DNA of 64,000 nt from positions 1,856,001-1,920,000 of the forward strand of contig CAVSBL010000002.1 of the NCBI GenBank assembly GCA_963726255.1, in the 5' to 3' direction. This stretch comes from Candidatus Bathyarchaeota archaeon (GTDB taxonomy: Archaea; Thermoproteota; Bathyarchaeia; 40CM-2-53-6). The position numbers were made by a program, and so were the translations under genes. The notes under the pieces are model-generated. The model did no database searches. It worked only from the letters and a program-made list of their open reading frames with translations, and was not told the origin of the DNA. The stretch's first letter is position 1; the number at the start of each line of letters is the position of its first letter. Shown in pieces: positions 1-64,000 of the stretch.

Positions 1-1
1 A

Positions 2-1834
2 ATGGCACGCATGAACTCAATAGTCCGACATCTGCCAGCCACAGAGACCCTAGGTTCGACCACAGTCATTTGCACAGACAAAACCGGAACTCTAACCAAA
101 GGCGAAATGACTGTAAAGAAAATCTACGCGCAAGACAGCATTTTCGAGGTCGGCGGCGTGGGCTATGAGCCGCAGGGCGAATTCAAACCGCCTCTGCCAC
201 AGGCTAGCAATGGCCAAGTCAGACTCGCTTGCCTCTGTGGAGCTCTCTGCAACGATTCAAACCTTGCAAATCAAAGCGGTGCATGGAAGATTATCGGCGA
301 CCCAACTGAAGGGGCGTTACTTGTAGCCGCTGCAAAAGCAGCAATCGACGTGGACGCTGCACGCATCGACTACCCACGCGTAACCGAGGTCCCTTTCACA
401 TCCGAAAGAAAGATGATGACAACAGTCCACAAAACAAAGACAGGCCAGTACTTGGTCGCCAGCAAAGGCGCTCCAGAAATCATCTTGGAGAAATGCAACA
501 AAGTTACGCATTCACCGTCGAGTGTAGCACTAGATCAAGATTCACGGCAACAGATACTGCGAACTAACAACGGTTTCGCCGCGGACGGATTTCGCGTCAT
601 CTCTGTGGCTTACAAATTCTTGGAAAAACTGCCAGACGAAGTGGATGAACGGATTGAACACGACATGACTTTCCTCGGATTAATGGCCATGATTGATCCT
701 CCAAGGCAGGAGGCAGCCGAGGCAGTGAAACTCTGTGAGAAGGCCGGAATACGCGTAGTCATGATCACGGGTGATCACAAGTTGACTGCCACTTGGGTCG
801 CCAAAGAACTGAACATCTTGAAGGAAGACGACTTGGCGTTGACCGGAGCAGAGCTAGACAAAATGGGCGAAGAAGAGTTTGGTTCCATCGCAGAGAAAGT
901 GAAAGTCTATTCCCGCACCTCTCCCGAACATAAGACTCGCATCGTTGAAGCACTCAAGAAGAGGGGAAACGTAGTCGCCATGACGGGGGATGGAATCAAC
1001 GATGCCCCCGCCCTCAAGAAAGCAGACATCGGCGTGGCTATGGGGATCACAGGGACGGACGTGACAAAGGAAGCGGCCGATATGATTCTTACCGACGACA
1101 ACTTCGCCTCAATCGTTTCCGCAGTCTATGAGGGCCGAGGCATATACGAGAACATTAGGAAATACTTGACATACCTACTCTCCGCCAACATTGGAGAGAT
1201 TCTGATCATGGCGGCCGCTGGGCTCTTGGCTCTCCCGCTCCCACTCCTCGCGAAACATCTCCTGTTCGTTAACTTGGCCACCGACGGCCTCCCCGCGTTG
1301 GCATTGGGCACCGACCCTCCCGAGCCGCTTCTCATGGAGAAGCCTCCACGAAACCCAAAGGAGAATATCTTAGCGACAGTCCACGGCTGGTTAGCGGGAA
1401 TAGCCACACTGCTACTGGTAGTTGCAGGCGCAGCCTTCGCGTATGGGCTGTTCAGCTACGGTTGGACATTTGCCCACCCGATCATCTTCGCTGAGCTCAA
1501 GGCGCGAAGCATGGTTTTCGCAACAATAGTACTCTTCGAAATCTTCTTCGCTTTCAGCTGCAGGTCCTTCGATCGTACATTCTTCGCAGTTGGCCCTCTC
1601 GGAAACAAATCGCTATTCGCAATCGTCTTGGGACAAGCCGTCCTCATGCCACTCATATTCCAAGTTCCAGTGTTGGCAAGCATTTTCAGCGTTACAGCCC
1701 TCAACCCTGTAGAATGGTTAATCGTAATTGCACTCAGCTCGTCGGGCTTCGTTGCAAGCGAACTATCAAAGGTCCTACGCAATTGGTTGACACGAAAGCC
1801 ATCTCAACCGAGCGTTGCTCAAAATTCGCATTGA
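2..1834 (+). CDS. Cation-transporting P-type ATPase (type IIA, Ca2+-like), 5' truncated by window edge
   Basis: DKTGTLT phosphorylation motif, KGAPE, MITGD, TGDGINDAPALKKADIG, C-terminal TM helices. Confidence 0.95.
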   Translation: MARMNSIVRHLPATETLGSTTVICTDKTGTLTKGEMTVKKIYAQDSIFEVGGVGYEPQGEFKPPLPQASNGQVRLACLCGALCNDSNLANQSGAWKIIGDPTEGALLVAAAKAAIDVDAARIDYPRVTEVPFTSERKMMTTVHKTKTGQYLVASKGAPEIILEKCNKVTHSPSSVALDQDSRQQILRTNNGFAADGFRVISVAYKFLEKLPDEVDERIEHDMTFLGLMAMIDPPRQEAAEAVKLCEKAGIRVVMITGDHKLTATWVAKELNILKEDDLALTGAELDKMGEEEFGSIAEKVKVYSRTSPEHKTRIVEALKKRGNVVAMTGDGINDAPALKKADIGVAMGITGTDVTKEAADMILTDDNFASIVSAVYEGRGIYENIRKYLTYLLSANIGEILIMAAAGLLALPLPLLAKHLLFVNLATDGLPALALGTDPPEPLLMEKPPRNPKENILATVHGWLAGIATLLLVVAGAAFAYGLFSYGWTFAHPIIFAELKARSMVFATIVLFEIFFAFSCRSFDRTFFAVGPLGNKSLFAIVLGQAVLMPLIFQVPVLASIFSVTALNPVEWLIVIALSSSGFVASELSKVLRNWLTRKPSQPSVAQNSH

Positions 1835-1854
1835 CGCAGCACGTCTCGCGATAA

Positions 1855-1873
1855 GGAAAAAAGAAAAAAGAAG
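1855..1873 (-). terminator. Oligo-T archaeal-type terminator for the minus-strand gene ending at 1895
   Basis: A-rich run aaggaaaaaagaaaaaagaag on + (T-tract on -) just past the stop codon. Confidence 0.5.
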
Positions 1874-1894
1874 GGTAGGGATGTTGGTAGAAGT

Positions 1895-2800
1895 TTAATG
1901 GTTTCTTTTTTGTTCAGTGCTCTGTGGTTTAGCTGCTTGAGGTTTACTTCTTCCTCGAAATGTAGCGAAGACCGCTAAAGCTGCGGCCAGAATGCCGAGG
2001 CCAACTGCGAGCACCTGATAGGTTTGCGTATTGCTGTTGGACGATGCTATTTGCTGATTCAGCTGGTTGATCGTCATGCTCTGCTGTGTGACGGTGCTTT
2101 GTAATTGCTGGTTTTGCGCCTGACTTTGCTGCAATTGTTGTTGAAGTGCTTGATATTGAGATTGAAGCGCTGCGTATTCAGGGGTGTTAGCTTTGATGTA
2201 GGATAAGGGCGCTATCGCGCTGTCGGTTGATGTGGATGAATAGGATGGGTAGTATGCGTAATAGTATGCGGGGTAAGTGTAGGAGTATTCGCAATACCAG
2301 TAACTGCAACTGTAGGAGTTGTTGTATGGATAATTATAGTAATAGTAGTATGGATAACCGTAGTAATTGTTGTTGTAGTTGTTCGATTGAGCCGTTTCAG
2401 AGAACGATGCCACGAGTGAGGTTCTCGGCGCATCTTGCGGAACAGTTACCTGGAAGCTCTTGCTGAAACTGCTTGTAGTGTAAGAAGAGCTGTAACCGTA
2501 ACTGTTCATGTTCGAATTGTTCGCTAGGGTCTGGCTGGTGAGCTGATGAAGTCCAGTCTCGTCGATGTAATAGATGGTTGCCGTCAGAGTTTTGAGGTAA
2601 ACATTGCTTTTCGGATTGACTTGCACGTTCACAGTAACGCTGTCCCCCGGCAAAACTTCAGAGGGGTACGTTACTTGGATGGTCGAGTAGGTCAGGTTAA
2701 CAGTGTAGGAGGCCTGGTTTGATTGCGCAAAGGCAGGGTTGAACAGGGCGATAGTCGTGAGGAGCACTGCCGAAAGGATGAGGGCGGTTGTAGGTTTCAT
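1895..2800 (-). CDS. Secreted, membrane-anchored protein with Tyr-rich insert and Gln-rich coiled coil
   Basis: Signal peptide from MKPTTALIL (ATG 2800, preferred over ORF-track start 2899), beta-rich domain, Y/N-rich tract, Q-rich heptads, C-terminal TM plus basic tail. Confidence 0.75.
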   Translation of the reverse strand: MKPTTALILSAVLLTTIALFNPAFAQSNQASYTVNLTYSTIQVTYPSEVLPGDSVTVNVQVNPKSNVYLKTLTATIYYIDETGLHQLTSQTLANNSNMNSYGYSSSYTTSSFSKSFQVTVPQDAPRTSLVASFSETAQSNNYNNNYYGYPYYYYYNYPYNNSYSCSYWYCEYSYTYPAYYYAYYPSYSSTSTDSAIAPLSYIKANTPEYAALQSQYQALQQQLQQSQAQNQQLQSTVTQQSMTINQLNQQIASSNSNTQTYQVLAVGLGILAAALAVFATFRGRSKPQAAKPQSTEQKRNH

Positions 2801-2916
2801 TTTTTGGTCGTACTGACAGTCCACATTGTCGGATATAAATGTGTCTTTATGTAGCACATAAACACAAATCGTAACGGGGGGCGCCTTGTAGCCGTCCAAA
2901 CTCCGCTTTCCATCAC

Positions 2917-3495
2917 TCAGAGATGCTTGAAATCATCCGGCGTGTCGACATCGCGCAGAACATTGGAAGAGCCCGCCTCGACGAATCGTATTCTTTCTTC
3001 ATGCTTCTTGGTCACTGCTTTTAGCCCGAATGACTGCTCGTCGATCTGTTCGATTTCCTTGAAGAGCTGACTATCCAATAGAATTGGGTGGCCGGGCCTA
3101 CCTCGATGGGCCGCGACAATTATTGGATACTTTCGACGCGTGTATTCGTCGATGACCAGGTTGATTGCGCTCGCATCTATCTTGGCTATGTCGCCTGGAA
3201 GGATGAGTATGGCCTGTGTCGTTTCGCTGATTTCTTTCAGCCCCACCTTCACGGAGCTGCTCTGGCCTTTCTCATAGTCTTTGTTCAGAACGAAACGGCA
3301 GGGGAGATCTTCGAGTGCCTTTTTGATCTTGTCGGCTTCCCAGCCGATGACTACGATCACTTCATCCACTTTCGACTTGAGCGCTGCTTCAACCACCCTG
3401 CGGATTATGGGCCTACCTTCAACCTTGATGAGGAGTTTGTTTCTGCCATGCATTCGGGTGGATTTGCCCGCAGCCAATACGATGAGTGAGAGCAT
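2917..3495 (-). CDS. mocA: Molybdenum cofactor cytidylyltransferase-like nucleotidyltransferase (MocA/MobA family)
   Basis: LAAGKSTRM-GRNKLL, GQSSSV, PGD, GHPILL, DVDTPDD motifs. Confidence 0.8.
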   Translation of the reverse strand: MLSLIVLAAGKSTRMHGRNKLLIKVEGRPIIRRVVEAALKSKVDEVIVVIGWEADKIKKALEDLPCRFVLNKDYEKGQSSSVKVGLKEISETTQAILILPGDIAKIDASAINLVIDEYTRRKYPIIVAAHRGRPGHPILLDSQLFKEIEQIDEQSFGLKAVTKKHEERIRFVEAGSSNVLRDVDTPDDFKHL

Positions 3496-3512
3496 CGGGA
3501 AATTCGACCATT

Positions 3513-4853
3513 CTATAGCAACATGGGCAAGAATTCTGCGGCGCCAGGTTTGCCTATCACTTGTTCATCATCGTATAATGGTTCTCCTCGGCGAATGGTC
3601 ATCATAGGCCACCCTTTCAATGTCCAACCTTCATATGGGGTCCATCCAACCTTGTAATGCAAATCTTCGGCCCTAACCTTCCGCCTAATCTTCAAGTCAA
3701 CGATAACTAGGTCTGCGTCGGCACCTTTCTGAATCACACCTTTTCTCGGGTAGAGGCCAAACACTTTCGCCGGGTTCTCGCAGCATACTCGCTGAAGAGC
3801 CGTCAGGCTGAGTCGGCGTTTATTTACTCCTTCACTCAACAGGACAGGGAGCATTGTTTCGATTGATGGGACGCCACCCCATGCCTTCCAGATATCGGTC
3901 CATCCCACCTCCTTCTCCGCGCGCTCCCCCGGCGCATGTTCCGAAGTAACCATGTCAATGGTTCCATCGCGTAGGCCCTTCCAGAGCGCTTGCACATCTC
4001 GCGGGCCCTTCAACGACGGGTTCATCTTCAGGTAAGGCCCCTGTTTCTTCATGTCTCCACCTGTGAAGGTTAGGTAGTGGGGGCATGTCTCCGCAGTCAC
4101 CCTAACTCGCCGCCGCTTATTTTTGCGAACAATTTCGACGCCCTCGCGAGTTGACATGTGGGAAATGTGAACTCTCGCCTTTAGCGTCCGTGAGAATTCA
4201 ACCACCTTCCTGACTGCGCGCTCCTCGGCAACGTTGGGTTTCCATTCAACGTGCGCCATCGGGTCTTTCCTACCTTCCGCGGTGAGCCTGTCGAAGTTTT
4301 CGTTGGCCGTTTGCTCATCTTCAGCGTGCACGTTCAGAATTGATCTTCGCATTGAAGTTTCGCGCATTAGGGACATGAGTGCGTGGTCGTCTGTGTAGTA
4401 AGGTGTGCATGTGAAGGTCTTGAATGACCGCACGCCTATGCTTGCGATTGCCGCTATGTTTGGGAGGTTGTTGAGGTTCATCATTCCTCCGTGGAGCGAG
4501 AAATCAATCAATGAAGACCGCTTTCCCAGCTCGATCTTATCCTTTACCCGTTCAGGTGTGTCGACGGGGGTTGAGAGAACCATCTCAACAACACTCGTGA
4601 CCCCTCCCGCCGCAGCGGCAGCAGTCCCCGTGGTGAAATCTTCGCGGTTTGTAAAGGCGGGGTCATGTAAGTGAGCGTGGCCGTCTACTAAGCCTGGAAG
4701 GATGAGTCTTCCCTTCGCATCAAGCCGCCGATCGGCAAGCTTAGGTTTCCTTACACCCACGTATTCGATTCTTTCATCTTCGATGAGAATATTGGCCGGC
4801 GTGAGGTGGCCTGCACGCACGAGTTTCCCATTCTCAATCAGAACAGACGCCAA
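3513..4853 (-). CDS. Cyclic amidohydrolase (allantoinase/dihydropyrimidinase/dihydroorotase family)
   Basis: PGLVDGHAH, AAAAGGVT, VHAED, HISHMS, ETCPHYL, KMNPSL, SEHAP, GADADLV. Confidence 0.9.
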   Translation of the reverse strand: MASVLIENGKLVRAGHLTPANILIEDERIEYVGVRKPKLADRRLDAKGRLILPGLVDGHAHLHDPAFTNREDFTTGTAAAAAGGVTSVVEMVLSTPVDTPERVKDKIELGKRSSLIDFSLHGGMMNLNNLPNIAAIASIGVRSFKTFTCTPYYTDDHALMSLMRETSMRRSILNVHAEDEQTANENFDRLTAEGRKDPMAHVEWKPNVAEERAVRKVVEFSRTLKARVHISHMSTREGVEIVRKNKRRRVRVTAETCPHYLTFTGGDMKKQGPYLKMNPSLKGPRDVQALWKGLRDGTIDMVTSEHAPGERAEKEVGWTDIWKAWGGVPSIETMLPVLLSEGVNKRRLSLTALQRVCCENPAKVFGLYPRKGVIQKGADADLVIVDLKIRRKVRAEDLHYKVGWTPYEGWTLKGWPMMTIRRGEPLYDDEQVIGKPGAAEFLPMLL

Positions 4854-4911
4854 CGCTGGTCCCCAAACCGAATGGCTCTATGTGACGAAGCACTTTACTC
4901 TTGGTGTCTAA

Positions 4912-5514
4912 TCATACTAATCTGGCGTCGCTATCAATAGTTGCCACTAAAGCTTCGCCCAGTTTGCGGTAGCCTGAGACATCGGGGTGATTGCCATCAG
5001 GTGAACTCAGCAAGCGGTCTGGGTTGCCTGGGTCTCTTACCGCGCGATTAGTGTCGCAGAAGAGGGCTCCAAGCCGATTCGCGGTAACGGCTATCCAAGT
5101 GTTCAGGTCCGAGATCGCCTTTGATTCCCCGGCTGACGCTGTGTTGTAGGGAAGGACGGTCGCTGCAACTGGTCTAATTTTTGCAGCCGTAGTTTTCTCA
5201 TACATTGCGAGCAGGTGTTCTTTGACCGATTCTACCGGGGCGCCTTGGTAAACATCATTGACGCCCGCAAGGATCACGACGTAGTTTGGCGACTCCGAGA
5301 ATACATCGCGCTCGAACCTAGCCAAAATCTCATCTGACCTCTCGCCGTTGACGCCACGGTTTAGCACCGTCCATTCGGGATGCATCCGCATCATCCAGTA
5401 GGCGTACTGGCTTTCGGGGTTTCCTCGGCCGTTAGGGGGTGCTTCGAGCGGGGAGAGGAAACCGGGGGTCCCAGCCGTTGTTGAATCCCCCAAGCCAACA
5501 ATCCGCAACTTCAA
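4912..5514 (-). CDS. SGNH/GDSL hydrolase
   Basis: GDSTT block I, NRGVNG, GVND, DGNHP catalytic DxxH. Confidence 0.9.
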   Translation of the reverse strand: MKLRIVGLGDSTTAGTPGFLSPLEAPPNGRGNPESQYAYWMMRMHPEWTVLNRGVNGERSDEILARFERDVFSESPNYVVILAGVNDVYQGAPVESVKEHLLAMYEKTTAAKIRPVAATVLPYNTASAGESKAISDLNTWIAVTANRLGALFCDTNRAVRDPGNPDRLLSSPDGNHPDVSGYRKLGEALVATIDSDARLV

Positions 5515-5598
5515 AGCGGCTCAGCTCTTCATCTCAAATAGGGTTGCAACACAACCTATTTTATGAAAAGGTGTTGCTCCTGAGGTTGGTCCTCATTA

Positions 5599-6969
5599 TT
5601 GGTTGACCTTCTGATAAGAAATGGCGTTCTGGTCACAATGGATAGTCAGCGGCGCATCTTGGAGAACCACGCTATCGCCATCGAGCAAGGTAAGGTCGTG
5701 GAAATCGGGAAAACTGCTGACCTGCAGAAGAAGCACAGTACCGCCGAGGTCTTAGACGCATCGGGCCGCATCGTGATGCCCGGAATCGTCTGCAGCCACT
5801 CCCACCTCTATGGCATGCTACTGAGGGGAGCATCGCTGAAGATAACCCCACCTTCAGATTTTACGCAGATTCTTCAGCGTGTTTGGTGGCCCGTTGACGA
5901 GGCTATGAATTTCGAGGATGCCTACGCAAGCGCCTTGGTTGCTTCAGTTGAATTCGCCAAATCAGGTGTAACAACTTTCGCGGATACCTACTCAGGCCCG
6001 AACTCAATCACTGGCGTTCTGGACCATATTGCACGTGCGGTCGAGGAGGTTGGGATCAGGGGTTTCGTGGCCTTCGAAGCCACCGAGCGGCACTCTAAGG
6101 ATGAAGGAGCGAAAGGGGTACAGGAGAACGTAAGGTTCGCTGAGAAAACGCACTCCAAGCCGGAGAGTAAAGCCAAACCCCTCTTCAGCATCCACGCCTC
6201 CTTCACCGTTTCCGACGATCTCATCAAACGGGTGAAGGCGCTGGCGGCAAAGTACCGGGTGCCAATTACCATACATGCCTCGGAGGGGCTGGGGGATCTT
6301 CATCACAACCTAGAGAACTATGGGAAGCGGACCGTGGAGAGGTTACGTGACATCGGACTACTCGGGCCTGACGTCGTCCTAGCCCACTGCGTGAACCTCG
6401 ATGAGAATGAAATCGACACTATTGCTCAAACGAAGACTGGTGTCGCACACAACCCCATGAGCAACATGCTAAACGCAGTTGGAGTCGCACCCATCCTCAG
6501 AATGCTTGAGAAACAAATCAACGTGGGCTTGGGAAATGACGGATACATTTTCGACATGTTCGAGAACATGCGCTCAGCCTACCTTTTGCACCGCGTATAC
6601 CACAAGAACCCGAACGCAATCGACCCCTACACCGTCCTAGAGATGGCGACCGTAAACGGCGCCAAGCTGTATGGGATGGAGAAGGAATTAGGCTCCATAG
6701 AGGCTGGGAAGAGGGCTGATATAATCATAATCAAACCAAGCGTACTGCCCACACCGCTGAACGCGAGCAGCGCCGTAGGCCATCTGGTCAATACGGTGGA
6801 TGGGGACGATGTTGAAACCGTCCTCGTCGACGGCAAGCCAGTCGTCAAGAACAAGCAACTTCTCACCTTCGACGAAGAGAAGGCTCAATCAATTTCGCAA
6901 AACGCCGCGGCCAAACTGTGGGAACGTTTGGAAACTGTGAAGCCACAGGTAGATCCCCTAAAGAAATGA
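5599..6969 (+). CDS. Metal-dependent amidohydrolase, SsnA / MTA-SAH deaminase-like
   Basis: CSHSHLY, DFTQILQRVWW (SsnA-like), HASFT, IHASEG, AHCV, HNPMSNM, GLGNDG. Confidence 0.85.
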   Translation: MVDLLIRNGVLVTMDSQRRILENHAIAIEQGKVVEIGKTADLQKKHSTAEVLDASGRIVMPGIVCSHSHLYGMLLRGASLKITPPSDFTQILQRVWWPVDEAMNFEDAYASALVASVEFAKSGVTTFADTYSGPNSITGVLDHIARAVEEVGIRGFVAFEATERHSKDEGAKGVQENVRFAEKTHSKPESKAKPLFSIHASFTVSDDLIKRVKALAAKYRVPITIHASEGLGDLHHNLENYGKRTVERLRDIGLLGPDVVLAHCVNLDENEIDTIAQTKTGVAHNPMSNMLNAVGVAPILRMLEKQINVGLGNDGYIFDMFENMRSAYLLHRVYHKNPNAIDPYTVLEMATVNGAKLYGMEKELGSIEAGKRADIIIIKPSVLPTPLNASSAVGHLVNTVDGDDVETVLVDGKPVVKNKQLLTFDEEKAQSISQNAAAKLWERLETVKPQVDPLKK

Positions 6970-7000
6970 GCAAAATCAGATGCGTTCTCAGTGTGGCTAA

Positions 7001-8293
7001 TTGGAATACAAAAGAGTCGTAACCTCATTTCTTACCGCCGATGGGAAGATCCTTCTGCTAAGGAGAAGCGAGAAGGTTGCGACACACAGGGGTAAATGGG
7101 CGGGGGTAAGCGGCTATCTGGAAGGAAGCGAAGATCCGCTCCAACGCGCGCAAATCGAAATACAAGAGGAACTAGGCCTCTCTCTTGAGCAGGTCAGCCT
7201 AGTAAAGGCGGGGGAAATCCTTCGCGCCTATGATGAGCCGACGAAGACCGTTTGGATTGTTCACCCATTCCTGTTTGAAACACGTTCAAGAACGATTCAA
7301 CTCGATTGGGAGAGCACAGAATACCGCTGGGTTGACCCCAACGAGCTAGGCTCGTATGAAACGGTCCCGAAACTCAAAGAAACCTTCGACCGCGTCCGCT
7401 GCAACTTCGAAGCCGCCCAAGCCACGCTTGCCAAAGTTCTGAAGGGCATCGACGCACTCGCGCAAGACAGGGCCCAGGGCGCAAGTGCACTTGGCCGAAG
7501 CGCGCTTCAACTATTGTCCGCAACCACTGAGACTGCAGAGGCCGCAACCGCCGAGGTAACATTCTGCAATCTCCTGTTTACAGCATCAAAATTACGTCAA
7601 GCGCAGCCAGCTATGGCTAACGTAAGAAATCTAGTCGGCATGTTGCTATACCGAGCCGACCAAAAGAAAAACTCAGTTTCCGCCGCCGAGTACGGTAGAC
7701 TGGTCCGTTCGCTGGCTGAAGAGTTGGCGCAATACTCAAGCGACGCCGCGGAGGACGCCGCAAGGAACGCTGTTGCCCTATTGCCAGAGGACGGCTATGT
7801 GCTCACCCACAGCCACAGCAGCACCGTCCTCAGGGCGCTTGAACTAGGCATGAAGGGCAGGAGACGGTTCCAGGTCTATGCCACCGAATCATACCCGGGG
7901 ATGGAAGGAAAACAGCTTGCTAAGGCGCTGGTTGATGTGGGTGTGCCTGTGAAACTCGTCGCCGACTCAGCGGTGGATTCGGTCATGCCGGATGTGGACG
8001 TAGTGTTGGTCGGTGCGGACAGCGTTCTGGCTGATGGTTCCCTCCTTCACAAGGTTGGAACAAGAGACATTGCTACCGCAGCCCATGAACGGGGGATACT
8101 CTTCTACAGCGTGTGCGAAAGAGCGAAGTTCAGTACGGCCGATTTTCTAGGTGAACCAGTTCAAACCTCAAACGGCCTGTTCGACGTCACGCCAAGCCGA
8201 TACGTTTCGAAATACATGACGGAAACGGGCGCTGTGGAACCACAAGAAGTAGAAGGCCGAATAGGACTCATGCTCCGGGAAATCTATCCATAA
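7001..8293 (+). CDS. NUDIX hydrolase fused to eIF-2B alpha/ribose-1,5-bisphosphate isomerase-like domain
   Basis: N-terminal Nudix box GYLEGSEDPLQRAQIEIQEELG; C-terminal QPAMA, LTHSHSSTV, ESYPGMEG, VGADSV, KVGT, FDVTP. Confidence 0.85.
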   Translation: MEYKRVVTSFLTADGKILLLRRSEKVATHRGKWAGVSGYLEGSEDPLQRAQIEIQEELGLSLEQVSLVKAGEILRAYDEPTKTVWIVHPFLFETRSRTIQLDWESTEYRWVDPNELGSYETVPKLKETFDRVRCNFEAAQATLAKVLKGIDALAQDRAQGASALGRSALQLLSATTETAEAATAEVTFCNLLFTASKLRQAQPAMANVRNLVGMLLYRADQKKNSVSAAEYGRLVRSLAEELAQYSSDAAEDAARNAVALLPEDGYVLTHSHSSTVLRALELGMKGRRRFQVYATESYPGMEGKQLAKALVDVGVPVKLVADSAVDSVMPDVDVVLVGADSVLADGSLLHKVGTRDIATAAHERGILFYSVCERAKFSTADFLGEPVQTSNGLFDVTPSRYVSKYMTETGAVEPQEVEGRIGLMLREIYP

Positions 8294-8347
8294 GTTCTCT
8301 ATCCATAATAAGAAGCTGAGATTGTAACCCGCAGGTATTGATCCTCC

Positions 8348-8731
8348 TTGAGCGGCATTCCAGAAGTTGATATGAGAATCAGAAAACTAGTGCAGGCAGT
8401 CTTTCGCTCCCAAGGAATGCTACGGGAATATTTCACAGACCTTTTCCCGTATATGCGTGAAGCACTGCGACATTTCAACCTAGAGAAAGCTTGGGAAACA
8501 GTTTACGCGGATGTTGTTACGGGAGATTTCGAGCTTGACCGCCTATCACTATTCCTAAACCGGCTATACCTCGAGGATAGGCAACTTTTCGCTTCATTCC
8601 TAGGCCATGTTACAAAAGAACTCTTCGACAGGTTTCATGAACCAAAAGAAAATCTAACATGGTTCTTCGAAGAATTGAAGGAACTAGGTTTCAGCTGGGA
8701 TGGCAAGAAATTGGTCCCAGCTGAGCCTTGA
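8348..8731 (+). CDS. Hypothetical helical protein
   Basis: 127-aa ORF filling the gap between two genes, protein-like composition. Confidence 0.6.
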   Translation: MSGIPEVDMRIRKLVQAVFRSQGMLREYFTDLFPYMREALRHFNLEKAWETVYADVVTGDFELDRLSLFLNRLYLEDRQLFASFLGHVTKELFDRFHEPKENLTWFFEELKELGFSWDGKKLVPAEP

Positions 8732-8747
8732 AATCGAACCAGTTCGC

Positions 8748-10019
8748 CTACATGACCTCATGACCGATATTTGGTATCGTCATCGTTTCCTCTGGCGGCG
8801 GGGTCCCGCGAAATAGGATGTAGAATGCCACGGCGGCAGCCAAGTAAGCTGCGCCCCCGATTAGTAATGGGGCTGAGAGTGAGAGAAATGAAGCCTGGCT
8901 TAGCAAGTAGCCTGCTAGAATCGGGCTAACAGAATTTCCGATCCCCCAAATCGTGTAAGTTATCGCTGATGCGGAAGCCCGTTCGTCGGGAGTTACGGTT
9001 CCCATCAGGTACGATTGTTGCATTGGCCATGCCATGTTCATGAAAAAGTTGCGCGCGATGAAGATAGTTGCTGCGAACTGGTAGGTCGGCGCAAGAACCA
9101 TTGACGCTAACAAACCAGCCGATAATCCCTGCGTTATGAGAACACTCTTGGAGCTACCCAACCTCTTCGTCAACCTCGGAACTATTGGCACAACTATTAG
9201 TGAGGTTATTTCGGCCGCAGCGAACCATGGGCCTAAGGAAGTTTCACTGGTCCCATACACCCTGTTGAACCAGAGGGAAAGCAACTGGATGCCAATTCCG
9301 GATGCAAACCCAACTAAGCCCAGGGTCGCGGAGAACTTGGTGATTTGAAGCCTAGACTTCTTGGGAAACAAGCTCCAACGGCGCCCGCCGTCAGGAGCAA
9401 CAGGAATCACTTTCGCTTCAGAAATCGGCAGCAGGACTAAGCCCGAGAGAATCGAAAGCCCCACGAACATGAGAAACGGGTATTCGTAGGATTCTAGGAA
9501 TGTTGAATTAAGTTGTACACGGAAGAGGGCTGGGAGAACACTCGCAGCAGATCCCGCGGTCAGCGCTATAGTCCATATGCCTTGCGACCAAGCGAAAGCT
9601 CTCGTTCGTCCCTCGGCGCCTGCCTTTTCGGAGATGAGGGCTGTCCATGCAGGTGTCCAAACTGCAGTGGTGAAACCACCCGCTAAGCCAATTCCACCGA
9701 TTGCACCTGCTACGAGTAGCGAGCTCAAGTCGCGGGTAAACGCGAAGAACACGTAGGCCAAGGCCGCCGAGAAGAAACCCCAGACAACGAATGGTTTTCT
9801 ACCATAACGGTCGGCTGCAATAGCGAAAGGTATCAGAGCAACCGTGCTTGCAAAAGACGAAACCGCCGTTATTGCACCTATTACCTCGCCTGAGAAGCCT
9901 AGGTTGCTCAAATAGATCGGCAGAACGACAAGCGTGTACCCGAGGGGTAACGAGTTAAGGCCCATTGCAGTGAGCAGAAGCTTAACGTCACGTGGGCTGT
10001 GTGATTCGTGGCCGCTCAT
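8748..10019 (-). CDS. MFS transporter
   Basis: About 12 TM segments, ADRYGRK motif A. Confidence 0.9.
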   Translation of the reverse strand: MSGHESHSPRDVKLLLTAMGLNSLPLGYTLVVLPIYLSNLGFSGEVIGAITAVSSFASTVALIPFAIAADRYGRKPFVVWGFFSAALAYVFFAFTRDLSSLLVAGAIGGIGLAGGFTTAVWTPAWTALISEKAGAEGRTRAFAWSQGIWTIALTAGSAASVLPALFRVQLNSTFLESYEYPFLMFVGLSILSGLVLLPISEAKVIPVAPDGGRRWSLFPKKSRLQITKFSATLGLVGFASGIGIQLLSLWFNRVYGTSETSLGPWFAAAEITSLIVVPIVPRLTKRLGSSKSVLITQGLSAGLLASMVLAPTYQFAATIFIARNFFMNMAWPMQQSYLMGTVTPDERASASAITYTIWGIGNSVSPILAGYLLSQASFLSLSAPLLIGGAAYLAAAVAFYILFRGTPPPEETMTIPNIGHEVM

Positions 10020-10125
10020 CTTGCGATGGACTCCAATCGGACCCTAGGGCCCGATAGCGAGCGGTCTAGAGGCTACGCTGCTATTCACATTACGGTTTCG
10101 CGGCTGCGAGGGAATAGTTCTTGCT

Positions 10126-10404
10126 TTACTGGCAGATCATTAGGCAGTTGCCGACGTGGTGTTCACCGCGAGGGTAACCCAGCGCAGCATACGGAGTTGG
10201 TGAGTAAGCACCACTGTAAACGTAGCCGAATGGAAGGCCGTACGATGCTGAGGAGTAGTAGCCGTAGGATGGTGACGAATAGTAGCCGTATGATGGTGCC
10301 GAATAGCCGTACATTGGGTATGCTGGGTAAGGCGCGTATCCGTAATAGTTCAACGGCGTATAGTAGCTAGACGGGTAGCCCCAACCACAACCACAATAGG
10401 ACAT
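10126..10404 (-). CDS. Small Tyr/Gly/Pro/Ser-rich repeat protein
   Basis: ATG start; YGYYSSPS-type repeats with third-position variation between DNA units. Confidence 0.6.
   Translation of the reverse strand: MSYCGCGWGYPSSYYTPLNYYGYAPYPAYPMYGYSAPSYGYYSSPSYGYYSSASYGLPFGYVYSGAYSPTPYAALGYPRGEHHVGNCLMICQ
10238..10312. repeat. Imperfect ~24-bp tandem repeat (coding SYGYYSS(P/A))
   Basis: gccgtacgatgctgaggagtagta / gccgtaggatggtgacgaatagta / gccgtatgatggtgccgaata. Confidence 0.7.
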
Positions 10405-10887
10405 ATTTCAATACCTAGAAACCCCCCAGCCGCCAGCCGCCAAATTAAGCGTATCCGAAATTTGAGTCAGGCGTGTAAATCCCCTTGCAAAAGGCTGCTG
10501 TAATGAATCCTGCATTTGCGCCTATCACAGCAATGGGCCGCTTTCTACGGTTTCAGCCATTAGCTGGCTTTTCGCATAGGGTCAATCCGGACGAAAGGTG
10601 CTTCCTCCTCCAAGGCATTGCTCGGGCCCAATCGAATTTCTTGTTCCATAATCAATTGCCGCCCAGAATGCGCCCGATCTATAGACGTAACAGACCGGTA
10701 CGACATGCGGCATACCGTTTGGGCTCACTGTAGCGAACCTGATTATCCTCAAGCAAACGTCCCTCGGCGCTACTGAAATCCAACGCTCCTCACTATTTCA
10801 CCAAACCTTGTAGCCAACAATCCGTTCTCAATTGACGTAAGAAATCGTTTTCAACGTGATCGACATCAACTCCGCCCAGTGGATTGA

Positions 10888-12243
10888 ATGGATCAGAAGG
10901 CTGTCGCTTACGTGGTCAGCAATCGAGACAAATTGCTCGAAGATTTCCGAACATTGCTTAGGCAGCCAAGCGTTTCTGCCCAGGGGCGTGGAATCCGTGA
11001 GTGCGCCAACCTCCTAGAACGATTCATGCGAGGTTCAGGCATGGAAACTGAACTCGTGGAAGAACCCGAAGGGAACCCTGTGCTACTGGGCAACGTCACC
11101 ACAAGCAAGTCGAAGCGGACGCTGTTGTTCTACGGCCATTACGATGTGCAACCCACAGAACCCCTGGAGGAATGGAAGTCGGATCCCTTTGGGGCGGAGA
11201 TGAAGGATGGCAAAATCTTTGCGCGTGGTGCTTCCGATTCTAAGAACAACGTAATGGCGCTAGTCAAAATGGTGGAAGCATACAAGAATACAATTGGCGA
11301 GCTGCCTGTGAATTTGAAATTTTTCTTCGAAGGTGAGGAAGAAATTGGCAGCCCTCATCTTCCGCGCTTTGTGGAAGAGAATAAGTCCAAGTTGAAAGCC
11401 GACGCCGACGTCTGCTTCGATGGGGGGATAGATGAAACCGGCCGGCCTGAAGTGGTCTTGGGCGTGAAAGGCATGCTCTACGTCGAGCTACATGCAACCG
11501 GCCCGAAAGTTGACCTTCATTCCTCCCTAGCCCCGCTCGCCCCGAACCCGGCGTGGCGCATAATCTGGGCGCTTGACTCCATCAAACAATCCGATGAGAG
11601 GATCAAGATTGATGGCTGGTACGACCGCGTACACAAACCATCTTCACCCGAACTTGAACTTGTGAAGAACCTTCCCTTCGACGAGGAGAGGAATAAGTCG
11701 GAGATGGGGCTTGCCTCTTTCCTACTTGACAGAAAAGGGTTGGACGCAGTGAGGATGCTCCTCTATGAGCCCACCTGCAATGTCTGCGGCTTCATGAGCG
11801 GATATACAGCGAAAGGCTCCAAAACAGTATTGCCCAGCAAGGCCATGGCCAAACTAGACTTCAGGTTAGTCTACGACCAAAACCCTGCGGACTTGCTCGA
11901 GAAATTGAAGCTTCATCTCGTCAAACACAATTTTCGGGACGTTGAAGTTGTAAGGTCGAACAGCCTAGAGCCCTCGAAGACACCTGTCGACGCACCTATC
12001 GCACGAGCAGTCATCGCCGCGGCAAAAGAGGTGTTCAAAAATGAAGCGTCCGTCGCCCCGAACGCCGCGGGCTCTGGCCCGGATTACCTTTTCACAAAGA
12101 GGTTGGGCCTAAATTCGGTCTGGGCGGGGTGTGCCTCAGCTTTCTCTCAAGCACACGCCCCGAACGAATTCGAACTCGTAGACGATTTCTTCAAAGGAAT
12201 TGAATACGCGGGGACTATTGTGGAGAACTTCGCGCACACCTAG
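10888..12243 (+). CDS. M20/M25/M40 family metallopeptidase (dipeptidase-like)
   Basis: YGHYDVQP, ARGASDSK, EGEEEIGS, DLHS, AHAPNE. Confidence 0.9.
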   Translation: MDQKAVAYVVSNRDKLLEDFRTLLRQPSVSAQGRGIRECANLLERFMRGSGMETELVEEPEGNPVLLGNVTTSKSKRTLLFYGHYDVQPTEPLEEWKSDPFGAEMKDGKIFARGASDSKNNVMALVKMVEAYKNTIGELPVNLKFFFEGEEEIGSPHLPRFVEENKSKLKADADVCFDGGIDETGRPEVVLGVKGMLYVELHATGPKVDLHSSLAPLAPNPAWRIIWALDSIKQSDERIKIDGWYDRVHKPSSPELELVKNLPFDEERNKSEMGLASFLLDRKGLDAVRMLLYEPTCNVCGFMSGYTAKGSKTVLPSKAMAKLDFRLVYDQNPADLLEKLKLHLVKHNFRDVEVVRSNSLEPSKTPVDAPIARAVIAAAKEVFKNEASVAPNAAGSGPDYLFTKRLGLNSVWAGCASAFSQAHAPNEFELVDDFFKGIEYAGTIVENFAHT

Positions 12244-12278
12244 CGCCTAATCGGCCTTCGGGTCTCCCTCAACCTTTA

Positions 12279-13004
12279 ATGAATTCCACTCATAGTCGTT
12301 GCCAGGCACGGGCCCTGGAAGACGAGTGCTTGACGATCAAAGGCATCGTAATGGACATGGATGGAACAATAACACAGTTCAACCTCGACTACATGGCTGC
12401 CCGACGCAAGGCACTCGAAGAAGTTGAGAAACTGAACCTACGTACACCAGAGATGACTGAACAACTCAGCCTCTATCTTATCCTCAAGAAACTCAAGGAT
12501 GAACTAGACGCTGATACGTTCACAAGCCTCCGGCGAAGATTCTACAACCTCCTTGAAGAGATGGAAGTCAACGCCGCCAACGAGGTCACCCTATACCCGG
12601 GCGCGGTTGAAACGCTCCGTAAACTTCGCGCCCGCGGGCTCAGAATAGGGTTGGTAACGAACAACGGGCGTGTTGGGACAGAGATAACTCTGAGGCGATG
12701 CGAGCTAGCAGGTTTCTTCGACGCCGTAGTAACAAGGGATGATTGCGAAGAGATGAAACCAGACCCTGCCCCGGTTCGAAAGCTCTTAGTTGAAATGGGT
12801 GTCCCACTCGAAGAGGCCATTCTTGTAGGCGATGGGGTCATGGACATCATAGCCGCGCGGGAGGCAGGGTTACCATCCGTCGCCGTTGCTACCGGCCCAT
12901 TCCCGAGCGAACGATTAATTCAAGCCGAACCAGATTACCTGCTAGGATCAGTAAACGACCTGCCACTACTCATCGAACAGTTGGACGCCAAAGGGCGACG
13001 CTGA
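12279..13004 (+). CDS. HAD-superfamily hydrolase (phosphoglycolate phosphatase-like); true start probably TTG 12330
   Basis: DMDGT, VTNN, KPDP, VGDGVMD. Confidence 0.9.
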   Translation: MNSTHSRCQARALEDECLTIKGIVMDMDGTITQFNLDYMAARRKALEEVEKLNLRTPEMTEQLSLYLILKKLKDELDADTFTSLRRRFYNLLEEMEVNAANEVTLYPGAVETLRKLRARGLRIGLVTNNGRVGTEITLRRCELAGFFDAVVTRDDCEEMKPDPAPVRKLLVEMGVPLEEAILVGDGVMDIIAAREAGLPSVAVATGPFPSERLIQAEPDYLLGSVNDLPLLIEQLDAKGRR

Positions 13005-13082
13005 GTTGTTGAACCAGGTGGAAAATCACTCTCACCAAGCTAGCCCTAGGCGGTTTTGAAACCTATTTTCGCGTAAGGAAAA

Positions 13083-13111
13083 CATATACTCGGCACTTAA
13101 ATGCGATTACA
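13083..13111 (+). promoter_or_regulatory. Promoter motif CATATAC-N6-CTTAA...ATTACA (shared with 14228-14254)
   Basis: Same 7-mer at the same spacing to a TATA-like box upstream of two membrane-protein genes. Confidence 0.55.
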
Positions 13112-13151
13112 TGGTACGTACCGCATTCAAAACTTTGAGGGAGGGATAAAA

Positions 13152-13697
13152 TTGCAAACAAAAGGAGCTCAAAGCACAATGGCCACTCTATTTCTCTACG
13201 CTGCAATCATTCAAGGTGCAATAGCAGCAGTCATCACTTTTCTAGGCGGCTTCGGCGATCAAATCGGCTTGCTGCCAGTCGCAGTTTCCAGAGTAATAGC
13301 AAGCGGGGAAGCAGGCACATGGTTCACCGTTGGATACCTCACCTACCTGATAGTAGGCGTAATCGGAATCGCGGTGACTTCACTGTTCTACTTCTTCATT
13401 GAAACTGTTCAAGGCAAGGTCTACAAGGGCATATCGAAAGCGCTAGCATGGATCCATTTTGTCCTCGGCAACATCGGCGTGGCGGGCGCAGCAATCCTAG
13501 CCATGGCGGGAGGATACCTTGGCGGCGCTGCGATGCAACCCGCAAAGTATGGGGGAATGGGATGGAACACGGGGCAAGTACACGTCGGCGTCCTACAATA
13601 CTACTCGGAGCCAATAGCGGTCTTTCTAGTTCTCGGTTTAATCGGGTTCTTCGCCGGCGGACTAGGATACTTGATGGCCTTACGCTCCAAACACTGA
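13152..13697 (+). CDS. 4-TM membrane protein, weakly resembling the C-terminal helices of heme-copper oxidase subunit I
   Basis: TTG start after GAGGAGG; LAWIHFVLGNIG..LAMAGGYLGG segment. Confidence 0.6.
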   Translation: MQTKGAQSTMATLFLYAAIIQGAIAAVITFLGGFGDQIGLLPVAVSRVIASGEAGTWFTVGYLTYLIVGVIGIAVTSLFYFFIETVQGKVYKGISKALAWIHFVLGNIGVAGAAILAMAGGYLGGAAMQPAKYGGMGWNTGQVHVGVLQYYSEPIAVFLVLGLIGFFAGGLGYLMALRSKH

Positions 13698-13757
13698 GCT
13701 AAGGAAACCTTCCCTCCTTCCCTAACCTTTTCTTTCTATGGCTCATCGTGAGCCAAA

Positions 13758-14147
13758 TCACCCAGCCCGCACGCCGTTTGGTACGGGTCGTTCTGGTACA
13801 CTAAGCACAGGTACAATTGAATCAGCATACCCAATGTCCAGGAGCATCCCTTCGGAAACTTCGCCGAACAACTTCTTGGGTTCAAGGTTGACGACGAATA
13901 ACGCCTGCTTCCCTTCAATTTCCCTCGGATTCTGACGTTCCTTTTTCATCCCCGCCAGTATGTTTCTCCTGTGGTCACCGAAATTTACGATGAGTTTCAC
14001 CAACTTGTCTGAATTCTTCACATCCTCCACACGTTCGATTGTTCCAACGCGAAAGTCAATCCTGTTCAGTAACTCGATGGGAACGGTTGGTTTGACGGGG
14101 GCAGGCTTAATCGCGGTCATAGTGAACTGGATGACTTCGACTCCCAA
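13758..14147 (-). CDS. tRNA-binding OB-fold protein (CsaA/Trbp111 family)
   Basis: IDFRVGTI, SDKLVKL, VVNLEPKK, SEGMLL, VPNG. Confidence 0.9.
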   Translation of the reverse strand: MGVEVIQFTMTAIKPAPVKPTVPIELLNRIDFRVGTIERVEDVKNSDKLVKLIVNFGDHRRNILAGMKKERQNPREIEGKQALFVVNLEPKKLFGEVSEGMLLDIGYADSIVPVLSVPERPVPNGVRAG

Positions 14148-14213
14148 CGATAAAAAGCGAACAACTCCACGAAACTGCGCTTATGGTATCACCTTGCCGA
14201 GGAGGAAGGCATG

Positions 14214-14254
14214 GTATGTGTTTATTCCATATACGAACGCCTTAAGTAATTACA
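14214..14254 (+). promoter_or_regulatory. Inverted repeat GTATGTG-N7-CATATAC plus TATA-like box
   Basis: Imperfect dyad directly upstream of CTTAAG; right half shared with the 13083 promoter. Confidence 0.5.
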
Positions 14255-14278
14255 GGCCAGCGCTGGTATGAGATTTCC

Positions 14279-15751
14279 TTGACGGCGATTCAGGAAGTAG
14301 GCCGAGTTACCTATACCCACAACTACATGCTGTCCTTGAAAGCGCTCACGTGGGCGACAACTCTAATCATCGTGATCATGGCAGGCCTATACGCCATCCT
14401 CGGCCTACCTCCAGGTTTGGATACGTACTATGCGACATTGTATTTCCATTCTATAGGGGTAGGAATCGCCGCGTTAGCCGCGTATTTGGTGATTTCGATT
14501 TTCAATCTTCAGAAATATGAACCCCCAATTGATTTTCCCATATCGTACAGGGCCTATGCCGCCGTTGTCTTTGCAGCTGTCGGCGGTATTTTCTACTTGA
14601 GCCCGTTCCTTGACGCTAGTTTTCCCGACATACCTTTGGGCTTGTATGTTGTAGCATTCATATTGATTGGTGACGTGGGTGGCGCCCTCTTCATCCAACT
14701 TGCAATCTTGCCGAGGAAGCAAGCTGGAACCTACGAGCCGAAAATGAAGGCCTTTCCGCCCCGCATGTGGCCACAATATGTCCTCAGAATGATACCGGGG
14801 AGAAAGGAATTCTCATTGTACGCGAAGGCTGGCGCGGGCTACTGGCTAGCATTGTTCTCTGTAGGCTCCGCCTTCATCGCGGGGATGATTGGGTTCGCAA
14901 ACCTTTGGATGATGATCTTTGGCGTAGGCATATTCTCCTTCCTCGTTCCGTTCTTCGGGGACGCGGGAACTTTCGTCGGCGCTTTAGCTGGCCCACACTC
15001 CCATGAGATGGGCCTTGCCATCATGGCGGGAGTTGTCGCTCTAGTAGCGCACCGATTCAAAGTTCTAGACGTGAAAGGGTCGAGGAGGAACTTGGCCAAT
15101 GTCGGATTGTGGATCAGCTCAATCGGTATAGTTGCGATTACGGTCGTTATGGTATTGGAGGCTGTCATCAATTTCGCTCCCCCGGTTCTCTTCCAAGGCG
15201 GGCCTGACGGGGTGAATGGCATGGCGGGTGATGATACGGTCATGGCGATCACTGCGCTTGGAGCCATGATCGCCCTGATTCCCCTAGCGTTGGTCAAGCT
15301 GGGTGGGAAGAGTTCTTGGAAAGACGGGGTTCGGTTAGCTCTACTTGGCACCTGGGTTGCTGCGGTCATAAACAGCGTTCTCGAAGGATTTTACATCGAG
15401 TTCCATGAGGATGTTTTCGGTTCAACGATGTCTGCGAACCACGACGTGTTCGCGAATGTTAACCCAATGTTCGGTATTTTCACACTCGCCGCCTTAGCTT
15501 TGGTCCTTCTAGCCGTTGACTACTACCAGGTCAGTGGGATGCTTAGGCGTGTTACTGGTTGGTTGGCCGGTGTTGGCCTCATTGTCGCAACCCTAGGTAC
15601 CTCTCTTTGGGCTTTTGTAGATCCTACAATCGGGGGGTTTTCTTACTGGCTTTACATTCTAGGCGTCATGATCATAGGAGTTTCAGCGCTGACAGCAGTA
15701 GGTATCATGTACAAGGCTAAGATTGCGAGAATCTCGCGTTCTGAAGTCTAG
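14279..15751 (+). CDS. Polytopic (~12 TM) membrane protein with intramembrane His motifs
   Basis: Hydrophobic profile; LYFHSIG, GPHSHEMG, IEFHED, ANHD. Confidence 0.75.
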   Translation: MTAIQEVGRVTYTHNYMLSLKALTWATTLIIVIMAGLYAILGLPPGLDTYYATLYFHSIGVGIAALAAYLVISIFNLQKYEPPIDFPISYRAYAAVVFAAVGGIFYLSPFLDASFPDIPLGLYVVAFILIGDVGGALFIQLAILPRKQAGTYEPKMKAFPPRMWPQYVLRMIPGRKEFSLYAKAGAGYWLALFSVGSAFIAGMIGFANLWMMIFGVGIFSFLVPFFGDAGTFVGALAGPHSHEMGLAIMAGVVALVAHRFKVLDVKGSRRNLANVGLWISSIGIVAITVVMVLEAVINFAPPVLFQGGPDGVNGMAGDDTVMAITALGAMIALIPLALVKLGGKSSWKDGVRLALLGTWVAAVINSVLEGFYIEFHEDVFGSTMSANHDVFANVNPMFGIFTLAALALVLLAVDYYQVSGMLRRVTGWLAGVGLIVATLGTSLWAFVDPTIGGFSYWLYILGVMIIGVSALTAVGIMYKAKIARISRSEV

Positions 15752-15798
15752 ACTTCTTCAGAACTCTAGCAGGCGCTCGCGGAGTAGTTCCGCGATTC

Positions 15799-16440
15799 TC
15801 ACAGGTTGAAGGCGGCTATTACGAAGGTTGCACCGTAGTAGATGAGAATCAACCCAAAGACGATGAGTACGACCTTATACCATCTTGAACCAACCACAGC
15901 CTTACCCTTCTTACCTAGATGCGCAATCATCGTGAGAAATGCGTAATCCATCCAGACATGTGAAACATACATTACGAGTACGCCGACGAGCGCTGCGAAA
16001 GCTAAAGCTTGGACTATGAGAACTGAGCCTATGGTTAGCCACCATAGAATAAAGTAGGGATTAAGCCCAGTGAGGGCTAGGCCTAAGACTAGAGAGCTCG
16101 CGGGGAGTTTTCTCGCCTTAGCGTTGGGTGGCCCAGCCGACGATGGTTTGCTCTTGAGGGTTTCATAGACCTGCAGTACGCCGAAACCAATCAAGCCCGC
16201 ACCCCCTACCACGCCAATCACTCCTTTGACCATCGGTTGGCTCGCAGCCGCGAGCAAGCCTAGGGCGAGGGCGAGAACCAATGGAAACTCCACGAGCGTA
16301 TGTCCGATAGCCGCTGAGAAACCAGCCCGAGCTCCCTCCTTAGAACCGTGCATAAGTAAACCGAAAAACAACGGGCCTGGGGCCAGCGCCCCTGAAGCTG
16401 TTACCACAATTACGGTGGCAACGAAACCGAATAAATCCAT
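15799..16440 (-). CDS. LysE family translocator
   Basis: SGALAPGP, GHTLVE, NPYFILWW. Confidence 0.9.
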   Translation of the reverse strand: MDLFGFVATVIVVTASGALAPGPLFFGLLMHGSKEGARAGFSAAIGHTLVEFPLVLALALGLLAAASQPMVKGVIGVVGGAGLIGFGVLQVYETLKSKPSSAGPPNAKARKLPASSLVLGLALTGLNPYFILWWLTIGSVLIVQALAFAALVGVLVMYVSHVWMDYAFLTMIAHLGKKGKAVVGSRWYKVVLIVFGLILIYYGATFVIAAFNL

Positions 16441-16528
16441 AATGAGCAGGCCTCTTTACGTTGCACAAAACGGCTCTGTCAAGTTATTTGAGTTTGATTC
16501 CAATGCATGGTTCGATGGTGAAGAGGTT

Positions 16529-17257
16529 CTACCTTACTACAGCGGCACCGATAATGTAACTCACCAGTGCGGTCACTAAACCTATGCCAAGCATTTGCAG
16601 GCCAGACTTCCACCAAACACCAACCGTCACCGAAGCCTTGTATGCGCCAACAACGAAGAGCGAAGCCCCAGCCAGCGCTATCGATCCCCACACAGCCGTC
16701 CATACTGGGAGCCCAAAGAAAGGTGCAACAGGAATCAAGGAACCTATAACGGCGGCGAACCCCACGATTACAGCTGTCTTCACAAGCCCGCTCTTTTCAA
16801 CCGGTGAAACCTTCAACTCCTCGGCAAGCATAACACCAACCCACCTCTCTTCATCTGACGTTATAGTGTGAACTATTTCGTCGAGCTGTTTTCCTGTGAA
16901 GCCTTTTGCTTCGTAGATTCTCCTAATCTCTTCCCGTTCAATGTCGGAGAACCTTCTGATGTGATCCTTCTCCCGCTCGACTTGGCTTTCGTAGAAATCC
17001 TTGTCTGCTAAGTTCGACGTGTATGCAACCGCTCCCATCGAAAGAGACTCAGCGAAAGTCGTGGCCAAGGCCGCGGCGACTATGAGCTTTGAATTACCCG
17101 AAGCAGCCGCCACCCCTAACACCACGCCTAGGACATTCACAATTCCATCCTGCCCGCCCAAAATTACGTCGCTCAGCCTCGACCCCATTCTATGCAATTT
17201 CTTGTGAGCCTCAAGGTCCTCGGAAGTAGGCTGGGGTCTCCTCTTGGCGGCTGACAT
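16529..17257 (-). CDS. VIT1/CCC1 family Fe/Mn transporter
   Basis: DVILGGQDG, SMGAVAY, EREEIRRIY..KG, MLAEEL. Confidence 0.9.
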   Translation of the reverse strand: MSAAKRRPQPTSEDLEAHKKLHRMGSRLSDVILGGQDGIVNVLGVVLGVAAASGNSKLIVAAALATTFAESLSMGAVAYTSNLADKDFYESQVEREKDHIRRFSDIEREEIRRIYEAKGFTGKQLDEIVHTITSDEERWVGVMLAEELKVSPVEKSGLVKTAVIVGFAAVIGSLIPVAPFFGLPVWTAVWGSIALAGASLFVVGAYKASVTVGVWWKSGLQMLGIGLVTALVSYIIGAAVVR

Positions 17258-17308
17258 TTCAAGGAACTCGGCTTTCGTGTATCTCGATTCGAGAAGGTGG
17301 CGGGTTAT

Positions 17309-18160
17309 TTAGGCCTCTACAATTAGGTTTCTGCCGACTGTACCCAGTGCTTTGACAACGTCATGTTTGCTCAGAAGGCCTACTACGTTCGATTCCCCGT
17401 CAGTTACGGGCAGGCTGCCTATCCCCTCGTTTATGATTATCTGAGCTGCCTGTGCCAAGTCTGCATCTTCGTGAGTTGTGATTGGGTTTGGTGTCATCAG
17501 CTCTTTCGTTGTAATCAGCGCGCCCTCACTCTCCGGTTTCAGGGGCGATATTTCATTAGCTACTTTAGGCGCCTTCTCTCTGATTGATAGAATGTTCGAC
17601 AGCGTCAAGATGCCCACTAACTCCTCGTCTATGACGGGGACGCTTGGCTGGCGGAAAATTATTGCGTGAGCCACGTGCACCGCTGGGTAGTTGCTTTTCG
17701 CGAAGATGAAGTCTCTGGTCATGAAATCAGCGACCCTGAACCTGTGAGGCAACTTCTGCGAGTAGTAGTGGCAGAGGTCTGTTTCCGTCATGATTCCTGA
17801 GAGAGGGTTGTCATTTGTGATTACGGTGTAGGCAAGGTTTTCCGTGTCGAACAGACGTGCCGCATTGAGAACCGGAAAGTCCCGTCTGAGGGTCGGGATT
17901 GACTCGGTGGAGGCTTCTGAGACTCGTATCTCTCCTAGGCTGCGTGTTGTGGAGTCCTCTAGGAGAAACTGGGCGATAGTCCTCTTGGATATGAAGCCGA
18001 CAGGCCGGTTACGTTGGTCCACGACTACGAGTTGAGATACTCGGTTACGCGTCATTAGGTCTCGCGCGGTCAGGAGTGAGTCGGACGGGCCGACCGTGAC
18101 TACCCATTCCGTCATCACGTCGGCGACTGTGTCCATTCGAGTTTTCTCGGGACCCGCCAT
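17309..18160 (-). CDS. Four-CBS-domain protein
   Basis: Repeated VADVMT / LPV..GIL(T/S)..D CBS patterns. Confidence 0.9.
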   Translation of the reverse strand: MAGPEKTRMDTVADVMTEWVVTVGPSDSLLTARDLMTRNRVSQLVVVDQRNRPVGFISKRTIAQFLLEDSTTRSLGEIRVSEASTESIPTLRRDFPVLNAARLFDTENLAYTVITNDNPLSGIMTETDLCHYYSQKLPHRFRVADFMTRDFIFAKSNYPAVHVAHAIIFRQPSVPVIDEELVGILTLSNILSIREKAPKVANEISPLKPESEGALITTKELMTPNPITTHEDADLAQAAQIIINEGIGSLPVTDGESNVVGLLSKHDVVKALGTVGRNLIVEA

Positions 18161-18312
18161 TAGTTGAATTCAGCTCCCGCTCCGCCTTTGCGGTGGTTAA
18201 CTCAGAATTTGATATAAGACAACTCAATGGTTACCATAACCGGTTTTCGCAATCGAAGGCAAATAGAAACTCGTTCGACGAATTGGGATGCGTTGAAAGA
18301 AGCGAAATCAAT

Positions 18313-19461
18313 CTACCGCATGATTCTTGAAGTGATTTTCATCCCTCTCGAACGCAAGTATCCGAGGAATTTCTCGCGAAGTGCTCCTCTAAAGGCGAGT
18401 TCTGGTGGAACGAGTCCTTTCTTGACCACCTCGCCTGTTCCGAGGATCTGTGCGGCTATTGAGCATGGGAAGGCTGTGGTGCGGGCCATGGATGTCATTC
18501 CCGCTCTCCCATCATAGTGGTCTATCATCTCATACCGACGGTGAACGCTCGCATTGCGCCTCCTCCCAGATACGTCGACTCTGAGCAAGGTTAGGTCTCT
18601 TTCTTTACCCAGACTGATTCGATCTGACAGAATCTTGCCTACGAGCTTTCGTGGAATAACTAGCCTCCCATCGAATCGGACTGGGTTGGTTTCGAGTAAC
18701 CCACATTCTATCAGAGTCTTGATTTGGGAAACGTGGCCGGGCCAACGGATTGTTTTTTCATCCATTTCACGTACTCCTCTTAGTGTTTGTACGAGGGTTG
18801 AGAGCCCATCGGTGTAGAAGCATTCGCATACTCCAATGGGTGGGCGGAAGGTTATCTTCTCGAGTCCAGTTAGGGCAGGGACATCTGTTACCTTTCCGTT
18901 CTTGACGATTCTTGCTTTCCGAAGATACTCTTCAAGCACCGCTTCAAAGGAGAAGACGATTCGATAGTTCAGCGGGGGCCTTGGCCGTTCTGGTATGCCG
19001 CCGACCTTTATGTGAACCTCGCGGGCCTCATCCAGCTGTTCTGCTCCAGCCATAGCGAGAAGGTTGGTTAAGCCAGGGGCCAGCCCGCACGCAGGTATGA
19101 TTGTAATCCCCCTTTTCCGTGCTGCTGAATGGATTTCTCTTTGTCCGAATCGCCATCCGAAGATCAAGTCAACAAAATTCACTCCCGCCCGAATCGTTGA
19201 TTCGATAGCATATTCACTCAAGCCGTGAGGCAGGGCCCCTACGCCAACATCAGCCCTCTTCAGAAGCCTGGCCGTAGCTGAGCGCCGGCGTACGTCATGG
19301 GCTTTGACCGATAGTTTGCCTGAATGGACGCTTCGCGCAAGGGCGTTTAGGCGGTTTCGATCAACATCGTAAACCGCAACCTCGTCAACAAGTTTCGACC
19401 TCACTAGATCCCGTGCTATCGCGGAACCCATCAAACCCGAACCGAAGACTGCAACCCTCAG
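18313..19461 (-). CDS. Saccharopine/lysine 6-dehydrogenase family oxidoreductase (probable CTG start at 19461)
   Basis: In-frame extension gives LRVAVFGSGLMG Rossmann motif; CGLAPGL, EKTIRWPGH, SMARTT. Confidence 0.85.
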   Translation of the reverse strand: MRVAVFGSGLMGSAIARDLVRSKLVDEVAVYDVDRNRLNALARSVHSGKLSVKAHDVRRRSATARLLKRADVGVGALPHGLSEYAIESTIRAGVNFVDLIFGWRFGQREIHSAARKRGITIIPACGLAPGLTNLLAMAGAEQLDEAREVHIKVGGIPERPRPPLNYRIVFSFEAVLEEYLRKARIVKNGKVTDVPALTGLEKITFRPPIGVCECFYTDGLSTLVQTLRGVREMDEKTIRWPGHVSQIKTLIECGLLETNPVRFDGRLVIPRKLVGKILSDRISLGKERDLTLLRVDVSGRRRNASVHRRYEMIDHYDGRAGMTSMARTTAFPCSIAAQILGTGEVVKKGLVPPELAFRGALREKFLGYLRSRGMKITSRIMR

Positions 19462-19534
19462 AATTCATTCACCCTTCCCAAACGGTTCTCTTAGTGACAG
19501 AGGTAAGGGTAGTGATACTCCGAGATAGCTTGGG

Positions 19535-19687
19535 TTAACGTGCTTCTAGGATTGCTTCGATGTGCTTTGGAACGTTGGGCTCGTAAGAAACGCGGAGGAC
19601 CCACCGCATAATATCCTGCGTAGTCACTATTCCTTTCAACTCTTCGCCGTCAAGAATCGGCAACCGCCTGACCTTGTTCTTAAGCAT
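19535..19687 (-). pseudogene. C-terminal fragment of a CBS-domain gene, 5' part lost at an insertion boundary
   Basis: MLKNKVRRLPILDGEELKGIVTTQDIMRWVLRVSYEPNVPKHIEAILEAR*; upstream sequence switches abruptly to AT-rich DNA. Confidence 0.75.
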
Positions 19688-19787
19688 TAAAATGTTATAT
19701 CCAATCTCTACATAACAAGAAATGGTTTAATGGCTAGGCTTTGCTTCTGGGACGATTGTCTCTGTTCCTTGCGAAATAAGACCTGGA

Positions 19788-20021
19788 ATGTCTTCATTTG
19801 AGAAGGAAGTGAAGATACAACTTCCAGCCGGCACTATTACAGGACTTGTTAATCAATCGTCAGTGATAGAAAACCAAAAACGTGTAAGAGCGGTCGTCGT
19901 GATTTTTGAGAAGAATGACGTTCGTCTGCTCTTCCCTAGCCAAGACATGCACCCATCCAATCCCGCTCTTGTTCCCATCGACTGGCTGAGAAAGCATGCT
20001 CAGGTCGATGGCAACCCGTAG
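19788..20021 (+). CDS. Small hypothetical protein in inserted segment
   Basis: 77-aa ATG ORF immediately upstream of the dcd remnant. Confidence 0.45.
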   Translation: MSSFEKEVKIQLPAGTITGLVNQSSVIENQKRVRAVVVIFEKNDVRLLFPSQDMHPSNPALVPIDWLRKHAQVDGNP

Positions 20022-20030
20022 GCTACTTCA

Positions 20031-20617
20031 TTGATATTGGGGCACAAAGAACTTCTTAACGCATGGAAGAGGAAGGGCATACGCTTTTCTCCAGACATCG
20101 ATCCCAAACAAATGGAATCTCATCCATAGATTTGCGCTTAGGTTATGAATTTTACAAGTTCCAAAGTAGAGCAGGACACAAAATAAACCCGTGTCTTGAC
20201 GAGTTCAACTCCGAAGGCCTCTTCAAAACAGAAAATTACATTGGAAACGACGCACTTGGTAATCCCAAAGTCTTCACGTTGGCCGAGCACGAATTCATTG
20301 TTGGTTTCACGTTAGAAGAAGTTTTTCTCCCTGACAACCTAGCAGCGAGTGTCGAAGGACGTAGCCGATTAGCTAGATATGGCATTGCGGTTCGTACAAC
20401 CGCCTCTCACATTAACCCTGTTTTTGAGGGCCGAATCGCCTTAGAGTTCTACAATCATGGCCCCATCACTATTGAATTGAGACTAGGAATCGATCCCGTA
20501 TGTCAACTCATATTCTACCAAATGAAAACCCCCGTAAGCAAGAAAGTCGCGATTTGAATGAGTACGTTTATGCATCAGAAATCAGCCTACGAACGGCCCA
20601 AACAGGACTCTCAATAG
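20031..20617 (+). pseudogene. dcd: dCTP deaminase (trimeric dUTPase fold), frameshifted at ~20111 with an in-frame TGA at 20555
   Basis: MILGHKEL..FSPDIDPKQ in one frame joins GISSIDLRLG..EGRSRLARYG..INPVFEGRIALEFYN..CQLIF in another; the frame continues past TGA to TAG 20617. Confidence 0.8.
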
Positions 20618-20851
20618 CGGAGAACTCCGGCGAGCTCCCCTCGTGGCCGTGATCGCATTAACCATTATCTTGATTACGGGATTCAAACGCCATACGAGTG
20701 GTTGAAGACCATTGCCTAGGAAAGGTAACCCCATCCTTAGAGCGCGGGTCCCACGGAACTATCAAGCGGCCGTTATACTTGAGGCTCGCAAACTTGGCAT
20801 CACGGTATCGGAGCATGTGCGTAACATTTTGAAAGAACATTTCGAGAGGGT

Positions 20852-21220
20852 GTGGCACACCTTCAAGCCCTCACTAGCCTAGCGAAGCAGTACATGGTCA
20901 CAGTGCAGCGCTCCAGGCAAGGACCCCTGAAGGCCCCCATGAAGAGCGAAAAGGCGGCTGGACTCCCAGGGGCGCCAAAACGGGACAGGCTCGAGCGACT
21001 TGTATGGCAGGCGGTCCAGGAAGCTGTGGCCTACAGCACGACAGAGGACGCCGCGAAGGGGGCGTCGGCCAAGCTGTTGGCACTTCGAGTCGCCAATCTC
21101 CTCATGGGCACAGAGTTGGCCATCCTGAAAGACCAGGACGATGCGTTCGTGGACGAGTTCCTCAAGGAACTGAGAGGTGACACTGATGAGCTGGAGAAAG
21201 AAAATCGAAAACGAAGTTAG
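20852..21220 (+). CDS. Hypothetical helical protein, possibly mobile-element/proviral remnant
   Basis: GC-richer ORF, overlapped by a short downstream ORF MSWRKKIENEVRNRK (21186-21344). Confidence 0.45.
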   Translation: MAHLQALTSLAKQYMVTVQRSRQGPLKAPMKSEKAAGLPGAPKRDRLERLVWQAVQEAVAYSTTEDAAKGASAKLLALRVANLLMGTELAILKDQDDAFVDEFLKELRGDTDELEKENRKRS

Positions 21221-21652
21221 GAACCGGAAGGCTGACGGCGAGGGAGAGGATTCTGGAACGGTTCTCAAAGTCAATTCGCTCAAGAGTTCCAGGAATAGGA
21301 GTATGGAGGCCAATGGCTCAATGAGCGAAAGTTCGCAGCTATGAGGCTTGATGTTCTTGGGTGGATGCGTATTTGTGTGGTACGCAACAACAGTTAAATA
21401 TCAACCTCAGCTAAGGGTGCGCGGCAATTTCCACGGGGGACATTGGAATCCATCCTGAGTGGGCTTGAATGGCGGATTTTCCTCTAGTGCCTGAAATGAT
21501 GCAAAATCAAGCAAATTTTGCTGCAATTTTGTTAATAATTTGGCGTAATGCGTTAAAAGCCATTAAATATCGTGAACAAGCGCATAGCGCAGTAGAGACG
21601 CTTGAATCGGGTTGAGTTCTAGCCGCGGATCCACAAATCGGAGAAATGATGA

Positions 21653-24600
21653 TTGAGAGCACCGAAGGGCCTCAGACTTGTTATTGCGCTGCTGCTCGTT
21701 ACGTCAGCGGTCGTTTCAATCTCCAGCTTCATCCCGCTTCCAGATGTCCAAGGCGTGCCGACACTGGTCGTAACACCGGTGGCAGCACCGCCGGGCTTTG
21801 GCACGATTGCGGTCACTGGTTCAGGATGGACACCTAGTGTAGCTTGTACTATTACGGCGACTGGAAATATTCTTGCAACGACGCCACCATGCAGCATTGA
21901 TGGGACAGGATTTCTTTCAGGTAGCTTCGCTATTGCCACATCTGCTTTTGTTGGGACCTACACATTAACTGTGCAGGACACAACAAATACCAAGACCGCG
22001 TTATTTACGGTGAGCAGGCCTCCTTATGTGGCGCTTAGTGTTTCTGCAGGATCCGCGGGGACTGCTGTCGCCATCACTAGTTCCTTCGCACCCACAGGTG
22101 CAACTACCACTGTTACCACTACTACCGCAACTTTCGGTGGAACCGGCTTATTCCCGAACGTCGACCAAGGCGCCTGCACGCTCAGTTCAATTCCCACCGG
22201 GCTATTCGCGCCGGGTGAGAGTTGTTTCATAGATTCAAGCGGGAGATTGTACTCAACTCAATTCGTTGTAAGTAGTGGCGCGACCCCGGGAGGTTATACA
22301 ATTAACGTTACCGGGTCGCATGGCGATTGGGCCACAATCGGTTTTGTCGTCTTCTCAACCGCTGCTTTCTCCTTGCACCTGAGCCCTAACTCAGGCCTAA
22401 ATGGTCAGGTGATTTTTGTCAGTGCGAGTGGCGCGCCCCCAAACACAGCTTGTAGCCTGCAGTCAAACAACCCGAACCTCATCACCTCGGTGACTGGCCT
22501 CGGGGGTACCAGTACGGGATCAATATCCGGCACCTTCAAAGTAGGCGCAAGTGCTGCAGGTAGGACGGGAGGGGTCGCGGACAACGTGACTTTGATATGT
22601 AGCTCAAGAACGGCTTACACAGACTTCTTCGTAACGCCTAAGATAGTTCTCACCCCTACGGCAAGCGCGGGCAATCAAACGGTATCGTTCACTGGTACGG
22701 GCTTCCGGGCTGATGTCGTGTTTTGCGCTGTAAGTTCAACTCCCAGCGCCAATAATCTCGTTTTCTCTTCGACCGGGATTTGCTCGGTTACTGGAACCGG
22801 CTCAGTCTCAGGCAGTTTCAAGGTAGACCCCGGAAGAGCTAACGGCATTTACAACATTACCGTGACGGGCCTGTTATCTGGCGGAAATGTGACAGGTCTA
22901 TCCTCGCCATTCATGTGGAATATTGCCTTCGCTAATTTCCAGAAAGTATCGTCAGCATTCGTATCAGTGTCACCGAGCCTCGCATCGCCAGGTTATGGTA
23001 CATTAGACGGGACTCCCGTCACAATTTCCGGCGGCGGATTTCCAACCGGAAGCTCCCGCAGTTGCACTGTTTCCTCCTCGAACGCCTCCTTCACCTTTGC
23101 CAGCAGCCCAGGTGTGACGTGCACCATATCGCCCTCGGGGACGGTTTCCGGTAGCTTTGCAGTGGCAGCGAGCTCGACCCCTTCATCGAATAATTCGACG
23201 GGCGCTTACACGATCACTGTCACCGACACGGTCACTCAGCCCTTCCCACCCACTAAACCCTTTGCGTCAACCACATTTGTTGTACTAACACAGCCTACGA
23301 TCGTCCCAATCCCAGCGTCAGGACCCGCGGGGAATCTTGTAACGATAACCACACCTGGCCCCCGAGTATTTCAGCCAAACTTCGACGCTGGTACATGCAC
23401 GATCTCCTCGACGCCAAGTAACATTATTACTACACCCAATTGCTTTATCGATAGCACCGGGAGGATCGCTTCAGCGTCGTTCACGGTTGGCACTGCCGGA
23501 GCTGGCGGATACACGATTAAGGTCACCGGTTTGCATGGAGATTTCGGCACAGCAGTCTTCACGCTGTCCACAACACCATTCTTAACCATCAACCCCTCGA
23601 CAGGTTCACCGCCGCTAGGCTCGCTGGCTGGAACTACTGTGACTATAAGCGGAACCGGCTTCTCATTGTCGGACACATCTTGCATCATCACGCAAATGCC
23701 AAACGATACAAATCATCCATTCTTCGTATCAGGCCAGTCCTGTTCAGTCTCTGGGGGAAGCCTCAGGGCAACGTTTGTGGTAGCGACCGGGGCAACGAAT
23801 GACACGTACACTTTGAAAGTGAAAGGAACACCGGCATATGACTCCCAGACGGTCCAATTCACAATTGTGCCTAGAATTGCGCTTTCGCCAGACTCTGGTC
23901 CAGGGGGAACCCAAGTAACTGTGACGGGTTCAGGTTTCAAGGGAGGCTTTGGCGTCGCTGCGTGCGCCGCAAATCCGCCATCTTTCCCTGTCGGTCAATT
24001 TCTGTCGGTGCCGGGGCCGGGCCAGTTATTCGGTACTCTTAACCAGTGCACTCGTTTCAATGACGGAACGATATCGGGAAGCTTCAACGTTTCGTTAACC
24101 GCTGCTCAGGGTGCCTACCTAGTCGTTGCAAATGCCACTGGAACTGATGCCGCCTCGGCTCCTTTTGCTGTTGGCGCAAGATTACTGACCATAACACCAA
24201 GCGCGGGTGGCGGATTGACGTTTGTAGATGTGACCGGAACAGGTTTCGTTCAAGGTGATGCCTCATGTGCCCTAACGACCAGTCCAGCGACTATATACGT
24301 CACCATGACAAACGTGTGCTCCATTACGAACGGAAATGTTCAAGCTTCCTTTGAGGTCCTTGCTGCCGCTCCGGCCGGAGTCTACAACGTAATTGTTACA
24401 GGTTCACCTAACAATGATATTGGCGTAGGAGTCTTCGCAGTAGCGTTTGTGACTACTACTACAACCACCTCGACATCGTTCACCAGCACGTCTACGCTGA
24501 CAACTGGCACCACAACTTTGACGAGCACAACCCAGGTTTCCACATCGCTGACAACTACCACTTATCAAACAACTGGTGCGTCAACTGAAACTTCCCAAAC

Positions 24601-24823
24601 GTTCACCACAACCACGATTCTTGCACCAACCACAACAACCTATACCACAACCTTTACACTCACAACTTTGTTCGGTACCGCGGTCACAACAGTGGTGGGT
24701 ACTATTACGAAGACGTTGGGTCAAATCATCCGGAGCGTAGAATCGACTTACTCGGACGGTTTTGGATTATTAGCGATCCTAATTGTTCTGAGCCCATACG
24801 TCCTACGGAGGCTATTTGATTGA
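21653..24823 (+). CDS. Large cell-surface protein with ~8 Cys-paired Ig/IPT-like repeats, Thr-rich stalk and C-terminal TM
   Basis: Signal peptide; repeats (P.SG..G..V.(V/I)TG.GF...C....C....G..SG.F.V...A..G.Y.I.V); poly-Thr linker; TM + RRLFD. Confidence 0.85.
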   Translation: MRAPKGLRLVIALLLVTSAVVSISSFIPLPDVQGVPTLVVTPVAAPPGFGTIAVTGSGWTPSVACTITATGNILATTPPCSIDGTGFLSGSFAIATSAFVGTYTLTVQDTTNTKTALFTVSRPPYVALSVSAGSAGTAVAITSSFAPTGATTTVTTTTATFGGTGLFPNVDQGACTLSSIPTGLFAPGESCFIDSSGRLYSTQFVVSSGATPGGYTINVTGSHGDWATIGFVVFSTAAFSLHLSPNSGLNGQVIFVSASGAPPNTACSLQSNNPNLITSVTGLGGTSTGSISGTFKVGASAAGRTGGVADNVTLICSSRTAYTDFFVTPKIVLTPTASAGNQTVSFTGTGFRADVVFCAVSSTPSANNLVFSSTGICSVTGTGSVSGSFKVDPGRANGIYNITVTGLLSGGNVTGLSSPFMWNIAFANFQKVSSAFVSVSPSLASPGYGTLDGTPVTISGGGFPTGSSRSCTVSSSNASFTFASSPGVTCTISPSGTVSGSFAVAASSTPSSNNSTGAYTITVTDTVTQPFPPTKPFASTTFVVLTQPTIVPIPASGPAGNLVTITTPGPRVFQPNFDAGTCTISSTPSNIITTPNCFIDSTGRIASASFTVGTAGAGGYTIKVTGLHGDFGTAVFTLSTTPFLTINPSTGSPPLGSLAGTTVTISGTGFSLSDTSCIITQMPNDTNHPFFVSGQSCSVSGGSLRATFVVATGATNDTYTLKVKGTPAYDSQTVQFTIVPRIALSPDSGPGGTQVTVTGSGFKGGFGVAACAANPPSFPVGQFLSVPGPGQLFGTLNQCTRFNDGTISGSFNVSLTAAQGAYLVVANATGTDAASAPFAVGARLLTITPSAGGGLTFVDVTGTGFVQGDASCALTTSPATIYVTMTNVCSITNGNVQASFEVLAAAPAGVYNVIVTGSPNNDIGVGVFAVAFVTTTTTTSTSFTSTSTLTTGTTTLTSTTQVSTSLTTTTYQTTGASTETSQTFTTTTILAPTTTTYTTTFTLTTLFGTAVTTVVGTITKTLGQIIRSVESTYSDGFGLLAILIVLSPYVLRRLFD

Positions 24824-25860
24824 GATTGTCCAAGCGAGCACTGACTCTGTATCTCATCTTGTCACTTGCACTGGGAGCGGCGAGTTTATCCCTTGCCAGT
24901 CCGCAGACTTTGGTGCAAGGTTTCCTTACGATTACTTCCACATTTATCACAACGACAAGTGCCGGGACGGCTGCTATTACCTCTACAACAACAACCTCTA
25001 TCAGCACCTCCACCACGGCAACTTCGACTAGTACATCATCGACTAGCTTGACTACGAGTTTCAGCTATACGTCGACCAGAACCTTAACGTTCACGAACTC
25101 CAGCACTTCAACTTCCTACACCAGTACAGGCAGCACAATTACGACAACTAGTACCACGAGTACGCAGCCCCTGGCGACCTCAACGCAGGTTGTTGGGCCC
25201 ACGACTACTGTTCTTCCGTCTATCGGCTGCCCTGTGGCTTTTGCCACATCCGGCACTCCCCTAGAGCCTTATGCGAATTTCCTTCGGGGGTTCCGTAACA
25301 ATGAAATTCAGAACACAACTGCGGGGCGGATGTTTATGCAAACCTTCAATGGTTGGTATTACAGTTGGGCACCTTCAGTTACCTATGCGGCCTCTGCGAA
25401 TCCCTGGTTCCTTGACGCACTGCGGGTAGGCGTCTACCCGCTCATCGGAATCCTATACGCGTCCTACTTCTCCTATGTAGCTGTGTCGCCGTTCAGCGCT
25501 GAGGCCGGTGCGTTGGCTGCGGGTGTGGTTGCGGCGTCGCTGATCGGCTTGATCTATGTGGCTCCGATTGCATATGTCTGTACGCGCCTGATTCGTCGCA
25601 GAGCAGGGCTCTTCAGGGCAAAGAAGATGCATGTGTTCCCTGCCCTGGGATGGATGTCGGCTAGCGCCTTGATGCTTGGGGCAGCGTACCTCTCCGCGTC
25701 AGCATGGTTGATGGGAGTCGCCACTGCGAGCCTAACGCTCTCCTTCCTCAGCACGGTAAGCATTTTCGGTGCCCTAGCATTGAATTCAATTCAACCACCC
25801 CTGGCAAACCTATACACTATGGCCTTCGCAGCCAAGCGCATGACTCGTTCCCTGCGCTAA
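24820..25860 (+). CDS. Thr/Ser-rich surface protein with CFI-box-CTERM domain and extra TM helices
   Basis: GCPVAFATSGTPLEPYANFLRGFRNNEIQNTTAGRMFMQTFNGWYYSWAP matches the CFI-box-CTERM consensus; overlaps the previous stop (TTGA). Confidence 0.8.
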   Translation: MRLSKRALTLYLILSLALGAASLSLASPQTLVQGFLTITSTFITTTSAGTAAITSTTTTSISTSTTATSTSTSSTSLTTSFSYTSTRTLTFTNSSTSTSYTSTGSTITTTSTTSTQPLATSTQVVGPTTTVLPSIGCPVAFATSGTPLEPYANFLRGFRNNEIQNTTAGRMFMQTFNGWYYSWAPSVTYAASANPWFLDALRVGVYPLIGILYASYFSYVAVSPFSAEAGALAAGVVAASLIGLIYVAPIAYVCTRLIRRRAGLFRAKKMHVFPALGWMSASALMLGAAYLSASAWLMGVATASLTLSFLSTVSIFGALALNSIQPPLANLYTMAFAAKRMTRSLR

Positions 25861-26031
25861 GAAGTCACTAAGGTCCGCTTTTCTTTAGGTACTTCATCAG
25901 GTTCTCACGTGCCACCTGGATACGTACGTACTCTTCCCTCAGTTCCTGTTCGAGGGGTTGGAGTTGGTCGAGGTTCCAGACTGCTTCCGTGAGTTTTTGG
26001 ATAGCTATGCGGATTCGGTCGCTTCTACCGT

Positions 26032-26577
26032 TCATTTGACTGTGGATTCCAACGGGACGAATGTTTGCGTGTGGTGAACAGCTGGCATTTTTGCTATGCG
26101 GGTTTCGACGATGCTTGCTACTCGTTGTGGGGGCGGGTTGATCATGCTCCTTTCGACTTCGAGTTCAACCAGGATGTCTGACTTCCCGAAGAGTAAGTAG
26201 ACGCCGCGGACTTCGGGGATTTCGAGTATTTTCCGCATGATTTCCTGGGCTGTCCCCGCCTCGCTTGAGATGAAAACGAAGCCTTTAGCGGTTGGGCGTT
26301 CGCTTGGTGCTGCTGGGCGATTTTCTGATTCGATGGGGAGAATTGTACTCGTATCCACCACTCCGCCTGATTTCCTGACCTTTTCTACGACGAGTTCGAC
26401 GACTTTCCGCCTTGGGTCAAGTTCAGTTTCCTGGGACTCCAGGGCGACGAGTAGGTCGAATTTGCCGGTGATTAAGTGGACTTCGCGTACTTCGGGCAGG
26501 GCATTGAAGCGGTCCTGAAGGTCCTTCTCCTTGCCCGGTTTCGCTTTGACTAGGAGGAAACTTCTCAAACTGATCAC
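26032..26577 (-). CDS. Tandem Lrp/AsnC ligand-binding (RAM) domain protein without HTH
   Basis: Two PEV.EV....G..D(L/I)LV repeats. Confidence 0.85.
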   Translation of the reverse strand: MISLRSFLLVKAKPGKEKDLQDRFNALPEVREVHLITGKFDLLVALESQETELDPRRKVVELVVEKVRKSGGVVDTSTILPIESENRPAAPSERPTAKGFVFISSEAGTAQEIMRKILEIPEVRGVYLLFGKSDILVELEVERSMINPPPQRVASIVETRIAKMPAVHHTQTFVPLESTVK

Positions 26578-27219
26578 ACGCTTGTTTTGTGTCGCTTTTG
26601 AGGCTTTGGCGTCATATAAGTTTGAATGACCTGCAAGTTAAACCCTCAAATGAGATGCGTTTGTCGGCTGCCTGCAAGACGTGAGAGAACAAATGTCATA
26701 CCATGAGTGAAGTCGACGCGCACCTTGAGTTGGTTTCATGCTCGGATAATCAGCCCATTGCTTAGGTGGTTGGATTCGAGTTTTCTTCGCGGCTCATCAA
26801 GAGGTGGGCGGGTTCAGGTTGATGCCGACACGGGCACTGTAAAAGTAGAAGAGTGAACTGACGCGTCCGCGGATTTGCGGTTCAGAGAGAAGTTTGCATT
26901 GTCGAGAAGGCTCCGCTGACCTTTTGAAGCCAGTATTTACCTTCGACCTCTCGTGCGTGGTTCGCTATATGCAGTAAGGTTTCGTAGTCCCCGTAGCTAG
27001 TCTATGAAAATACAGGTTTTAGTTTGCATAGCGGGAAATTCCTACGGTTGAAATGGGCCTGCTCAAGCGCGAATGTTTCGAAGACCGCTGCACACATTGT
27101 GTCGTATGCGGGGCTCTACCGTATCAGGTCCGTCCCCATTGCACATCGGAAATGATGAACATCTGCTTGAGTAATGGCTAGTTAACTCATTGGGTTAAGC
27201 AATGTTCTGAGGCTTCGGC

Positions 27220-29130
27220 TTGTCGGCGGTCAAGAGTTCTAAGATCGTAGTCCCCCTTGAATTGAAGCACATGCTCTCGCGAGCTTTGGATGACCCAGAA
27301 AGTTTCTGGGGGGAAATTGCATCAGAGCTGCATTGGTTTCAACGTTGGGACAAGGCTTTCGAATGGAATTACCCAAAATTTTCATGGTTCAACGGCGGCC
27401 TCACGAACCTCGCTTACAACTGCCTGGAACGAAACATTGAACGAGGTAAGGCCAACAACCCCGCAATAATATGGGAGAACGGGGAAGGTCTTCCGAGACG
27501 AGTCTTCACTTATAGTGAACTTCTCTTGGAGGTGAAGAGGTTTGCTGCAGCCCTCAAATCCCTTGGCGTGAAACGCGGCGACCGGGTCACAATCTACATG
27601 CCGATGGTACCCGAGGCAGCCATAGCAATGCTGGCCTGTACACGAATCGGCGCGATTCACTCCGTCGTTTTCGGAGGGTTTGGGTACGGAGCGTTGGCGG
27701 ATAGGATTGAGGATGCGGAATCGCGACTCGTCGTGACTGCAGACGTAGCTTACAGGAGAGGGGGCCTTGTGAACCTCAAGGAAGTTGTCGACGAAGCGCT
27801 GAAAACCGGTAAAAGTAAAGTGGAAAGGGTCGTCGTGTTGAAGCGCGGCGACAAAGTTCCCCCGATGACGGCGGGAAGAGACCTGTTCTGGGATGAGGCA
27901 CTCGAGAAAGGCCGAGAAGCTAACGCTGATGTCGAAAGGATGCGCGCGGATGAGCCGGCGTTCATTCTTCACACATCGGGAACCATGGCCAAACCTAAGG
28001 GCACGGTTCAGCCCCATGGAAGCTACCAAGTCTACATTTACGCGATGGGCAAATGGGTCTACGATATGCGCGAGAGCGAAGTCTGGTGGTCCACCTCAGA
28101 CGTAGGTTGGATTGTCGGCCACAGCTACGTAGTCTACGCACCCCTCCTCTTCGGCTGCACCACGATAATGTACGAAGGGCTTCCAGACCATCCCACGCCA
28201 GACGTTTGGTGGCAGATTCTTGAAAGGAATAAAGTAAGCAAGCTCTGGATCTCGCCCACGGGCGTACGCGCCTTAATGAAATATGGCGACGAGTACCCGA
28301 AGAAGCACGACCTCAGTTCGCTGAAGCTTGTTGTCTGCGCGGGTGAGGTCTTGAACCCACCGGCGTGGGAATGGCTCCAGAAGAAAGTTCTCCGAGACAA
28401 AGTTCCCGTAGTCGATCACATGTGGCAAACTGAAACAAGCGGCCCCATAGTCGGCAGCCCAATCGGAATATCACCCTTGCCGATCAAGCCGGGTTCCGCA
28501 ACCATCCCCCTCCCTGGAGTCGACGCGGACATTGTTGACGAAGAGGGGAAACCTGTGCCCGTGGGTGTTGAGGGAACTTTTGTCATAAGGAAGCCGTTTC
28601 CGGGTTTGACGCCGACACTCTGGCGCGACCACGAGCGGTACGTTGAGAGCTACTGGAACAGGTTCCCAGGCGTCTACACAACCGGCGACGCAGCCCTGAA
28701 GGACGAGGACGGCTACATCTGGTTCCTCGGCAGGGTCGATGAAGTAATCAAGATCTCAGCGCACAGAATCGGCACCATCGAGATTGAAAGTGCTTTACTC
28801 CAACACCAAGCCGTCGCGGAAGCGGCGGTTGTCGGCCGCCCAGACGAACTGAGGGGCGAAACAGCGTGCGCGTTTGTTGTCTTGAAAGGCGGAGTGGAGG
28901 CGACGGACGGCCTGAAGCAGATGTTGAGGGAGTCTGTCAGAAAGACGATGGGCCCAATCGTGATCATAAGCGACATACATTTCGTGAGCAAACTACCCAA
29001 GACGAGAAGTGGCAAGATAATGCGGAGGCTCATTAGGTCGATATTGATGGACAAGCCCCTAGGGGACTTTTCGACGATTGAGGATGACAGCGCAATAGAA
29101 GAGCTGACGCGAGCGGTACACCGATCGTAA
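27220..29130 (+). CDS. acsA: Acetyl-CoA synthetase (AMP-forming), copy 1
   Basis: HTSGTMAKPKG, DVGWIVGHSY, DHMWQTETSG, GRVDEVIK, LPKTRSGKIMRR. Confidence 0.9.
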   Translation: MSAVKSSKIVVPLELKHMLSRALDDPESFWGEIASELHWFQRWDKAFEWNYPKFSWFNGGLTNLAYNCLERNIERGKANNPAIIWENGEGLPRRVFTYSELLLEVKRFAAALKSLGVKRGDRVTIYMPMVPEAAIAMLACTRIGAIHSVVFGGFGYGALADRIEDAESRLVVTADVAYRRGGLVNLKEVVDEALKTGKSKVERVVVLKRGDKVPPMTAGRDLFWDEALEKGREANADVERMRADEPAFILHTSGTMAKPKGTVQPHGSYQVYIYAMGKWVYDMRESEVWWSTSDVGWIVGHSYVVYAPLLFGCTTIMYEGLPDHPTPDVWWQILERNKVSKLWISPTGVRALMKYGDEYPKKHDLSSLKLVVCAGEVLNPPAWEWLQKKVLRDKVPVVDHMWQTETSGPIVGSPIGISPLPIKPGSATIPLPGVDADIVDEEGKPVPVGVEGTFVIRKPFPGLTPTLWRDHERYVESYWNRFPGVYTTGDAALKDEDGYIWFLGRVDEVIKISAHRIGTIEIESALLQHQAVAEAAVVGRPDELRGETACAFVVLKGGVEATDGLKQMLRESVRKTMGPIVIISDIHFVSKLPKTRSGKIMRRLIRSILMDKPLGDFSTIEDDSAIEELTRAVHRS

Positions 29131-29157
29131 GAATGCCAGACGCACACTTCGTAGGCG

Positions 29158-30262
29158 TCAAACCAACGTTGCTGTCGATACTGAATAGATTGGCGGCAAC
29201 CATTGAGCCATCAACCGCCAAGTCTTACCCTCATCGGCGCTGTGGAACAGGTGCCCCATGCGGGTGCCAACATACACGCCCGCTGGGTCCAGCTGGTCCG
29301 TTGCCATGCCTTCCCGGTAGCAGCCAACGTACGCGTTCTGACTCGGCAACCCTTTAACACGTTTCTTCCATGACCTACCAGCGTTCCCGGTTTCGTATAC
29401 TGCGAATTCCTTGTTAGCGACCACGCGGAAGAAATCCCCCTGCTCCGGGACAACGTAGAACCTCTCCGAATCGTGGGGGTGTACCGCCAAAGGAAAACCG
29501 AAACCGCTTGGCAGGCCTGCTGAGATTTCAACCCAACTCTCTGCGCCGTCCTCCGAACGGTAGACGCCGCAATGGTTCTGCTGGTACAAGTTGTTGGGTT
29601 TCTTCGGGTCCATGACGAGCTTGTGCACACACTGCCCGAATTCAGGATATTTTTCGGGCGCGTCAGTCTGCGCGAACATTCCTGTTCTTCACGCCCCAAG
29701 CTTGACCCGCGTCTTCGGATTTGAAGACACCAACCGCTGAAATCCCAACGTACATTCGGTTCTTATGGGAAGGATCGAGAACAATTGAGTGGAGGCATAG
29801 GCCCCCAGCGCCCGGCTGCCATTGCGGGCGCGTGGGATGGTTGTTCAAATTTTCGTTCAATTGCCAATTGTCGCCCCCGTCATCGCTGCGAAACAGGGCG
29901 GCAGGTGCAGTGCCAGCGTAAACGACACCAGGTTCATCAGCAAGGCCTGGCTCCACATGCCAGACATTTTCAACTTTCATTTCAGAGCCTTCAGCGAACC
30001 GAGGCGGAGTCGTCGCGTTCTGCCATGTCTTACCCATATCCATGCTACTCTGCACAGTCGGGCCGAAATGGCCGCTGTTGACCGCCGCGTAAATCGTCTT
30101 TCCATCACGTTTGTCGAAAGCCATGTGGAAGACTGGTGAACTCTCAAAGAACGGACCCTTCATCTTCCATGTCCGCCTGCGAGAATCCGAATGAAGAATG
30201 AATGCGCCTTTCCTAGTTCCTAGGAGAACATACACAGCTGCTTTGCCTTTCTTGCGTGCCAT
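29158..30262 (-). pseudogene. BNR/Asp-box beta-propeller (sialidase/glycosyl hydrolase-like), split by a 1-nt insertion at ~29665
   Basis: ORFs 29663-30262 and 29158-29679 join as NRNVRAD-x-APEKYPEFGQCVH; multiple S.D.G.(T/S)W Asp-boxes. Confidence 0.8.
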
Positions 30263-30271
30263 TGTAATCCA

Positions 30272-30559
30272 TCAACCGCCAGCTACGGCTGGTATAATAT
30301 GCACCCGATCTCCATCTTTGAGCTTTGTCCCCAAACCTTCCCCTGAACGAATGTCGTGCTCATTCACGAATATGTTCACGTACCTTCGGAGCTCTTCGCC
30401 CTCGTCCAAGATGAAAGCTCTCAAGCCAGGAAAGAGATGGTCGAGTTTCACGAGCAGCTCCTCAACGGTGGAAGCGTCTACACCCACCTCTGACCTGTTT
30501 TGAGTATACTGACGGAGGGCGTGTGGAATGTTTATGGTAACCTGCAACGGAACCCGCAA
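30272..30559 (-). CDS. Ubiquitin-like MoaD/ThiS/SAMP sulfur carrier
   Basis: YVNIFVN, LKDGD, C-terminal IIPAVAGG. Confidence 0.9.
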   Translation of the reverse strand: MRVPLQVTINIPHALRQYTQNRSEVGVDASTVEELLVKLDHLFPGLRAFILDEGEELRRYVNIFVNEHDIRSGEGLGTKLKDGDRVHIIPAVAGG

Positions 30560-30796
30560 CGTGCTCAGACAGCTGAGAGTAATTAAATTTCAGTAGTATG
30601 CGAACTGATCCGCATCTGGAGGGTGCTATGCTTTTTGCATTTCTTCTGGGTTGACGGGGTTCGGTGGCATTTCACCATTAAGGCCGGCAATTAGGTTGTC
30701 CACGGCCATATATCGCCAAATAGGGGAATGTCATTTCTTAAATACGACCCTGCCAAGGAATCCGGTTAAGGTGTCTTGCCAGGTTTTGATTGATCA

Positions 30797-31729
30797 ATGA
30801 TGGAAAGGAAGAGTCCAAACAAACCGTACAGCCATCCCGAAGTCCTGGTCGAGACTGACTGGGTCATCCAACATCTGAAAGATGATACAGTTCGTATCGC
30901 CGAAGTCGACTACGACCCGGCCGCGAACTACGATCTCGGCCACATACCGGGCGCAGTACTCTTCGATTGGAAGAGAGACATGAGCGACCCTGTAGCCCGA
31001 GACATACTAACCAAACAGCAATTAGAAGACTTACTGTCGCAATCCGGTGTCACAGAGGATACGCTCCTAGTTCTCTATGGGGATTTCGACAACTGGTTCG
31101 CAGCCTTCGCCTTCTGGATTCTGAAATACTACGGGGTCGAGAAGAAAGTTGTTTTGATGGACGGTGGCCGGAAAAAATGGCTCGCAGAAGGCAAAGAAGT
31201 GACTAGGGAAGTGCCTTCCGTTGCGAAAACCAGCTTCAAGGCGAAGTCACCGAATGAAAATATCCGAGCATACCTTGATTACGTGAAGAGGTCGCTGAAT
31301 AAATCCAAGAAAGTCTTCGTAGATGTCAGGAACCCAGAGGAATTCACGGGCGAGATGACGGCAGCACCCGAATACCCCAATGAACATGTCCAGCGCGGAG
31401 GCCACATTCCTGGCGCAGTAAACGTACCCTGGTCGCAAGCCATTAAGGAAGATGGAACGTTCAAGTCCGCACAAGAACTACACAAATTGTATCAGGACAG
31501 AGGCGTCACCGCTGACAAAGAAGTGATCACATACTGCAGAATCGGCGAGAGGGCATCATTCACCTGGTTCGTGCTGAAATATCTCCTAGGCTATCCAAAC
31601 GTGAAAAACTACGACGGGTCATGGACAGAATGGGGCAACACGATGCGCACCCCAATTGAGAAAACCTATCGACCACCGAGTAAACCGAGTGTGTCCCGCG
31701 TAGATGCCTCATTACAAGGGCGCTTGTAA
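30797..31729 (+). CDS. Tandem-rhodanese sulfurtransferase (CysA/SseA type)
   Basis: GHIPGA twice, active loop YCRIGER, YDGSWTEWG. Confidence 0.92.
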   Translation: MMERKSPNKPYSHPEVLVETDWVIQHLKDDTVRIAEVDYDPAANYDLGHIPGAVLFDWKRDMSDPVARDILTKQQLEDLLSQSGVTEDTLLVLYGDFDNWFAAFAFWILKYYGVEKKVVLMDGGRKKWLAEGKEVTREVPSVAKTSFKAKSPNENIRAYLDYVKRSLNKSKKVFVDVRNPEEFTGEMTAAPEYPNEHVQRGGHIPGAVNVPWSQAIKEDGTFKSAQELHKLYQDRGVTADKEVITYCRIGERASFTWFVLKYLLGYPNVKNYDGSWTEWGNTMRTPIEKTYRPPSKPSVSRVDASLQGRL

Positions 31730-31928
31730 CCCCCTAGCGTTGCAACTTTCTGCCTATGACACGAGTCCCGTGCACTGACAGTATTACCACTGGAGCACTC
31801 AGTCACAGAAATCCTTGGGGTTCACTGGGAGCTTCGCAAGCAGCCGCCAGATATTGTTCCCCGGGTCTTAACGTTCCTAGAGGTTATCTTAGAGGGCGTA
31901 GATTATTTGCTGAAGAGTTTGAACAGAA

Positions 31929-32471
31929 ATGTCGCGTTGGAACCTAGTCCTCAGTGGTTATCCTGGTTCTGGAAAGACAGTGCTAGCGCGCCGACTGACC
32001 TCTGAGAATCCTGAGTTCGTGCGGCTCAGCGTAGATGATTTGCGCGACATGTTCTTCGGCCCCATCGAACCCCCGAAGGACGAGGAATTCGTTTACAACA
32101 CACTCGCCGCCCTGCGCGACCTAACGCTCAGAAGAGGCCTTAGCGTTGTGTTGGATTCCACATCGCCCAAGAACAGCACGCGCAATTTTCTCCTCCACAC
32201 AAGGGTCCCAGGCGTCATAACGGTCCTGGTGCTAATGATCGTCGAGAAGGATGAGTTGGAAGGGCGAAACCGTGAACACGGCGTACAAGGCGCTGTCGAA
32301 GCCTGGGATAAAGTGTGGGAAAAGCCTACAGCGAACATGCCTGCACTGAAATTTAGAAACAACTCCTTGAATGAATTCGAAACCAGCTACTATGTTCTAA
32401 CCGACCTTCTCAGAAGTAAGGTCCACCCCTACAGGCGCCGATTCTTCGCGGACCTTTACCCTAGGCTGTGA
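31929..32471 (+). CDS. P-loop kinase (AAA_33 / polynucleotide-kinase-like)
   Basis: GYPGSGKT Walker A, SVDDLR, VVLDST. Confidence 0.8.
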   Translation: MSRWNLVLSGYPGSGKTVLARRLTSENPEFVRLSVDDLRDMFFGPIEPPKDEEFVYNTLAALRDLTLRRGLSVVLDSTSPKNSTRNFLLHTRVPGVITVLVLMIVEKDELEGRNREHGVQGAVEAWDKVWEKPTANMPALKFRNNSLNEFETSYYVLTDLLRSKVHPYRRRFFADLYPRL

Positions 32472-32479
32472 TCATCCAT

Positions 32480-32953
32480 TCAATCCAGTGTCTTTTTCCC
32501 TCTGAGGGGCCCCGTTTTGGATATGAAGATAAGAGTTACTGCGAGCGTGAGAGCCGTCACCCACTGTGCCATGTTAGATTGGAATTCAGGAACCGCGACT
32601 TCTAGTTGGAAGTTTGCCGTATTCGATGAATTCGCTGTCACATTAACCGTTACGCCGTCAGCCCTGTATCCTGGAACATCAACCGTAACAGAGTACGTCC
32701 CAACTGGGACACGCATGAGGTAGACTCCACTCATACCGGAAAATACTTGGTAAGTCTGTTGGCCGTCACTGGCATGAACTTCCGCCCAATCAACAGGGTA
32801 CCCGTCGATTCCGACTACGCGTCCGGTAATCTCTCCTCCCAGCTCGCCGTAGTACTGCTGCGGCGATTGAGCCTCAACCAACCTACACCCAACCAGCAAC
32901 AACGCAACAAAGAGTGACGCCATTAGAATAGGCCGCATAAGTTCCCAATCCAA
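32480..32953 (-). CDS. Secreted carboxypeptidase-regulatory-like (Cna-B/prealbumin fold) domain protein with PEF-CTERM sorting signal
   Basis: Signal peptide; G.ITGRV..G.Y...VPVGTY.V....PGY; VPEF + TM + basic tail. Confidence 0.75.
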   Translation of the reverse strand: MDWELMRPILMASLFVALLLVGCRLVEAQSPQQYYGELGGEITGRVVGIDGYPVDWAEVHASDGQQTYQVFSGMSGVYLMRVPVGTYSVTVDVPGYRADGVTVNVTANSSNTANFQLEVAVPEFQSNMAQWVTALTLAVTLIFISKTGPLRGKKTLD

Positions 32954-32960
32954 CAGCTGA

Positions 32961-32987
32961 GTTAGTTAGTTGACTCAACTAACTGAC
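32961..32987. promoter_or_regulatory. 27-bp near-perfect palindrome, probable operator
   Basis: GTT-AGTTAGTTGA-C-TCAACTAACT-GAC, 8 bp upstream of the 32953 start. Confidence 0.6.
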
Positions 32988-33156
32988 AATAAAAGAGTTA
33001 GGAGTAGAGCATCACAGGGAATGTGAATTCCACAGCGATGAGTAGAGATCCACAAGAGATTGTAGACGTCTACTAGGTGTCCGTGATAAAGAGACATTCT
33101 TGAGATTCGGAGTCGGCTTACCCTTAATACGTTCTTTAGCGCCGAAGTACGTTGGC

Positions 33157-33339
33157 GCCGGGGTAGCCTAGCTAGGTAAGGCGACAGAGCCACCGGACAA
33201 CCGGGACGTCCAACCTCGAGATCTGTGAAGTATGGGCCAAGATAGCTGTTGGTCCTCTGGGCCTCGTGGGTTCAAATCCCGCCTTAGAGGATAATGACGG
33301 AACCTTGGAGGGCGGGGGAAACTCCCACCCCCGGCGCCA
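33157..33339 (+). tRNA. tRNA-Ser(CGA) with three introns (30/31: 33188-33213; 37/38: 33221-33243; 59/60: 33277-33322), CCA encoded
   Basis: Removing the introns gives GCCGGGG/CCCCGGC acceptor, GCCT/AGGC D-stem, ACAGC-CTCGAGA-GCTGT anticodon arm, GGTCC/GGGCC variable arm, GTGGG-TTCAAAT-CCCAC T-arm, G73-CCA; relaxed BHB motifs at the junctions. Confidence 0.88.
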
Positions 33340-33460
33340 TTAACTGAACCAATAATTCTGGTCTGAACATGTTTATCACGGCTTAGGAGGTAGGAAGTTG
33401 GCTGCTGCTTTTGGCTTCGACGGAATTATCGTCTCTTGACCAGTTGCTTGGGAGGTAACG

Positions 33461-34366
33461 TCAAGCACATCTGACGTTACCAAAGATTCCCATGATCTCC
33501 TTGATCAAAATCGCTGAAGTGAAGGCAGTCGTTCCCGCTCGTGAGTCGCAACGTGGTGAGTACTCAACGATGTCAGCCGCGATTATGTCTAAATCTGCGA
33601 TGCCGTGCAATATCTCAATCAACTGTCTTGTGGTCAAACCACCTGGTTGCGGATTTCCAACTCCGGGTGCATAAGCGGGATCTAGACAGTCAAGATCGAT
33701 GGATAGGTATACAGGCCCGCCTTGCAGCCTCTCTCTTATTGCAGAGCTGACAGTATCGCATCCTTTTGTGTACACGTCGTGCGACGTGTATTGCATGAGA
33801 TTAAGTGACCTGATGCGGTCATCTTGTTCCTTCGTCGAGGCTCTTATGCCAACGAAGCAAACCAGTCCCGAACTTGAGCCCTTTTCATCCAGTATTCTCG
33901 AGACGACGGTGGCGTGGGAGTACGGGGTATTGCCATAACTCATGTATAGATCTGGATGGGCGTCGAAGTAAAGTAGTGACAGTCGATTCCTCTGAATTTC
34001 CGATGCAACCATGAAGGCTGGGTACGTAACAAAATGATCTCCACCAAGGAAAAGCAATGGACTCCTGCCATGATCGTGAAGGGTTGCCGTCGAGTAGAGA
34101 GCTTTGTGAAGACTCGAATGTTTCTTAACTCTTACATTGCCGTGGTCGCAGACCTTCCAACGCTCCGTCAAGTCATCCCCTCGTTCCGTGAAGTGATTAT
34201 ACAGTAGACTGCTCGTTGCCCGCCTAATGGCGTCCGGGCCTCCGGCAGCACCGCGCGTGAAGGAAGAAGTGGCATCCCATGGTATGCCTACGACCACGAA
34301 ATCCTTACCGTGAGAACGAGTTAGGCCAAAGAAGCTCTCGCTCCGTTTGAATTTCAAACTACGCAA
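33461..34366 (-). CDS. speB: Agmatinase/ureohydrolase
   Basis: GPDAIR, GGDH, DAHPD, SIDLDCLDPAYAPGVGNP..GG, DIVEYSP. Confidence 0.85.
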   Translation of the reverse strand: MRSLKFKRSESFFGLTRSHGKDFVVVGIPWDATSSFTRGAAGGPDAIRRATSSLLYNHFTERGDDLTERWKVCDHGNVRVKKHSSLHKALYSTATLHDHGRSPLLFLGGDHFVTYPAFMVASEIQRNRLSLLYFDAHPDLYMSYGNTPYSHATVVSRILDEKGSSSGLVCFVGIRASTKEQDDRIRSLNLMQYTSHDVYTKGCDTVSSAIRERLQGGPVYLSIDLDCLDPAYAPGVGNPQPGGLTTRQLIEILHGIADLDIIAADIVEYSPRCDSRAGTTAFTSAILIKEIMGIFGNVRCA

Positions 34367-34474
34367 ACTTGCTCATCGCGGATAGCCGCCGCTACTTGTC
34401 TTATGGCTTTGGATATCTCGTTAGTCTGATTGCTGTAGGATTCAGCTACTAGGTTACTTCGCAGGTGAGGCTTG

Positions 34475-35209
34475 CTACTTTTCGAGAGTGACTTCGAAAT
34501 TCTCGCCGACCTTTAGTCCATGCCAACGTCTATCAACCCCGACATTCCGCGTGTTCCTGACTCGCATAAGGTCTCGCGGGGGGTCGCTAGTCTCATCAAG
34601 TCTGAAGTCTACCACGATCTCACATGCCCCTTCCAATCTCTTGTAGGCCCAGTCGCTGAGCACTCCTTTCATTACTCCGGCGACATAGACCATCTTACGT
34701 ATTCCCGCGATCGGAAGAAACCGAGTTAGCTCCAACTCCACCCAAGCTCTTTCGTCGTTAAACCGGGCAAATAATGAATCGTCATCGATAATCATCAGAT
34801 GTTCTGGGTTTGGGGTTCGCCGCATATCTTCCCGGGACATGATGAGGCTGATGTCTGCAACTTTCAAGGAATCCCAATGGTACTTTTCCTTTGATTTCTG
34901 GCCAAGCGAGATCGTGTACGCGTCGAAGATCTGCAGTCTCTCATATTCAGCATCTACGAACGTGTTCTCAAGTTGAGATGCATCCAGCCCGAGACGCTTG
35001 AGCTGTGAGCGCACCTGGTCAGGTGGTTGGGTTCCCGCCTCATAGTGAACACTTCTGTTTTCTGTGCTCTTCAACCAACCAGCTGCGATCGTAACGGAAG
35101 CGTTGAACCATTGCGAGGCCGGATCATACTCTACCAGAATGTTAGATCCTGCAGGCACTGGCCCAGAAGTTAGATCCTCAATTATCGGAATTCGTGTCAA
35201 AGCTGCCAT
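34475..35209 (-). CDS. Degenerate KaiC/RAD55-like ATPase-fold protein (no intact Walker A)
   Basis: TRIPIIEDLTSGPVPAGSNILVEYDPASQ in place of GxPGxGKT; C-terminal VVDFR..R.MRVR. Confidence 0.75.
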   Translation of the reverse strand: MAALTRIPIIEDLTSGPVPAGSNILVEYDPASQWFNASVTIAAGWLKSTENRSVHYEAGTQPPDQVRSQLKRLGLDASQLENTFVDAEYERLQIFDAYTISLGQKSKEKYHWDSLKVADISLIMSREDMRRTPNPEHLMIIDDDSLFARFNDERAWVELELTRFLPIAGIRKMVYVAGVMKGVLSDWAYKRLEGACEIVVDFRLDETSDPPRDLMRVRNTRNVGVDRRWHGLKVGENFEVTLEK

Positions 35210-35467
35210 TGAGGAAGTGTGAGATGTACATTGTAGGTTTTTCTGTGTGTGGGTCAACTGGTGCGAATGTCCGATTTTGCGCTCCTCTTTTTGTGCGTAT
35301 CAGTGTTGCGGTAGAACAAATTTGAACTTTCAAATTTCGTGATCATAATGGAAATCGGAAAATGAGGCCACCCAGAAGTTTATCTTCAAAGTTAGCGAAT
35401 AGATGTTCGGTGTGAGATTTGACAGAGATTCCTTCGAAAGACGAAAGTACGCCCCCAGGTTCGCGGA

Positions 35468-35683
35468 GTGAATTCAACTCACACCCGTCGGTTCAAATCC
35501 CACCCCCGGCGCCATTTTCCGAACCTACGGCGGGTCATGGGTGAGTTCTTCACCTACGCCTTCCGGATGCAAAAACAGGGCTACAGACCATCAACCATCC
35601 GCAGCGCCATCAGCAGCCTAAAAGCGGTAGCAAAGAAAGCCAACCGACTCAATCAGGATGCTGCGGACATCATCTCTCTCTGA
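35468..35683 (+). mobile_element. Truncated integrase-like remnant with the tRNA att site inside its reading frame (SSV1-type arrangement)
   Basis: RFKSHPRRH is translated tRNA 3' end, followed by FRMQKQGYRPSTIRSAISSLKAVAKK (resembles integrase N-terminal SAM-like helices); stops after ~60 aa. Confidence 0.65.
35484..35516 (+). repeat. att-like direct repeat: intron-less copy of the tRNA-Ser 3' end
   Basis: GGTTCAAATCCCACCCCCGGCGCCATT (35490-35516) equals spliced exon3/exon4 junction plus CCA-TT of the tRNA at 33157. Confidence 0.85.
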
Positions 35684-35727
35684 TGAAACGAAAACTCAAG
35701 AAATAGAGGGGTGAGCTCTTTCAGAGC

Positions 35728-37347
35728 TCATTCTGGAGGTACTTCTTTGTGAAGCAGGTCTAGGTCGATTCCGGCGCGCTTGCGATATGACCGGGCAAGG
35801 TAGTAGATCACCACGCCCGCTGCATATATTCCAACTACGAATCCCGTTGAGTATGGTCCTACGGGTCCTGAGAATGCTGGCAGTGCGAAGGACGAGTAGA
35901 GAATGAGGCTGAACAGGATTACACTGATCAATCCAGAGATGCTGATCAGGGGGATTCCAGCAATCTTCTTCTTGACGAGTTCTGGTGCGGCGTCAAACAT
36001 GTCCTTTCTTACGTAGGGGAATAGTAGGGCAGAGACACCCGTTATCCAGAAGCATACCGAGAAAATGACCGTGTAGTTCACTACGTAAGTGAAGAATGGT
36101 GTGAACACGTACAATGTCATCAGTACCCAAGCGACGAATGCGATGGTTACGCTGGCCACCCAAGGTTGTCCCGATTTGCTTACGGCCGCGAGCTTCTCAG
36201 GTATCACGCGGTCGAAGGACCATGCGAAGACGTTTCTGACACAGATGGTCATCATCACAATTAGTAGCAAGAACGTCCAAAGGAAGAAGCTAGCTCCTAT
36301 CAGAGCGTTAGCCAGTGGATTTCCTGCCAGTATGCCCGCGAAGAAGTTCACTACGGGGGGTACAGGGATTGGGTTAGCTGAGGGGTTATTGAGATTGAGA
36401 TAAGCTATTGCGTCGTTGAACTTCGCGCCTACAACGTTGTAGTATAGAGCGAAAGTGACCGCGTAGAACACGAAGCCAAAGAGCAATGAGAACAGAATTG
36501 CCTTGTTCTGGTTCTTCTGCGGTTCCTTTACCTCTCCACCGATGTACACAGAGTACGTGAACCCTATGTACACCCAGTATCCGATTGGGATTGAGAGAAG
36601 TGTAGCAATCAGCGAGGGGGCGGGTACGGAATACCCTTGGGTTGTGGCTGTTGAGATTATCGAATTGTAGGCATCCGGGAGATTCGTTGTCTTGAGCATG
36701 AAGGCATTGAAAATCTGGATGAACTGCGCATTATTGTAGGATAAGAATACGATTAATGTTGCGAAGGAGCCTACCGTAGCGATGACCATCCCGTAGGTCA
36801 ATATTCTTCGAACCAATCGGGTTGGCATTAGTAATATGACCGTAACCACGGCCATCACTATCGTGCCGACGACCCAAGTATAGGTTGGCGTCGCGATAAG
36901 ACTGCCGAATGTGATCATGCCTGCATCTGCAGTTTGATATCCTAATGTCAGTATTGCTGAAGCGAGTGCATAGTTCGTGATCCATGCCGTGTAGATTCCG
37001 ATTCCTAGGAATTGTGACCACGTGAAGCCCCAGTTGGACATGAACCCAATCGCTGGATGAAGTATCCTGCCGTTATAGACGTAGTCTCCGCCAGAGCGGG
37101 GCATAGCTCCGGCAAGCAAACCGTAGCACAGACCGTTGAAGACCGTCAGGATTGTTCCGATGATGAGCATACCGAAAATGTTTGCTCCTGGGAACAGGCC
37201 ACCCACGAACAGCGGCGTGACCATTATCACGAGGCCCAGAGCGAAGCCGAGGGTGTTGAAAGCAAAAGCATCGAAGAGGCCGAATTCTCTTGTTAGACCC
37301 GAAGCGCGTCGTACGAACATTTCAGGTCTTTTGTGACTTTCTGACAA
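35728..37347 (-). CDS. APC family amino acid/polyamine permease, copy 1
   Basis: FVRRASGLTREFG, MPRSGGDYV, GGEVKEP, FAWSFDRVIP; ~14 TM. Confidence 0.9.
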   Translation of the reverse strand: MSESHKRPEMFVRRASGLTREFGLFDAFAFNTLGFALGLVIMVTPLFVGGLFPGANIFGMLIIGTILTVFNGLCYGLLAGAMPRSGGDYVYNGRILHPAIGFMSNWGFTWSQFLGIGIYTAWITNYALASAILTLGYQTADAGMITFGSLIATPTYTWVVGTIVMAVVTVILLMPTRLVRRILTYGMVIATVGSFATLIVFLSYNNAQFIQIFNAFMLKTTNLPDAYNSIISTATTQGYSVPAPSLIATLLSIPIGYWVYIGFTYSVYIGGEVKEPQKNQNKAILFSLLFGFVFYAVTFALYYNVVGAKFNDAIAYLNLNNPSANPIPVPPVVNFFAGILAGNPLANALIGASFFLWTFLLLIVMMTICVRNVFAWSFDRVIPEKLAAVSKSGQPWVASVTIAFVAWVLMTLYVFTPFFTYVVNYTVIFSVCFWITGVSALLFPYVRKDMFDAAPELVKKKIAGIPLISISGLISVILFSLILYSSFALPAFSGPVGPYSTGFVVGIYAAGVVIYYLARSYRKRAGIDLDLLHKEVPPE

Positions 37348-37485
37348 TTTTCCTCGAGGCTACTGAACAGTGTTCGGATATATGCCTTGTCATATGTTGG
37401 CGAATATAGATTTGCAGTAACAGTAACTTCACACAATTTATAAGTTCCCCTACAGCCGCACGTAGCAAGCGGCGCTGTTACGAAC

Positions 37486-38430
37486 ATGAAGATTTTCTTC
37501 ACATCAGACGTTCACGGATCCGAGAAGACGTTCATGAAGTTCTTGAACTCGGGGAAGTTCTACAAAGCAGACGTACAAATCCTGGGAGGAGACATCACAG
37601 GTAAAGTTGTGATACCCATCTTCGCGGAAGCAAATGGGAAGTATCAAGTTCACTTTCAGGGTGGAGATTACACACTCACCCAAGAGGATGAAGTCTTGAG
37701 CATGGAGAAGCAGATTCGCGACGCCGGATTCTACAGCTTTAGAGCGAGACCTGAGGAAGTTGAGAAAATCAATACCTCCCCAGCAGAGAAGAATGCACTC
37801 TTCGAAAAACTCATGGTCGAACGACTCACGAGATGGATGCAAATCGCGGATGAAAGACTTAGTGGAACGAACATTCAGTGCTATGTCATGGCTGGCAATG
37901 ATGACGCGCACATAGTGGACTCAGTTCTGAATGGTGCGAAAGCAGTTATCAACCCGGAGGGGAAAGTGGTGGAGGTCACTGATCATTTGGAGATGGTCAG
38001 CTCAGGATATAGTAACATGACGCCGTGGAAGTGCCCTAGAGACGTATCTGAAGAGGAACTCGCGAAAAGGATTGAGGACATGGCGTCCAAGGTTAAAGAT
38101 TTCTCGAAATGTATCTTTAACCTCCACTGCCCTCCCTATGGCACAAACATTGACCAAGCGCCTTTGCTTGATGAGAAGCTTTCACCTAAGATGGGACCGT
38201 CCGGTATGCAGATGGAGCCTGTGGGGAGTAAAGCGGTGAAGAACGCGATAGAGAAGTATCAACCACTGTTGGGTTTGCACGGACACATACATGAATCTCG
38301 CGGCGTTTGCAAGATCAATAAGACACTCTGCATAAATCCTGGTAGTGAGTATGGAGAGGGTATTCTGCGTGGCGCTTTGATTAGCATAAAGAACGATCGA
38401 GTTGAAAGTTACAGTTTCACCTCTGGTTAA
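37486..38430 (+). CDS. Calcineurin-like metallophosphoesterase (Icc-related), copy 1
   Basis: SDVHG, GGDITG, GNDD, HCPP, GLHGHIHE, NPGSEY. Confidence 0.9.
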   Translation: MKIFFTSDVHGSEKTFMKFLNSGKFYKADVQILGGDITGKVVIPIFAEANGKYQVHFQGGDYTLTQEDEVLSMEKQIRDAGFYSFRARPEEVEKINTSPAEKNALFEKLMVERLTRWMQIADERLSGTNIQCYVMAGNDDAHIVDSVLNGAKAVINPEGKVVEVTDHLEMVSSGYSNMTPWKCPRDVSEEELAKRIEDMASKVKDFSKCIFNLHCPPYGTNIDQAPLLDEKLSPKMGPSGMQMEPVGSKAVKNAIEKYQPLLGLHGHIHESRGVCKINKTLCINPGSEYGEGILRGALISIKNDRVESYSFTSG

Positions 38431-38433
38431 CCA

Positions 38434-39210
38434 TTGAAGGTTATCTGCTTGTACATTGCTTCCCCTTTCGAGCAGCAGCTCTTTGATGAAGGTAAGAGAA
38501 TTCTCGATACGGCACGCGACAGAGGCATTGTACTCCGACTTCTTGGAGCGTTAGCCATCAGAACGCACTGTCCCGAGTTTTCGTACATACATGAGAAAGC
38601 AGGTAGAACGCTTTCAGACCTCGACATGGCCGCTTACCAAAAGCAGGGCCCAGAGATATCGCGCTTCTTCAAGGATGTAGGTTATAGGCACTCGGCATTG
38701 GCTGCAATTCCCGGCTTGAAAAGGGCCGTTTTTCTTGGCGACGGGGAATTGCACGTCGACATATTCTATGAAGGTTTAGAGATGTGCCACGATATTTCCT
38801 TCAAGGATAGATTGGAGGTGGATTACCCAACCATCCCTTTGGCGGAACTCCTCCTTGAAAAGATGCAGATCGTTCAGATTAACGAAAAGGATCTCATCGA
38901 CACGATAATGCTCCTAAGAGAGCATCAAATTAGTGACAACGACAAGGAGGCCGTGAATGGACCTAGGATAGCCAGCCTATGTGCAGCCGAGTGGGGGCTG
39001 TGGAGAACTATCACTATGAACCTGGGCAAAGTCACTAATTACGCCAAGTCTTTCGCCGCTATCCAAGACGAAGACAAGAGGGACGTCACAGAGAAAATCG
39101 ACCAACTGCTGAAAATGATCGAGGACGAACCGAAGACGTTCAAGTGGAAGATGAGAGCGAAAGTAGGCGATAGCAGGGTCTGGTACAAGACAGTCGAGGA
39201 ACGAGCATAA
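38434..39210 (+). CDS. Putative Pol-beta superfamily nucleotidyltransferase, copy 1
   Basis: LRLLGALAI...SDLD, HVDIF, LLLEKMQ..NEKDLID. Confidence 0.7.
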   Translation: MKVICLYIASPFEQQLFDEGKRILDTARDRGIVLRLLGALAIRTHCPEFSYIHEKAGRTLSDLDMAAYQKQGPEISRFFKDVGYRHSALAAIPGLKRAVFLGDGELHVDIFYEGLEMCHDISFKDRLEVDYPTIPLAELLLEKMQIVQINEKDLIDTIMLLREHQISDNDKEAVNGPRIASLCAAEWGLWRTITMNLGKVTNYAKSFAAIQDEDKRDVTEKIDQLLKMIEDEPKTFKWKMRAKVGDSRVWYKTVEERA

Positions 39211-39266
39211 GCTTCGTCGTCCAAATCATTGTAATCTGTCTTCCAGCATTGAAAATGCGCGCAGTG

Positions 39267-40127
39267 CTATCTTGGGCCTGACCCTTTCTCCAGAAGCATC
39301 TTGTAGAGCTCCGGTCGCCGATTATGGAAGTAATTGTAGGTTTCCCTCTCTCGATGTGCCTGTTCTAAATCAACCTCGGCGAGGAACATTTTCTCTCCTT
39401 GATCGGCGCTGGCTATGATCTCTCCCTGTGTCCCAATGATGCGGCTCATACCGTAGAAGTGGCTCTTCAGGTCCGGGTCGTCGCCGACTCTGTTGCATAC
39501 AGCAACCACAAGCCTATTCTCCAACGCGCGAGCGCGGAAACTAAGTTCGAACACTCTCTCTGGAAGCCCAGGGACACCTTCTGGCCAGTCAGCGACAAGA
39601 TGGAAGATTACCTCGGCACCCTTGAGAGCAAGTATCCTGGCTGTTTCGGGGAACTCAAGGTCGTAGCATATCAGGAGTCCCACCGTTCCAAAGTCGGTTT
39701 TGTAAACTGGTAATTCTTCGCCTCGCGTGAAGATGCTCTCGGTCGGAGGATACGTGTGCGACTTTCTGTAGTTGCCTAAGATCCCGCCTAGCCTATCAAT
39801 CAACACCGCAGAATCGAATAGTGTGCCGCCGGTCGATCTCTCGGCGAGCCCAACAATAACGTACACCTTGTTCTCTGCAGCTTTCTTGGCAACCGCCTCA
39901 ATTGTCGGTCCTGGAACCGATTCTGCTACATTCCTGAACCGCTCACCGAGCGCGTACCCTGCAGAGAGGATGAGTTCGGGAAACAGGACCACATCGGCGC
40001 GCTCAGCAGCTGCCTTGTCAATCCAGTCACAAACCTTGGAGAGTGTACTCTTAACATTCCCATAGACAACGTCCATTTGCACGCATGCTATCTTCACTTT
40101 ACGATTTGTAGTCTTCAATTTTGTCAC
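39267..40127 (-). CDS. Carbon-nitrogen hydrolase (nitrilase/N-carbamoyl amidase family)
   Basis: E-K-C triad: FPEL, YRKSH, ICYDLEFPE. Confidence 0.92.
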   Translation of the reverse strand: MTKLKTTNRKVKIACVQMDVVYGNVKSTLSKVCDWIDKAAAERADVVLFPELILSAGYALGERFRNVAESVPGPTIEAVAKKAAENKVYVIVGLAERSTGGTLFDSAVLIDRLGGILGNYRKSHTYPPTESIFTRGEELPVYKTDFGTVGLLICYDLEFPETARILALKGAEVIFHLVADWPEGVPGLPERVFELSFRARALENRLVVAVCNRVGDDPDLKSHFYGMSRIIGTQGEIIASADQGEKMFLAEVDLEQAHRERETYNYFHNRRPELYKMLLEKGSGPR

Positions 40128-40128
40128 T

Positions 40129-41445
40129 CTACCGGTCAGTTCCGCACCATTCTGTAACCGCGACGCAGAGAATTTTCGCCGTCTTCACTATTGAATCGAT
40201 TGAAACGAACTCGTCGACGACGTGAGCTTGTTCTGTAGGTCCGGGTCCTAAGGCGATTGAGGGAATCTGCAGCAGGTTCATGAGGTGGGCCCCGTCGTCC
40301 CATGAGTCTAAGGCGGAGATTCGCGCTTTTACGGAAACTGCGTCAGCAGCGGACATAACATTACGGACTAGTGGATGATCACGTTCCACTTCCATGGGGG
40401 GAAGGTCCATTATCCACTCGATTCGGGCAGGGTGTTCTGCCAGCCAACTGTCCGCTTGACAAGAACGGGCAAGATGTTCTTCGATTTCTCTCTTGACTTT
40501 GGTTCCATAGCCTTTCTCATCGCGATCGGCGGGAAGGTATTGAATGTCCATCTCCATCTCGCACTTGTCAGGTATCGTCGCCCAGAAGTCGCCTGACTTG
40601 ATTATTGTTGGCATTATTCTGGGTGCGGATAACAACTCGTGTTTCTTCGCGGACCTTTTAGTCCAATCCGCCTCTAAGGTTCGAAATGCGTCGAGAACTA
40701 TGGATGCCTTCTCGATCGCGTTGACTGCTCCCCCCTCGCTCCAGTGTGGGTGGTTCAGTTCCGCATGACCAGCCCGCCCATCAACAATCGCCCTCGCCCA
40801 GAGCAGACCTCTGGTCGCAATCCAGAGGTTCAAATTGCTGGGCTCTGGGATTATCGCAGCGTCAGCCTTGTAGCCTCGATCAATGCAGGCGACTGTACCC
40901 ATTCCATTGATTTCCTCGTCAAGGACGGTTTCTATGATCAAGTCGCCCTTCAGTTTCAACTTGGAACTGCTAATCACTTTCGCGGTGGCGATTATTGCTG
41001 CTGCTCCAGCTTTCATGTCGCAAGAACCGCGGCCAAAGATCTTACCATCCTTGACTTCTCCTCCCCATGGATCATGTTTCCATTTTGACGCGTGGTCGGC
41101 TGGTACGACGTCGATGTGTGCGTTGAGGATTAGTGAACGGCCGTCCCCAGAGCCTTTGAGTGTGGCTGCGAGCATGGGCCTCTTGTTGAAATTTTGTCCC
41201 TTGATGTAGAACGGGTGGTGTGATAACTTGTTGATGTCGGGTTCCCAAAGGTCTACTTTGAATCCGAGCTCTTTGAGTTCTTCAGCGACGTATTCTTGGC
41301 ATTGTTTATCATCGAATGCTGCCTGCCCAGGGTTGGGTGAGGTTGTGTTGAACTTTACTAGGTCGCTGGTGAGCTTAACGATTTGGTCGGTCCTTTTCTC
41401 AACGGCGTTTAGTAGCGTCTTTGTTTCATCTTGCAAGTGAAACAT
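40129..41445 (-). CDS. ArgE/DapE family deacylase (M20A)
   Basis: NAHIDVVP, GRGSCDMKAG, DEEING.G, AHVVDE. Confidence 0.9.
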   Translation of the reverse strand: MFHLQDETKTLLNAVEKRTDQIVKLTSDLVKFNTTSPNPGQAAFDDKQCQEYVAEELKELGFKVDLWEPDINKLSHHPFYIKGQNFNKRPMLAATLKGSGDGRSLILNAHIDVVPADHASKWKHDPWGGEVKDGKIFGRGSCDMKAGAAAIIATAKVISSSKLKLKGDLIIETVLDEEINGMGTVACIDRGYKADAAIIPEPSNLNLWIATRGLLWARAIVDGRAGHAELNHPHWSEGGAVNAIEKASIVLDAFRTLEADWTKRSAKKHELLSAPRIMPTIIKSGDFWATIPDKCEMEMDIQYLPADRDEKGYGTKVKREIEEHLARSCQADSWLAEHPARIEWIMDLPPMEVERDHPLVRNVMSAADAVSVKARISALDSWDDGAHLMNLLQIPSIALGPGPTEQAHVVDEFVSIDSIVKTAKILCVAVTEWCGTDR

Positions 41446-41453
41446 TCAACCGT

Positions 41454-42800
41454 CTAAGCTATGGCCTTGAGGGCTTGCTCTGCAGCGGTAACGGCTTTCT
41501 GAACGTCTTCCGTTGTGTGCTCTGTACATACGAAAAGGTGCTCGTACTGTTGTGGGTGGAAGTAGATCCCTCTTTTGAGGAGCTCCTTGTGAAATCGTAG
41601 ATATTTCTCGGAGTCAGTGCTGAAGAAGTCTCGATAGTTTCGAATCTTCTTCATCTTTGTGAAGTATAGTTGGCAGCCGCCAGCTCCTACGCCTTGCACA
41701 ATTCCATCTGTTCGCGTCTTCTCCACCGCGCCCTGCAAGCCGTCCTGGAGCATCCTGCCCACCCTATGCATGTGTTTGTAGGCTGCACCGTCGTTCTTGG
41801 TAAGTTCAGTTAAAGCGGTGTATGCCGCGGCGACGCAGAGCGGATTTGCATTGAAGGTTCCGGCATGCATTATCTTCCCGGGTACGACTTGTTCCATGAT
41901 CTCTTTCACGCCCGTTATTGCTGAAATTGGAAACCCTGCGCCCAAAGCCTTCGCGAATGTTGCAAGGCCGGGTTCAAGACCGAAGTATTCTTGGGCTCCG
42001 CCTGGGGCCAATCTGAAGCCGCTGATGACTTCATCGAGGATGAAGACAACATCGTATTTTTCGCAAAGTTCCTGCAGTCCCTTCAGGTAACCTTTCTCTG
42101 GAAGGACGGTTCCAATGTTCATCAGGATAGGTTCGGTTATTATTGCAGCGATCTCATGTGCCCTTCTCTTCAGTGTCTTTTCGACCACTGAGAGGTCGTT
42201 CCATGGCAGAAGGATGACGGTGCGAGCAGTCTCTTCGGGTATACCCCACGTCGCAGCGATCTTGAAGGGTGCAATTGAGGATCCGAGTGAAGGGGTCCCT
42301 AGACCCCCCAGCAATACATAATCATGAGCTCCGTGGTAACAACCTTCGAATTTGATGATCTTGTCTTTTCCGGTGTAGCCTCGTGCAATCCTGATCGCAT
42401 GCATGGTCGCCTCTGCGCCAGAGTTCGAGAACCTAACCATATCTGCGTTTGGGACAATTTCGCAGACCTTCTCGGCCAGTTTGACTTCCGTCTCGTTGAG
42501 TACCGCGAAAGCTGTACCCTTTTCCAATTGTGCACGAACAGCTTCCATCAATTTGGGATGGCAGTGGCCGAGGATACATGGTCCCATAGATAGGATGAAA
42601 TCGATGTATTGGTTTCCGTCTGCGTCCCAAATCTTTGACCCTTTCCCCCTCTCGAAGGTTAGTGGATAGGGATCGAAGACAGGGTAACATTGACCGTGTG
42701 AGCTGGCCCCGCCGGGCATTACCTTGAGCGCCCTTTGGTAGAGGTTCCATGACTTGCGCGTTGTCAGGCCAGGAGTGTATTCAACATAGGAGTTAGGCAT
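41454..42800 (-). CDS. Class III PLP aminotransferase (glutamate-1-semialdehyde aminomutase-like)
   Basis: NSGAEAT, FEGCYHG, DEVISGFR, AKALGAGFP, HAGTFNANP. Confidence 0.9.
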   Translation of the reverse strand: MPNSYVEYTPGLTTRKSWNLYQRALKVMPGGASSHGQCYPVFDPYPLTFERGKGSKIWDADGNQYIDFILSMGPCILGHCHPKLMEAVRAQLEKGTAFAVLNETEVKLAEKVCEIVPNADMVRFSNSGAEATMHAIRIARGYTGKDKIIKFEGCYHGAHDYVLLGGLGTPSLGSSIAPFKIAATWGIPEETARTVILLPWNDLSVVEKTLKRRAHEIAAIITEPILMNIGTVLPEKGYLKGLQELCEKYDVVFILDEVISGFRLAPGGAQEYFGLEPGLATFAKALGAGFPISAITGVKEIMEQVVPGKIMHAGTFNANPLCVAAAYTALTELTKNDGAAYKHMHRVGRMLQDGLQGAVEKTRTDGIVQGVGAGGCQLYFTKMKKIRNYRDFFSTDSEKYLRFHKELLKRGIYFHPQQYEHLFVCTEHTTEDVQKAVTAAEQALKAIA

Positions 42801-43034
42801 CGATCATTCCTCTTCTCAAGATTAGTGAGTGTGCCCATTCACACTATGGATATTTATTACGTTCGAGCAACTGCCCGAGGCCAGACTTTTGGCGTACAGA
42901 GTACCTATTCGAGAGTAGGCCTCACTGACCACTCGTCACTTTGTCCGTGGATAGAATCAAGGGTCATAATCCGACAAGAAGTTAAACTATCACGCGGAAA
43001 TTCTGGATCGAGTGACTAAGGAGCGCTCGTTTTA

Positions 43035-44006
43035 GTGAATACCACACTCACGGCGGTTGAGGGGTTAAGGGTCGGACATGCCCAAGACAAATCTACGCCG
43101 ACCGGTTGCACCGTGATTCTATTCGAGCCCGAAGCTGACGTCGCGTGCGAAGCACGCGGTGGATGGCCGGGAACCTACGATACGCATTCAATAGACGTGA
43201 CCAAGACCTTCGTCAAGAAACACGCCGTATTCCTTACGGGGGGTGACGTATTTGGATTTGACACGGCGATCGGGATAAGGCGGTATTTGATTGAGCGCGG
43301 TTTAGCTTCTGCCACGGGAGTTGGCAAGCTCCCTGGCATCGTGGGAGCAAACATCTACGACCTACCCATCGCTACAGTCGACAAAGTCCGATACCCCGAT
43401 TTAGGGTACCTAGCATGCATGAATGCTTCAAGGGAACCAGTTGGAGAGGGCAATATTGGTGCGGGAGTAGGCGGGACAGTGGGAAAACTCAAAGGCATCG
43501 AATTTGCCTGCAAAGGCGGATGCGGCACAACCGCAATGGCTCTGCGTAACGAAATTGTTGTGGCTGCAATAGTCGTCACAAATGCGTATGGGAACGTATA
43601 CGACATTGAAACAGGGAAGACCATAGCCGGCACCAGAAAAACCGACCGAGGTTTCATCGAATTCGACGAAGCAATCGCTGATTACCTGAATGACCATGCT
43701 CCACACCATACTACGATTGGTCTCGTTGCAACCAATATTGACTTGTCTCACGAGCAATTGATCAAGGTCGCACAGATGGCTCATGATGGGCTGGCAATGT
43801 CGATCAGGCCCGTGCACATGTCAACCGACGGTGATACTATGTTCGCTGCCTCCACGGCTAAAGTGAGGGGATTACGTGATCTAGACCGAATTGTTGACAT
43901 TGTAGGGTATGCTGGAGCCCAATGCGTCGCTAAATCGGTCGTCAGAAGCGTAAAGGCAGCACAAACATTGGCCAATGTCCCTGGCTGGAGCGACACACCG
44001 AAATAG
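43035..44006 (+). CDS. DmpA/P1 (S58) family aminopeptidase
   Basis: GLRVGHA, GCTV, RGGWPGT, EGNIGAGVG, TTIG, AHDGLA..IRP.H...DGD. Confidence 0.88.
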   Translation: MNTTLTAVEGLRVGHAQDKSTPTGCTVILFEPEADVACEARGGWPGTYDTHSIDVTKTFVKKHAVFLTGGDVFGFDTAIGIRRYLIERGLASATGVGKLPGIVGANIYDLPIATVDKVRYPDLGYLACMNASREPVGEGNIGAGVGGTVGKLKGIEFACKGGCGTTAMALRNEIVVAAIVVTNAYGNVYDIETGKTIAGTRKTDRGFIEFDEAIADYLNDHAPHHTTIGLVATNIDLSHEQLIKVAQMAHDGLAMSIRPVHMSTDGDTMFAASTAKVRGLRDLDRIVDIVGYAGAQCVAKSVVRSVKAAQTLANVPGWSDTPK

Positions 44007-44220
44007 AAACTTCAACATATCTCGCAATCTGTAACCAGCGATCATCGAGCACACCCCCAGAGTGACCAGCTCACCCAAGAGCTTATTCCTGCTCCAGTCG
44101 CTCGCAGATTCCTTCTTGTTGTATGCGCCAAGTCGATCTGAACCGTCCGCGGAGTTACTTAGAACAGCCGATTTTGACTGCCCCGTAAAGAAAGTAAGGG
44201 TCTTGTTCTGAATAGAGCCC

Positions 44221-44493
44221 ATGAGCAGACGTAAGGATGATGCGTTTTACCTTTACTTCATAGTCAGATCAATATTGATGGGTTTGCTGGGGGCGCTGAT
44301 ATTCTCAGTTATCATATGGCTCCTCAACACTTCCAAATTACTCTACGTCCTCTCTATCTCCGCCGGAAGCTTCTTCATCGTAATGTTCCTCACTCGAGTA
44401 TTCGATAATCAGATACGGAGTTTAGTTAACAAAATCCTTGAGAAATTAGATAAGTGGCCCCGAGCGAAGGATTTCCTCTTGAGGCATTTCTAA
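44221..44493 (+). CDS. Small 2-TM membrane protein
   Basis: ATG ORF with two hydrophobic helices. Confidence 0.6.
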   Translation: MSRRKDDAFYLYFIVRSILMGLLGALIFSVIIWLLNTSKLLYVLSISAGSFFIVMFLTRVFDNQIRSLVNKILEKLDKWPRAKDFLLRHF

Positions 44494-44603
44494 CAAGTCT
44501 CATTGTTTAGAGGCGTTTCTTGTAATCGCCTCGAAACGTAAGAAAAAAGAAAGGAAGCGGGGAGGTTCAGCCGTCGTAGTTTTGGTTTGCGCTCGGGATG
44601 AGG

Positions 44604-46208
44604 TTATACTGGTGGGATTTCGTGGAATGCGAGTTCAATGTCCAGTCCGTGTTTCTTGTGGTAGTAGACGCTTGCATAGTAGACTATGATGCATCCGACG
44701 ACGATTGCAAGAGCGATTCCTGCTCCAGTCAGTGTTGGAACGACAATCAGTGGGTTGATCAATGCTAAGTAGCCTATGTAGAAGAATGATATGGTTGTCA
44801 ACAGCCCTAGTATGCTAATGATGGGCACGCTGCCTACTTTCTTCCTCATCCAGCCAGGAGCCGAATCTAGCAGATCTTTCTTTGTGAATGGGAATATTGT
44901 TGTGGCAATCCCTGGAACGACGAAACAGAACGCCCAAAGGAATGTGCCTATGGTTTCAGCAGTAGGCCATGATGTGAACCAGTATAGGGCAAAGATGAGT
45001 ATTGACATCAACGTTATGGTAATTATGGAGACGTGCGGCGTTCTGAATCGCTTGCTCACATCGGCCATCTTTGTGGGGATGATTCGGTCAAATGACCATG
45101 CGAAGAAGTACCTGCTTGGGATCCAGAAGTAAACGAATGGGGCGGTAAGGGAACCCGCTAGCATTGTGAATAGGACCAAGAAGACTAGAAACTGGTTCGG
45201 GTAGGCGATTAGGGAAACCATCATGGGATAGGTCGGTGCGTAGGGCATTACACCAGAGTAGGCGGAGGGGGCGTTGTCCCATAGGTAGCCCACCGAGTAC
45301 ATCCAGTTCTCGCCTAGGTTGTTCAACGTCAATGCCGCGGTGACACTCCATATCACTATGCCGAGGATTAACGAAAGTAGCAATGCAATTGGGATGGCGC
45401 GTTTGACGTTTTTCACTTCACCTGCAACTACGTTGGCGAAGTTTCCTCCGAGGAGGAACAGAGCGGCGAAGGGAGCGCTAGCTATAGAGGCGGCCAGGGT
45501 GATGGTTGGGGGTGACCATCCAGATTGGGTTGCCAGTTTTGTCAATCCTCCGTAGGTTGAGAACTGGCCTAGGACAGTGTCCCATTTGGCTGCAAAGGCT
45601 GTTGGGTTCGTTGAACCTACGAAGCTCCACATCACGACGATTCCTATGACGGCTAGGGCCCATGCTACGTAGAGGAAGCCTCTCACAGCTTTGGCTCCGA
45701 CGATGGCGAGGGTTGCGAAGCACACAGTAATTAGAACTGAAAGTCCGAACCCTCCCACCGGACTACTGAGAAATGTGCCTAGGCTGATCAATCCCTGCGA
45801 ATTGTAGAGGAAGCCCCAGATTGTCAACGCTGTTGAAATGCCGGATGCGTAGGCGGCTGTGCCGCCGACGTATGCCGTGGCGAAGACTGAGAACATGTAG
45901 AGGAAGGACCAAGCGAAGCCTATGGCCGGATGCATAATTCTTGCAACCCAGACGTAGTCGTTGCCGGACCTGGGCATTATGACGCCCATAGCCCAGTAGA
46001 TCACCATCAACAGGACGAATGGGATGCCGGTTATGACGAGGGCCAATGGAAGGTTCGCGCCAGGGTTGAAGCCGTAATACCATGGGAATTGGAGGATTGT
46101 GTAGGTGAGGGCGAAAACGGCGGCTGATGCAATTAACAAAGTGTCGAGTGTTCCGAATTCTCTGACTAAACCACTTGACGTTCTTGCGAAGAAGGTCTTT
46201 TGAGCCAT
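44604..46208 (-). CDS. APC family amino acid/polyamine permease, copy 2
   Basis: FARTSSGLVREFG, MPRSGNDYV, AGEVKN, FAWSFDRIIP. Confidence 0.9.
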   Translation of the reverse strand: MAQKTFFARTSSGLVREFGTLDTLLIASAAVFALTYTILQFPWYYGFNPGANLPLALVITGIPFVLLMVIYWAMGVIMPRSGNDYVWVARIMHPAIGFAWSFLYMFSVFATAYVGGTAAYASGISTALTIWGFLYNSQGLISLGTFLSSPVGGFGLSVLITVCFATLAIVGAKAVRGFLYVAWALAVIGIVVMWSFVGSTNPTAFAAKWDTVLGQFSTYGGLTKLATQSGWSPPTITLAASIASAPFAALFLLGGNFANVVAGEVKNVKRAIPIALLLSLILGIVIWSVTAALTLNNLGENWMYSVGYLWDNAPSAYSGVMPYAPTYPMMVSLIAYPNQFLVFLVLFTMLAGSLTAPFVYFWIPSRYFFAWSFDRIIPTKMADVSKRFRTPHVSIITITLMSILIFALYWFTSWPTAETIGTFLWAFCFVVPGIATTIFPFTKKDLLDSAPGWMRKKVGSVPIISILGLLTTISFFYIGYLALINPLIVVPTLTGAGIALAIVVGCIIVYYASVYYHKKHGLDIELAFHEIPPV

Positions 46209-46361
46209 TACATGATCACATCTTGTTTGCAGATTTTCAGTCCATCACTTGAACTAGTCAGGATATAAGATATTCCAAACAAGAACCATCCTTGGAAAAA
46301 GGGTAACACTCGGTAGCAAAGGATAATTGGTGCACGGGCAAACCGCTGGCGGCGCCTATTC

Positions 46362-47141
46362 TTGGAAAATCGAAGCGGCCTCTCAGACTTCTTCAAAGAT
46401 GCTTTGATGATAATTGAGGCCGCGAAGCAGAAACAAATCGAGTTGAGGTTGATGGGTGCAACGGCCATTTACTACCGTTGCCCAAACTCAAGAAACTTGA
46501 CTGGGGCAATGAGTAGGGCACTTACCGATTTAGATTTCATGACGCTGTCCAAGTATGTGAGGCATATTCCTGATTTGTTTGCAAGTCTCGGCTTCGAAGG
46601 GAATGAGCGAGTAAATGCCCTATACGGGCTGAGGCGCCAAATCTACGCTGACCCGAAAAATGCAAGGCACATCGATGTGTTCGTTGACAAACTTACTTTC
46701 TGCCACCAACTCGACCTAACCCGCAGATTGGAGTTGGACCCGGTCACACTATCGTTGGCTGATCTTCTCCTGGAGAAGATGCAAATCGTGAAGATCGGAG
46801 AGAAAGACGTGAAAGACACAATCATACTCCTTCGGGAACACGAACTAGGTGACAGTGACAATGGGAGAATAAACATGGACTACGTAGCAAAACTGTTGGC
46901 GGACGATTGGGGATTCTATTACACCGTGACAACCAACCTAAAGAAAACAAAGGACTATGCGAACAGCCTCACAGTCCTTAGCCAAGAGGACCGCAAGCTG
47001 GTGGGCAGCAAGATAGATATGCTCCTGGATAAAATCGAGCGAGAAGGCAAGTCATTCAAGTGGAAGATGCGCGCAAAGGCTGGCACCAAGGTACAATGGT
47101 ATAGCGACGCCGAGGATGTTGAAAACAGAGCCGCGACCTGA
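46362..47141 (+). CDS. Putative Pol-beta superfamily nucleotidyltransferase, copy 2
   Basis: LRLMGATAI...TDLD, HIDVF, LLLEKMQ..GEKDVKD, KWKMRAK; clear paralog of 38434. Confidence 0.7.
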   Translation: MENRSGLSDFFKDALMIIEAAKQKQIELRLMGATAIYYRCPNSRNLTGAMSRALTDLDFMTLSKYVRHIPDLFASLGFEGNERVNALYGLRRQIYADPKNARHIDVFVDKLTFCHQLDLTRRLELDPVTLSLADLLLEKMQIVKIGEKDVKDTIILLREHELGDSDNGRINMDYVAKLLADDWGFYYTVTTNLKKTKDYANSLTVLSQEDRKLVGSKIDMLLDKIEREGKSFKWKMRAKAGTKVQWYSDAEDVENRAAT

Positions 47142-47160
47142 TTAATCAGAATGAAGTTCG

Positions 47161-48111
47161 ATGCCAACTAAAATATTCTTCGCGACCGACCTGCATGGGT
47201 CGGAGAAGTGCTTTCTGAAGTTCGTTAACGCAGCCAAGTTCTACAAAGCAAACACCCTGATAATGGGTGGCGATATTACCGGGAAGATGATTATACCGAT
47301 CATTAAGGAGCCGAACGGTAAGTACCACGCAACATTCGTGGGAAACAAACGTACGGCGAAGAATGAAGAGGAGCTCCAGGATCTGCAAAGGGCGATACGG
47401 TTTGCTGGTTACTACCCTTATTTGACGAATCCTCAGCAGATGGAGCAGCTTCAGGCTGACGATTCGAGAGTGCAAGCGATTTTCAAAGAACTCATGTTGG
47501 ACACCGTGAAGAGATGGGTTCAACTCGCGGAAGCGCGTTTGAAGGAGTCTAACATAAGGGTGTACATTACCGGCGGGAACGATGACATAGCAGAAATCGA
47601 AAGCATCATCGGAAGTTCAAGCTACGTGATCGACCCTGAGGACAAGGTTGTAGAACTCGACGGGAAGTTTGAGATGATTAGTACAGGCTGGAGTAACCCG
47701 ACACCTTGGAAGACCGCACGCGAGTGCCCTGAAGATCAACTTTGGGCCAAGATAGAAAAGATGGCTGCCCAGGTCCAGAACATGAAGAACTGCATCTTCA
47801 ACTTGCATGTGCCGCCCATAGACTCCGGCCTCGACACATGCCCCAAACTAGATGAGAACCTCAAACCCGTTCTCGCGGGCGGAGAGATCGTGATGACCTC
47901 AGGTGGAAGCACTTCGGTTCGAAAGGCTATTGAGGTATACCAGCCATTGCTGGGTTTACACGGCCACATCCATGAATCCAAAGGATTCTTGAAAGTTGGT
48001 AGAACTCTCTGCCTCAACCCTGGAAGTGAATATGGCGAAGGGATTTTACGAGGTGCGCTAGTCGAATTGGATGATGGCTCAGTCAAGAACTTCCTGCTCA
48101 CACAAGGTTGA
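47161..48111 (+). CDS. Calcineurin-like metallophosphoesterase (Icc-related), copy 2
   Basis: TDLHG, GGDITG, GNDD, HVPP, GLHGHIHE, NPGSEY; paralog of 37486. Confidence 0.9.
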   Translation: MPTKIFFATDLHGSEKCFLKFVNAAKFYKANTLIMGGDITGKMIIPIIKEPNGKYHATFVGNKRTAKNEEELQDLQRAIRFAGYYPYLTNPQQMEQLQADDSRVQAIFKELMLDTVKRWVQLAEARLKESNIRVYITGGNDDIAEIESIIGSSSYVIDPEDKVVELDGKFEMISTGWSNPTPWKTARECPEDQLWAKIEKMAAQVQNMKNCIFNLHVPPIDSGLDTCPKLDENLKPVLAGGEIVMTSGGSTSVRKAIEVYQPLLGLHGHIHESKGFLKVGRTLCLNPGSEYGEGILRGALVELDDGSVKNFLLTQG

Positions 48112-48117
48112 CGAACT

Positions 48118-49011
48118 ATGAGCCCATTAGCGCGAGATTTCATCGGTTACGGCAAGAAAGTACCGAAGGTTCGATGGCCCAAAGGAGCAAGGCTCGCGTT
48201 AACCTTCGCCATCAATTATGAGGCTGGAGGCGAACACTCCGTCGCCTTCGGGGATCAGGGAGCCGAAACTTTCGGCGAGTTTCCCGCATACGGAACCCCG
48301 CCCAAGCGCGACCTAGCGATCGAATCCATCTTCGAATACGAGACCAGGGTCGCGATATGGAGAATCCTGCGGACGTTCGACAAATACAACACGAAAACTA
48401 CATTCTTTGCTACCGCGAAAACATTGGAAACCAACCCGGAGGCAGCTAGGGACATAGTTCAGAGAGGGCATGAGATATGCAGCCACGGTTACCGTTGGAT
48501 CGAACACTTTACACTAACCCGCGAAGAAGAGCGCGACGCCATTCGCAAGGCTGTAGCCTCAATTGAGAGCGTGACAGGACAGAGGCCTGTTGGCTGGTAT
48601 TGTAGGGAGCCCAGCGAGAACACGATTGAGCTTCTTGTCGAAGAGGGAGGATTTCTGTACGATTCAGACGTCTACAACGACGACTTCCCTTATTACGCAA
48701 ATGTCAACGGAGAACATTTCCTTCTGATCCCATACACGCCGGACGTGAACGACTTTCACTACTTCTCCAACAGATTCAGCAATTCCGAGGAGTTCTACCA
48801 ATATCTCAAAGATTCCTTCGACCAAATGTACGATGAGGGGCGTCAGAACCCTAAGATGATGAACGTAGGCTTGCACGTAAGAATATCAGGCAGAGCCGGG
48901 AGGACGGTTGCTGTCGGCAGATTTCTCAAATACGTTAACGCGAAGCCAAAGGTTTGGATAGCCCGTAGGGTTGACATCGCGAAATGGTGGCTTGAAAACC
49001 ACAAACCCTAG
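48118..49011 (+). CDS. PuuE-like allantoinase / polysaccharide deacetylase family
   Basis: RDFIGYG...WP.GAR, INYEAG, ES.FEY, SHGYRW, GWY, MMNVGLH.RISGR. Confidence 0.85.
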   Translation: MSPLARDFIGYGKKVPKVRWPKGARLALTFAINYEAGGEHSVAFGDQGAETFGEFPAYGTPPKRDLAIESIFEYETRVAIWRILRTFDKYNTKTTFFATAKTLETNPEAARDIVQRGHEICSHGYRWIEHFTLTREEERDAIRKAVASIESVTGQRPVGWYCREPSENTIELLVEEGGFLYDSDVYNDDFPYYANVNGEHFLLIPYTPDVNDFHYFSNRFSNSEEFYQYLKDSFDQMYDEGRQNPKMMNVGLHVRISGRAGRTVAVGRFLKYVNAKPKVWIARRVDIAKWWLENHKP

Positions 49012-49023
49012 AATAACTGAATG

Positions 49024-49188
49024 TCATTGGGGCCGCAGAACCGCTTTCTTGGTTATTTGCGGCGAACAATTCTTGTGCGCTCGACAGTAAATCTCGCAGC
49101 TGTTCGCTGTAGCCTGGTCGGCGTACCCCGAACCGCAGATTTCACAGAGATACACGATTTTCTGCAGATAGCTGATTACTAAAACCAA
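49024..49188 (-). CDS. Small zinc-binding protein (probable TTG start 49188)
   Basis: YLCEICG.GY....A..CE.YC..H..CS..ITKKA. Confidence 0.6.
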   Translation of the reverse strand: MVLVISYLQKIVYLCEICGSGYADQATANSCEIYCRAHKNCSPQITKKAVLRPQ

Positions 49189-49401
49189 CCGTGGTCCACC
49201 TTGATTCATCAATTCGGGTAGATGAGGATTAGTTTGCAGCTGGTCGGCCGCTCCAACCGCCTTCCACACCGACAATATAGTAGTGCAAGATAGCTGATCG
49301 GCCAGAGAGCGACAACTTAACGGCGCCACGCACCACGCTTTCCAAATTTGACGTCGAGAGAGTTTTCTACCAAGTGGAAATAGGTTTAAGGAATCATCCT
49401 C

Positions 49402-50040
49402 ATGGTCATCAATGCGTGCTTAGTTATGCCCAAGGCTAAGGAAGTGAACGCCCCGAGCGATTCAAATCGTGGCCATCGTTCATTGGCGGTCGTCGGACTC
49501 GTTCTAGTCATAATTCTTAGCTTAGCGTTCTTAGGGTACGCTGTGCTGAACAATCACACAACATTAATCACCCAAAACCTATTGATTACAAACACGACCA
49601 ACCTTTACACTATACAAACGCAGACAGTAACTACGGCACTAACGGCCGCCACGACGGTCACGAGAACAACATTCACCGGGTTCGGTTATGGCTATTATCC
49701 GGGTTGCATGAGTTACGGTTGTCCCGAACAGAACCTCGCCTATTATGGTAATTTCAACACATGCCGGGGTTCGGGGTCCAATAGCGAGGCTCAATGCTAC
49801 GGATACATAGAAGGGTCCTCGGACGGATGCATAATCCTCGCAGCCCCATTCATCGACCCGCATAACAGCAGCCCCTACGTAGTCTACCAGTACTATACGT
49901 TACATAATCTACCGTCACCATACCCCAGTGCGGGTACCTGGGTTACTGTGACAGGACAGCTATACCAAGGCTACACCACGAGCCCCACTGGCGCCGCTTG
50001 CCCAAGCAACAACATCAACGTAACTTCAATCACGCAGTAA
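49402..50040 (+). CDS. Membrane-anchored Thr/Tyr/Cys-rich extracellular protein
   Basis: N-terminal TM, Thr tract, six Cys, Tyr-rich. Confidence 0.65.
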   Translation: MVINACLVMPKAKEVNAPSDSNRGHRSLAVVGLVLVIILSLAFLGYAVLNNHTTLITQNLLITNTTNLYTIQTQTVTTALTAATTVTRTTFTGFGYGYYPGCMSYGCPEQNLAYYGNFNTCRGSGSNSEAQCYGYIEGSSDGCIILAAPFIDPHNSSPYVVYQYYTLHNLPSPYPSAGTWVTVTGQLYQGYTTSPTGAACPSNNINVTSITQ

Positions 50041-50343
50041 GTTCATGTCAGCGGTTCGTTCACTGCAATATTGATCCCTGCTCGGAAATGGGACTCAGTC
50101 GGTCTCTGAGTCTCCTAGTTCGAACGTGAGGTACTGAGACCGTAACTCACGGTACGTCGCCCTCTAACCGAGTTGGCAAAGCGCCCTGATACGCGGGAAG
50201 TTCAGGCTGGGTAAGCCCAAGGTTACGCTAGAAATCACTTGGCGAGGCATTCATCTGGGAAGAGAAGTTAGAAGCCTAGGTCAGCCGCAACCTGTGCTTC
50301 AGGTTTATCTGCCCAGACGTTTTCTCTTAGGGTCTGCACGAAG

Positions 50344-51243
50344 TTGAGTGGCGGTAAGTTGGATCAAGCAACCTTTTCAGACATCGCGTTCGAGAGCGCG
50401 AGAGACGAGTATACTGACTTTGCTGTCTACAAGAGGCTGTCGGAACTTAAGTTCAAGAATCGTGAGTTTAGCAGCATACTTCGCCGGCTTGCAGGTATGG
50501 AATATCGGCACTATATTCTCTGGAAGAAATATTGCCCGGGAAGAAAGCCCACAATTAACAAGCTAACTGTTTACGTGATCGTTTTCGTCAGATTCATTTT
50601 GGGCCTAACCTTTGCCGTAAGATACCTTGAGCGGAATGAGAAGAATACCATCAAGAAATACCGGGAACTCGCACACATGATTCCCTCTAAGGACAAGAAG
50701 CAATACAACGAGATGATAGCTAACGAAGAAGAACATGAAATAAAGCTCTCAGACTTCAATGAACCCCAAGTCAAATACATTTCATTCATTGTTCTGGGCT
50801 TGGCTGATGCCTTGGTTGAAATCGCAGGCATCCATGCTGGCTCTCTAGGCATATACAATTCAACTGAGCTGGCAGGGTTGGCGGGAATAATTGCTGGAGC
50901 GGCAGCGTCAGTAGCGATGGCGTCGGCCGCGTACGCACAGGCCAAGACGGGCTTCAAGGGGTCTGCGACGCTTTCAGCCGTGTATACAGGAGTGTCTTAC
51001 TTCGTTACGGCAGTGATTTTGGCAACCCCATATTTCCTCACCAAGGTGATGGTTGACGCGTTAGGTGCCTCACTGTTCTTTGCAGTGTTGCTCATAGCCT
51101 TCAGTAGCTTCTACGGTGCCGTCATTTCCGGAGCTGACTTCAAGAGAGACTTCATTGAGATCACAAGCATAATGTTCGGTGCCACGGTTGCCCTATACCT
51201 GCTTGGAACAGCGATCAGGTATTTCACTGGAATAACCATCTAG
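50344..51243 (+). CDS. Ferritin/rubrerythrin-like domain fused to VIT1/CCC1 transporter
   Basis: RDE...Y..L, E..H pairs (EYRH, EEEHE); VLGLADALVE, SVAMASAAY. Confidence 0.85.
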   Translation: MSGGKLDQATFSDIAFESARDEYTDFAVYKRLSELKFKNREFSSILRRLAGMEYRHYILWKKYCPGRKPTINKLTVYVIVFVRFILGLTFAVRYLERNEKNTIKKYRELAHMIPSKDKKQYNEMIANEEEHEIKLSDFNEPQVKYISFIVLGLADALVEIAGIHAGSLGIYNSTELAGLAGIIAGAAASVAMASAAYAQAKTGFKGSATLSAVYTGVSYFVTAVILATPYFLTKVMVDALGASLFFAVLLIAFSSFYGAVISGADFKRDFIEITSIMFGATVALYLLGTAIRYFTGITI

Positions 51244-51583
51244 TCGCCGTATGATCTACGAACTGGGGTATGTTCATTAGATTCCGTTCGTATGTTATTG
51301 GTGCGGCTCATGCCGTGTGGTTCGCATGAATCAGGAATCACTTTCGGAAGGCCTGAATTCGGCCTGTGTCGGCCGGTAAACTTCCCTTTTTTCTTATCCA
51401 ACTCTCCTACGATTGACGCTGGCAGGAAATAATCATGGGCCAGAAGTTAGATGGTATACGACGAGTATGACTGAGAGGGTTACGATTCCGAATAGGAAAC
51501 CTATCAACAGCATGACAATCATCATGCCCCTTTGACCACCGATATTCCACCGTTGCATACCGAGCCACTCAGTAGAGCCAGTG

Positions 51584-53112
51584 TTAGTCCTTGATAAGGT
51601 CGGCCCAGACTTTTGCGGGCTTCCAGTTGTAAACGACCGTCTTTAGCCGAGTCATCTCTTCAATGCTGTAGCCGATGCCTTCCCTGCCGATGCCGGAGTC
51701 CTTGTTGCCGCCGAATGGGTAGTAACCCACCCCGTGCCGGGCGCGGCGTTTATGGTAACCTCACCCTCCTCTAATCGCTTGGCTACTTTTCTTGCGAGGT
51801 TGAGATCATTAGTGAAGACGCATGAATCCAACCCATACCTGGATTTGTTGGTGAGGTCGATGGCTTCATCAACACTCTTCACGTGGGCGATGGGGATTAC
51901 GGGGCCGAATGTTTCATCCCACATGACCCTCGCGTCCAGTGGAACGTAATCCAGAACCGTCGGCTGGTAGTAGTTCCCATCGTATTTCCCTCCTGTCAAA
52001 AGCTTGGCACCTTTACTGATCGCGTCCGTAACGAGACTATGAACTCTCTCTACCGCATCACGTTCAATCAACGGGCCAATCTTAACCGAAGGGTCACGGG
52101 GGTCGCCCACCTTGTACGACCCTACTATCTTGAGAACTCTCTCTACGAAACTGTCTCCGATTTCGTCCTCCACAAGAACCCGGCTTATAGCGTCGCAACG
52201 TTGACCACTGAAACTTAGCGACCCCTTCACAGTCTCACTTGCAGCGAGGTCTAGATCTGCGTCCTTCAGAACGATGGCGCAACCCTTTCCACCGAGCTCC
52301 ATATGCAGTCTCTTCAAGCCGGCCACACGGGCCAGAGCTCTTCCAACATCCGTGCTGCCTGTGAAAGTCAGCATGCTAATCTTATCGTGAGCCGCCATAT
52401 ACTGGCCGATCGGCCCTCGGCCGGTGATTACATTAAGCGTGCCCGGGGGTATGCCCGCGACTTCCAATAATCTGGCAAACATTAGGAAAGACAGCGGGTC
52501 TTTGCTGGAAGTCTTTACCACGACCGAATTGCCTGCTAAGAGTGCAGGTATGACCTTCGTGGAGGTTATGTAGAGAGGGTAGTTGAAAGGCGAAATTGCT
52601 AAAACAACTCCCAGCGGTTCCCTTAGGACATCCGCGGATGTACCCACAGTCTCCTCCGACCAGTCCCCCGGTATGTGTTCGCCACGAATCTTCCCGTACT
52701 CATCCGGCGTCAGCTTCAATCGCTCAGCTGTAGACTTGACCTCTCCCTCGGCATTGGAAATCGGTTTGCCAGCTTCGAGATTCAAGACACTGACGAAATT
52801 CTCCATGTTCTGGAGCAGTAATTCGCGTGCTTGCTGGAAGATTTCTATCTTTTTCACAGCTGGAATGGTTCTGATCGAGTTTCGGTTGATGAAGGACGAT
52901 TCGATCGCACGTTCGGCTTCACGTTCTGAAGCCGAGGGAACAGTTGCGACCACTGCACCATCAATGGGGCTCCGAACTTCGATCCTCTGGGCTAGGGTCA
53001 CCCACTGGCCATCCAAGAGCATTTTGAAATCCATCGAACCTGAATCTGAGATGGAATAAATCGGGTCGAAAACAGCTGCTAATTTGACTACCTTGCCCTT
53101 CATATCGATCAC
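51584..53112 (-). pseudogene. gapN: Non-phosphorylating NADP-glyceraldehyde-3-phosphate dehydrogenase (GAPN-type ALDH) with a 1-nt deletion at ~51740 (or sequencing error)
   Basis: GEHIPGDW, SPFNYP, FTGS, ELGGK, SGQRC, ETFGP; the shifted frame restores [30 protein letters not shown] to TAA 51584. Confidence 0.8.
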
Positions 53113-53125
53113 GAACTTCTCCTTC

Positions 53126-53515
53126 TTAGTCTAGGATGGCTTCTGCCTCTATTTCCACAAGCATATCGGGGTTGACGAAGCCTTTCACTTCGACCATGGA
53201 TGTGGTCGGTCGTATTTCTCTGAAGAATGCACCGTGCGCCTTGCCAACCTCTTCCCAGCGGTTAATGTCGGTAATGTAGATTCTTGTGCGGACCACGTCT
53301 TCGAGTTTCGCACCTACTGATTCCAAAGCCTTCTGAATGTTCTTCAAGGCCTGAACAGTTTGTGTTCCCGCCTCTCCGATTCCAACAATGTTTCCTTGCG
53401 AGTCAGTTGCAGTTGTCCCCGAAACGTGAACGATATTTCCGACTCTCACAACCCTTGAGTAACCAACTATTGGCTCCCACTTTGTACCAGACGAGATCTT
53501 CATGCGAGAGGTCAA
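53126..53515 (-). CDS. RidA/YjgF family protein
   Basis: [38 protein letters not shown]. Confidence 0.92.
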
Positions 53516-53577
53516 ACTTACGCACTCGAGACTCTGAAGGGGGGCCCGTTCTATTAAGGAAGGTCTAAGCCAGGTGG

Positions 53578-54462
53578 CTACGTCTTTTCTGCGCGGACAA
53601 AAATCATCTTCCAGTCAAAAAGAAAACGCTCGCCACGAACAAACTGTCTCAATTCGTCCTTGAGCGCACGCCGAAATTCTTGCCGGCTTTTCGCGGAGAG
53701 TTCCTTAAGTTCCTGTTTGAGAGTGGCCCTCTTCAGCCGCATATCCAGGTACCCCTGAATACCGCGCAATGCAATCCTGTAACTGCGGTTTTTGACCTCA
53801 ATCTTCTTGAAACCCATCATTCTTAGGTGGCGTATCTGTTCACCCAGGTTCATTTCGTGATTTCCGAACCGCTCCAAGGTTGCAAGGGCTGTTCTCTGAA
53901 GGCGCAACTCTGCCGAAGGATTCTGCGTGCGATGCTGATGCAAGATTTCGCCAAATATTCTGTGCGCTGACACATCTCTTAGACGCCAATCACTGTATAC
54001 GAGAGTGCCCCCTCCCCTGAGCACCCGAAAGACTTCACAAATTGTCTGACGGAATCCCACGGGAGAAATTCCGCAGTTTGAGACTACCACATCGAACATT
54101 TGGTCTGGAAGTAGTAGCCGCTGCGAACCCATCAAAATGAAACGTACGTTCTTGAGCCTCTTCGCCTCAGGGTTTGCCTTTGCAGGAGTCAACATCGATT
54201 CCAAACGATCAATCCCGAAAACGAATCCGTCTGGTTTGGTTCTTCCAGCCGCCTCAAGGGCAGCTACGCCAGTACCAGTTCCAATATCCAGAACGATTTG
54301 ACCAGGAGAAATTCTTGCATCCAGAACGAGGTCTTTTGCGAACTTTCGGAATGTTGGAGCCCAGTGCGCCTCCCAAACCTTAACATCCTCCGCCCAAAGT
54401 TTCTGGACGACTTGGTCCGCCTGTTCTAAACTCATGCTCGACAGGGTCATACGTGCGCACAA
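53578..54462 (-). CDS. Class I SAM-dependent methyltransferase
   Basis: [23 protein letters not shown]. Confidence 0.88.
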
Positions 54463-54612
54463 CGGTTCCGTGCTGTGAAGTTCTTCCCTTAACGTTTATC
54501 GAAATCGCGCAGAGAAGGCATGTGGCCTGACTCAGATAACCTCTAAGAAAAAGGGAGGGGAGGGGTCGTCGACCGCTGATTTAGATTAGGTTGTAGCGGT
54601 AGGCTACGAAGT

Positions 54613-55092
54613 CTATGGCCATAGCGCCCCGTACTCGCCGCTAAAGTCGCTGTGAATATTCATGTAGGTACCTTGTTGTGTTTCAGACGTATCTTGACCG
54701 AACAAGACGAAGTAGCCGTTTCGCCCGTCGGGCGCTGTCGCGGGCCCTTGGTATACAGATGTGTGGGTGTCGGGATTGTAGTCACCTCGCCATTGCCCGA
54801 TATCGATCAGGTATGGTTTGTCCCTGACCTGGAAAGTGCCGGATACGACCTTGAAGACGATGTTGTGCGGGCCTACGAAAGTCACCTGTACTTGGAGCTG
54901 TAAGTTTGCGGGGCCTGTTATCAGCCTCCCATTGATCCAGGCCTGTGCCTCCCCACGTATGGTCGTCACCATGTACTGGTCTCCGACCATTACGTTGCCA
55001 CCCGCAACGAGTGGGTCGGCAAAGGCTAAAGTCGCGGACAAGCTCAACACGATTACGCCTAGTATGATGGGTAGCAAATGTTTCATGTGCAT
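54613..55092 (-). CDS. Secreted beta-rich hypothetical protein
   Basis: Signal peptide MHMKHLLPIILG..AFA; C-terminus possibly frameshifted. Confidence 0.6.
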   Translation of the reverse strand: MHMKHLLPIILGVIVLSLSATLAFADPLVAGGNVMVGDQYMVTTIRGEAQAWINGRLITGPANLQLQVQVTFVGPHNIVFKVVSGTFQVRDKPYLIDIGQWRGDYNPDTHTSVYQGPATAPDGRNGYFVLFGQDTSETQQGTYMNIHSDFSGEYGALWP

Positions 55093-55166
55093 TTCTTCAT
55101 CACCGGCCGCTCGTTGGGTTAGTTGATTTAAGGCGGTTCGGAAGGAATCATCTGGATGAATCATCA

Positions 55167-56810
55167 ATGGCCCCCAAGTCGCTAGAAAGGCCGTGGCTAA
55201 GCAGCTGGCCCAAGAATGTACCACAATCAATTGATTATCCGAAAATCTCGTTGGGAGAAATTCTTCGAGTAGCAGCTAAATCGCAGGGAAAGCCTGCGGT
55301 GCACCACGGAGGTCGCGAGATTACTTACGGGGAGCTTGATGAGCTGGCCGATCGCTTCGGCGCGGCCCTTCAAGACCTAGGAGTTAAGAAAGGTGACCGA
55401 GTTGCAATTTACCTACCAAATCTTCCTCAGTTTGTGTTTGCCTATTACGGCGCGCTGCGCGTTGGCGCAATTGTGGTCACAGCGAGCCCTCTCTACAAGG
55501 AAAGGGAACTTGCCCATATCCTGATAGACTCAGGCGCGAAGGTTCTCCTGTGTTTGGACAAACTCTACCCATATGTTGAGTCGGTGAGAGAGAAGGCCCC
55601 GCTCAGCCACGTCTACACAACAAGTGCGACTGACTACCTCCCTAATCCTGCTACGTCGTCCCCTCCAGCGGACGCGGAGAATCTTCGCACGTCTCTCGCA
55701 GGTTACAATGGTCACCCGAAAACGGTGGAGATTGACCCAAGAAGAGACCTCGCGCTTCTCCAATACACCGGGGGCACAACAGGTTTACCGAAAGGCGCGA
55801 TGCTAACCCACTACAATCTTGTAGTTAACGCCGTGCAATTCTCTTCGTGGCTCGGGATGATTCCCAGCGTCGAAGTGCACTTGTCAGTTTTACCGTTCTT
55901 TCACATATACGGGATGACCGTGGCCCTGAATGTCCCGGTTTACACATCATCTGCAATGATTCTCATCCCAGACGGTCGGGACATTGCGGCCATCCTTCAA
56001 GCCGTCGACACGTACAAGCCCACGATTTTTTGCGGAGTACCGGCGATGTACATTGCCCTAATCGACCAGCCAGACATAATGCAACATGACCTACGTTCAA
56101 TTCGCGTTTGTGTTTCAGGGGCTTCACCGCTCCCCGTTCGGGTCCAAAGGGACTTCGAGGAATTGACAGGTGGGAGGCTCGTCGAAGGTTATGGGTTAAC
56201 TGAAACAAGTCCCGTCACGCACGTCAACCCCTTGGATGAACCAGGCAAGAACCGGTCCGGATCAATCGGCATCCCGATCTCGGACACGGAAGCGAAGATT
56301 GTTGATTTGGATAAAGGTGTGAACGAACTGCCTCCAGGGACGGCTGGAGAGTTAATCATTCGGGGGCCGCAGCTTATGATGGGTTACTGGAACAACCCAG
56401 AAGAAGCCGAGATGGTGCTTAGGGACGGTTGGTTCTACACCGGCGATATTGCGTTAATGGACTCTGACGGTTACTTCCATATCGTAGACCGGAAGAAGGA
56501 TGTGATTAACGTTTCTGGTTTGAAGGTGTGGCCTGGGGAGGTTGAAGAGGTTCTCTACGAACATCCTGCCATTAAAGAAGCGACAGCGGTCGCTGTGGCT
56601 GACCGGAAGAGCGGCGAAGCCGTAAAGGCGGTTGTGGTGTTGAGGGAGGAATTCAAAGGAAAAATTGCGGCTGCAGATCTTATTGAGTTCTGCAGGGATA
56701 GAATCGCCGTCTACAAGGCTCCTAGGATAATTGAGTTCAGAGACTCTCTACCCAAGAGCTCCGTTGGCAAAATTCTGAGAAGAGAGCTTAGAGCCAAGTC
56801 ATCGCAGTAG
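55167..56810 (+). CDS. Long-chain fatty acid-CoA ligase
   Basis: QYTGGTTGLPKG, PFFHIYG, EGYGLTE, TGD, DRKKD, LPKSSVGKILRR. Confidence 0.92.
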   Translation: MAPKSLERPWLSSWPKNVPQSIDYPKISLGEILRVAAKSQGKPAVHHGGREITYGELDELADRFGAALQDLGVKKGDRVAIYLPNLPQFVFAYYGALRVGAIVVTASPLYKERELAHILIDSGAKVLLCLDKLYPYVESVREKAPLSHVYTTSATDYLPNPATSSPPADAENLRTSLAGYNGHPKTVEIDPRRDLALLQYTGGTTGLPKGAMLTHYNLVVNAVQFSSWLGMIPSVEVHLSVLPFFHIYGMTVALNVPVYTSSAMILIPDGRDIAAILQAVDTYKPTIFCGVPAMYIALIDQPDIMQHDLRSIRVCVSGASPLPVRVQRDFEELTGGRLVEGYGLTETSPVTHVNPLDEPGKNRSGSIGIPISDTEAKIVDLDKGVNELPPGTAGELIIRGPQLMMGYWNNPEEAEMVLRDGWFYTGDIALMDSDGYFHIVDRKKDVINVSGLKVWPGEVEEVLYEHPAIKEATAVAVADRKSGEAVKAVVVLREEFKGKIAAADLIEFCRDRIAVYKAPRIIEFRDSLPKSSVGKILRRELRAKSSQ

Positions 56811-56881
56811 TCCAGAACGTGGAATTTGAACTAAACAGTTAAGAATTCGCAAAGTTCGGAAGCCACATCGCAATTGAGACG

Positions 56882-58858
56882 GTGTATGTATTGGCGCTTC
56901 GCGAAATTCTCCCGACTACTACAATGATATTTCCTGAGACTCGGAATAACCTAAAGACTCTGAGGGACCTTCACAAGAAAAGCCTCCAAGATCCCGATTC
57001 TTTCTGGCGCAAAGCCGCCGAGGAACTCTTCTGGTATCAGAAGGCCGGACCGGCATTTGAAAGGATGGACCAGCCCCCCTACGGGAGATGGTTCCCCGAA
57101 TGGAAGACTAACCTCTCTTACAACGCCTTGGACAGACAAGTGGCCGGCTCGAGAAAGAAGAAGGTAGCCTACTACTGGGAGGGTGAGAATGGCGATAAAC
57201 GAACTCTAACCTACAATGACCTATACGAGGAAGTGAACAAGCTCGCTTCGGCGCTGAAGAAACTTGGAGTCAAGAAAGGTGACAGGATTACACTCTATCT
57301 TCCTATGATCCCCGAACTTCCTATCAGTATGTTAGCTGTCACCCGGCTCGGCGCACTGCACACCGTAATCTTCGCTGGTTTCACAGCCCAATCAATCGCC
57401 ACCAGAATGACGGATTCTAAATCGAAAATTGTGATTACTTCAGACGGTGCTTATAGGAAAGGGAAAACGCTCGACCTGAAGTCCATCGTTGATGAAGCGA
57501 TCAAACTATCGGGCGGGATTGAGAAAGTCATCGTCGTAAAGAGGGCGAACAATCAGGTACCGATGGTTAGCGGGCGCGATTTATGGTACCACGACCTACT
57601 TGCTTCCGCGGATAAATTCGTTGAGCCCGAACCTGTCGAAGGCACTCACCCAAGCTTCATTTTGTATACTTCAGGAACCACAGGCAAGCCGAAGGGCTGT
57701 ACCCACAGCACTGGTGGCTATATGGTGTGGGCCGACTATACGCAGAAGGCAGTCTTCGACTCAAAAGATGATGATATCTTCTGGTGCACTGCTGACATTG
57801 GTTGGATAACGGGGCACACGTATATCGTCTACGGCCCACTGATAGCAGGCCTTACTTCTGTGATGTATGAAGGGGCTCCTGATTACCCTCAGCCCGACCG
57901 TTGGTGGGACCTAGTCGAAAAATATCGGGTCACAATCATTTACACGAGCCCCACCGCGATTAGAATGCACATGAAGTTTGGGGAAAAATGGGCCCAAGCA
58001 CACAAGCTAGATTCACTTAGACTGCTAGGTACGGTCGGGGAACCAATCAACCCTGAAGCATGGAGATGGTACTTCAAGAACATAGGCCGCGAAAAATGCC
58101 AAATCGTAGACACATGGTGGCAAACGGAGACAGGGGGAATCCTAATCAGCGCTCAGCCGGGGATCGCCCCAATCCCACTAAAAGCAGGATCAGCTTCACT
58201 ACCAATTGCAGGAGTCGACGCTGACGTCTTCAGTGAATCAGGCGAAGCCGTCAAGGTTGGCGAGAAGGGGTACATGGTGATAAAGAAACCGTGGCCAGGC
58301 CAATTCACAACATTATGGAACGACCCTGAGAAATTCAAGCAGGTATACTTCACAAGGTTCCCAGGAATCTACAATGCTGGCGACTACGCGCTCAAGGATG
58401 ATGACGGTTACTTCTGGCTACTGGGCCGGGCGGACGAGGTGTTGAAAGTCGCAGGGCACAGAATCGGCACCATCGAATTAGAAGACAGCCTCATCTCACA
58501 CCCAGCGGTCGCGGAATCAGCCGTCATCGGAAAATCGGACCCAATCAAAATGGAAGTGCCCGTCGCCTTCGTCGTTCTCAAGCCCGGCTTCGCACCAACA
58601 CCAGAACTCAAGAAGGAATTGTCAAACCACGTGAGAACAACCATCGGCCCAATAGCCGTGCCGGAAGCAATCTACTTCGTCGCCAAACTCCCCAAAACTC
58701 GCAGCGCTAAAATCATGAGACGGGTCGTGCGAGCCGTCGTCGAAGGTAAACCAATCGGAGATGTCACAACGCTCGAAGACGAGACAAGCGTCGAGGAAAT
58801 GAAAAGCGCATACAGCGAACTACAAGCCGAAATGGCAAGAACCGCGTCATCGAAATGA
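56882..58858 (+). CDS. acsA: Acetyl-CoA synthetase (AMP-forming), copy 2
   Basis: YTSGTTGKPKG, ADIGWITGH, DTWWQTETGG, LPKTRSAKIMRR. Confidence 0.93.
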   Translation: MYVLALREILPTTTMIFPETRNNLKTLRDLHKKSLQDPDSFWRKAAEELFWYQKAGPAFERMDQPPYGRWFPEWKTNLSYNALDRQVAGSRKKKVAYYWEGENGDKRTLTYNDLYEEVNKLASALKKLGVKKGDRITLYLPMIPELPISMLAVTRLGALHTVIFAGFTAQSIATRMTDSKSKIVITSDGAYRKGKTLDLKSIVDEAIKLSGGIEKVIVVKRANNQVPMVSGRDLWYHDLLASADKFVEPEPVEGTHPSFILYTSGTTGKPKGCTHSTGGYMVWADYTQKAVFDSKDDDIFWCTADIGWITGHTYIVYGPLIAGLTSVMYEGAPDYPQPDRWWDLVEKYRVTIIYTSPTAIRMHMKFGEKWAQAHKLDSLRLLGTVGEPINPEAWRWYFKNIGREKCQIVDTWWQTETGGILISAQPGIAPIPLKAGSASLPIAGVDADVFSESGEAVKVGEKGYMVIKKPWPGQFTTLWNDPEKFKQVYFTRFPGIYNAGDYALKDDDGYFWLLGRADEVLKVAGHRIGTIELEDSLISHPAVAESAVIGKSDPIKMEVPVAFVVLKPGFAPTPELKKELSNHVRTTIGPIAVPEAIYFVAKLPKTRSAKIMRRVVRAVVEGKPIGDVTTLEDETSVEEMKSAYSELQAEMARTASSK

Positions 58859-58873
58859 ATGAGGTAATCTGAA

Positions 58874-59446
58874 ATGAGTTCGAAACCGTCGCCACTTGCG
58901 AACCCAGCTCCCCTCGGCTTGATGGGTTTTGGAATGACCACAGTCCTACTCAACCTTCACAACATGGGCCTCTTCGGAATCAACAGCATAGTTGTTGCAA
59001 TGGGGATTTTCTACGGCGGTCTTGCGCAAATCATCGCTGGGGCTATGGAGTTCCGGAAGGGAAACACATTCGGAACCTTAGCCTTCACCTCGTATGGGCT
59101 TTTCTGGCTAACGCTTGTCTTCATAATCATGTCCGGTGTTGAGCGTCCAATGTTTGCGCCTGACAGCGCAGCGTGGGCGGCCTATCTGTTCATATGGGGG
59201 CTCTTCACCGCAATCATGTTCTTCGGAACCCTCAAAACCAATAGAGGCCTTCAAACGGTGTTTCTGTCACTTGCAATACTGTTCTTCCTACTCGCCGCAG
59301 CGCAATTACTCCCTCAGCTTGGACTAGTCGCTGGAATAGAAGGAGTCTTCTGCGGTTTCAGCGCATTCTACCTCTCGCTCGCAGAGGTGCTAAACGAAAC
59401 CTACCATCGTCCCGTGCTACCTGTCGGCCCTATCAAAAACGACTAG
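58874..59446 (+). CDS. satP: Acetate uptake channel (GPR1/FUN34/YaaH, SatP family)
   Basis: [35 protein letters not shown]. Confidence 0.92.
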
Positions 59447-59711
59447 CTCATCGTGCTCAGACTGTAGACACCTGTGAATTCCACGCGTCTTTACTTATCG
59501 CGCTCGGGTGTATGACACCAATTCAATGAATGTGTATGCTCGCCAACACGTCCGCTTCGATAGGGCATGTCTACAGAGTCAGTTCTGCGATTCGGAACGC
59601 CGTCAACTGATAATGATTGGCAGGGACATATGTAGAAGTATATGCTGAATGTGCGGTCTAATTAAATCACGAACATTCTATGTAGCTTCCTTACCTAGGA
59701 GATGAACGAGT

Positions 59712-61061
59712 CTGCAGACGCTTACGAAAGAGCAGCTTCTTGAAAAGGCCAAGAAACCCGCACTCGACGCGATGAAACTCCACCCCTTTTACCACGGAAA
59801 AATGGAGATTGTACCAAAATGTTGTATTCGTGATTTCAATGACTTCGCAATCTGGTACACGCCAGGGGTGGCTGAGCCTTGCAAGGCAATTCAGAAGGAC
59901 GAGAGGCTTGTTTACGATTATACGAACAAGTGGAATATGGTCGCAATTGTTACTGATGGGACGCGCGTCCTAGGCCTTGGAGACATAGGTCCGAAGGCCG
60001 GACTTCCAGTCATGGAAGGAAAGTCGATTCTCTTTAAGTACATGGGGGGTGTCGACGCTGTTCCAATCTGCTTGGGAACGAAGGACCCTGACGAGATCAT
60101 AACGGCCGTGAAATGGCTTCAGCCATCTTTCGGCGGTGTCAACCTAGAAGACATTTCGCAACCAAAATGTTTTCGCATACTCGATACGCTCAGAAGCACA
60201 GCTGAAATTCCAGTTTGGCACGATGACCAGCAAGGAACCGCGACGATTGTTCTAGCTGGCTTGATCAACGCCCTCGAATTAGTCGGGAAGAAAGCCAAAG
60301 ATGTGACGCTTACTATGGTCGGTTCTGGCGCATCCAACGTTGCGTGTAGTAGGCTGATGTTTGCGTACGGCATCAAACCGGAGAACACCATCGTTGTCGA
60401 CACGAAAGGCACCCTCAACCAGGACAGGCAGGATATTGCGATGCGTAAGGCCGAGTTTGTCGACAAGTGGCGGCTTTGCCAGACCACGAATAAAGAACAA
60501 CGGAAAGGTGGGATACCCGAAGCCATGAAAGGTTCCGATGTCTGCATAGCCCTATCCAAACCCGGGCCGGACACAATTAAGAAAGAATGGGTTGCATCAA
60601 TGGCGAATGACTCCATCATCTTCGCATGCGCTAACCCCATCCCCGAGATCTGGCCATGGGAAGCCAGAGAGGCCGGGGCTCGGGTAATCGCAACCGGCAG
60701 ATCCGACTTTCCTAATCAAGTCAACAATTCACTTGGCTTTCCAGGAATCTTCCGCGGCGCTCTTGACGTTCGGGCTAGGACCATCACAGACGAGATGTGC
60801 ATCGCGGCAGCTAACGAACTTGCAAAATGCGCGCGTGAGAAAGGCCTTAGCGAAGACTACATTGCTCCAACGATGGATGAGTGGGAGGTTTACCCGAGGG
60901 AAGCTGTGGCAGTCGCACTTAAGGCGCAAGAAGTCGGGGTAGCTGGCCTGAAGCTGACAAGAACGCAATTACTCGAACAAGCCACGTCGATTATCAAGAG
61001 GTCAAGGGACATGACACAGACTGCCATGAAACTCGGCTACATACCGAAGGCGCCGGAATAG
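59712..61061 (+). CDS. NAD(P)-dependent malic enzyme (probable CTG start 59712)
   Basis: YTPGVA, DGTRVLGLG, VMEGK, NLEDI, HDDQQGT, ANP.PEI, TGRSDFPNQVNN; in-frame N-extension TKEQLLEKAKKP. Confidence 0.92.
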   Translation: MQTLTKEQLLEKAKKPALDAMKLHPFYHGKMEIVPKCCIRDFNDFAIWYTPGVAEPCKAIQKDERLVYDYTNKWNMVAIVTDGTRVLGLGDIGPKAGLPVMEGKSILFKYMGGVDAVPICLGTKDPDEIITAVKWLQPSFGGVNLEDISQPKCFRILDTLRSTAEIPVWHDDQQGTATIVLAGLINALELVGKKAKDVTLTMVGSGASNVACSRLMFAYGIKPENTIVVDTKGTLNQDRQDIAMRKAEFVDKWRLCQTTNKEQRKGGIPEAMKGSDVCIALSKPGPDTIKKEWVASMANDSIIFACANPIPEIWPWEAREAGARVIATGRSDFPNQVNNSLGFPGIFRGALDVRARTITDEMCIAAANELAKCAREKGLSEDYIAPTMDEWEVYPREAVAVALKAQEVGVAGLKLTRTQLLEQATSIIKRSRDMTQTAMKLGYIPKAPE

Positions 61062-61076
61062 TGGAGGCGAATTGAT

Positions 61077-62012
61077 TTGAAGAAAAGTACTGCAGAAAAA
61101 GAATACGACCTCTTAATCATTGGCGGAGGGCCAGCAGGCCTAACCGCAGCCGCCTACGCTATCAGAAAAAGAATCGAAACAATGTTAATCAGCGAAGACC
61201 TCGGCGGCAAAACCAACTACACGTTTTCCATACCGGGAGTTGAGACGCACCTCGTCATAGATGGTGAAGAACTTGTTGGCAAGTTTAAGAGCCAAATGCA
61301 GTACCTCGACTTTGCACATTACCTAGACCAAGTCACGCAACTAGAACGAACAAGTGATGGGTTTGCTGCAAGAACAAAGGGCGGAAAAACATTCAGGGGC
61401 AAAGCCGCAATAATCGCTATAGGCGTAATGCCAAGGCGACTGAACGTTCCTGGCGAGAAGGAGTTCCTGGGCCGCGGAGTCAGCTACTCTGCTGTCAGCC
61501 ACGCACCATTATTCATTGACATGGAAGTCGCCGTCGTAGGCGACGGACCGTCAGCACTTCATGCCGCCGCTGAACTTGCACAAATAGCTAGGAAAGTCAA
61601 CGTGATCGGTGTCCCTGGCAAGTACGTGGACTCTGAGCTAGGCAAGAGTCTTAGCCGCTCTGGAAAAGTAGAATTCTTCAGCAACTATGAGGTTGAGGAA
61701 ATTCGCGGCAAGATGACCGTGGAACACATACTGATAAAATCCAAGGCCGACAAGACCGAGAAAGAAATCAGCGTGAGCGGAGTCTTCGTCGAGTTAGGCT
61801 ACATTCCGAACAAAGAGTTGTTCTCCGGCCTTGTGAAGACCACCGCCGAGGGAAGAATCATGATCAGCGAGAACAACCAAACTAGCGCTCCAGGCCTCTT
61901 TGCAGCGGGAGACGTAACCGATGTGAACGCTCAACAGGTTGTCATAGCGATCGGGGAAGGAGCCAACGCCGCACTAAGCGCCTACAACTACCTACTCAGC
62001 ATGAAGCGCTAG
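61077..62012 (+). CDS. Thioredoxin-reductase-like flavoprotein lacking the CXXC motif
   Basis: IIGGGPAG, PGEKEFLGRGVSYSAVSH, FAAGDVT, AIGEG. Confidence 0.85.
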   Translation: MKKSTAEKEYDLLIIGGGPAGLTAAAYAIRKRIETMLISEDLGGKTNYTFSIPGVETHLVIDGEELVGKFKSQMQYLDFAHYLDQVTQLERTSDGFAARTKGGKTFRGKAAIIAIGVMPRRLNVPGEKEFLGRGVSYSAVSHAPLFIDMEVAVVGDGPSALHAAAELAQIARKVNVIGVPGKYVDSELGKSLSRSGKVEFFSNYEVEEIRGKMTVEHILIKSKADKTEKEISVSGVFVELGYIPNKELFSGLVKTTAEGRIMISENNQTSAPGLFAAGDVTDVNAQQVVIAIGEGANAALSAYNYLLSMKR

Positions 62013-62252
62013 CGCTATTCGCCGGCAGGAGTAATGCCACTTAGTAGAAAAGTGGAACAATCTCCTTTTTTTATTTCATCTCCAACCCATTTTAATACCT
62101 AGCAAATGCTAACCTTCTGATAGGAATGTGTGGTGAAATGAGTTTGCCTAAGAAACGCAAGGTCAAGATGGTAGCGCGACGGAGCCAGCCTGTGGGTTCG
62201 TCCGACCCGCCTGAATATGTGGCGTAGCGATCTGGTATATTCTGCCGCGAGC

Positions 62253-63653
62253 CTAGGACAACCAGTCGCTGTGAAATTGCCCTGGCTTGTCGATTCGTTC
62301 GTAGCCGTGCGCGCCGAAAAGGTCACGTAACGCCTGTATGAAATTGGCCGGTAGTCTTTCGCTTCTATAGCCGTCATAATAGTCTAACGAAGCATCAATT
62401 GCCGGAATCGGGACGCCGGCGAGCTTCGCGCACTTAACCGTATCTCGCCATTTATTATCAAGTCTGGTTAGCGTTGCAGCAAATTCAGGGTCAAGCAAGA
62501 AGTTTTCCAAGTTCGCGTTCGCCTGGAAGGCCCTACTGATTGAGTCGAGAACTCTAGCGCGAATTATGCACCCCCCCTTCCATATGCGCGCGACTTCGGT
62601 AAATGGAATTCCGTACTGATAGTTTTCTGAAGCAGCGCTCATCAAATGAAAACCCTGCGCATAGGATACAACTATTGAGGCACGGACCCCACCCTCCAGT
62701 CTCTCCGTGAAGTTTCCCGGCAGCGAATGGGAGGCAGTTTTTCTACGCGTTTTCGTTATGTGTGCAGCTCTTACGCGTTGATCCTTCAGCGCCGAAAGAT
62801 TCCTTGATGCGACGGCTGCGTCGATCGTGGGTGTTGGTATTCCTAGATCCATAGCGTTCTGTGAGGTCCATTTTCCAGTTCCTTTTTGTTTTGCTCGGTC
62901 AAGAATCAACGAAACTAGCGGGCGCTTGGTTTCCGGGTCTGTTTTCTCTAAGGCGTGGGTGGCGATTTCCATTAGGAATGAGTTGAGTTCGCGTTCGTTC
63001 CATTCTTTGAAAACGTTCCGCACCTGTCTGGTGCTAAGTCGGCCGGCTCGTGTTAGTAAGTCGTATGCTTCAGCTATGACTTGGATTATGGCGTATTCAA
63101 TGCCGTTATGAATCATTTTGACGTAGTGGCCTGCGCCGCGTGGGCCGAGGTATTGGCAGCAAGCACCATCCACCTGCGCCGCTATTCGGTCTAGCATCTC
63201 GCCGACGTGGTCGTAGCCCTCTTTCGGCCCTCCAACCATAATGCATGGACCTTTGAGCGCACCTTCTTCACCACCGCTAACGCCCACCCCTAAGAAGTGA
63301 ATTCCAAGCTTGGCTAGTTCGCTGCTTCTTCGCTCTGTGTCCTGAAAGTATGAATTCCCCCCATCCATCACCACGTCACCACGCGAAAGTAAGTTTGTAA
63401 GTCCGCTGATAGCGGCGTCTACCGCCGAACCGGCCGTCACCATCAAAAAGACACGCCGTGGTTGAGAGAGCGTGTTGACGAAGTCGGGGAGAGTGTAGGT
63501 TGCGGCGATTTCAGGATGTTTGCCTGCGAATTCCTTAGTCCTCGCTTCGGTGCGATTGTAGACGGCGACTGAATAGCCGTGATTTTGAAAGTTCAATGCC
63601 AGGTTTTGGCCCATGACGCCAAGCCCAATCAATCCTACGTCTTTCCCTTCCAA
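62253..63653 (-). CDS. gnd: 6-phosphogluconate dehydrogenase, decarboxylating (long NADP type)
   Basis: GLGVMG.NLALN, YNRT, DGGNS, GVSGGEEGA, KMIHNGIEY, QKGTGKW, GCIIR, QALRD.FGAH. Confidence 0.95.
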   Translation of the reverse strand: MEGKDVGLIGLGVMGQNLALNFQNHGYSVAVYNRTEARTKEFAGKHPEIAATYTLPDFVNTLSQPRRVFLMVTAGSAVDAAISGLTNLLSRGDVVMDGGNSYFQDTERRSSELAKLGIHFLGVGVSGGEEGALKGPCIMVGGPKEGYDHVGEMLDRIAAQVDGACCQYLGPRGAGHYVKMIHNGIEYAIIQVIAEAYDLLTRAGRLSTRQVRNVFKEWNERELNSFLMEIATHALEKTDPETKRPLVSLILDRAKQKGTGKWTSQNAMDLGIPTPTIDAAVASRNLSALKDQRVRAAHITKTRRKTASHSLPGNFTERLEGGVRASIVVSYAQGFHLMSAASENYQYGIPFTEVARIWKGGCIIRARVLDSISRAFQANANLENFLLDPEFAATLTRLDNKWRDTVKCAKLAGVPIPAIDASLDYYDGYRSERLPANFIQALRDLFGAHGYERIDKPGQFHSDWLS

Positions 63654-63713
63654 CAGTCTCAGCCCAGGCTACCTAATGTCGCGCGTAGCTTCAAAAAGAG
63701 TTCAGCTTTGCAG

Positions 63714-64000
63714 CTAAACCTGCTTGCGGCGGCTGCGTGAACGGCGTCTTATAGGCTTGGTTCTTCTGCGTGCGAGAAGGTAAGCGAATGCTAGGATGAC
63801 TACGATTCCTCCAAGGATAACGGCTGGCTCAGAATAATCTCCTTGCCAGGCGGCGGTGATCGTGTGTGGTTGGTTCATGGATATGGTTCCCGCTGTTGAG
63901 CGTGCGAGTAATTGGCCGTTTTCATACCAGCCTTGAAAGTTCAGTTTACCTCCTAAAATTCCGAGAGGCCCGCCCATCGGTTCGGTTTGGGCCACCGAGA
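63714..64000 (-). CDS. C-terminal part of a membrane-anchored surface protein (runs off window)
   Basis: F.GW...TI.M..P.TITA.W repeat-like segment, TM, Arg-rich tail. Confidence 0.7.
   Translation of the reverse strand, partial: SVAQTEPMGGPLGILGGKLNFQGWYENGQLLARSTAGTISMNQPHTITAAWQGDYSEPAVILGGIVVILAFAYLLARRRTKPIRRRSRSRRKQV

Follow-up and report, generated by a model that had tools for sequence, protein, structure and literature searches.

What does it mean that a mobile-element attachment (att) repeat copies the 3' end of a tRNA gene in its intron-less form, when the gene itself is interrupted by an intron? This question is raised by a locus in a 64,000-nt stretch of a Candidatus Bathyarchaeota genome (the 64-kb window below), in which a tRNA-Ser(CGA) gene stands upstream of such a repeat and the repeat runs into an integrase-like reading frame. 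The first-pass annotation took the repeat for the fossil of an integration into an intron-less tRNA gene, followed by the arrival of an intron that would have locked in the cargo and protected the site. The fossil part of that reading is right: conserved element ends and an integrase stub flank the repeat, which was indeed left by a mobile element that integrated at a serine tRNA gene. The stretch 33340-35683 is probably best understood as a small group of fossil integrative elements arrayed at tRNA-Ser(CGA), whose att site has the intron as one of its reassorting parts.

The tRNA-Ser(CGA) gene and its T-loop intron

The gene lies at 33157..33339 on the + strand and forms the attL side of the array. 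It encodes its CCA and has three inserts, and the source genome offers no other tRNA-Ser(CGA) candidate. ARAGORN calls no tRNA in the window, nor at 8 loci, and misses this gene because of its three inserts; once these are removed in silico the program recognizes tRNA-Ser(CGA), although inserts 1 and 2 do not have unique borders. The intron option of ARAGORN mis-called the gene as tRNA-Pro, and the 'Ser(cga)' that it placed at C2:1225067 is a class-I tRNA with a short variable arm, hence not a serine tRNA. For the source genome as a whole this option gave 35 calls, partly wrong, and the Rfam tRNA model found only 18 tRNA genes; multi-intron tRNA genes seem to be the rule there. Within the genus the gene has 20 orthologues, with exons and inserts 1 and 2 common to all 20, and the uninterrupted (intron-less) sequence is found exactly in 14 of them.

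The intron, of 46 nt and type A, interrupts the T loop at position 59/60 and is placed at 33277..33322 (+) by its bulge-helix-bulge (BHB) motif, a shift of up to 3 bases being possible at the DNA level. Its hBHBh' motif scores 5/5 in the T stem, 3/4 in the central helix and 7/7 in the intron helix, with 3-nt bulges, and the motif fits all 17 distinct intron-bearing copies in the genus, including 7 on the element side; the central helix is complete (4/4) in each of the 10 type-B copies and reaches 3/4 in the 7 copies of types A and C. The outer helix is the T stem, TTCA pairs with TGAA (type B) or GGAA (type A), and the 3-nt bulges, AAU and A(A/C/G)U, stand 4 bp apart at the exon borders, next to the inner intron helix. 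Among the 7 type-A copies, pairing holds in 84% of cells, sliding the partners lowers this to 39-59%, and 2 pairs have changes on both sides. To go by these predicted pairings, the 46-nt insert looks like a genuine archaeal bulge-helix-bulge tRNA intron at 59/60, and the introns of the genus look functional. A degenerate att duplication was considered as the source of the T-loop-like 3' ends of the introns; the BHB explains them better, because it is by pairing with TTCA that TGAA acquires its T-loop look.

Assembled contigs from two samples pass over the intron. One, which stems from an RNA library (X20), covers 33057 to 33280 and goes on with the 3' exon, with inserts 1 and 2 and a 100-nt leader kept and with variants of the type of the closest relative (G021), and one from the sister sample X2 also passes from 33280 straight into the 3' exon. 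The two contigs suggest either that a very close relative has an allele without the intron or that a transcript was partly processed, and the X20 contig may stem from a genomic intron-less allele or from carry-over of DNA into the RNA library.

The att repeat and the decayed elements around it

The repeat (35490..35516, +) extends from the T loop to CCA plus TT and is an exact 27-nt copy of the 3' end of the tRNA gene minus the 46-nt T-loop intron: the gene carries GGTTCAAATCC (33269-33279), then 46 nt, then CACCCCCGGCGC (33326-33337), and the repeat equals the gene minus those 46 nt. At up to 3 mismatches the 27-mer has this sole match in the 64-kb window and none in 100 shuffles, and the whole source genome holds 10 matches: 6 lie on the element side, one is the tRNA-Ser(GCU) intron/exon junction, and 3 fall in other tRNAs, at 2-3 mismatches. 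The repeat is thus an att copy of the spliced tRNA-Ser, as was first proposed; an intron-less isoacceptor, offered at the time as another possible source, drops out, since no intron-less tRNA in the genome matches the repeat as well. The source genome has five more intron-less att copies, each with a conserved element end on its 5' side, and two of these stand in tandem behind tRNA-Ser(GCU).

An ORF of 71 aa (35468-35683) is present across the repeat, its frame reading RFKSHPRRH. Residues 23-66 of this ORF align with residues 22-65 of the full-length integrase P0014 at 66% identity (E 2.6e-12). The only Pfam match of the ORF is the SAM-like PF13102, sub-threshold at E 0.087; PF00589, the tyrosine-recombinase catalytic domain, finds no match in the window copy, which covers just the equivalent of residues 22-65, and the integrase stubs of two relatives have no Pfam matches. 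Relatives read the att one base over, as VQIPPPAP..., and because the source copy has one extra base near 35531, the 'in-frame' RFKSHPRRH reading joins two frames of a decayed gene. Of the in-frame, integrase-like ORF in the first-pass annotation, then, the ORF and its integrase ancestry stand and the continuous frame does not. Judged by its sequence, the ORF is what a frameshift and truncation have left of the 5' end of a tyrosine integrase gene, a remnant and no working member. The orthologous att copy of the closest relative (G021:C113:257) is also intron-less, with the same integrase stub behind it. In run X5 one contig joins 35529 to 35684, skipping 35530-35683, and some relative therefore lacks the integrase stub, with the att almost adjoining the amino-acid permease flank.

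With the stub of a relative (G016:C7) as query, 33 homologues of the integrase were found, the full-length ones measuring 304-327 aa and carrying PF00589. A phmmer sequence search with P0014 against PDB chains gave 8 matches, the best being XerA (4a8e, 5hxy), XerH, IntI4 and XerD, and SSV1 Int was absent from those 8; the elements thus appear to belong to an Xer-like tyrosine-integrase family. In two relatives (G002:C42 and G016:C7) one unbroken frame runs from the element flank through the att into the SAM-like domain of the integrase, and the att therefore sits in the 5' end of the integrase ORF. The N-termini of P0014, P0015 and P0018 are translated tRNA variable arm, T arm and acceptor, with no intron-coded part; those of P0008, P0006 and P0004 are translated T arm plus a 40-odd-nt insert, and P0002 starts at a GTG inside the 40-odd-nt insert. 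P0008 is a full-length integrase reading through a type-B intron, and in the 'NLSEIL' subgroup 4/4 database integrases have N-termini coded by intron B. By comparison with these relatives, the att of the window copy would also have lain within an integrase ORF, so that integration would split the gene. The SSV-like layout recognized at first pass holds up in this respect, the repeat abutting an integrase stub and the ORF of the family spanning its own att.

No catalytic domain of this integrase family is present in the source genome, which has two N-terminal stubs only and no intact element. A PF00589 search of the same genome gave no tyrosine recombinase, not even of the Xer type, an odd result that may reflect the prefilter of the search. 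The cargo is fixed because no integrase of the family is left in the genome; the loss of the enzyme, and not the intron, does the locking that had been ascribed to the intron. Integrase N-terminal stubs also read out of other tRNA-like 3' ends at C2:2285683-2285952 and C2:2254016-2254213, the former with an element-type left flank and the look of an unsplit attP-type junction for a different tRNA.

From the tRNA to the junction, the source genome has one 2.15-kb cassette, made up of a left end, an agmatinase gene, an ORF of 260 aa and a right end. The left end (33340..33452, +) is the 5' stub of a decayed integrase; read from the att, it gives PPPAPLTEPIILV*. It shares 93% identity over 108 nt with the sequence that follows att2 of G021:C155, and 95% in the first 60 nt. 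Both cargo genes lie on the - strand. The agmatinase, of the arginase family (33461..34366; PF00491 at E 1.5e-70, TIGR01230 at 175.1 bits with a cut-off of 174.3), was not found at the matching locus in G021 and has an 81% identical copy in G014, on another contig; the 260-aa ORF (34475..35257) has no Pfam or NCBIfam match. The right end (35244..35489, +), an 'S-type end' from the integrase-N side, is a conserved stretch of ~245 nt that runs into the att copy, with 82%, 78% and 87% identity to three G021 ends flanking unrelated cargo, and the type also occurs in G016 and G020. Behind the repeat, at 35517..35683 (+), follows the stub of an older integrase gene, with homology to integrase residues 22-65 at 35534-35665.

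Collinearity between the window and the closest relative holds as far as the tRNA on contig C155 and is regained on contig C113, from 35677 onward, at 93-98% on the protein level; the conserved chromosome resumes near 35684, which corresponds to C113:604 onward, at 98%. Behind its tRNA, G021 has an element with an integrase remnant, an att copy, a cassette with like ends and other cargo, and a further att copy. The cargo of this G021 cassette is homologous to C2:122339-124115 of the source genome. There the stretch C2:122339-124292, 94-95% identical to cargo of the G021 array, is 1.77 Mb away; the att copy that it adjoins carries the other element-end type, and no tRNA is close by. This placement, set against the G021 array, means that cassettes or cargo moved between att copies. 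A second locus of the source genome repeats the pattern, with a tRNA-Ser(GCU) gene that carries a type-B intron and then two intron-less copies. At that locus (C2:1248190-1250420, or L002 546-2779) the tRNA gene has three inserts, including the 42-nt type-B T-loop intron, and behind it are two tandem cassettes, each ending in an intron-less att, whose cargo includes a DUF3303 protein and a KaiC-like ATPase.

Short cassettes, conserved ends and unrelated cargo recall an integron-like cassette array, a reading rejected because the ends are decayed integrase 5'/N-side remnants and the site is a tRNA att. A circle of the window's own cassette was likewise discarded, as no contig joint requires one and the joints 35489>33269 and 35387>33297 fit G021-like arrays in the sample. 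Viral contigs scanned with the spliced att and with the intron/exon junction gave no free or circular element with this att: the spliced att had one unrelated match, a tRNA gene on an AT-rich contig, and the junction none. A motif, GTGTGTGGGTC(T/A)A(C)TGGTGCG followed by GAATTTGAAC, recurs on the upstream side of att copies, at ~250 nt, and immediately behind some copies (window 35240-35262; L002 1535-1560 and 2575-2600; L001 about 1330-1370), and may be a promoter or an arm-type binding site.

Intron polymorphism in tRNA genes and element-side att sites

A census of the genus covered 23 genomes, in which left flanks were assigned to classes by eye and the relatives are metagenome bins of 1-10% contamination. 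It found 18 intron-bearing and 49 intron-less copies. The tRNA-Ser(CGA) gene, present in 20 genomes, has the intron in 6 (3 of type A, 3 of type B) and lacks it in 14; tRNA-Ser(GCU) has it in 3 and lacks it in 15-16; and element-side att copies have it in 7 and lack it in 15 (7/22 intron-bearing). One copy with the third intron type, one partial tRNA-like intron copy (G020) and four intron-less copies remain unclassified. Type A introns are 46-47 nt long with a stop codon, type B introns are 42 nt long and open in frame, and the third type is 52 nt long. A tree built on the tRNA 5' part, though weakly resolved, requires 5 changes in intron presence, no fewer than 2 being forced, and the intron-bearing G016 is nested with 99/99 support among the intron-less G019, G017 and G013. 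The intron in this genus is a present-or-absent part of the att site, of three sequence types, and no fixed host feature. The intron-less alleles for which the first-pass annotation had proposed a search of related genomes do exist, and with 14/20 orthologues in that state integration into an intron-less tRNA is plausible. In another Bathyarchaeia bin (L124, about 1110-1240) a different tRNA, with the 3' end CCCCTCCCCCGCACCA, has a ~70-nt T-loop insert and an integrase stub directly behind, so that T-loop introns inside att sites are not confined to tRNA-Ser.

Comparison of introns with their flanks yields conflicting signals. In one clear case, the G016 tRNA and an attP-like copy on G016:C7, the intron goes with the element arm that rebuilds the tRNA, the identities being 95% in the intron, 90% in the right flank and 52% in the left flank. 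Three cases go against such inheritance. The tRNA-Ser(CGA) genes of the source genome and G021 share 44/46 intron positions (96%) with a left flank of 100% and a right flank of 53%; the tRNAs of G016 and G022 have identical 42-nt introns (100%) with a left flank of 92% and a right flank of 53%; and the source tRNA shares 95% of its right flank over 60 nt with G021 att2 and only 83% of its intron. Other introns follow neither side, as in tRNA-Ser(GCU) of G021 and G021:C51 (intron 42/42, flanks 52% and 57%) and several more such pairs, and near-identical introns with both flanks unrelated cannot be explained by any single fixed crossover. A type-A subtype starting with GGCC goes with one subtype of S-type end (G021 att2 and G016:C45:8599; left flank 90%, right flank 58%). 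Correlation of intron with flank identity gives r of 0.31 (left) and -0.02 (right) for type A and of 0.08 (left) and 0.24 (right) for type B, with no consistent linkage. Given these conflicting data, the intron behaves as a module that reassorts with both flanks.

Origin of the intron and comparison with known systems

If the array arose as proposed, the attachment site would run from the tRNA T loop to the 3' end, within the 5' end of the integrase ORF, and the repeat would be the junction of two remnants, a decayed cassette right end on its left and the older integrase stub on its right. The repeat would have kept the intron-less state, which is the majority allele, and gene and repeat would differ because the two recombination partners differed in intron state. 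For integrases that target tRNA genes, crossover is expected in the T loop. It is possible, if somewhat short of an even chance, that strands were exchanged where the shared block has its 5' edge, within the T loop, and that an incoming attP brought the tRNA 3' part together with the intron, as in the model of Sugahara et al. 2012. The repeat would then be the earlier, intron-less 3' end of the tRNA. The locus anatomy, the intron polymorphism, the element-side introns and the integrase loss are direct results; we infer the position of the crossover and the order of events.

Delivery by an element is preferred because the block in common starts right at the T arm, the expected place of the crossover, because the element-side introns keep a BHB predicted to work, because the oldest att copy is intron-less in both the source genome and G021, because the G016 intron arrives together with an integrase, and because the mechanism has been proposed by Sugahara et al. 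2012 and repeated in a 2021 review. The joint inheritance of intron and right flank by the G016 tRNA and C7, and the link of the 'NLSEIL' subgroup to type-B introns, speak for it as well, and both partners of the Sugahara model occur in the genus, namely intron-bearing element-side att copies (7) and intron-less attB sites (14/20 for CGA, 15-16 for GCU). Against it, the introns of the source genome and G021, and those of G016 and G022, go with the tRNA side, their right flanks being unrelated.

A broader and equally tentative reading is that the 59/60 intron is a horizontally mobile module with a single target, the 23-bp sequence of the tRNA-Ser T arm and acceptor that doubles as the integrase att. 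The intron would spread among tRNA-Ser(CGA), tRNA-Ser(GCU) and element atts within and between genomes, with elements as carriers and a short-homology copying step accounting for identical introns between unrelated flanks. Integrase transcripts across an intron-bearing att would in that event be substrates of the tRNA splicing endonuclease; type A, with its stop codon, would need splicing for a full-length protein, and type B would be open in frame.

It is rather doubtful that the intron is instead a resident, independent of the elements, with strand exchange 3' of position 60 in the acceptor part and an intron-less attP, a history in which the locus would be silent on timing. This would suit the pairs in which intron and left flank agree and right flanks are unrelated (the source genome with G021, at 96% in the introns and identity in the left flanks, and likewise G016 with G022), as well as the company that the GGCC-starting subtype keeps with its S-type-end subtype. 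It gives no reason, however, why element-side introns should retain a working-looking BHB with paired changes or why the shared block should start exactly at the T arm, and it leaves unexplained both the link of integrase subgroup to intron type and the intron and right flank shared by the G016 tRNA and C7.

The first-pass history, in which an element entered an intron-less tRNA and an unrelated intron later broke the identity of attL and attR, locking the cargo and shielding the site, is unlikely. It accords with a repeat that lacks the intron and a gene that has it, with the majority standing of intron-less alleles and the patchy and so recent presence of the intron, and with the lack of any intron-less tRNA in the genome that matches the repeat; the protection idea is in print, cited in the text of Sugahara et al. 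2012 (PMC3293823). An intron that landed by itself is nevertheless difficult to reconcile with the same introns in 7/22 element-side att copies. As for the shield, integrase remnants stand directly behind intron-bearing tRNAs (G016, G021) and the full-length P0008 reads through the intron, and the att site is not destroyed by the intron, because the 5' border keeps the T stem, the T loop and 4/5 bases of the next arm and the 3' border offers an A-rich TCC context. Moreover, the source genome and G021 share the intron and differ by a whole element adjoining the tRNA, which implies integration or loss at an intron-bearing site unless the intron spread later, and the cargo is fixed anyway by integrase loss. 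Since the intron comes and goes in the tRNA genes and mobile elements of the genus, it is no later-arriving lock; the evidence speaks against a simple protective lock, and the intron as lock or shield is not supported. That the repeat is a chance match or the leftover of a second, degraded tRNA gene is highly improbable, as just its short length of 27 nt favours the idea, against shuffles without a match, a left flank that is no tRNA body but a conserved element end found beside att copies in three other genomes, and a right flank that is an integrase stub.

Gain of archaeal tRNA introns at odd positions through the att site of a mobile element has so far been supported by one population case (Sugahara et al. 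2012). This genus provides a richer natural experiment on such gain and on the defence that introns may offer against integrating elements, with one 23-bp site, two tRNA genes, three intron types and dozens of host and element att copies, and with full-length integrases of the family on record, the propositions that elements carry introns and that introns block integration are both directly testable.

Among known systems, SSV-type ('suicidal') archaeal integrases and the capture of genes at tRNA genes are treated by Badel et al. 2020 (PMC7253208) and in a review (PMC8371274). As in those systems, the att lies inside the integrase ORF, integration is directed at the 3' part of tRNA genes, the borders carry direct repeats together with remnants of the split integrase, and decayed elements keep chromosomal cargo. 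Differences are that, by phmmer sequence search, the solved structures closest to the present family appear to be XerA, XerH and IntI, the lineage is taken to be mesophilic Bathyarchaeia, and only ~30 codons lie upstream of the att, so that the C-part of the split integrase keeps all domains.

A second likeness is to the tRNA introns of Thermoproteales, for which Fujishima et al. in 2010 and Marck and Grosjean in 2003 reportedly described non-canonical BHB introns with a proposed transposition. Those introns, too, are said to be short, to occupy non-canonical positions such as 59/60 with an hBHBh' motif, and to be near-identical in different genes. Unlike them, every target here shares one 23-bp sequence that is also the integrase att, which provides a concrete route for intron spread.

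A third parallel is the intron gain through an intron-bearing attP proposed for one population case by Sugahara et al. 2012 (PMC3293823) and repeated in the 2021 review (PMC8371274); in the literature searched for a BHB intron linked to an attP, with supplementary files outside its scope, only these two were found, and the text available from a paper on Bathyarchaeia viruses mentions integrases and no introns. In both settings the rebuilt tRNA has the intron and the direct repeat lacks it, the intron state varies among close relatives, and a mobile element is proposed as the intron carrier. The earlier case concerns position 24/25 of one tRNA-Thr, toward the 5' side, next to an intact recombinase and with an attP that was inferred, whereas the present one concerns position 59/60 on the 3' side, two tRNA-Ser genes, three intron types and 7 intron-bearing element-side att copies seen directly, with an intron that also reassorts with both flanks. 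The locus thus represents a new, data-rich variant of a process that has been proposed but thinly documented.

Follow-up and report, generated by a model that had tools for sequence, protein, structure and literature searches.

GlnD with PII (GlnK) and AmtB, and GlnE with glutamine synthetase, are nucleotidylyl switches. The locus described here resembles them in combining a Pol-beta-type transferase with a removing activity, sometimes within one polypeptide, and resembles GlnD/PII/AmtB also in involving a membrane transporter for nitrogen compounds. It differs in that the presumed remover is a metallophosphoesterase (MPE) and not an HD or second nucleotidyltransferase domain, the transporter is an APC permease rather than Amt, and neither a PII protein nor an ACT domain was found by Pfam annotation; the nucleotidyltransferase (NT) shows no homology to GlnD and GlnE beyond the superfamily fold. 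The small-molecule O-nucleotidyltransferases ANT(2'')-Ia and LnuA are antibiotic-resistance enzymes that are not known to have an MPE or permease partner. NT is only 11-17% identical to them, is larger (~255 aa) and has additional conserved residues (Trp, Arg and Tyr) towards its C terminus. Two reports (PMC7450476, PMC10435456) describe how MenT toxins add nucleotides to the acceptor stems of tRNAs. The nearest relatives of the MPE, aq_1956 (2YVT) and TT1561 (1UF3), are proteins without an assigned function, one entry being titled "hypothetical protein". We found no published description of the three-gene unit itself.

In the window, a stretch of 64,000 nucleotides from the 2.42 Mb Bathyarchaeia-like genome of an uncultured archaeon, a conserved uptake module of three parts occurs twice; the whole genome has about nine copies. 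The two are laid out as follows.

35728-37347, minus strand: APC1, permease of 539 aa from the triad-linked APC subfamily (ORF; PF13520, 85.5 bits; conserved termini in alignment A3)
37348-37485, no strand: divergent intergenic region APC1/MPE1, 138 nt; both promoters are presumed to lie here
37486-38430, plus strand: MPE1, GNDD-type metallophosphoesterase of 314 aa (ORF)
38434-39210, plus strand: NT1, nucleotidyltransferase of 258 aa with a Pol-beta fold, from an uncurated family (ORF; start codon uncertain by a few codons)
44604-46208, minus strand: APC2, same permease subfamily, 534 aa (ORF; PF13520, 40 bits; APC1-like terminal motifs)
46209-46361, no strand: divergent intergenic region APC2/NT2, 153 nt
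46362-47141, plus strand: NT2, nucleotidyltransferase of 259 aa (ORF; in alignment A1, all invariant residues present)
47161-48111, plus strand: MPE2, GNDD metallophosphoesterase of 316 aa (ORF; in alignment A2)

The six ORFs lie where a preliminary description had placed them, and both copies are intact. Each permease is divergent from its own tightly spaced enzyme pair (MPE1 and NT1 are 3 nt apart, NT2 and MPE2 19 nt), and the enzyme order is reversed between the copies, an arrangement noted earlier and borne out by the ORF coordinates. The paralogs are clearly diverged, as had also been claimed, with BLASTP identities of 41% for the NTs (E 6e-64), 48% for the MPEs (E 5e-120) and 30% for the permeases (E 4e-65). 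The duplicated module of that description stands as two copies, but the genome has expanded the module roughly nine-fold, and these two are a small share of it. Both permeases exceed the Pfam cut-off of 27 bits for AA_permease_2 (PF13520), and the Metallophos matches are weak (MPE1 23.5 and MPE2 17.9 bits, cut-off 21.5). A PuuE-like deacetylase/allantoinase gene begins at 48118, 6 nt 3' of MPE2; it matches TIGR03212 with an E value of 4e-104, yet falls under the cut-off of that model.

NT1 and NT2 match no Pfam model, and their family has no curated model. In A1, an alignment of 28 NT sequences, G38, A41, D62 and D64 are present in 28/28 and A39 in 27/28, while D109, E142, K143, K152, D153 and D156 are invariant, confirming that the Pol-beta-type motifs proposed earlier are real and conserved. 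The predicted structural model (pLDDT 90.3), for which all top Foldseek matches are NTases, identifies NT as a Pol-beta NTase with intact catalytic motifs. MenT1 and MenT3 are among the top matches and CCA-adding enzymes rank lower; GlnD and GlnE are absent among the structural matches listed. The nearest relatives of NT with solved structures have tRNA (MenT) or small molecules (ANT, Lnu) as their targets, rather than proteins. Like MenT1 and MenT3 (DUF1814/AbiEii), NT has a helical C-terminal domain after its Pol-beta core, and its motifs R-x-x-[ST]-D-x-D and E-K...K-D-x-x-D loosely parallel R-F-S-E-D-L-D and E-K...R-D-x-Y-D in an alignment of AbiEii. The suggested AbiEii/MenT likeness holds for the fold and a loose motif, but not for the sequence: profile-profile comparison of NT with AbiEii (hhalign) gave a probability of 0.4%, and the AbiEii Pfam model (PF08843) has zero matches in the whole genome. 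NT also differs from MenT1 and MenT3 in lacking an antitoxin gene, in having an MPE and a permease as constant partners, in its chromosomal, catabolic context and in its acidity.

The rank of MenT1, MenT3 and the CCA-adding enzymes, together with the likeness of the MPE to the nucleases Mre11 and SbcD, raises an RNA-directed reading, whereby NT would extend or repair tRNA 3' ends and the MPE trim or heal them, tying translation to the supply of amino compounds. We regard this as very unlikely: NT lies outside DUF1814 by sequence, both proteins are mildly acidic (median pI 6.0 for NT and 5.6 for MPE), and the strict co-occurrence with one permease subfamily and the presence of about a dozen paralogs per genome would be left unexplained. 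MenT1 T39 and MenT3 S78 are auto-phosphorylated and both lie two residues before the catalytic Asp, according to one report (PMC11375011). All 28 NTs have a Ser/Thr directly before D62 and an Arg four residues before it, so NT might be switched off by auto-phosphorylation of this residue, with the MPE, which is known in fusions with NT, as the reactivating phosphatase. Such self-regulation is less probable again, as the Ser/Thr is one residue off the MenT position, the window contains no MenA- or AbiEi-like inducer gene, and the permease has no part in it. A module of the AbiE/MenAT kind, serving as toxin-antitoxin system or in defence against phages, would suit the fold similarity of NT to the MenT toxins, and the MPEs have a weak local match to the PADLOC candidate model PDC-S10 (E 1e-9 and 5e-5). 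We find this hardly credible, given that NT1 and NT2 match no PADLOC model, the AbiEii Pfam model has no match in the genome, the constant partner is a permease, and the neighbouring genes are core catabolic ones that are syntenic across species.

Hundreds of species, archaeal as well as bacterial, have the three-gene unit. In the neighbourhoods (flank <=6 kb) of 80 species-representative loci from several phyla, all three genes are together at 51/80, MPE and NT at 6/80 and NT alone at 23/80. Five of the 23 NT-alone loci were tested, and in all five the genome encodes an MPE elsewhere, in two cases just beyond the fetched flank. Gene order and strand are permuted among phyla, every order being found. 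Of 151 genomes of Thermoproteota, 130 lack all three families, 19 have the complete set and two have a single family, namely an NT with an in-frame stop in one and a weak APC match in the other; NT is found in 20, MPE in 19 and the APC subfamily in 20. Recurring both in other genomes and about nine times in this one, the three-gene linkage is far beyond chance. Of three outcomes that the preliminary description named as fatal to its idea, two could be addressed here, and neither materialized: the NT models as an NTase, and in archaea and bacteria alike it remains linked to the APC subfamily and MPE. NT and MPE very probably cooperate in a function linked to this APC subfamily.

The MPE is of the aq_1956/TT1561 type, aq_1956 being its only PDB profile match with E < 0.001, and is ~60-85 aa longer than these, with an insertion between motifs II and III. 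It has the five-motif calcineurin-like core in common with both and with Mre11, MPPED2, Rv0805 and GpdQ, which are further off. Alignment A2 (24 sequences) shows D8, H10, the GNDD residues N138, D139 and D140, H214, H267 and H269 to be invariant, so that the metal motifs reported earlier are conserved, with GNDD in place of the GNH[DE] usual in metallophosphoesterases. Long relatives of the MPE (551-2000 aa) proved in 15/15 cases to be a full-length NT joined at its C-terminal side to a full-length MPE, with D62, D64, D109 and all nine MPE motif residues intact in 15/15; single-ORF fusions also occur on 2/80 metagenome loci and are 80-83% identical to P0277. These natural fusions argue, independently of the linkage, that NT and MPE work as a pair.

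Synthetase and hydrolase domains in one polypeptide are a hallmark of messenger turnover, and CBS domains usually bind adenosyl ligands. In the bacterial module CBS-domain genes adjoin NT at 55/80 loci, and DeoR regulators, whose usual ligands are sugar phosphates, occur at 45/80. By the logic of Rel/SpoT or cyclase/phosphodiesterase pairs, NT could need nothing but NTPs to make a signalling nucleotide, which the MPE would degrade, with CBS proteins or the permease termini as receptors, and the single unlinked NT that stands against many permeases in some genomes would agree with this. We nevertheless think a second messenger unlikely, as no CBS gene adjoins the archaeal triads examined, cGAS/DncV-like and RelA-type enzymes are absent among the 50 structural matches listed, so that known synthases are not close, and a dozen NT paralogs in one genome would be odd for a diffusible signal.

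Each triad of this genome adjoins a different catabolic pathway for nitrogen compounds (histidine/hydroxyproline-type, creatinine/guanidino, purine and ureido/polyamine), which speaks for NT and MPE as general accessories of the permease and against their being steps of one pathway. About a dozen NT paralogs are present, three or four of them solo genes beside catabolic enzymes. The MPE and APC paralogs co-diverge (Mantel r 0.52, p 0.027, 8 triads), and NT co-diverges with neither in this genome (Mantel r -0.10 for both). It is possible, if doubtful, that NT, in the manner of ANT(2'')-Ia or LnuA, nucleotidylylates the imported molecule, or a group common to the substrates, and that the MPE cleaves the conjugate, serving metabolic trapping or activation, or the turnover of a nucleotide-linked inducer sensed by DeoR or CBS proteins. 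The mild acidity of the enzymes suits cationic amines more than RNA, and both the regulator genes beside the bacterial module and the NTs found by catabolic enzymes without a permease fit such tagging. With some nine triads in different pathways, however, it is not obvious what acceptor chemistry they could share, several permease/MPE pairs are matched by just one NT in some genomes, and addition of a nucleoside monophosphate followed by its hydrolysis would be metabolically futile unless the MPE cuts the other side of the phosphate.

In A3 (27 permease sequences) the cytoplasmic N-terminal motif F-x-R-[KR]-A-[ST]-G-L-x-[RK] and the C-terminal tail G-[IV]-D...[FY]-K-E-[IL]-P-P-E are kept despite 20-30% overall identity, with F11, R13, S/T16, G17, [FYH]533 and P537 each in 27/27, as the earlier attention to these termini had anticipated; APC1 has F-x-R-[KR]-A-[ST]-G-L and ends in K-E-V-P-P-E. 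Part of the N-terminal motif, F/L...R...L, probably resembles the general APC N-terminus. Sister permeases with no NT or MPE beside them lack the S/T-G in 4/4 cases, a correlation that comes from four sequences of closely related genomes, one of which has neither NT nor MPE. In some families one unlinked NT accompanies several MPE and APC genes, as would be expected if NT recognised something that all these permeases share.

The nucleotide-adding enzyme and the phosphodiesterase probably form an on/off switch. Our preferred but tentative reading, which could readily prove wrong, is that they regulate the permease through a mark placed either on it or on its immediate partner. As an antagonistic pair acting on a single phosphodiester bond, NT would use an NTP to modify a hydroxyl group with a nucleoside monophosphate, which the MPE would remove by hydrolysis. 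The likeliest acceptor would be the Ser/Thr that is invariant in the N-terminal motif, or else an adaptor that binds the conserved termini. This nucleotide-phosphodiester mark would control the permease, so that uptake of nitrogen-rich organic compounds might be switched by the nucleotide or nitrogen state of the cell. If so, the logic of GlnD/PII/AmtB would have been rebuilt from unrelated parts.

Several observations sit less easily with a mark on the permease. Besides the targets of its nearest solved relatives, its solo occurrence and its lack of co-divergence, NT is the sole copy in four Thermoproteota genomes and has unrelated neighbours there. In Anaerolineales it stands apart, on one strand with genes for a CBS-domain protein and a DMGDH-like protein, and the MPE and permease are in the divergent operon with a DeoR regulator.

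RNA-library contigs cover APC1 (35764-36399 and 36455-37355), APC2 (45102-45915) and MPE2 (47302-47747 and 47749-48546). One contig has a non-genomic tail at its end at 37355, which is 8 nt upstream of the APC1 start; another ends at 46238, 30 nt upstream of the APC2 start, with an identical tail, a weak hint that the two ends may be RNA 5' ends.

All six open reading frames named in the preliminary description are present in the window as described, and they make up two triads, each of a permease (APC), a metallophosphoesterase with a GNDD motif (MPE) and an unnamed nucleotidyltransferase of around 255 residues (NT).

35728-37347 (-), ORF for APC1, permease of the first triad
37486-38430 (+), ORF for MPE1, metallophosphoesterase of the first triad
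38434-39210 (+), ORF for NT1, nucleotidyltransferase of the first triad
44604-46208 (-), ORF for APC2, permease of the second triad
46362-47141 (+), ORF for NT2, nucleotidyltransferase of the second triad
47161-48111 (+), ORF for MPE2, metallophosphoesterase of the second triad

In both copies the permease gene is divergent from the enzyme pair (gaps of 138 and 153 nt), the two enzyme genes are separated by 3 and 19 nt, and their order is reversed from one copy to the other. The copies, with identities of 41% for NT, 48% for MPE and 30% for APC, are old paralogs. The genes surrounding the two copies code for an arginase-family enzyme, a CN-hydrolase, an M20 peptidase, a class-III aminotransferase, a DmpA/S58 peptidase and a PuuE-like deacetylase; enzymes like these belong to the breakdown of nitrogen compounds. 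Pfam identified the permeases as AA_permease_2, matched the phosphoesterases weakly and gave no match for NT, while an NCBIfam search of the window proteins added nothing specific. The closest named record to NT1 is from a Candidatus Bathyarchaeia genome (97% identity across NT1). A riboswitch and RNA-family search of the window gave zero matches at gathering score, and the sole match in 12 bacterial or archaeal loci was one tRNA.

Two further ORFs of the window were considered as a constant fourth gene and rejected. The first, of 260 residues (34475-35257, -), has no Pfam family and looks like a KaiC/RecA-type fold lacking the P-loop; of its nine genomic paralogs just two are near triads. The second, a candidate gene of 90 residues with two predicted membrane helices (44221-44493, +), is convergent with APC2 and has no paralog in the genome, nor was a small membrane ORF found beside the other triads there.

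The preliminary description spoke of a duplicated module, and both copies are real, but they are a small part of a larger expansion: the window's own genome (2.42 Mb in five contigs, contamination estimate 9.3%) contains about nine triads, and besides these three to four NT genes and two APC genes stand alone. There are 14 NT matches in it, 12 of them distinct, and phmmer gave 13 ORF matches for MPE and 16 for APC. Beyond the window, the copies on its contig C2 are as follows.

C2 820-826k, 918-922k, 1471-1480k, 1545-1549k, 2128-2132k, 2330-2333k and 2340-2342k: seven further triads (fetched as loci L091-L098)
C2 ~901k, 1215k, 2075k and 2349k: solo NT genes

The small contigs C1 and C5 carry the C2 2128-2132k triad once more, which points to probable redundancy of the assembly at that place. 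The MPE at C2:918027-918970 (L093:7028-7971) falls into two ORFs, with two TGA codons inside the stretch matched by the profile; a pseudogene or a faulty assembly is the probable cause. Across the genome the paralogs share 32–65% identity for NT, 37–59% for MPE and 19–70% for APC, and their neighbours change from triad to triad. One has histidine ammonia-lyase with enolase-superfamily and DHDPS-family enzymes, another creatininase, a carbamoyltransferase, DUF1989 and an amidinotransferase, another xanthine-dehydrogenase subunits, adenine deaminase and a nucleoside ABC system, and another an Ntn hydrolase, a class-V aminotransferase and an M24 peptidase. The module thus attaches to many different nitrogen-compound pathways, and the variety of neighbours argues that NT and MPE are generic companions of the permease rather than stages in a single pathway.

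NT belongs to a large family. At E ≤0.001 there are 4183 homologous proteins among 5325 candidates; an exhaustive search gave 1995 clusters when grouped at 50% identity, of which 397 reach E ≤1e-30, and species-representative genomes hold at least 549 stretches with relatives. All source names among the 120 homologs listed are "hypothetical protein". Neither a curated model nor a solved structure of the family was found, a PDB sequence search with NT returned nothing relevant, and full-text literature searches found no description of the family or of the three-gene combination. An alignment of 28 sequences has R35, G38, A41, R58, D62, D64, D109, C118, H119, R126, E142, K143, K152, D153 and D156 as invariant residues, along with several C-terminal Trp, Arg and Tyr; G38, D62, D64 and D109 are each found in 28/28, and the residue immediately before D62 is Ser or Thr in all 28. 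The AlphaFold model is confident (pLDDT 90.3, pTM 0.89) and, with the invariant G38, D62, D64 and D109, assigns NT to the Pol-beta superfamily, whose marks are the core fold, a G-[GS/A] turn, a D-x-D in the strand that follows and another acidic residue as the third. The Pol-beta-type assignment made from the window was borne out when Foldseek was run with this model, MenT1 being the best of the significant matches (E 5e-4), followed by other nucleotidyltransferases. These matches, taken with the confident model, place NT among the Pol-beta-fold nucleotidyltransferases, in the "minimal NTase plus helical domain" group.

The likeness to MenT1 raises the question of a toxin or defence system. 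Neither NT1 nor NT2 has a Pfam match to PF08843 (DUF1814/AbiEii/MenT) at E ≤0.01, and the whole genome has 0 matches to PF08843, though it has 14 to NT. An hhalign comparison of the NT alignment with six archaeal AbiEii ORFs, whose own alignment is shallow, gave a probability of 0.4%, and no PADLOC model matched NT1 or NT2. By its sequence NT stands outside DUF1814, and on the Pfam, profile–profile and PADLOC negatives a defence or toxin–antitoxin reading was rejected. In the window no antitoxin gene of AbiEi or MenA type adjoins NT, the neighbours being the permease, MPE and catabolic enzymes; a passage of the MenT3 paper (PMC7450476) gives DUF1814 proteins four motifs and notes some without an antitoxin link. 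We regard a toxin or defence function as extremely improbable. The uncharacterised nucleotidyltransferase family PF14907 (NTP_transf_5; gathering cut-off 31.2 bits) has no match among the window proteins and scores 25.8 and 19.7 bits, both under the cut-off, in two NT relatives; it is precomputed as a domain in 1 of the 120 homologs listed and is present in 19% of one Atlas cluster. Another relative, P0135 (396 residues), joins a MarR-type winged-helix (residues ~18–67) to a full NT domain (151–394), which hints at a link of NT to transcription control.

The phosphoesterase has the fold and the five metal and catalytic motifs of the calcineurin-like metallophosphoesterases (D-x-H, G-D, G-N-H-[DE], H, G-H-x-H), with the His of motif III replaced by Asp (GNDD) in all 24 aligned sequences. 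D8, H10, N138, H214, H267 and H269 are invariant in this alignment and D36 is present in at least 90% of it. Against a cut-off of 21.5 bits for PF00149, MPE1 scores 23.5 and MPE2 17.9.

Natural fusions provide strong evidence that the two enzymes act on the same thing. A search by length for long relatives of MPE1 yielded 15 proteins of 572–605 residues, one of them with the source name of a Planctomycetota protein, and in all 15 a full-length NT domain is followed by a full-length MPE domain. None of the 15 has lost any of NT's three catalytic Asp or of the nine motif residues of MPE. A word-based search for longer forms of NT had come back blank, and as the same fusions were recovered starting from MPE, the blank reflects a limit of that search. 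Among 80 related metagenome loci, two carry a single-ORF NT-MPE fusion 80–83% identical to P0277, a natural fusion protein, one of them with an adjoining APC gene; in the remaining loci NT and MPE are abutting or overlapping genes, and APC is present in 41/80. We consider it settled that NT and MPE are both intact enzymes and that they belong together. The favoured reading is a writer/eraser pair, in which NT would write a nucleotide mark, MPE would erase it, and the mark would control the permease. Two other readings of such a pair fare worse: that the product is a nucleotide messenger has a rather small chance, and that NT is itself a phospho-regulated nucleotidyltransferase is highly unlikely.

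The linkage of the three genes, which the preliminary description had taken to be old, recurs across archaea and bacteria. A one-genome-per-species scan gave at least 549 NT relatives among 590 pattern matches, and the best 80 loci were surveyed with the window's own six proteins as queries, in flanks of up to 6 kb, many of which were ended by contig ends. APC, MPE and NT occur together in 51 of these 80 loci, MPE and NT in 6, and NT alone within the flanks in 23; five of the 23 were tested and all five genomes contain MPE, in two cases on the same contig just past the fetched flank. Counting neighbours closer than 300 nt, 44 loci have APC beside MPE, 20 have MPE beside NT and 9 have APC beside NT. 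Groups that appear in the record titles are Bathyarchaeia, Thermoprotei, Chloroflexota (mostly Anaerolineales), Caldisericota, Thermoleophilia, Actinomycetes, Methylomirabilota and Thermodesulfobacteriota. The order is APC-MPE-NT in Caldisericota and NT-MPE-APC in Thermoleophilia and Actinomycetes, Bathyarchaeia have several arrangements, and in Anaerolineales APC, MPE and DeoR share one strand while NT, CBS and a DMGDH-like gene occupy the facing strand. That the three-gene module is real, ancient and widespread is settled.

A phyletic profile of 151 Thermoproteota genomes (MPE and APC at E ≤1e-40) found NT in 20, MPE in 19 and the APC subfamily in 20, with all three together in 19 and none in 130; the genomes are related, so these counts are not independent. 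One genome has NT only, the gene carrying an in-frame TAG, and one has only a weak APC match that lacks the N-terminal part. In two families with all three genes NT is single and unlinked, with unrelated neighbours, and MPE and APC are multi-copy. In a single case, genome G110 (L115:6251-8717), where NT is again one-copy and unlinked, the gene immediately downstream of it encodes glutamine synthetase.

Both permeases belong to PF13520 (AA_permease_2; cut-off 27 bits), with scores of 85.5 (residues 23–490) and 40 (18–486), and no NCBIfam equivalog came near its cut-off with APC1 or APC2. Across 27 archaeal and bacterial sequences the overall identity of the subfamily is 20–30%, and the cytoplasmic ends are conserved. 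At the N-terminus F11, R13, Ser/Thr16 and G17 are found in 27/27 and L18 in 26/27; at the C-terminus G526 is found in 26/27, D528 in 23/27, [FYH]533 in 27/27, E535 in 21/27 and P537 in 27/27, and 17/27 end in Glu. Four sister permeases unlinked to NT or MPE, one of them from a genome with neither enzyme, have the N-terminus F-R-A-Y-L-L-R-R-E-F, which lacks Ser/Thr-Gly, and a different C-terminal end. The conserved termini would fit a docking or modification site, a comparison that draws on few and closely related sister sequences. When APC1 and MPE1 were co-folded from an alignment of each, in a run without controls, the scores were 0.29, 0.35 and 0.29 (mark 0.32), which speak neither way on binding.

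The writer/eraser reading is favoured, in order of weight, because of the fusions, the association with permeases in general and not with one pathway, the conserved permease termini with their invariant hydroxyl residue, and genomes in which one NT serves several permeases. In its most specific form, the Ser/Thr that is invariant in the permease N-terminal motif would receive an NMP from a MenT/ANT-like NT and lose it again to a dedicated GNDD phosphoesterase, a proposal to which we give a fairly low probability. Several observations count against control of the permease. The nearest relatives of NT modify tRNA or small molecules, and NT often lies beside catabolic or CBS genes and not beside the permease. 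In addition, NT does not diverge along with the permease: within the genome the divergence of MPE and APC is correlated over 8 triads (Mantel r 0.52, p 0.027), and none was seen for NT with MPE or permease (r -0.10). When 24 triads drawn from many genomes are compared, each pair of families is correlated (r 0.58–0.86), a figure confounded by shared phylogeny. Tagging of a substrate, which is in keeping with relatives that modify small molecules, is a possibility to which we give about one chance in a few, and tRNA modification, in keeping with the others, is improbable.

The NT-MPE fusions and the invariant Ser/Thr of the permease N-terminus are indirect evidence for a possible GlnD/GlnE-type switch, in which transferase and removing activity would act on a Tyr, Ser or Thr of a protein; no PII gene or ACT domain was found near the window's triads. 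A switch on the permease would mean that abundant microbes of sediment and soil (Bathyarchaeia, Anaerolineales, Actinomycetota) control their uptake of organic nitrogen at a further, new level, and would give the MenT-like branch a non-toxin function. Were the mark an NMP on the Ser/Thr, the permease would be the first nucleotidylylated transporter, with a new form of secondary-transporter control widespread in archaea and bacteria, and the system would provide the first housekeeping role for the MenT/ANT-like branch and the first function for a phosphoesterase of the aq_1956/TT1561 type. Substrate tagging or a messenger would be new biochemistry too.

The Anaerolineales loci (L008-L080, e.g. 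L014:1-12723) form a conserved two-strand island around the module. One strand carries a DMGDH-like gene (an FAD oxidoreductase fused to GcvT), CBS, APC, MPE and DeoR, and the other NT, CBS, a second DMGDH-like gene and transaldolase-family, class-II aldolase and class-I/II aminotransferase genes, with MttB-family and APH-type kinase genes as occasional additions. The island has the look of a pathway in which an N-methylated amine is processed in the form of phosphate esters; a literature search on its substrate found nothing useful.

In a large group of metagenome loci, two small ORFs with no Pfam family lie between MPE and a convergent permease, and they are found in 50–52 of 80 such loci. 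In the window's genome one triad of the nine, T1, has them in fused form, as a single 325-residue ORF that matches both. One member is soluble (~160–176 residues) and the other (~145 residues) has two hydrophobic helices.

C2:822136-823113 (-), equal to L091:9137-10114 (-): 325-residue ORF of T1
L186:6691-7607 (-) and L151:2872-3833 (-): small-ORF pair

The pair is possibly an accessory part of one sub-branch of the module. The 90-residue ORF at 44221-44493 has no similarity to the T1 ORF.

Metatranscriptome contigs from one study (run X14), which do not prove transcription, cover parts of APC1 and APC2, the MPE1/NT1 junction, MPE2 and the junction of MPE2 with the PuuE-like gene at 90–99% likeness. 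Three of these RNA-library contigs end in the same non-genomic tail, one in reverse complement; the tail looks like a cDNA adapter. The ends lie at 37355 (8 nt upstream of the APC1 start), 46238 (30 nt upstream of the APC2 start) and 43596 (inside the S58 peptidase gene), and the first two give a weak hint of mRNA 5' ends. A wetland metagenome DNA contig (run X4) passes from 38891 (NT1) straight to 47770 (MPE2) and leaves out the 8878 bases between them, with 32 letters at 90% likeness on its shorter side; it may represent a one-module relative or a recombination event between paralogs, or it may be a chimera.
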